Shown here in pieces: positions 1 through 24,045 of a stretch of DNA of 24,045 bases; the stretch's first letter is position 1, and each line of letters begins with the position of its first letter. The notes under the pieces are model-generated. The model was not told the origin of the DNA. It searched no databases and saw nothing but the letters and a program-made list of their open reading frames with translations. This DNA is from a virus (Duplodnaviria > Caudoviricetes): positions 1 to 24,045 of IMG/VR virus record IMGVR_UViG_3300020043_000469; one strand, 5' to 3'. The translations under genes were made by a program, and so were the position numbers.

Positions 1-308
1 GAATATCCGATCACACTGCCTGCGTTCAGCGTCACGGCGGCGATCCTACGTCCGTTGTTGGCGGCTATGATCATACCCGGACTGAACGCTTGACCCGAAG
101 GAAATAAGCCGATGCCACCACCACTCACCGCAGTCATCATATTCGTGCCGTTGCTATCCGTAAGCGTCGTAAACTTCGCCTCCTGATTGACGACCAGCAC
201 GTCATAGGTGCGACCTGTCACCGATGAAACCGCGCCTGCGCCAACTGCCAGCACTTCGGCTGCCATTCCGCGCCCAAGCAGCGCATCCATTTGTTGTCCT
301 ACGTTCAT
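1..308 (-). CDS. Small putative virion structural protein, partial (runs off the left edge; not in the ORF track)
   Basis: ATG at 308 opens a stop-free frame to base 1 (MNVGQQMDALLGRGMAAEVLAVG...VTLNAGSVIGY). A-rich leader with a GATATTTA promoter motif at 327-334. Confidence 0.75.
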   Translation of the reverse strand, partial: MNVGQQMDALLGRGMAAEVLAVGAGAVSSVTGRTYDVLVVNQEAKFTTLTDSNGTNMMTAVSGGGIGLFPSGQAFSPGMIIAANNGRRIAAVTLNAGSVIGY

Positions 309-326
309 TGTCTTTTTCTTTAGTTG

Positions 327-354
327 TAAATATCATTTAACCCAATTCTATGCA
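327..354 (-). promoter_or_regulatory. Putative phage late promoter TGCATA-N14-GATATTTA
   Basis: One of six same-spaced bipartite motifs; 18 nt upstream of ATG 308. Confidence 0.7.
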
Positions 355-371
355 ATTCTATAATCGTGATT

Positions 372-881
372 TTAACGCGTCGGTATTTGGCAGACGTTGC
401 GGCTGAATGGCAACTCAAACACGACCGTGGCCTGCCACCCAGCGACCTTGTCATCGCGTGCCTCCACGAAGCGCGTAGCACTCACCGCGCCGGTGATTGT
501 GTAGTCGCGGTCAGGATCATCGGTGAACTCCGCGACGAAGTCTTGCATGATACGCAGGGTGTCGCTTAACACCTCATCCTCGTTGTCAGTCCACCGGTAC
601 CGCACGTCACCGCTTATGGTCGCATCGAGGCCACGCAAGTCTGCAACGCGATCCATAACAAGGACGCTGACGCTTAGATTGGTTGCACCGATAGGCATTG
701 ACGCACTCTGCGCATCGACGAACAAGAGCGGGTAGATAACCCTATCCCTGTCTGCCGTCCGTAGGTTTATCGTGTTGTCCGTGCCTATCGCCAGCGGATC
801 GCCGAACCCCACCGCGTTGATCTGCAGGTGCGACTGTGCGAAGGCTATCAGGTCGTTTTTGATTGTCACCCAACTGCTCAT
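372..881 (-). CDS. Putative tail terminator / tail-completion protein
   Basis: 169 aa downstream of portal and adaptor; YPLLFV and C-terminal VAGWQATVVFE patterns resemble siphophage tail terminators. Call is mainly synteny. Confidence 0.5.
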   Translation of the reverse strand: MSSWVTIKNDLIAFAQSHLQINAVGFGDPLAIGTDNTINLRTADRDRVIYPLLFVDAQSASMPIGATNLSVSVLVMDRVADLRGLDATISGDVRYRWTDNEDEVLSDTLRIMQDFVAEFTDDPDRDYTITGAVSATRFVEARDDKVAGWQATVVFELPFSRNVCQIPTR

Positions 882-920
882 AGAATTGCTTTAATTTGTT
901 TACGTTCTTGCTGTGCGCCA

Positions 921-1487
921 TCAAAAGTAGTTGCGTCGGTTTTCCGGGTAGTCCAGCGGATCGCGATATCTGCCCCTGCGACCAAGCACCATCCCTGTCT
1001 GATATGCGCTGTTGGCCGGGTAGATCGTGTCAATAGCAACTGGCGGATTGTCGAACAGCGGAAATAGCGTGTGGTTCTCCTGAAGGTAGCGCGTGATGCG
1101 CTCGGTGTACCACTCCGCATCGTCGCGGCTTTTGTCCATCAAGCGCGTCATCTCACGCTCGTTCATTGCCGTCGACTCCGTGCTGCTGCGCCGATCCATC
1201 CCCTTGTTCATAAATTTGAACGCTAAGACCATCGGCAACTCGAAGTACATCCACTGAATGATCGCTGGCTGAATGTAGGTCTGCATCAGCGTGGTGTTGT
1301 TAGCCGACAAAGTGCCAGCAATGACCTGCGTCACGAGTTCCGCGTATAGCGCCGATCCCACCGCTGGCTGAATGTGCATCTCCTGCACCTTTACAATGGT
1401 TGGACGTAGCTGCGTGTAGCTTACGTTTTCGCTTATGACCGAATTTTCGATCAGCGTATTTTCCGAAATAAATAGTGCCTTGCTCAT
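921..1487 (-). CDS. Putative head-tail adaptor (connector) protein
   Basis: 188 aa, mostly helical, translationally coupled (ATGA overlap) to the portal stop. Confidence 0.55.
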   Translation of the reverse strand: MSKALFISENTLIENSVISENVSYTQLRPTIVKVQEMHIQPAVGSALYAELVTQVIAGTLSANNTTLMQTYIQPAIIQWMYFELPMVLAFKFMNKGMDRRSSTESTAMNEREMTRLMDKSRDDAEWYTERITRYLQENHTLFPLFDNPPVAIDTIYPANSAYQTGMVLGRRGRYRDPLDYPENRRNYF

Positions 1488-3547
1488 TCGACTATACGTT
1501 CAACTTGTGTACCTTTTTTGATCACCAACTGCTGCACCCACATATGCCGGCAACTTGGCCGGTGCCTGCCATCTTCAAGCGTCAGCCATCCGCCTCTGCG
1601 CTCCCAGACGCTGTAACCCATGAGCGCCGTTAGCTGATTAATGTCGTCGCGTGTGTATAGGCGTGCGCTGCTCAAGTCCATCATTACCTGGCAGAACTTG
1701 CGGCTCTTATCGTAGCCGTCAGCCTTGCTCAACCCACGATATTCAGGCCTCCAGTCGTACCGGTAGCGCACCTCGACAATCGGCTCTGGCACTTTCTCTT
1801 CCTTCGTCGCCTCACCGATGCCGCGCTTCAACGGATACTTGTTGACCTGCAACAGGTACTGGATGCGCTTGCGGATGCGCGCCTTGCTCACCCCGAACTC
1901 CTTGGCCATCTCTTCAACGGTTGCATCCTCGCGTTTGCGCCTGTATTTTACGATTTTGTCATCCAGCGCCTTGTCTTGATCCGAAATTGCAAACTGCATG
2001 AAGAACTCCGCCTCGCCGTATTCGTTGAAGTCCAGTTCGCGCTCTTGCAGTACCTCAAAGCTTTCACGCGCCTCGCCGAACTGCTGGCCAACCTGCGCCA
2101 GAAACTCCAGCTCATCAGCTTCATCCGTGAACGCCTGCTCTTTCACGCCCAATAGCTGGTCGACCTGTTCCGGGTTGAGGCCGAAGCCAGCCGTCAGCAT
2201 CGTGCGCGCCTGTTCGAGCGTGACCTTACCCTGCGAGTAGTGGCGCACAATCCTCATCAGGTTTTGGTACTGCCTTCCTGAAAGCGTCTTGATAGCTTCA
2301 TTTACGCCTGCGCTGGCTTCTACGGTCGTTTCACCTGCGTCGGGTGTTGGCGTGCCATTCGCCTCTGCAAGTGGCTCATAGCCTGCCTTTTCACGTAGTT
2401 CATCCTGCGTCAAAATCTGCATCAGCGCCTGCTCGGAAAGCTGCTCGGTGATCGGATCGAAAGGCTGCAGGTAGAGGCACTCGTAGCCGTTGAATGACGT
2501 TAAGTAGTTGATCATCCTCTCGACGATCAGAACGCGGTTCATGATGTACGTGTTTTTGAACAACTCAAATGCCTCCGACAATTCTTTTCTACCTCCCAAC
2601 TGCCCCTCCGTTCTGATGCCGAACAGCATCGGCGAGGTGACGTTGTGCGCCACGAAAATCTCCTCCTGTATCTGCTTGTTCAGCAGGTCAAACTGTTTAT
2701 CCAAGTCGCTCGGCGTTAGCGACTGTATGCTTGGTGCGTTTTCTTTTCCGGTCGAAAAGGTCAGCACAAAGCGCCCTGCGTTGTTCGCGCCGCTGAACTT
2801 ATTGCGCATCTGCCGCTCAATCTCTTGCTTCTCCTCATCCGTCGGGATGCCGTCGGCAAAGTTGATCATCTGCCCACCCCAGAACTGGTTGCGGATGTTG
2901 CTGATATGGAACTTCGCAATCTCAACGTCGCACTCAATGTAAGCCAGTGCGCCTTGGTAGTTTGGCAATGGGTAGTGCTTGACGCCAGCTGCGTAATGCC
3001 TGTAATAAAATAGCTGCTTGCCGACGCGGTTATTCGGATCAAACTTGGGCATGCGCTCAACTTCCGCACCTTTCGGGTACTGGCGGATCATGCGTTCGTC
3101 ATACCAATCGGCAATGAGAAACATCGTGTCATCGAGCGACACGCGCACTTTTTCAAATGGCACGTGTTCGATGAAGGCGATGCCGCCACCCCTATTCCAC
3201 GTCACCGCCAGCGCAAATCCGTTGAACAGCTCGAGGTCTAAAACAAACTTTTGCGTCAGGTCGTTGAGGTCGTCATCTTCATTGACGTCAGCCATGAACG
3301 CCTCCGCCTTTGCCTGCTGCGCGACCGTGGTTTTATCCGCATCGACTGCCCAGCCTTTGCCGGCAATGTAGTTGCACTTGCCGTTGATAATCGCGTTGTG
3401 CTTGGCGCTTTTCTTGTAAATGTCGAGCAGGTAGTATGGGTAGTCGTTCATCTCCCCAAACGTGTACAGGTCGTTAGCCTTCGATTGTAACATCAAAGGG
3501 TAGCGATAGTCCGCCTGTGGGATGAAGCTGAAGTTTAGTTTAGTCAT
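1484..3547 (-). CDS. Portal protein with C-terminal extension (HTH-like segment plus Cys/His domain)
   Basis: Portal-like motifs FSGANNAGRF and EEIFVAHNVTSPMLFGI. Likely start ATG 3547 (MTKLNF) overlaps the upstream stop; 687 aa. Confidence 0.85.
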   Translation of the reverse strand: MTKLNFSFIPQADYRYPLMLQSKANDLYTFGEMNDYPYYLLDIYKKSAKHNAIINGKCNYIAGKGWAVDADKTTVAQQAKAEAFMADVNEDDDLNDLTQKFVLDLELFNGFALAVTWNRGGGIAFIEHVPFEKVRVSLDDTMFLIADWYDERMIRQYPKGAEVERMPKFDPNNRVGKQLFYYRHYAAGVKHYPLPNYQGALAYIECDVEIAKFHISNIRNQFWGGQMINFADGIPTDEEKQEIERQMRNKFSGANNAGRFVLTFSTGKENAPSIQSLTPSDLDKQFDLLNKQIQEEIFVAHNVTSPMLFGIRTEGQLGGRKELSEAFELFKNTYIMNRVLIVERMINYLTSFNGYECLYLQPFDPITEQLSEQALMQILTQDELREKAGYEPLAEANGTPTPDAGETTVEASAGVNEAIKTLSGRQYQNLMRIVRHYSQGKVTLEQARTMLTAGFGLNPEQVDQLLGVKEQAFTDEADELEFLAQVGQQFGEARESFEVLQERELDFNEYGEAEFFMQFAISDQDKALDDKIVKYRRKREDATVEEMAKEFGVSKARIRKRIQYLLQVNKYPLKRGIGEATKEEKVPEPIVEVRYRYDWRPEYRGLSKADGYDKSRKFCQVMMDLSSARLYTRDDINQLTALMGYSVWERRGGWLTLEDGRHRPSCRHMWVQQLVIKKGTQVERIVE

Positions 3548-4349
3548 AAGAAACGTAGTCGATCGTGTTTGTTGTACTGGTGAAGCTGCCTTCGGTTGTT
3601 TCAATCATTGCCAGTCCTGTCTCAAGAACTCGGGGGTTCGTGGTTGGCAGCAGGAAGCGACGCATGGCGCGGACGTAGCGGTTAGAGGTATTGTCTTTGC
3701 TGTGAGTGCCTGTAACTCCGTTATTGAAGTTAATAGTGTAGGCTTCATCAGCATCGTATTCAAATGATGTCCAATAGGTGTGATTTGCGAAATTGCCTAA
3801 TCCTGCGTTATGCAGCTTAACTCGCATCTCGCTCAATTCGCCCACTGATGGCAGGAACCAATCGCTAAATCCGTTCAGCACCAAGTCATTGGCAAGCCGT
3901 GCAGCGATGCCAGCAGTTGCGCAACCTGCCACGATTGCTGCGGTATTGGCAATGCCTTGACCTATCTGCCCAGACAAGCCTCCAATGAACGTCCCCTTAC
4001 ACCCCCAAGGCGCATTCGTAGATTGGTCTGATTCCGCCGTTATGTAGGCATAACCGCTGTCGGTAAATGTGTACAAGCCGCCCTGCACGAAGTCGCCAGC
4101 AGCGTAGCTGGCAGGGTTCTCGGTGACCTCGTAGCGATACTGCCCCTTCGTCAACGCGCCCAACGTAAACGCGAATTTGTCGTACCTGCTCTCGTAGCTG
4201 CTTAAATTGTCAACGGCGTTCAGGTAGATATCAGTGGCTTCCAGTGTCGCCAAGTTCGTCAGCCGCAACCGGTAGACCGTCGCACTGTTCGCGCGCTCCG
4301 TCCACGTCACCGCTATCGTGTTGCTTTGGCTGGCTTTCAGGTATAGCAT
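3540..4349 (-). CDS. Putative virion protein carrying a DUF1566/Lcl-like (C-type lectin fold) domain
   Basis: Start ATG 4349 (MLYLKAS) follows a promoter motif. DWFLPSVGEL...YWTS...YVRAMRRF matches the DUF1566-type signature (W.LP...EL, YWSS, VR.VR). Confidence 0.7.
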   Translation of the reverse strand: MLYLKASQSNTIAVTWTERANSATVYRLRLTNLATLEATDIYLNAVDNLSSYESRYDKFAFTLGALTKGQYRYEVTENPASYAAGDFVQGGLYTFTDSGYAYITAESDQSTNAPWGCKGTFIGGLSGQIGQGIANTAAIVAGCATAGIAARLANDLVLNGFSDWFLPSVGELSEMRVKLHNAGLGNFANHTYWTSFEYDADEAYTINFNNGVTGTHSKDNTSNRYVRAMRRFLLPTTNPRVLETGLAMIETTEGSFTSTTNTIDYVSYD

Positions 4350-5433
4350 GAAGTTCTTTAGTGTAAATATCCCTTGCCACGTTTTTGTACAAATTGAACC
4401 TGCGCCGCGTGATCTCATCAATGTCCAGCCGCTTCTGCATCTTAGCGGTCAGCCTGTCCGCCATCTCACGCACCATCGCTGGCTCGTTAATCATTGCCTT
4501 CATCGACTTGTACCACTTCTTCGGTTGCTTTTCGTCAACAAGCACGCCATCCCATCCGTCCGTGATGCAGTCAGCATACATGCAGACGTTGCTGGCGATT
4601 ATCGCCTTGTTCATCCACGCAGCCTCCGTCACCTTCAACTCCGACTTGAGCCTGTTGAACTTATTGTCGCGAAGCGGCGCAAGCGCAACGTCAACGAAGT
4701 TGTAGCCGCCAACGTAGCTGTAAATGTCCGCCGCCTGTATCCGTCCGTAGTTGTTGTTCTTGCCCTTGTTGCTGAACACCTGCTCATATTGCTGATATAT
4801 CGGGTTTCCTTCATTCCACCCGGCTAAGTACAGCATGTAGCGCCCTTCCAGCGTGTGATCGTCGCAGAGGCGCGACAGTGGCAGCTCAAGCAACGCCACG
4901 TCCTCGGTGTGCTGCGCCGCGCCAAAGTAGCCGAAGCGTAGGCGCTCGCTCTTGGTCGGTTGCGGCTTGAACTGGTCGTACAACAGGTGCGGCACGTTCT
5001 CGCATATGGTCACGTTGCGGTTGAGCTTCATGATCTCATCGCGCAGGTACGTCGTGGTCGTGATAATCGCATCCGCAAGCTTGACGTGTTCAGCGACAAC
5101 GGCAGACATGTTGGTGTCGTGGTAGTGCTTGTAGAAGCTATGCCCAGTCCCTAAATACCAATAATCATCCATATCCAAGATAATCTTCGCACCGTACTGG
5201 CGCAGGATGTCGGCGACAGGCTTGACTGCCTCAATAGGTCCTGCAATCCAAGTGCGATTATACAAGAACAGGTCAATCGTCCGCAGTTCTTCGTCGCTCA
5301 TGGTGCGCACGTCAGCGATGCTCACGAACTCGGCCTCGCTGCCAAACATCTCATGCACCCGGCTGCTTGGCATCTCCAAGCGATAGTAGCTGCACCCTGT
5401 GGGATGCTGGTTATAGACAATACATACACGCAT
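4231..5433 (-). CDS. Glycosyltransferase (GT-B-like)
   Basis: GCSYYRLEMP, IILDMDDYW and DVALAPLRDNKFNRLKSELKVTEA motifs are typical of phage GT-B-like glycosyltransferases. Confidence 0.8.
   Translation of the reverse strand: MRVCIVYNQHPTGCSYYRLEMPSSRVHEMFGSEAEFVSIADVRTMSDEELRTIDLFLYNRTWIAGPIEAVKPVADILRQYGAKIILDMDDYWYLGTGHSFYKHYHDTNMSAVVAEHVKLADAIITTTTYLRDEIMKLNRNVTICENVPHLLYDQFKPQPTKSERLRFGYFGAAQHTEDVALLELPLSRLCDDHTLEGRYMLYLAGWNEGNPIYQQYEQVFSNKGKNNNYGRIQAADIYSYVGGYNFVDVALAPLRDNKFNRLKSELKVTEAAWMNKAIIASNVCMYADCITDGWDGVLVDEKQPKKWYKSMKAMINEPAMVREMADRLTAKMQKRLDIDEITRRRFNLYKNVARDIYTKELHAIPESQPKQHDSGDVDGAREQCDGLPVAADELGDTGSH
4364..4391 (-). promoter_or_regulatory. Putative phage late promoter TGTACA-N14-GATATTTA
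   Basis: Bipartite motif 14 nt upstream of ATG 4349, embedded in the 3' end of the glycosyltransferase gene. Confidence 0.65.
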
Positions 5434-5437
5434 AGAA

Positions 5438-5445
5438 CAAAGTTA
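5438..5445 (-). promoter_or_regulatory. Bacteroidota housekeeping-type -7 promoter box (TAACTTTG)
   Basis: Matches TAnnTTTG; 4 nt before ATG 5433 and just downstream of a terminator. Confidence 0.6.
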
Positions 5446-5449
5446 GCCC

Positions 5450-5485
5450 AAAAAAAAGAACCCTGCGCCACCAAACGCAGGGTTC
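5450..5485 (-). terminator. Rho-independent terminator after the tail tube gene
   Basis: GAACCCTGCG-8 nt loop-CGCAGGGTTC, a perfect 10-bp stem followed by T8 on the minus strand. Confidence 0.85.
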
Positions 5486-5516
5486 ACCAACCAACCAAAA
5501 TCTATGCTAATATACG

Positions 5517-6053
5517 TTACGATCCGCCAGTAATCTGCGTTCCGCTGGTCAATGCGGAAATTATTGACGAAGAAACCTCGCTGCATGGCAACTCCTCCAT
5601 GCCTGTGAACGTCATCTCATAGCCATTGCGGTCACCCATCGCCGTCCCTGTCTGCGCCGTGCCAGCCGTGACGTCCAATCCATTAGAGCGCCCAAGAAGC
5701 CAGTATTTGCCGTTCCTGTCGGTGACAATAGCCATGAGCCTATTCAACCCCAGCAGTCGCAGTTCATTGCGGACGTCCTGCGTCATGCGGTTAATAGGGA
5801 AAACCAACTCCTGTTGATAGAAAATCGTGCCATTTTCAGTCGAGGCGTTGACAGTTTCAGTGAACTGCCCCGCACCCTTCGGCACTTCGTACTTGTAGAA
5901 TCCTGATGCAGGGAAAGTGCCAGTGACAACGCCCGATCCATTTACACCAATAGTGCCAGTGACGCTGTTGAAGGCGATGAGGCGAACTTCCGTAATGCCG
6001 CCCACGTTGTCGCGACATCCTAATTTATATCCAGTTGTTAAGGCGCAAGGCAT
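5517..6053 (-). CDS. Putative major tail (tube) protein
   Basis: 178 aa, beta-rich, directly after the capsid gene; GTAQTGTAMGDRNGYEMTFTGME C-terminal pattern. Confidence 0.6.
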   Translation of the reverse strand: MPCALTTGYKLGCRDNVGGITEVRLIAFNSVTGTIGVNGSGVVTGTFPASGFYKYEVPKGAGQFTETVNASTENGTIFYQQELVFPINRMTQDVRNELRLLGLNRLMAIVTDRNGKYWLLGRSNGLDVTAGTAQTGTAMGDRNGYEMTFTGMEELPCSEVSSSIISALTSGTQITGGS

Positions 6054-6084
6054 ATCTATGTTGTTTTTTGTTTTAGTTGTTTAG

Positions 6085-6120
6085 AAAAGAAAAGAAGCGG
6101 GGAGAGTTGCCCCTCCCCAC
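6085..6120 (-). terminator. Intrinsic terminator (probably leaky) after the major capsid gene
   Basis: GTGGGGAGGG-GCAA-CTCTCCCCGC stem with a GNRA loop, then an interrupted U tract TTCTTTTCTTTT. Confidence 0.7.
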
Positions 6121-6124
6121 GTCA

Positions 6125-7111
6125 TCAGCCTGCAGGTGTAGTCGCGTTGGACGCTTTGTACAACACCATCTGCTCCGGGAAGGCGAACTGCACGCCGTAC
6201 TTGAACGCCGCTTGGAAGCGCACTTGGTCATTGTCGTAAGATGCCCAAATGCGGAACTGATCTTCGTCGGAGAGCAAGTCCGTGCCGTAATACAAGTTCT
6301 CCAGCGAAGTAGCAACGATCCTGCGCGTGTTGTTCATGCCATTAACCGCAACGATCTTGAGGTTTGTGCCGGGGAAGAACATCTCGCCGTTGCCAAGCTG
6401 CCCAAGATCGCCCTGATACAGGTTCAACCCTACCAGCTTGTTAGCTAACAAACGATACACGTCCCATCCGCAAAAGGCAACAAGGTCAGGCTTGCTGACA
6501 ATCGCAACAGGGATATTTTGATATACATTCTCAAAAGCGGACACAATAGTCGCATCACTGAACGCAGCACCAGCCAACGATGACACGATAGATGCTGATG
6601 CCGTCGTCTTCTCCATAAGGTGCAAAAGTCCTACGGTCTTGTTCAACGTAGCGTCACCGCTTATTGTAGCCGACCCTCCAGTCCATCCAGACGCGCCTGT
6701 CGCCGATGTCGACTGCCAAATAGCAGTTTCGATGTTAGCGGCGATCTTCTTCGCCTTCTGCGTTGCGAAAGCCTGCTCGAACGGAACGCCTTCGTAGTTG
6801 CTGCCTTGAGAAAGCTGTGTGGCAAGCCACTTGGTTTCCAACTCACGAGGACACAACTCCTCTTGCACCTTCACACGCGCAACGCTGATGACGCGCTGGC
6901 TGAACGTGGTTGTGCCGTTAGCGTTCCATGCGCACGCTGTGGCAGATTGAAACACGGCGTCGGTGTCCATAAGGTTCAACGCCTCTTGATTTTTCACGCC
7001 CACGCGCTTCTGCATGAGCGACTGCGTTTTCGCGTCGAAAACGGCAGTGGTCAACAACGGGAGCTTATTCTGCTCCACATAGTCGGTTAGTCCTCCAATT
7101 GAAAATGACAT
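6125..7111 (-). CDS. Major capsid protein
   Basis: 328 aa after protease and scaffold, followed by a terminator; motifs VQEELCPRELE and NLYYGTDLLSD...KYGVQ resemble Bacteroidota phage capsids. Confidence 0.8.
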   Translation of the reverse strand: MSFSIGGLTDYVEQNKLPLLTTAVFDAKTQSLMQKRVGVKNQEALNLMDTDAVFQSATACAWNANGTTTFSQRVISVARVKVQEELCPRELETKWLATQLSQGSNYEGVPFEQAFATQKAKKIAANIETAIWQSTSATGASGWTGGSATISGDATLNKTVGLLHLMEKTTASASIVSSLAGAAFSDATIVSAFENVYQNIPVAIVSKPDLVAFCGWDVYRLLANKLVGLNLYQGDLGQLGNGEMFFPGTNLKIVAVNGMNNTRRIVATSLENLYYGTDLLSDEDQFRIWASYDNDQVRFQAAFKYGVQFAFPEQMVLYKASNATTPAG

Positions 7112-7114
7112 AGT

Positions 7115-7735
7115 TTATTTTTTAAGGGTTTTTAGGGTTTCATTCAATTCTGCAAGTCGACTGGCGCGGCTCATCTTCACGGATTCAACGACGGCGTCAC
7201 TTGCTCTTTTCTTTGGCGCAGCAGTAGGCATCTGCGCCAATGCTGACAACGCCGTGTCAATGGTGCTGAACCTTGCGGCGTTAGCTTCAACCTCGCCGCC
7301 CATCTTCGCCATCATCTCCTCGACCTTGGCAGCCAAGGCAGCGATAGCCGCCTCCATAGCTTGCATCCGCTCTTCATGGGGATCGGCGGGTGCGCCTTCG
7401 CCTTCGGGTGTTACTTCAATCTCTACCTCTTGCGCCTCAACAGCTTCAGGTGCCGGTGCCGGTGCAGCGTCGCCGATCTCAACGATCTTGCCGCCCTCGG
7501 TAGTCACAACGCCGACTTCAGGGATGCTATGCGCGCCATCAGGTGCAGGCAGCAGTCCCTCTTCAGTCACGACGTAGACCAGCGTACCAACGGCTAACTC
7601 GCCATCGACGCGGATCATCGTGCCATCCTCCAACTTATAATCGCTGAACGCCAATGGCGCAGCGGCTGGTGCCGGCGCAGCGGAGAAGCTACGCAGCACG
7701 CGGGTTAACTCTGAAATTCGATCTGATAGGTTCAT
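7115..7735 (-). CDS. Putative capsid scaffolding protein
   Basis: Acidic, Ala/Pro/Glu-rich with a coiled-coil C-terminus, between protease and capsid. Start ATG 7735 (MNLSDR) is 5 nt after GATATTTA. Confidence 0.65.
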   Translation of the reverse strand: MNLSDRISELTRVLRSFSAAPAPAAAPLAFSDYKLEDGTMIRVDGELAVGTLVYVVTEEGLLPAPDGAHSIPEVGVVTTEGGKIVEIGDAAPAPAPEAVEAQEVEIEVTPEGEGAPADPHEERMQAMEAAIAALAAKVEEMMAKMGGEVEANAARFSTIDTALSALAQMPTAAPKKRASDAVVESVKMSRASRLAELNETLKTLKK

Positions 7736-7739
7736 ATAG

Positions 7740-8327
7740 TTAAATATCGTTTGGTTTGATAGTATGCAAAAAACTCTCAAAGGCTTGGGCAAACTCCGCC
7801 ATCGCCACCTCTATCTCCGTATCCGTCGGCTGCATCCCGAAGTAGCCTTCAATGCTGAACCCGGTGAACTGGTCGCGATCCTCCCACACTTTGTCGTTCT
7901 CAACTTTGAACGATCCGAACCAACTGCCATCCTTCGCATCCTCGTAGCCGTTCGGTGGGTTGATGCCGCGCTCCCTGTCGATCAGGTAGCTCTCAAACAT
8001 ATAGACACCATCGATGGCGGTGCTGTGTTCAGCGTTCACGTTGTGCTGGTTGCCCTGCTTAAAATACCTCTGAACCATCTTGCGGATCGTTTCCTTTTGG
8101 AAGATCACGAAATACTCGCCACGCGTTTTGTCGCGGCGTATGATCGGCGTATCTGCCAACATCAACGGTCCTGTCAGCACGCGCTTTTCGCCTGTTTCGG
8201 TGAATCGCATCTTCTCCTTGCTGAACGCCTGAAATGGTCGCTCAATTGCAGGGGATTCAACGAGTGCGACGTAGCTGACGCCTTCGTCAACTTCGTCAAT
8301 GGTCATCAGGTAAACTGGTAGTTCCAT
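7740..8327 (-). CDS. Putative prohead serine protease (XkdF-like)
   Basis: VALVESPAIE, NAEH, GSWFGSFKV and TGFSIEG motifs; start ATG 8327 (MELPVY). Confidence 0.75.
   Translation of the reverse strand: MELPVYLMTIDEVDEGVSYVALVESPAIERPFQAFSKEKMRFTETGEKRVLTGPLMLADTPIIRRDKTRGEYFVIFQKETIRKMVQRYFKQGNQHNVNAEHSTAIDGVYMFESYLIDRERGINPPNGYEDAKDGSWFGSFKVENDKVWEDRDQFTGFSIEGYFGMQPTDTEIEVAMAEFAQAFESFLHTIKPNDI
7741..7768 (-). promoter_or_regulatory. Putative phage late promoter TGCATA-N14-GATATTTA
   Basis: Bipartite motif exactly 5 nt before ATG 7735. Confidence 0.75.
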
Positions 8328-8332
8328 AGCCT

Positions 8333-8360
8333 TAAATATCATCAGTTCGCCAACTGTGCA
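8333..8360 (-). promoter_or_regulatory. Putative phage late promoter TGCACA-N14-GATATTTA
   Basis: Bipartite motif exactly 5 nt before ATG 8327. Confidence 0.75.
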
Positions 8361-10495
8361 AATTCGCTGATCCTACGCAAGCGCCCTGATACTGTGCGCA
8401 CGTCGGATTCGACGACATACGCGCGCATACCTTGACCTTGCCCTGCGCCTGCGCCTTCATTCGGGTTGGTCAGTTGGCTATTCGGGTTCATCACTCCGCC
8501 TCCCGATGCGAAGCCTCCTGTCGTTGGAGGTGCTGATCCGCCGCCCCCTGTGCCAGCTGTGCCGCCTCCTCCTCCGCCGCCGCCGCCGCCAGTGATGCTC
8601 CCAACCTGCCCGATGCTCGTTGCCGCAATAGCGGCGATGCGTAGGCCAGCGTTAATCTTCGCCATCGTGCTAAGGCTTAATGCCTGCGTCACGCCAGCAG
8701 CACCAGCTGTCAAAGCGTTGGCAGGGTTCAGCGCTGCGTTGGCGTTGATACCTGCCAGTTCTTTCTGCAGGTTGATGACAACTTGCGCTATTGCCATGCC
8801 TTTCTCCAACGCCAGCGCCGCCAACATCACTGCCTTGCTCTTGCCTCCCAGTGATCGCATAATCTCAACGATGCTACTCGATGCTGCGCTGTAGAACTGA
8901 ACACGCGCCTCATTGTACGCCTTCTCGCGCTGCAAGTCCTCTTGCCGTAGCTTTTCGCGCTCGGCGTATAGCTCATCTTCAATTTGTATCTGATAGTCCA
9001 ACTGCGCCCTCTGCGCGTCTAACTCCGCCTGATCCGCTGCGTCCTGCTGCTCTTGAATCTTGGCCGTGCGTTCAGCGCGCAGTTGCGCCAGCAATAGGTT
9101 GGTAGCCTCCTCGTTGCCCTTGACCTTGGCAAGGCGCTCCTCATAGCTGGCGTCAATCTGCTCCAACTCGCGCTCGTTGGCAGATAGGCTATTCTCCAGC
9201 AACACCTGCCTGCTGTCGGCAATAATACCGTCAATTTCCTTCTGCTTTGCGGCGGCAGCTTCCCGCTCCTGCTCCTGTTTCCGCCTGCGCTCTTCAACGG
9301 CTTTCTCGCGCTCTTGCTGCCTCTTATCCGCATCTTTTGCGGCAGCGTCCTGCTTTTCTAACTCCGTCTTTTTAATATAGCTTTCATACTGCGCCCGCAA
9401 GAGGTTATGCTGATGGCGTGCCTCGGCCATCTCCTCTTCATTTTTCGCATTTTGCAACCGCTTCCTGCTGATCTCAAACTCCATCGCGAAGACCTCCGCC
9501 TCGGTAGCGCCGCGCTCCTTGGCGATTTCTGCGGCACGCTCCATCGACTGAATCTGACCGTCAAGGTTCTCCTTCACCTTAATGCCCAGAAATCCCTTGA
9601 CCGCTGCCGTCAGTTTGTCGAAGTTGGCGATCAGCAAGCCAATGGCTACCACCGCCGCGCCGATGCCTGTCGCTATGAGCGCCAAGCGGAACGCCTTCAT
9701 TGCCCCTGTGCTGGTGCCAACTGCCAGCGCATAGGCACGCTGCGCCGCCGCGTTCAGGTTGACCATCAGCGCAGAATCTTTATTCAGCGCGTTGGCGACA
9801 GCCGTTGCACCATTGACCAACGCCAGCGCCGCCTGCACCTTCATCATTGCCTTCTGCACGTCCTCACTCTCCTCGCCGAACAGCGCGGCTGCACCTTGCG
9901 CAACAGCGAAGCCGCCTGCGATGCCTTGAATTGCAGAGGTGAACGTGTCCAGCGTCCGCGTGTCCGATGCCAACGCCTTGACCTGTGCGCTTGTGTCACC
10001 GATAGCGTCCTTCAGCGATCCTGCCTCGGCAGCCATCCGCCGGAACTGGTCGGTGTTCTTCTGGCCCGCCGCTTCGAGGTCAAGCATCTGCTTCTGTAGG
10101 TCGCGGAGGCGTGCCTTTGCGGACTGCGTCGCTTTCTGGGTGTTGTCTTCAGCCTTAATATTGACGTTGACATCTTCATCTAATTCTGCTATCGCATCTT
10201 GCGCAACAGCGACGCCGCCGGCAACGTCTTGAAGTGATGATGTGAACTTGTCCAATGTCTGCGTGCCAGACGACAGCGCCTTCACCTGCGCGCTCGTGTC
10301 GCCAATAGCGCTTCTTAAAGATTCTGCCTCGTTAGACATACGCCGAAACTGATCCGTATTCTTCTGCCCAGCCGCTTCCAGATCAAGCATTTGCTGTTGC
10401 AATTCACGGAGGCGTGCCTTCGCCGATTGCGTCGCCTTCTGGGTGTCGTCTTCGGCTCTGACCTTGACGGTGATCTCTTTGTCTACTTCTGCCAT
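8342..10495 (-). CDS. Tape measure protein
   Basis: 717 aa, Ala-rich helical and coiled-coil, hydrophobic stretch ALIATGIGAAVVAIGLLIA, Gly-rich linker and C-terminal RAYVVESDV motif. Confidence 0.8.
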   Translation of the reverse strand: MAEVDKEITVKVRAEDDTQKATQSAKARLRELQQQMLDLEAAGQKNTDQFRRMSNEAESLRSAIGDTSAQVKALSSGTQTLDKFTSSLQDVAGGVAVAQDAIAELDEDVNVNIKAEDNTQKATQSAKARLRDLQKQMLDLEAAGQKNTDQFRRMAAEAGSLKDAIGDTSAQVKALASDTRTLDTFTSAIQGIAGGFAVAQGAAALFGEESEDVQKAMMKVQAALALVNGATAVANALNKDSALMVNLNAAAQRAYALAVGTSTGAMKAFRLALIATGIGAAVVAIGLLIANFDKLTAAVKGFLGIKVKENLDGQIQSMERAAEIAKERGATEAEVFAMEFEISRKRLQNAKNEEEMAEARHQHNLLRAQYESYIKKTELEKQDAAAKDADKRQQEREKAVEERRRKQEQEREAAAAKQKEIDGIIADSRQVLLENSLSANERELEQIDASYEERLAKVKGNEEATNLLLAQLRAERTAKIQEQQDAADQAELDAQRAQLDYQIQIEDELYAEREKLRQEDLQREKAYNEARVQFYSAASSSIVEIMRSLGGKSKAVMLAALALEKGMAIAQVVINLQKELAGINANAALNPANALTAGAAGVTQALSLSTMAKINAGLRIAAIAATSIGQVGSITGGGGGGGGGGTAGTGGGGSAPPTTGGFASGGGVMNPNSQLTNPNEGAGAGQGQGMRAYVVESDVRTVSGRLRRISEFAQLAN
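9875..10478 (-). repeat. Tandem ~303-nt (101-aa) duplication in the tape measure N-terminus
   Basis: AEDxTQKATQSAKARLRxLQxQMLDLEAAGQKNTDQFRRM...AVAQ occurs twice with a 303-nt offset (e.g. 10441 vs 10138; 10203 vs 9900). Boundaries approximate. Confidence 0.9.
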
Positions 10496-12756
10496 TACTT
10501 GCCTTTTATTGGGTTGACGATTTGTGGGTAATACTCACCTTGCACCTCCGCGTTGAGGTTGTAGTTGCCGACAGGGTTGACCGACTGCGCGCTGAACTCT
10601 GCGAGGTTTAAGATGCGGCGCAGCGTCACCCGGCACATGACGTTCTGCCCGATCCTGTAATCTTTGATCTCAAGCAACCGCCACTTGATGCCGTGCCAGT
10701 AGATCGGGATGCGGAAGTCAAGCGTCGCGATGTCGGTGACCGTCAGCAGGAAGGTTGCCTCAACCTGCATCGCCTCCTTGCTTGCGATTTCTTCAATGTA
10801 GTTGCGCCAGTAGGTGTTGAATAGGTTATTGTTCGTATACGGCGTAAATCCTGCCTGACCATCCGGTAAGGCGAAGTAAAGCTGCCGCGGCATACCAAAC
10901 GCCAAGTCCTGACTTGGGTTGTATGGGTTGTCAACGTGGCCGATATAGGGCAACGTGTCACCACTCACCCAGCTGCTTACCGTGGTCTTGAAGCCATCAA
11001 TCCAAAGCCACGTTTCAACGCTGCCACTTGGCGACGGCTGCATCTTGACGTAGTTGTACTGCGCCAGCCTGTACCCTGTCTTCATCGTACGTATGCTGCC
11101 ATCCGCTTCCACATCCCACGTCCTGCCCATGACGATGTTCGTGCGATACTGCGCAGGGATGACTGTCGCCGCCTTTGTTTCGATGACCTGCTCGCCACGT
11201 CCGTAGAAGTTGTTGGTGTCGTACTGCCTCGATCCATAGCCTGTCTGCCACGTGTTTCGGTACTGCTTGGAAAGCGCCTCGCCACCATCGCGGTAGGCAA
11301 AGGTGAAGCGCTTGCGTAATTCAGGATCGCCGCATATCATCGTCATCTCCGCATTTTCGTCGGACTTCTGCGACCAGTCAACGACGCTGCTTGAGTAGAA
11401 GGTAGTCCACGGCTCAATGTAGATGAGTGACGGATCTTGCGGCGACTGGTAGAAGTACAGGTTGAACATCTTCTGCAAGTCGGCGAGAAGGTCAATCTGC
11501 AAGGTATCGGCAGGTAGCGCCGTGCGCATGTCCATTGATTGGCCGACAACGGAGAAGCGCTCCAGTAGGTTGATCTGCAACGTGCCGGCGTCCATCGTTG
11601 AGCCTGCCGTGTCGCAGTCAATCGTTATCTTCAGCGTGCCAGCCGCCGGGAAGATGAGAGTCGCGTCAAGGGATAGAAGCCGCTCCGTAGTGCCAATCGT
11701 TTCAGTGACCTGAATGTTGTTGCCGTACTGATCCTTAAGCACGTTGCCTGCATTGTCCTTTGCTGATATGATAAACGTAGTCGGATCAGCGCCGCCAGTG
11801 AAAAGGCCTTCAAAGCGCAGTCGATATATGCCTATATATTGGCTGCTGCTGGTGTAAAGGCCAGTCGTAGTGTTGACCTTGCCGTCGCCGCCGTTGAAGA
11901 ATGGATCGCCAGTTTCGTCAAAGATTATCGTCTTTTCTTCGGCCCCATCCCACGTCACTAACTCGCTGCCAACATAGCACTTATCCGAGGCGCTGACATA
12001 CGCGAATGCGTCGCCCGCGTAAGGGATGACCATACGCTCAAACTCCGTGGTGTCAAAGAAAGCCGAGTGATAGCGATAGCCGTGCTGCGCGAAAATCAAG
12101 TCGACCATTTTCTTGACCCAAATATTCGGCCGCATCAATTCAATCGGGATGAGCCTGTCGAAGATTGGCGTGATTGAACTGAACAGCGGCGCAAGCGGCC
12201 CTAATGGGTTGCTAACGTCGTAGCAGTGGAAGTGGCCAGCCGCGTCAATAATGCCGTAGACATAACCACTCGCATCGCTGTAACTGTCATCCCAAGTGCC
12301 TGTGACCAGCGACACGCTGAAGGTGTGGTTCATGCCTGTCACTCCCACCGTGTCAACAAGCTTGACGTCAGCCATGTTGCTAAATAGCGCAACCTCCTCG
12401 CCGTAGATAGCCACCTCATAGGTCGCTTGGTTCTTCATGACCGTCATCGACAACAACTGCATAGTGCCAGCAAATACCTGAACGCCGTCACTCCACACCG
12501 CGCACTTGACCTGCTTGTTTGGCGTGAAGCCTCCGACGAAACTCTGCACGTTGTAGGCGTGGCGAAAGGCTGCGTCGTTGCCCTTCGTGGATGGCAACGC
12601 AATCGTCTTGCTGAACGCACCCTTGCGCTTGGTGACGTCAGCCAAGTCCTGAACGCTGAATGTGACCGCAATATCAGTGTCGCCCGAAACGTCAAGGTCA
12701 AAGCCTGTCGATGGCGCATCCGCGTCCGGGTAGCAGACGAATTTGACGTTACTCAT
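10495..12756 (-). CDS. Putative tail tip / baseplate hub protein
   Basis: 753 aa adjacent to the tape measure gene; N-terminal FSKTIALPSTKGN motif resembles Bacteroidota siphophage tail proteins. Confidence 0.55.
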   Translation of the reverse strand: MSNVKFVCYPDADAPSTGFDLDVSGDTDIAVTFSVQDLADVTKRKGAFSKTIALPSTKGNDAAFRHAYNVQSFVGGFTPNKQVKCAVWSDGVQVFAGTMQLLSMTVMKNQATYEVAIYGEEVALFSNMADVKLVDTVGVTGMNHTFSVSLVTGTWDDSYSDASGYVYGIIDAAGHFHCYDVSNPLGPLAPLFSSITPIFDRLIPIELMRPNIWVKKMVDLIFAQHGYRYHSAFFDTTEFERMVIPYAGDAFAYVSASDKCYVGSELVTWDGAEEKTIIFDETGDPFFNGGDGKVNTTTGLYTSSSQYIGIYRLRFEGLFTGGADPTTFIISAKDNAGNVLKDQYGNNIQVTETIGTTERLLSLDATLIFPAAGTLKITIDCDTAGSTMDAGTLQINLLERFSVVGQSMDMRTALPADTLQIDLLADLQKMFNLYFYQSPQDPSLIYIEPWTTFYSSSVVDWSQKSDENAEMTMICGDPELRKRFTFAYRDGGEALSKQYRNTWQTGYGSRQYDTNNFYGRGEQVIETKAATVIPAQYRTNIVMGRTWDVEADGSIRTMKTGYRLAQYNYVKMQPSPSGSVETWLWIDGFKTTVSSWVSGDTLPYIGHVDNPYNPSQDLAFGMPRQLYFALPDGQAGFTPYTNNNLFNTYWRNYIEEIASKEAMQVEATFLLTVTDIATLDFRIPIYWHGIKWRLLEIKDYRIGQNVMCRVTLRRILNLAEFSAQSVNPVGNYNLNAEVQGEYYPQIVNPIKGK

Positions 12757-13937
12757 AGCGCGGTGTTTTCATAGCCAACTTGAACGTCAACGCTGATCTG
12801 CTGCAACTTATCGACGACACGCTTGCGGACGTTGTAGGTGTCCGTCTTGACTACCACTGGAACGAGCTGCGTGCCAATCTGAATCCAGCACTCCGGTGAG
12901 TAGATCATCTCTTGAAGCCAGCTGAACTCCGCATCGGTGATCCAGTCGCTGTTCAGCGTGTAGGTGTCGCGGTACGTCACCGACCACTGCTTGTCATACA
13001 CATCATCGCCGTAGACGCTGGCGTTGTAGCCGTAGGTCTTGCGATCCACATCGACGCGCTGCCTGTTCATACGTGTGAAGGTATAGCCATCAACGCCGCC
13101 GTACATGTTGCGGAAGAAAACACGCAGGTCGTTGTAGCGCTGGCAGTTATCAATGACGTAGGTGTATGCAGAAGTGCGGCTGAACGCGCTCGTATTGGTG
13201 CCTGCCGTGTTGAACGTCACCAAGACCGCAATCTTGCCGCCATTGGCCGGGAAGTTAACGCTACCAGCGCTGCCATCAGAACACTGCGACGAGGTTAGGT
13301 TATAAAGGCCATATGGCCCAGCGTTTATGATGTTGCTGATAGTCGACGTGCTGCCAGTTACGAGAAAGGCTGCACGCGGCGTGCCATCGTCGTAGCTGAC
13401 GCGTAACGCTATGCCCGAAACGTTGGAAAGCACGCCGATGAAGTCGCTATCACCCGATCCAAGCGTTGAAGTCACTGGCCTGTTGCTGAACACCTTGATC
13501 GCTGGCGTGTCACCCGACACCGTCGCCGCTATGTACGCACTCGGCGAATAGGCCGCGTAGTCCTGCTGGCGAAACGCCGCCTGCCACGCGATCAGCGACG
13601 CTGATGCAGTGCCTCCTGTCGCCACCGTCGGAGGTGAGCCGAACTCCTCGCGGAAGGTCAGGTTGGTGTTGACTGCATAGCCGCCATCCTGCCAGCCGCT
13701 GGTCAGCTGCGGTATCTTCGGCGCAATAAGCGTTTCAACGACTTTGCTCACCCCGAAAAATCCGTTGTTCGTCGTCGGCAGTTTATCGCACTTCAAGCGC
13801 GCCGAGGAAAGCGACCCCGACACGTCGCAGACATAGCGGAAGTTGGCGGAGGCGGTGTTGTTGCTCGACACGACCACGACGTCGCTGTTGCCGACAGGAA
13901 GCAGAGATGGCAGCGCTGATATTATTGTTATGCTCAT
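12753..13937 (-). CDS. Putative tail structural protein (distal-tail-like)
   Basis: 394 aa, Ser/Thr-rich and beta-rich; C-terminal FRNMYGGVDGYTF...LNSDWI...SP pattern; ATGA-coupled to both neighbours. Confidence 0.5.
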   Translation of the reverse strand: MSITIISALPSLLPVGNSDVVVVSSNNTASANFRYVCDVSGSLSSARLKCDKLPTTNNGFFGVSKVVETLIAPKIPQLTSGWQDGGYAVNTNLTFREEFGSPPTVATGGTASASLIAWQAAFRQQDYAAYSPSAYIAATVSGDTPAIKVFSNRPVTSTLGSGDSDFIGVLSNVSGIALRVSYDDGTPRAAFLVTGSTSTISNIINAGPYGLYNLTSSQCSDGSAGSVNFPANGGKIAVLVTFNTAGTNTSAFSRTSAYTYVIDNCQRYNDLRVFFRNMYGGVDGYTFTRMNRQRVDVDRKTYGYNASVYGDDVYDKQWSVTYRDTYTLNSDWITDAEFSWLQEMIYSPECWIQIGTQLVPVVVKTDTYNVRKRVVDKLQQISVDVQVGYENTAL

Positions 13938-14497
13938 ACGTTGATTGAAATTGATATTTCTTTGCCCACGACCTGCGCAATGCTACTCACCAGTTCGTCC
14001 ATCTTCGCCTCGCTTAGTACCGGGTTGAGGAATGGCCGCCCCTTGATGCCTCGGCGCTTGATTGACTTGGCGATGTTGTAGGCCGCCGCGTCGATCTCAT
14101 CAGCAGGGATGCCGAGGCCTTTGTCTATCGCCCACTTGCGGATGTCAGCAACGTCTTTTTCGCTTGGATTGATGCTACGGAAGCTGAACGGCGCGCCCCT
14201 GTTGACACGCACTCCATTCACGCCATACTCGACGAACTTCCAGTAGCTGGCCATCTCCATAGCGACCTGCGCGACCTTCTGCTCAACAGGCAACTCTGCG
14301 AAGCCTACGGACTGGCGTAGGTTAAGCGTAGCCTTGGCGTCAACGCGATCAATGCCCTCAACCGTCAGCTTGATAACATCCTGCATCCACCGAATTAGCG
14401 CCGCGTTCACGTTAGGAGATCGCGACAGGCTGAACTCCTTGGTGACGTCAGCGCCGACGCCCAGTACGTCGCCTTCTAATTTTGCGGAAAATTTCAT
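13934..14497 (-). CDS. Putative tail-completion / neck protein (HK97 gp10-like)
   Basis: YWKFVEYG and SIKRRGIKGRPFLNP motifs. Confidence 0.55.
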   Translation of the reverse strand: MKFSAKLEGDVLGVGADVTKEFSLSRSPNVNAALIRWMQDVIKLTVEGIDRVDAKATLNLRQSVGFAELPVEQKVAQVAMEMASYWKFVEYGVNGVRVNRGAPFSFRSINPSEKDVADIRKWAIDKGLGIPADEIDAAAYNIAKSIKRRGIKGRPFLNPVLSEAKMDELVSSIAQVVGKEISISINV

Positions 14498-14502
14498 GCA
14501 GG

Positions 14503-14530
14503 TAAATATCGCAGCGCGAAAATCTATGCA
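14503..14530 (-). promoter_or_regulatory. Putative phage late promoter TGCATA-N14-GATATTTA
   Basis: Bipartite motif exactly 5 nt before ATG 14497. Confidence 0.75.
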
Positions 14531-14755
14531 CTACGGCATCGCCTTCATCAGCAACAGCGCGTTCATGAACTCCCGCGCCGGCATGTTGAACACCTGATCC
14601 ATGCGCAGTGGATCTTTGCCGGCCATGCGATAGACCACACCCACCCAGCCGTAGTTGGGCTTCTTTACGCCTTGGCCGTTGTCGTCGTCGTCCCCTGCTC
14701 CGTCAAAGACTTCCGCATAATCGTCAACAAAGGCTCGGAAAGCTGCAAAAAAAAA
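14531..14755 (-). CDS. Tail assembly chaperone, -1 frameshift extension (gpGT-like)
   Basis: Open -1 frame entered at the T9 run (14747-14755); ends GWVGVVYRMAGKDPLRMDQVFNMPAREFMNALLLMKAMP. Confidence 0.65.
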   Translation of the reverse strand, partial: FFFAAFRAFVDDYAEVFDGAGDDDDNGQGVKKPNYGWVGVVYRMAGKDPLRMDQVFNMPAREFMNALLLMKAMP

Positions 14756-15237
14756 GCGGCATAACCCCAAACGTCACCCATGTTCATCTGCAACATCGCC
14801 TCTGCGCGCTGCTTGTGCCCCTTGCCGTCGTATGCCTTCGGCCACCACTTCCACACCCTGCACTCGCGTGAAAGCGTCGCCAAGATTAGGTGTAAGTTGT
14901 CAATCACGCCCTGCTCGCTGCTCATATCGTAGGAGTACAACTCCACAAGCTGCCCTGCGCTGATTTCGTCAATGAACCACTCAAACTGATACCACTTTCC
15001 GGCGACCTTGGCGTGACGCTTGGCCGCCAGTGACGATAGCGATTTGCTGGCCGCGTTGATCTCACTGTACCGCTTGTTGACCTCCGCGATCGTCATCTTC
15101 TTGACCTGCTCAATCGGGATGCCGTCGAGAACGGCGATGACGCCGATCTTTTTGTCGCTGGTCGTGTAGATGCTGTTGGCCTCAATAGACACAATGCGCT
15201 GGAACTGGTCGACGGTGATTTTGTTGAGGATGCTCAT
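14665..15237 (-). CDS. Putative tail assembly chaperone (gpG-like)
   Basis: Start ATG 15237 (MSILNK) overlaps the upstream TGA; contains the GCT TTT TTT TTG slippery site near its 3' end. Confidence 0.65.
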   Translation of the reverse strand: MSILNKITVDQFQRIVSIEANSIYTTSDKKIGVIAVLDGIPIEQVKKMTIAEVNKRYSEINAASKSLSSLAAKRHAKVAGKWYQFEWFIDEISAGQLVELYSYDMSSEQGVIDNLHLILATLSRECRVWKWWPKAYDGKGHKQRAEAMLQMNMGDVWGYAAFFLQLSEPLLTIMRKSLTEQGTTTTTAKA

Positions 15238-16106
15238 GCTTTCAAAGCTTGGATGTATAATGCGTAAAGTTGCTTGCACACGCTTTCGGCGCGGTAGTCT
15301 GCAATGTCGCTAGGTACAGTCAGCATCTCGCGTTTTGTCACCGCCCCTTCAGCGTTAAAGTGATAGCTCATCACCGCCTTGCCGCACATCCACGCTTCAA
15401 TCGTTGTCCTACCGATGTGCAGGCCACAGGCAAAGTGACAACCCTTGACCAGCGTTTCGATGTTCGACACCGCCTCGCAGTAGTGGACAGGATAGCGACT
15501 TTTTAAGTCTTCGAGGAAGTCGCCGTTATTGTAGCCTACCAAGACAAAAGGCCTGTCGTTATCCTTACACCACGCCGCCGCATCGTAAATCATAGCCTTG
15601 CGCATGTAATCAAGCGTTCCGGCCAGTAAAACGTAACCGCCATCCTGTATTCCGTCCGTATTAAATCGGGTATAATCGACAGGGTTGTAGATGACGTGTA
15701 TCTTATTGAGAGGAACGCCATATCGCGCGTGTATTTCGTCTTTCTCATGCTGCGCTATGCTGATGTACCTCTTGATGCTTTCGTGCTTCACAGGTCGCTC
15801 TAAATCGAAATAGACGCTGTGTATCGTCGCAACCTTCGGCGTTTGTGGGAATAGCGCACACAAGTAATCAGTGACCTGCTTGTGCTGAACGTGAATGACG
15901 TTGTAGGCTTCGCGCCCTGTCAACTCTGCAAATGGTTTAATCAGCACCCCCGCCATCTGTGCCTCCGCAATCATCGGGTAGTCCATGTATGGTGACGTGA
16001 CCGTGACCTTATGCCCCATCGCCTTCAATCCCTTGGCAACCTGCAAGACGTAAAGCTCCGACCCTGTGTACTGGCGGAAGAACAATGATGCGATTAGTAT
16101 GTTCAT
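15234..16106 (-). CDS. Glycosyltransferase (GT4/GT-B-like)
   Basis: MNILIAS...TGSELYVLQVAKGLKAMGHKVTV, VIHVQH, IHVIYNPVD and GRTTIEAWMCGK motifs. Confidence 0.8.
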   Translation of the reverse strand: MNILIASLFFRQYTGSELYVLQVAKGLKAMGHKVTVTSPYMDYPMIAEAQMAGVLIKPFAELTGREAYNVIHVQHKQVTDYLCALFPQTPKVATIHSVYFDLERPVKHESIKRYISIAQHEKDEIHARYGVPLNKIHVIYNPVDYTRFNTDGIQDGGYVLLAGTLDYMRKAMIYDAAAWCKDNDRPFVLVGYNNGDFLEDLKSRYPVHYCEAVSNIETLVKGCHFACGLHIGRTTIEAWMCGKAVMSYHFNAEGAVTKREMLTVPSDIADYRAESVCKQLYALYIQALKA

Positions 16107-16570
16107 GTCTTCTGTTTAATTGGTCGCGCTGGGTTGCCATACGCAAGAAAGCCGTCGGGAATGTCACGCGTCACCACACTGCCGGCGCCGATCAAAGCGT
16201 CAACGCCGATGCGCACTCCGCAGACAATCGTGCTGTTTGCCCCGACGCTGCATCCTTTGCAAAAGTAGGTAGATCGAAACCTGCCGTTGTTCTTCCAGTC
16301 GCCGTAGACGCTTGGGTAGTAGTCATTGGTAGTTACCACGTTTGGACCGATGAATACATCATTGCCAATGATGCATCCGTGGTAGATCAACGCGTGATTT
16401 TGGATTTTGACGTTGTTGCCAATTTGAACGCCAGTGTCAATGTGCGCGCCTTCGCCGATGACGCAGTTGTCGCCGATTTTAGCACCTGTGCGGATGTGAG
16501 CGAATGCCCATACTTTGACGTTTTCACCAAGTTCAACGCCATCTTCAATTATTGCGGTTGGATGTATCAT
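16103..16570 (-). CDS. Hexapeptide-repeat (left-handed beta-helix) acetyltransferase, WbpD/WlbB-like sugar N-acetyltransferase
   Basis: IHPTAII start, IGDNCVIG/IGNNVKI repeats, IGAGSVVTRDIP...YGNPARPI end. Confidence 0.85.
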   Translation of the reverse strand: MIHPTAIIEDGVELGENVKVWAFAHIRTGAKIGDNCVIGEGAHIDTGVQIGNNVKIQNHALIYHGCIIGNDVFIGPNVVTTNDYYPSVYGDWKNNGRFRSTYFCKGCSVGANSTIVCGVRIGVDALIGAGSVVTRDIPDGFLAYGNPARPIKQKT

Positions 16571-16574
16571 ACTA

Positions 16575-16582
16575 CAAATTTA
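16575..16582 (-). promoter_or_regulatory. Bacteroidota housekeeping-type -7 promoter box (TAAATTTG)
   Basis: Matches TAnnTTTG; occupies 8 of the 12 nt between terL and the next gene, 4 nt before ATG 16570. Confidence 0.6.
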
Positions 16583-17790
16583 CTACATGATCACATACCT
16601 GCCCCCTGCGTTGGCTGATAGCTTGTTGAGCGCGACGTAACGCACCGCGTCAATGGCGTGGTTGTACTTATCAATCGGCACTCCCAACGAGGCACCTGTC
16701 TTATCCGTGTCCCACGTGTAGTTCCTCAACTCCTTAATCAAGTTCGTCGATTCGCGCGTGACCAGTAGCGGCTGCCGCTTCAAGATGTCGATGCTGTTGC
16801 GGATGCTATCTGCGCCCTTCGTCGCCGGGTGTATATTGAAACCAAGGCGATGCACCTCTTCGATGCTCTTCGGCTCTGCACTGTCTGCGATGATCGGCCA
16901 CGACCTGCCGATTCCCAGCTTGCGCAGGTGTTCAGCGATGTCTTGGTTCGTCAGGCCGTTTTGGTAGAGCAACTCATGCAGGAGGATAGCACTGCCTCGC
17001 TTGTAGACCGCCACGACCGCCGTGGGATCGTTCGTGTACCCCCAGTCCAAGCCGATGGCTACCAGCTTATCACCAGCAAAGTCGATGCCGTCCACCTGCT
17101 GCCAATCGTCGAAGACCACGCCCTGCAATGATCCGACTTCACCCAAGCCGTAGACCTTCCACCAGTTCGCCCAGTACGTCGATGTCGCCGCCTTGACCTG
17201 CGCCGCTTCGATGTCGTCGCGGATCGTAGCCGGAAGCGCCTCATTGTCGCGGTAGGTCAGCACAATCAACTCACTGTCTTGCTCTGCCAATACTTCGGTA
17301 TGCGCCCAGAACTCCGACACAGGGTTGAAGTCGATGTAGATGGCTTCGCTCGTTCTGATGGCCAGCTGATGGTACGCCTCGAAGTCGATGTTGTTGGCCT
17401 CATTGATGTATAGCACCTGCCGCCGTGCGCCGCGTAGCTTCGCCTCTTGATCTGCACTGAAGAACTCAATCGTGCTGCCGTTGGCAAAGGTGTATGTCAG
17501 CAGCGTCTTGTTCCAGCCTTCATCACGCCAGCGGTTCGTCCACTGCATGACCTTGCCAAAGTCCTTCATCGCGCCACGGCGTAGATGCGGTATGGATTCA
17601 GATACGACGCTGATCTCGGTCTTAGCCTTGGCAGCTATGTGGATCAGGACTGCGAGTATTGCGTATGTTTTTCCTCCCCCGCTCGTTAAAGCGGGGGCAA
17701 GTATCCAGCGGATGTCCCGCCCTGAATTACCTTCTTTCGGGCAGTCATCCGCCGTATTCGGCTGATTGCTGTTGTGTACTTAAAGTCCAA
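16583..17790 (-). CDS. terL: Terminase large subunit (PBSX/XtmB family), coding sequence interrupted by a 32-nt insert in Walker A
   Basis: TTG 17790 reads MDFKYTTAISRIRRMTARKKVIQGGTSAG (to 17704). The other frame resumes KTYAILAVL... at 17671 and runs into the 328-aa ORF with LRG, YINEAN (Walker B), DFNP, GLDWGYTNDPT, ADSAEP and NHAIDAVRY. Joined product 391 aa. Confidence 0.9.
17672..17706 (-). other. Candidate translational-bypass element: GGA-TACTTG-CCCCCGCT-TTAACG-AGCGGGGG-A-GGA
   Basis: Matching GGA codons at 17706-17704 and 17674-17672, perfect 8-bp stem (17697-17690 with 17683-17676), in-frame TAA (17688-17686) in the loop. The insert is directly visible; the mechanism is inferred. 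Confidence 0.65.
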
Positions 17791-17807
17791 CGGCTTCGGT
17801 GATTGCG

Positions 17808-18848
17808 TCAGTCATTGGTGACGTTGTTGATGCGTGCCTGTGCTATTGCTACATATTCGGCCTCGCGTTCAATCCCGATAAATCCAAAGCCTTCGAGTGC
17901 CGCCGCTTTGCCTGTGCTTCCTGAACCCATGAACGGATCGAGGACTACTCCGTTGGGAGGTGTCACGAGGCGGCAGAGGTAGCGCATGAGGTCGGTAGGC
18001 TTGACTGTTGGGTGGTGGTTATTCTCCCCCCTATCCGCTTTGCTCGCCTTTGCGCAGTAGAAGAAGCGTGCCGAATCTTTCAGCAGGTCTGTGGCCTCCT
18101 CGCTGCCATCGTGAATGAAGTTGGCAGGCCAGCGGCCTTGAGTTGCCGCCATCGGCTCGGTCAAATTGTTGGCAAGGCTATCGCGTCCATGCCATGCGGT
18201 ACCGCCACGGCCATTTGGGTAAGACCATCCGGCGTTATCGCCCACCCTTCCTCCATCCACGTTGATAGCCCCTGTGCCGTATTGCAGCACGTTCTCCGCA
18301 ACAGTGCCAATCAGCGGCTTGCGTGCTACGGTGATAGGCTCAAGGGCAGGCTTGAGCGCAGTTCCCCAGCCTTGCCATTGCTTCGCTTCGGGGGTGGCGG
18401 GGGTGGTGATTTGCATAACCCCGCCACGCTCTATGTCGCCACCAAAACAATTATTTCCTTCGTACCCAAAACTTTGTAGTTTTTTTACTTGTCCAACCAC
18501 CTCCCGCTCCGCACCCGCCGCCTTATCAATCGCCTTGCTCACATCCAGCGACTTCGGGAATCCGCTGCCATACACCCACGCAATCATGTCGCGGATCTCG
18601 AAGCCTGCATCCTCAATCCTTACCGCCATTCTATGCTGTGTCCTCGTTCCGGCGAAGGCCAGCAGATGCCCACCGGGTTTCAACACCCGAATGCACTCCG
18701 CCCACACCTCAACGCCCGGCACGTCGTAGTCCCACTTCTTGCCCATGAATGACAGGCCATACGGCGGATCAGTGACGACAGCGTCAACGCTGCAATCAGG
18801 CATAGACCGCAAGACCTCAAGGCAGTCGCCGTGTATTAGTTCAGTCAT
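17808..18848 (-). CDS. DNA methyltransferase (N6-adenine/N4-cytosine, beta-class motif order)
   Basis: N-terminal VTDPPY catalytic motif, HPTVKP, and C-terminal VLDPFMGSGSTG SAM-binding motif. Confidence 0.92.
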   Translation of the reverse strand: MTELIHGDCLEVLRSMPDCSVDAVVTDPPYGLSFMGKKWDYDVPGVEVWAECIRVLKPGGHLLAFAGTRTQHRMAVRIEDAGFEIRDMIAWVYGSGFPKSLDVSKAIDKAAGAEREVVGQVKKLQSFGYEGNNCFGGDIERGGVMQITTPATPEAKQWQGWGTALKPALEPITVARKPLIGTVAENVLQYGTGAINVDGGRVGDNAGWSYPNGRGGTAWHGRDSLANNLTEPMAATQGRWPANFIHDGSEEATDLLKDSARFFYCAKASKADRGENNHHPTVKPTDLMRYLCRLVTPPNGVVLDPFMGSGSTGKAAALEGFGFIGIEREAEYVAIAQARINNVTND

Positions 18849-19245
18849 TGAATAGCGGCTGCTCGATTTTGACTTCGTTGTGGGTTTTCTCCGCTAAGCC
18901 GTTAAGGCGCTGCGTGATGCTCGTGTTGTAGATGCCGCACATACCGCCCCTGATCTGGTCAGCGCGGATCGTGGTCTTGATGCGCGTACAGACATCCACA
19001 TAACGGTCGTATCTCCCATCGGGATTTGTGAAGTATTGATCGATGCTTTTTCCAATGCCCTGCTCATAGCAGTAGACCTGAAAGCCCTCAAACGTCAGCG
19101 GGTTTTCGCGCTCACGATGCACCTTGTCAGCTTTAACGCCAACATAGTCCTCAACAAGCACAGGCGTTGCCTTCGCTTTCTTGCAATAGTCGGAAAACGC
19201 ATCCCACATTGCCTCTGGTGTTTCAAAGTTCAACGGCTTTGCCAT
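18841..19245 (-). CDS. terS: Terminase small subunit (gp3-like DNA packaging protein)
   Basis: FETPEAMWDAFSDY, PLTFEGFQVY and GIYNTSITQRLNGL motifs; upstream of terL. Confidence 0.75.
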   Translation of the reverse strand: MAKPLNFETPEAMWDAFSDYCKKAKATPVLVEDYVGVKADKVHRERENPLTFEGFQVYCYEQGIGKSIDQYFTNPDGRYDRYVDVCTRIKTTIRADQIRGGMCGIYNTSITQRLNGLAEKTHNEVKIEQPLFND

Positions 19246-19436
19246 TATGCCTCCATGTTTGTGACGATGTCAATAATCTTTTCTATGACAGCGACCTTCG
19301 CGTGCATCGCATTTGGTGCTGTGCTTTCTTCCAGTGAGTCCAACACGTTTGATAGGTTTGTCAACAGGTGTCCGCGATCCTGCCAGTCGAGTGCGCGCGC
19401 TTCCTGTTCGATTGTGATGTCGGGTTGTGTCTGCAT
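19245..19436 (-). CDS. Hypothetical protein (63 aa)
   Basis: Fills the gap between neighbours; TAATG coupling to terS. Confidence 0.6.
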   Translation of the reverse strand: MQTQPDITIEQEARALDWQDRGHLLTNLSNVLDSLEESTAPNAMHAKVAVIEKIIDIVTNMEA

Positions 19437-19437
19437 G

Positions 19438-19905
19438 TCAATCTTCGTTTAGTTCGCCTAATTCTCGCAGCTTGTTCCTGCTCCAGCCAAGCGCAGCCTT
19501 GCCGCCCCAAAGCAGGTAGCTGATGTATCCACAGTCGCTCGTTGAGTCTGCGTTGTCGTAGTACGTTTCCGCCCTCGACAGGTAACTGTGCATCCGCTTT
19601 ATTGTTTCAACGCTGATGCCCTCGCCCTTGGCCAGTTGCTGCGCCCTGACCTTGCCTGTCTGCGTTGCGCACTTGTTGCCGTTGCGCTCGTTCAGCTCAA
19701 TGCCGCGCTTGGCGTTGTTGCGCACCCCCTCGCCGTAGTCCGCGTAGGTGTCAGCAAAGGCGCTGCGGTCTGCCTCCCATTGCCTCGCGCAGACGAGGTA
19801 GCGCTGCTGCTGGCTTGGGAACTCGCTGGCAGTTTTGTCATCGCCCATGCATCGCTGGATGAAGTCGGTCTTGCTTTCTGATTCGCGTGGTGTAGGTAGT
19901 GGCAT
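19438..19905 (-). CDS. Phage hypothetical protein (possibly head-associated)
   Basis: Start ATG 19905 (MPLPTP) 5 nt after GATATTTA; contains GKVRAQQLAKGE...TIKRMHSYLSR...SYLLWGG, a pattern I associate with phage proteins. Confidence 0.7.
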   Translation of the reverse strand: MPLPTPRESESKTDFIQRCMGDDKTASEFPSQQQRYLVCARQWEADRSAFADTYADYGEGVRNNAKRGIELNERNGNKCATQTGKVRAQQLAKGEGISVETIKRMHSYLSRAETYYDNADSTSDCGYISYLLWGGKAALGWSRNKLRELGELNED

Positions 19906-19910
19906 ATTGA

Positions 19911-19938
19911 TAAATATCATTCAGTCGATAATCGTGCG
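19911..19938 (-). promoter_or_regulatory. Putative phage late promoter CGCACG-N14-GATATTTA
   Basis: GATATTTA exactly 5 nt before ATG 19905; upstream box degenerate (GCAC core kept at the same spacing). Confidence 0.6.
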
Positions 19939-20147
19939 CGTGCGTCCATTGCGTCTGCCATCATCTCCTGCAGCCGCGAAACGGCGCATGATCCACACCA
20001 CCAGTTCGTCCGTCCGTAGCCGTTGGCGTTGGCGACGTTCTCCAACATCGACACCTCGCCCGGTGATAGCGACATGGTCTGCGACGCATAGTAGTTGTCC
20101 AGTTTGTGCTTCACCGAAAGCACCTGCATAGCTTCGTCAAGTGTCAT
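19917..20147 (-). CDS. Hypothetical protein with CxxC (WWCGSC)
   Basis: 76 aa, ATGA-coupled to the upstream gene. Confidence 0.65.
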   Translation of the reverse strand: MTLDEAMQVLSVKHKLDNYYASQTMSLSPGEVSMLENVANANGYGRTNWWCGSCAVSRLQEMMADAMDARARLSTE

Positions 20148-20398
20148 TTTTCGGAAAGTTTAATGGTCAGCACCGTCAACCCGGCAGCGCTTAATCCGAC
20201 AGGTATGGCAAGCAGCCAAGGGAGGCTGGAGGCTGCGATGGTCAGCACCACCCCCCACCAAAAGGCGAGGCAGGTCAGGCAGGTCAGCGGCTTGCATTTC
20301 GCATAGCGGTAGTACCACGATGGCAGGACGTTATAGCGGTTCATCGCCAAGGAAGTCATAGTGGCCAAAAGCAAGATAGTAATCAGATCCAAGTTCAT
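20144..20398 (-). CDS. Small membrane protein with CxxC (KPLTCLTCLAFW)
   Basis: 84 aa with 2-3 hydrophobic segments. Confidence 0.65.
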   Translation of the reverse strand: MNLDLITILLLATMTSLAMNRYNVLPSWYYRYAKCKPLTCLTCLAFWWGVVLTIAASSLPWLLAIPVGLSAAGLTVLTIKLSEK

Positions 20399-20900
20399 GT
20401 TTTAGTCGTTGTTTGCAGTTGTTGATGGTGTACGAAATTGATCGCCAAGGTATCTTGGTGTGGCGCTCGATGAGTTTCTTGTTGCCCAGTTCAAGCCACA
20501 GGAGGAATAGCTGTTTGTCGTATGGGTAGGCACCGGCTTTCGCCCAGCTATCCATGACTTCGAGCGCCCGGTTAAATATCGCATCAGGCCTTGCGTCATA
20601 CGGCTCATCAGCTGCCTCCAGCTGCTGATCGGCGATTTCTTCACGCAGTTCATTGTGTCTGAAGTCGCGTTGAAATTTAGAGTTGCGACTTCGGTATAGG
20701 TTGATCGCCATTCGCACGATGTAGAAGTTGAGGTAGCCTCCAGCGTGCATGGCTTCGATCTTATCGGCTGGCTTTTCATATAATCGGATGACGAGTTCAT
20801 GTTCGAGGTCAGGCGCAAGGTCATGCGTAGCAAGCTGCCTCGCTATCTGCCGCAGCTTGCCGCTGGTGTACAGCGTTAGTATGATCGTGCGTGCCTCCAC
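20331..20900 (-). CDS. Phage RNA polymerase sigma-factor-like protein (ECF-sized)
   Basis: Region-2-like DLEHELVIRLYE...FYIVRMAINLYR and region-4-like HTH KKLIERHTKIPWRSISYTINNCKQRLK; 189 aa. Confidence 0.7.
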   Translation of the reverse strand: MEARTIILTLYTSGKLRQIARQLATHDLAPDLEHELVIRLYEKPADKIEAMHAGGYLNFYIVRMAINLYRSRNSKFQRDFRHNELREEIADQQLEAADEPYDARPDAIFNRALEVMDSWAKAGAYPYDKQLFLLWLELGNKKLIERHTKIPWRSISYTINNCKQRLKHELGSDYYLAFGHYDFLGDEPL

Positions 20901-21228
20901 ATTGGTCGCAAATATACATAGTATCTTTTGGTCTGATGTTGTGTGGTTCGTAGCGCTTAATTTCTTTGAGCCAAGTGTACTTGTTCATGGTTACTTGCAG
21001 GATGTAGATGACCTCCAAGCCGTGGTGTACTGTCGAATAATGGCGACGCATCAGCTTGGCTATCTCCATCAGCGTCATCTGCATCTTACTGCGCATCAAG
21101 TGCATGAGGCAGTATCGCGCTTCGGCGACTTCGCGGTGACGGTCTTGGCTCTGCATTTGACGTAGGCCAACGCCGGTGCGCTTGGTTACCTGTTCGGCGT
21201 AGTAGTAGAACTCCCTTTGTCTGTTCAT
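20821..21228 (-). CDS. DnaA C-terminal-like HTH DNA-binding protein
   Basis: RHREVAEARYCLMHLMR...TLMEIAKLMRRHYSTVHHG resembles DnaA domain IV (R...AR..AMYL...SL..IG..F.RDHTTV.H). Confidence 0.75.
   Translation of the reverse strand: MNRQREFYYYAEQVTKRTGVGLRQMQSQDRHREVAEARYCLMHLMRSKMQMTLMEIAKLMRRHYSTVHHGLEVIYILQVTMNKYTWLKEIKRYEPHNIRPKDTMYICDQCGGTHDHTNAVHQRQAAADSEAACYA
20909..20916 (-). promoter_or_regulatory. Bacteroidota housekeeping-type -7 promoter box (TATATTTG)
   Basis: Matches TAnnTTTG, 8 nt upstream of the sigma-like gene GTG at 20900. Confidence 0.55.
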
Positions 21229-21563
21229 TGGTTGGTGGTTGGTTTGTTGATTGCTTTGAGAAAATCATCCAGTGATCGGACGATGAAGTATTTGTAGCCG
21301 GCCGATTCAATCTGCATCTGCCAAATCTTCTGCGCCACGTTTTGCCGCCCTGTTTCGGTCTTAAACTCCAGCGCTATCAATCCTGTTGGCGACAGGTATA
21401 GCATATCCGCTACACCAGCGACGACACCCATGCCCTTCATCACTGCGCCTTGATAGCTGTTGTTGCTGTTGTTGTTCACTGCAAAGAGTAATCCGCGCTC
21501 TGCTTGGTAGTTGTTCCAGTGATAGACGAAGCACTGGGATTGAAGTCTGAATTCTGAAGACAT
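21225..21563 (-). CDS. VRR-NUC (PD-(D/E)xK) nuclease
   Basis: SEFRLQ...GVVAGVADM...LEFKTETGRQ...Q..W...YFIVRS; likely start ATG 21563. Confidence 0.85.
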   Translation of the reverse strand: MSSEFRLQSQCFVYHWNNYQAERGLLFAVNNNSNNSYQGAVMKGMGVVAGVADMLYLSPTGLIALEFKTETGRQNVAQKIWQMQIESAGYKYFIVRSLDDFLKAINKPTTNQ

Positions 21564-23011
21564 GTGAATAGTGGTTGGCCGTGATCGTTTTTTAGTTCCT
21601 TCAAAAAGAAAAAGTACCCCATGCGGTATCCGCACAAATTTAGCAATTTTTTGGCGGTCTGTTTGTCCTTAATGATGTTGTGCAACACCCAATGCAGCTT
21701 GATTTTCTTTAGCTTAATCAATGCCGCCACCTCTTCCAATGTTGCCTGTTTTGCCATGTTGCGGTAGTCGATTGGTGTGTAGCTTCCGTTGATCTGCAAT
21801 ATGACTTCCTCACCCATCTCCCCGACTTTGACTGGCGCTACGTAGCCGCACGCAGGACATTCAGCCAGTGCGGATAGCATCATATACCCGCACTTCCGGC
21901 AGTTCTTCTGCGGCGCTACGCCTTTGCTTTTCTTGGCTTTTTTCTCCAGCTTCCAAACGCGGTCAAACTCCCACGCCTTGTGCTGCTCCCTGTTGTTGCC
22001 GAAGTCAAGTATGGTGAACTCCTTCTTGGTCGGCGTCACCCGGCTGCCCCTGCCGCACATCTGAAGATACAGCGGCAGTGACTTTGTCGCACGATAGAGG
22101 ATTACGACTTCGACGTTTGGATCGTCAAAGCCAGTGGTTAAGATGCCGCAGTTGCACAGGATGCCGTTTGTACTGGCTTTGAACCACGCCAACACCTCCT
22201 GTCGTTCATCAGGCTTCATCGTGCTATCGAGGTGCCTCGCTGGCAGTCCTGCGCTTTGCAGTTCGTCGCATAGCTCTTTGCTCGACGCAATGCTTGGTGC
22301 AAATGCCAGCGCCTTCTTTCCAGTGCAGTAAAGGAGGTAGTTCGTTATCACTCCGCGAAAGACCTTCTGCTTGCTGTACGCCGCCCCCAGTTGCGCCGCG
22401 TCGTAGTCGCCGTTGTAGGTTCGCACTCCTGTCAGGTCAACTGGCACGCTGTACGTCGTTGGCGTGGCGAGGTAGCCGTCGTCTATCAACTCGCGTATTG
22501 TGACAGGATCGACGATTTTCGTGTAAAATTCCTTGAGCGCCTTTTGGTTGCCTTCGCGATGCGGCGTTGCTGTCGCGCCTATGACCGTTGCCTTTTCCGG
22601 TATGTAGGTGAAGAGTTTGTCAAAGCTGCCTTTGTGCGCTTCGTCGATGATTACGAGGTCGATGTCCTGCATCATCTTTTCGTATTCTGACTTTGCCATT
22701 CGGCGGTTCAGCGATTCAATCATCGCTATGTAGCAGGTTGAAGGCTGCAACTTTGCGTTGCCCTGCCTGATGGCGACAGGTGAAACGTCGAAGCGTGTCA
22801 GTGCGCCGTCGGTTTGCGTCAGCAGTTCGACGCGGTCAGTAACGATCAGCACCTTCTTTTTTTTGCTTAGCGCAGATTGCACCATAGCGCTGAACATGAC
22901 GGTCTTGCCGGCACCTGTTGGCGCGCAGAGGATCACGCGCCTGTTGCCTTCCCCAATGGCAACGCGCAGTTGCTCAATGGCCTTTTGCTGATATGGTCGG
23001 AGTGTAGTCAC
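21476..23011 (-). CDS. Superfamily 2 DEAH helicase (RadD-like) with C-terminal zinc finger
   Basis: LRPYQ, APTGAGKT, IIDEAH, ATATP, LTTGFD, QMCGRGSR and CRKC...CPAC motifs; likely start GTG 23011. Confidence 0.9.
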   Translation of the reverse strand: MTTLRPYQQKAIEQLRVAIGEGNRRVILCAPTGAGKTVMFSAMVQSALSKKKKVLIVTDRVELLTQTDGALTRFDVSPVAIRQGNAKLQPSTCYIAMIESLNRRMAKSEYEKMMQDIDLVIIDEAHKGSFDKLFTYIPEKATVIGATATPHREGNQKALKEFYTKIVDPVTIRELIDDGYLATPTTYSVPVDLTGVRTYNGDYDAAQLGAAYSKQKVFRGVITNYLLYCTGKKALAFAPSIASSKELCDELQSAGLPARHLDSTMKPDERQEVLAWFKASTNGILCNCGILTTGFDDPNVEVVILYRATKSLPLYLQMCGRGSRVTPTKKEFTILDFGNNREQHKAWEFDRVWKLEKKAKKSKGVAPQKNCRKCGYMMLSALAECPACGYVAPVKVGEMGEEVILQINGSYTPIDYRNMAKQATLEEVAALIKLKKIKLHWVLHNIIKDKQTAKKLLNLCGYRMGYFFFLKELKNDHGQPLFTCLQNSDFNPSASSITGTTTKQSADYSLQ

Positions 23012-23224
23012 TTGTAGTCGGTTTGTAGTAGGTTTTTTGCGAGATAAGTTACTACAAAAAAACGGCCTTTGCAATATCGTGGAGGGCGTTTTTTGCATTT
23101 GTAGTAAGTGTAGTAAGACTTTTTTAATAAAAAGAGTATGTATTATATGATGACGATATGAATAAGATTCACGCACATATAGGGTTTCAAAAGTGCGTTT
23201 GTAGTAACTACATCTTACTACAAA
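23003..23224. repeat. AT-rich spacer with nine TGTAGT/ACTACA repeats; candidate replication origin
   Basis: TGTAGT at 23003, 23013, 23024, 23100, 23109 and 23200; ACTACA at 23051, 23207 and 23217; AT-rich core about 23115-23170. Confidence 0.6.
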
Positions 23225-24045
23225 ATTGGGGGAATGTACGTTTCCAAGTCGCTGGGGCATATTTGCCATTTTTTGATTGGGCACTTGCCTGCCTCCTCCC
23301 TTCGACTTTGCTGAATGTATCCGAGTGCTTTCAGCTGCTGACCCAGCTTGTGGAGGCTCAACGACTGCCGTGAGTTCATGTCGATATAGACTTTTATCTC
23401 GCTGGTGGTCATCCACTTTTGCACGTTTGTACTTGGCGGCTTGAAGTATTTGACGATCAACTCGCGCTCCAAACTTGGCTGCTCGTTGTCCATCGTGTTG
23501 TTGTTGAGGTACGCCGTGTCTTGCTGATCCAAATACCATGCCTTCGGGTTCGCCTTCCATTCGTTGTACAGCTCTATCCACAGGTCTACTTTGTCGATGG
23601 CTTCGTAGCTATCCCAGTCAATGCTGACCACGTCAATCGGCACGATGCGTCTATTGCCGGTCGGATCGTTTATGATTTCGGCCTCGTTTGATGTGCCGCA
23701 TAACACTGCTACGCGCCGCAGTTCTTCATGCACTTTGCCGTACGGCTTTCGTATTGTGAACGTCTGGCGGCTGGAAAGTTCTTTGAGCTTCTTGGCCTCC
23801 TGTTTGCTTTTGCCTCCAAATTCATCGTCGCACAGTATTATCTTTTTACACATCAGGATTTCGTCATCCTTACCGGCATCGAGTTTTGATTCGCCGTAAT
23901 ACGAGCGCAGTTCTTCGGGTAGCAGGTATCGGAAGAAATTGGTCTTGCCGATGCCTTGCGCTCCTGTCAGCACAAGGCAGATTACGGAGTAGTCGTAGTG
24001 CATGGATGCGACTACGCCATGAAGCCATTTTTTAAGGAAATTAGC
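23218..24045 (-). CDS. VapE/VirE-like P-loop ATPase (primase-associated helicase domain), 5' partial
   Basis: LTGAQGIGKT (Walker A), LCDDEF, IRKPYG and CGTSN...DPTGNRR motifs; the frame stays open to the right edge. Confidence 0.85.
   Translation of the reverse strand, partial: ANFLKKWLHGVVASMHYDYSVICLVLTGAQGIGKTNFFRYLLPEELRSYYGESKLDAGKDDEILMCKKIILCDDEFGGKSKQEAKKLKELSSRQTFTIRKPYGKVHEELRRVAVLCGTSNEAEIINDPTGNRRIVPIDVVSIDWDSYEAIDKVDLWIELYNEWKANPKAWYLDQQDTAYLNNNTMDNEQPSLERELIVKYFKPPSTNVQKWMTTSEIKVYIDMNSRQSLSLHKLGQQLKALGYIQQSRREEAGKCPIKKWQICPSDLETYIPPIL

Follow-up and report, generated by a model that had tools for sequence, protein, structure and literature searches.

A homing-associated hairpin cassette in the Walker A motif of a freshwater phage large terminase, probably skipped by translational bypass

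How is a working DNA-packaging motor made when its gene is cut within the ATP-binding loop? The question is posed by a freshwater phage in which the large terminase gene (terL) is interrupted in this way. The window, that is, the whole stretch of DNA analyzed, is a 24,045-nt linear phage contig rated about 72% complete, with terS, a methyltransferase gene, terL, the portal gene, and capsid-region and tail genes on the minus strand. The relevant features are as follows.

17704..17790, minus strand: terL 5′ part; TTG start, 29 codons, the last seven encoding QGGTSAG, the opening of the Walker A segment
17704..17706, minus strand: candidate take-off codon GGA, encoding the Gly that precedes the catalytic Lys
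17672..17703, minus strand: 32-nt coding-gap cassette inside the terL Walker A motif, ending in GGA
17698..17703, minus strand: 6-nt spacer TAC TTG, from the take-off codon to the stem
17676..17697, minus strand: hairpin with a C-rich 5′ arm, a UAAC loop holding an in-frame TAA (17688–17686) and a G-rich 3′ arm
17672..17674, minus strand: candidate landing codon GGA; the stem ends 1 nt earlier
16583..17671, minus strand: terL 3′ part, opening with the Walker A Lys-Thr and running for 362 codons up to the stop, with ATPase and RNase H-like nuclease motifs intact
17808..18848, minus strand: DNA methyltransferase gene (phrog_67), in the slot that holds a homing endonuclease in related carriers
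18841..19245, minus strand: terminase small subunit gene (phrog_606, E 2e-13)

A first-pass annotation had described a 32-nt insert splitting Walker A between two GGA codons, and its coordinates were right. Removal of the insert joins the 29 codons from the TTG at 17790 to the 362 codons past it, restoring, as had been claimed, a 391-aa terminase with its downstream ATPase and nuclease motifs. The TTG is aligned with ATG, GTG or TTG starts of relatives, and the 3′ part matches phrog_2 (E 2e-35), as well as Terminase_3 and Terminase_3C. An 11-codon ORF (17780–17815, minus strand) starts at the stop codon of the methyltransferase gene and overlaps terL by a few bases; it may be a gene remnant, or may couple translation to the weak TTG start, and locus L742 shares its opening codons with another continuation. 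A hexapeptide-repeat acyltransferase and a glycosyltransferase are encoded directly past terL, and a second glycosyltransferase near the portal gene (15234–16570 and 4231–5433, minus strand). No tRNA genes were found in the window or in four carrier genomes; a permuted tmRNA called by ARAGORN in carrier genome G004 (L687, 18014–18649, minus strand) may be spurious.

The insert is predicted to fold with an energy of −19.3 kcal/mol (z −4.24), a value equaled by none of 200 shuffles. Its stem has eight Watson–Crick pairs (seven G-C, one U-A) and a closing U·G pair below the UAAC loop, and a 3-bp lower extension recruits the GG of the landing codon. A search of Rfam gave no match at gathering score, and three matches far below it. 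The in-frame TAA of the loop was confirmed; frame 0 reads five sense codons before it, so that the stop is the sixth codon after take-off. Among the best 80 IMG/VR loci, 55 are uninterrupted at the same codon, two (L008 and L015) carry the identical 32-mer, 17 carry another 36-mer, and six could not be parsed. The insert is also present in a contig from a DNA run (X1 record 6), which crosses both junctions without a gap. Assembly error is ruled out by this contig together with the two identical 32-mers.

Inserts at this site form a family. At least 48 distinct inserts of 32–50 nt, occupying all three frames, were found in related terL genes by four viral pattern scans and one metagenome scan (at least 213 locus rows, at least 87 distinct local contexts). 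Rows without BLAST confirmation as terL were excluded, and for L754 and L756 the take-off codon was assigned manually. Counts out of 48 below refer to the variants listed among these at least 48, which are not mutually independent. Three of the five scans imposed CCCC and GGGG, so hairpins of other make would escape them. Two viral scans fixed the upstream Gly only, leaving hairpin and landing triplet free; of at least 119 matches from one and at least 120 from the other, 82 and 5 were accepted as terL. The 15 variants so obtained, among the matches listed, all have a CCCC-GGGG hairpin and a GGN end. One 36-mer recurs in 33 of the 82 terminase rows of a Gly-anchored scan, again among the matches listed. 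The landing triplet was imposed by no pattern for the Ser or Ala class, nor for the 15 Gly-scan variants.

Cassettes at other positions were also sought. A completed scan for cassettes after the Walker A Lys gave 21 loci, none of them terL, and a completed scan before the Walker A Ser gave none among 24 loci, the single terL cassette there being a known Ser-class insert. No insert variant was seen in a pattern scan of a genome collection (at least 120 loci from 3 of 64 parts). A search for second cassette sites found none that was convincing in the window, four genomes or 41 long carrier loci, in a scan that missed the known G005 cassette. Its candidates in other genes were rejected, one being an intergenic terminator-like match and the other an out-of-frame reading of a known cassette.

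Comparison of the 48 listed variants shows what is held constant at the boundaries. The insert follows a Ser codon of Walker A in 8, an Ala codon in 18 and a Gly codon in 22, and insert lengths modulo 3 are divided 21/10/17. The last triplet of the insert repeats the preceding codon at positions 1 and 2 in 44/48, and in all 12 new variants from the metagenome scan (two hand-assigned; among the matches listed). The four listed exceptions, GCG/GTA (three) and GCC/GTT (one), come from at least two lineages, and in each the sole change at positions 1 and 2 is C to U at position 2. The anticodon of tRNA(Ala) has G35, and the exceptions fit G·U pairing to the same tRNA(Ala) through this base. Third bases are the same in 17 variants, differ within purines or within pyrimidines in 13, and cross classes in 18. 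Identity of the two codons is thus not a requirement. Landing codons end in A in 31/48, which is indistinguishable from the A-rich linker in which they lie (160/302).

The hairpin is tied to the 5′ boundary. Its C run begins 5, 6 or 7 nt past the take-off codon in all 48 listed variants (4, 36 and 8, respectively), and U stands at insert position 4 in 46/48. Counted from the first C to the loop, stems are 7–10 bp long in the listed variants. The arms covary: at the three stem positions past the C run, pairing is kept in 48, 48 and 47 of the 48 variants by as many as six kinds of base pair. The 3′ linker is 1–16 nt long and A/U-rich (238/302 nt, 79%), and the 48 listed variants share no 3′ boundary mark besides the codon match. 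Because this sole conserved mark is a codon match, kept in phase at three sites, with its one kind of defect absorbed by G·U pairing to the tRNA, re-pairing of a peptidyl-tRNA is favored as the process that reads it.

The same anatomy was weighed as that of a mini-intron, excised from mRNA by an endonuclease and a ligase or by a trans-acting RNA, with the 2-nt repeat a relic of the splice site or of target duplication. A protein-recognized RNA would be an equally good fit to a conserved structure whose distance from the 5′ boundary is fixed, to the U kept at position 4 and to the unconstrained third base, and introns with nucleases are common in terminase genes. Such excision nevertheless gives no account of a repeat that never leaves codon phase at any of the three codons, or of a 3′ linker that varies from 1 to 16 nt with a boundary conserved in the codon match alone. 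Known junction rules also fit poorly. In group I introns the 5′ exon ends in U and the intron in G, an arrangement possible in 1/48 listed variants; the length is moreover too short for a catalytic core and, as noted, Rfam gave no match at gathering score, and a group I intron was rejected. Bulge-helix-bulge introns have a 4-bp helix flanked on either side by a 3-nt bulge at the junction; the central helix is feasible in 4/48, and this type was likewise rejected. The insert is retained in contigs from three RNA libraries (two studies), and none of the joints omits precisely 32 nt; two joints do cross the insert, and both carry the AGY-Ser flanks of uninterrupted alleles. The RNA contigs extend just 11–23 nt past the landing junction, and their evidence is weak because such contigs can be DNA and can drop rare forms. 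Taken together, we consider RNA excision unlikely.

If the insert stays in the mRNA, ribosomes would meet the stops within it. Of the listed inserts, 47/48 contain an in-frame stop, which is the first codon in 6, the second in 25 and a later one in 16; all 21 listed inserts that preserve the frame are among the 47. L411 has a 38-nt insert with no internal stop, and its shifted frame stops 19 codons later. Stops within the first two codons are confined to frame 0 (31/48, compared with 0/48 in each other frame; shuffled spacers gave a mean of 6.9 and a maximum of 15). The U of the codon-2 stop would face A or G for in-register pairing in 34/48, and a purine-purine mismatch comes next in 32/48, so part of the role of this stop may be structural. 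The codon directly after take-off is an ordinary sense codon in 42/48, the TAC of the window included, and a stop in 6/48. In these six TAA-after-take-off variants (L470, L720, L450, L550, L401 and L480; about three lineages) a codon-2 stop occurs in 0/6, compared with 25/42 in the rest, and the two listed variants with a base other than U at position 4 both belong to this group.

Alternatively, a working protein might arise with the insert unskipped, through a one-base frameshift, readthrough of the stop or a restart of translation. The downstream frame of the window does stay open through the insert, and the hairpin has the geometry of a frameshift stimulator. The shift would, however, add about 11 residues within the P-loop of the window protein, and across the family the inserts occupy all three frames. 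Simple frameshifting or readthrough fails because the downstream frame is blocked by a stop inside 34/48 listed inserts, and restart fails because an in-frame start open to the Lys is present in just 11/48. These routes, as a group, are considered highly improbable.

Whether the split genes work at all was addressed from their pattern of substitution. Four carrier genomes rated 97–100% complete, one of them with terminal repeats, have one terL match each. Downstream of the insert, dN/dS was 0.03–0.10 in 11 carrier pairs and 0.04–0.06 in 4 non-carrier pairs, and upstream of it the pooled carriers gave 0.11; pairs were hand-picked from the tree and several are near saturation. The split genes thus appear to be functional and under purifying selection on both sides of the insert. 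The reading set against this is that carrier terL is dead, defective carriers being packaged by co-infecting relatives while the cassette spreads by homing alone. Since carriers recombine with non-carriers, and the two are mixed on the tree, the selection seen downstream could have operated in non-carrier backgrounds. Yet deep carrier clades hold dN/dS near 0.04–0.05 while their cassettes diverge with compensatory changes, and the 5′ peptide and the landing triplet, both needless in a dead gene, are conserved. The same inserts also recur across many contigs. We therefore regard a dead gene as very unlikely.

Excision at the DNA level was considered as a further source of intact genes: infrequent slippage between the short repeats would remove the hairpin, and terminase would come from the copies that had lost it. 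Stable palindromes flanked by short direct repeats are indeed prone to deletion. The repeat is only 1–3 nt, however, none of 65 uninterrupted rows equals the joined flanks of any carrier, and contigs of the DNA run examined contained no deletion or exact skip. Such excision is regarded as extremely improbable.

The distribution of the cassette points to horizontal movement. A quick-method tree built from 67 downstream proteins mixes carriers with non-carriers (14 changes, at least 8–9 of them forced by strong branches), and one identical insert occurs in separate well-supported clades. Pfam searches placed HNH_3, mostly with NUMOD4, directly upstream of terL in ten carrier loci, above or near cut-off, and gave weak GIY-YIG-like matches there in three. 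With profiles derived from the carrier neighbors themselves, a nuclease was found within 800 nt upstream of terL in 23/68 carrier loci, covering 15/30 variants, and in 0/46 non-carrier loci (among the loci listed). The Fisher p of 1.5e-6 for this association overstates it because the loci are related. What lies between terS and terL varies: the window has the methyltransferase there, and relatives have nucleases of NUMOD4-HNH or GIY-YIG-like type, small ORFs or no gene. HNH, HNH_3 and GIY-YIG had no match in the window, in which about 72% of the genome is present.

The window gene itself records such an exchange. Its 5′ end is identical at 76/78 nt to L472 and L442, which bear an HNH nuclease, and at 61/78 to the uninterrupted L004 and L006. 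Over the next 1000 nt the relation is reversed, with 65% identity to L472 and L442 and 948/1000 (95%) to L004 and L006. The insert differs from that of L472 and L442 by two bases, and the switch falls no more than 6 nt past the cassette end. By sequence comparison, the window terL is chimeric, its 5′ part and insert agreeing with those of nuclease-bearing phages; we infer that the cassette end is the edge of a homing tract, from which the position of the switch would be expected. We propose that the cassette disrupts the target of a homing endonuclease whose gene lies immediately upstream of terL, and that it travels with this nuclease, much as the T4 gene 60 gap does with MobA. The window genome would then have retained the cassette while a methyltransferase gene came to stand in the nuclease's slot. 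A role for the insert in limiting TerL relative to TerS had been suggested. No evidence for it was found, 55 of the best 80 loci having no insert, and the nuclease link counts against it, pointing to a selfish origin.

The full-length terminase is thus probably made by translational bypass, with a peptidyl-tRNA re-pairing from GGA to GGA across a homing-associated hairpin cassette, and with no need for the A-site stop of T4. The core of the earlier proposal of ribosomal bypass was upheld, since many phages have an insert at this site, stem arms covary, the flanking codons change in step and both halves are under selection; several of its details were not. As a first step, peptidyl-tRNA(Gly) would reach the take-off codon while the stem, 6 nt on, occupies the mRNA entrance; translocation stalled by the hairpin would loosen the codon-anticodon pair, so that no A-site stop is needed. 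Carried beyond the hairpin, the tRNA would then re-pair with the earliest matching triplet in the A/U-rich 3′ linker; two-out-of-three pairing would be enough, and U·G would be tolerated. Decoding would restart at Lys, and ribosomes that do not hop would reach the in-frame stop.

Take-off during stalled translocation is proposed because the stem spacing resembles that of dnaX. In dnaX an 11-bp stem lies 5 nt past the slippery site and translocation is slowed about 15-fold, according to the accessible part of the report (PMC8861025). There and in HIV gag-pol the stems are 11–12 bp long (PMC8861025), compared with 7–10 bp here, where the stem starts about 6 nt past the recoded codon (5 nt in dnaX). 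The terL cassette differs from both in having no slippery heptamer and in an outcome that would be a skip of 32–50 nt rather than a −1 shift. Since the A-site codon is ordinary sense in 42/48 listed variants, the trigger used by T4 is absent, and stalling is put forward as what outcompetes normal decoding.

Landing would not always be unambiguous. The 3′ arm of the window hairpin provides two further in-frame Gly codons immediately before the landing codon, and this run of three Gly codons ending at the landing site makes mis-landing possible. L754 has a second in-frame TCA 6 nt ahead of its landing triplet; it is the one earlier linker match to take-off observed, compared with 3.9 expected among the 48 listed variants, so avoidance is weak. 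Take-off one codon later was tried and rejected, the first two bases there matching the landing triplet in 2/42 listed variants with a sense codon at that position.

Two auxiliary signals had been suggested by analogy with gene 60. A GAG does lie 7 nt before the landing codon, as a mini-Shine–Dalgarno sequence might, but it belongs to the stem's 3′ arm, and the sister insert that is more common has GGG there. G-rich triplets stand 5–7 nt before landing in 35/48 listed variants, mostly as the stem's own G run. In the accessible part of a study of Bacteroidia, ribosomes largely ignore Shine–Dalgarno sequences (PMC10798248), which weakens this idea further. The basic character of the nascent peptide is not specific: K/R content is similar in 47 carrier peptides (5.3) and 21 non-carrier peptides (5.05), and at this level no element-specific signal of the T4 kind was seen. 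The segment 17707..17721 (minus strand) has a mean energy of −7.5 in 63 carrier contexts and −5.8 in 38 non-carrier contexts, a difference confounded by ancestry.

Natural programmed bypassing, in the accessible parts of the literature cited here, comprises the T4 gene 60 family, terminases of the Streptomyces phage Hau3 type and the byps of yeast mitochondria. The accessible text on T4 gene 60/MobA (10.1101/2022.08.31.505936; 10.1101/2024.12.09.627546) describes much that the terL cassette shares: an essential phage gene interrupted within a conserved motif by non-coding sequence, take-off and landing codons that form a pair, with a one-codon shift of take-off possible, a covarying hairpin that often has a GNRA loop, an A/U-rich 3′ part, in-frame stops, and a link to an HNH or GIY-YIG nuclease kept after nuclease loss. 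Codons readable by one tRNA are also found at both ends here (GGA/GGA in the window, and the positions 1–2 match in the family). The differences, as far as the same text goes, are several. The T4 family interrupts the topoisomerase II large subunit (at Gly46 or Asp45), and take-off is from Gly or Asp, whereas the terL family uses Ser, Ala or Gly. T4 has a stop or hungry codon in the A site, where the terL family has a stop in 6/48 listed variants and sense codons in the others. The T4 stem includes the take-off codon, whereas the terL stem begins 5–7 nt past it on a CCCC/GGGG base. Crossing of wobble classes at the third base (18/48) goes beyond the tolerance of the T4 family, and the nuclease lies upstream of terL but splits the gene in T4. 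Because host gene, A-site codon and stem position all depart from the T4 pattern, the terL cassette was not assigned to T4 gene 60/MobA.

The Hau3 and StrepC.1 terminase inserts are closer in host gene, being short frame-disrupting terL inserts at conserved junctions. They are 7–10 nt long and begin with the hungry codon UUA, and bypass was demonstrated at one site by mass spectrometry in E. coli, in the part of that report available (PMC10732093). The terL hairpin family differs in having 32–50 nt hairpins and varied first codons (TTA in 1/48 listed), and in phage group, the Hau3 type occurring in Streptomyces phages whereas the cultured relatives of the window terL infect Bacteroidota. The byps of Magnusiomyces capitatus, per the available part of their description, are read by mitochondrial ribosomes at 81 sites in many genes, with an unused codon in the A site (PMC5009743); the terL family has one cassette per genome, at three Walker A codons alone, with varied first codons. 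No description of hairpin gaps in a terminase Walker A motif was found in the literature searched, which covered few subscription papers, and a term search for "terminase" in the accessible text of 10.1101/2022.08.31.505936 gave 0 matches.

The host is likely a member of the Bacteroidota. The nearest cultured relatives infect Flavobacterium and Bacteroidales at 36–50% identity, and 1306 phage records match, all below 60%. In the three cultured-phage records examined (Fpv5, Fpv11 and BD26P1), terL is uninterrupted. Among 401 genomes in the phylum of G001 there were two terL matches, one uninterrupted (L681) and one unparsed (L680); as this search gave no carrier, the host assignment is drawn from cultured relatives only. 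A PDB search with the N-terminus of a relative gave nothing useful.

Opinion is evenly poised on whether the family constitutes a separate class of bypass. In such a class, a downstream hairpin at the mRNA entrance would launch the hop with neither a stop nor a hungry codon in the A site, and landing would tolerate two-out-of-three pairing, even U·G at position 2. The inserts would be protein-invisible immunity elements for homing nucleases, moved across three P-loop codons and common in freshwater phages. The at least 48 natural variants, with lengths of 32–50 nt and a geometry unlike that of the three known systems, amount to a ready-made mutational scan, which would probe whether hopping depends on a stop in the A site and on a signal from the nascent peptide, and how much mismatch a P-site tRNA tolerates on re-pairing. 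Given the cassette family, terL is truncated by gene callers in many common freshwater phages. Besides introns and inteins, the cassette would add a third route by which homing nucleases break their targets in essential genes.
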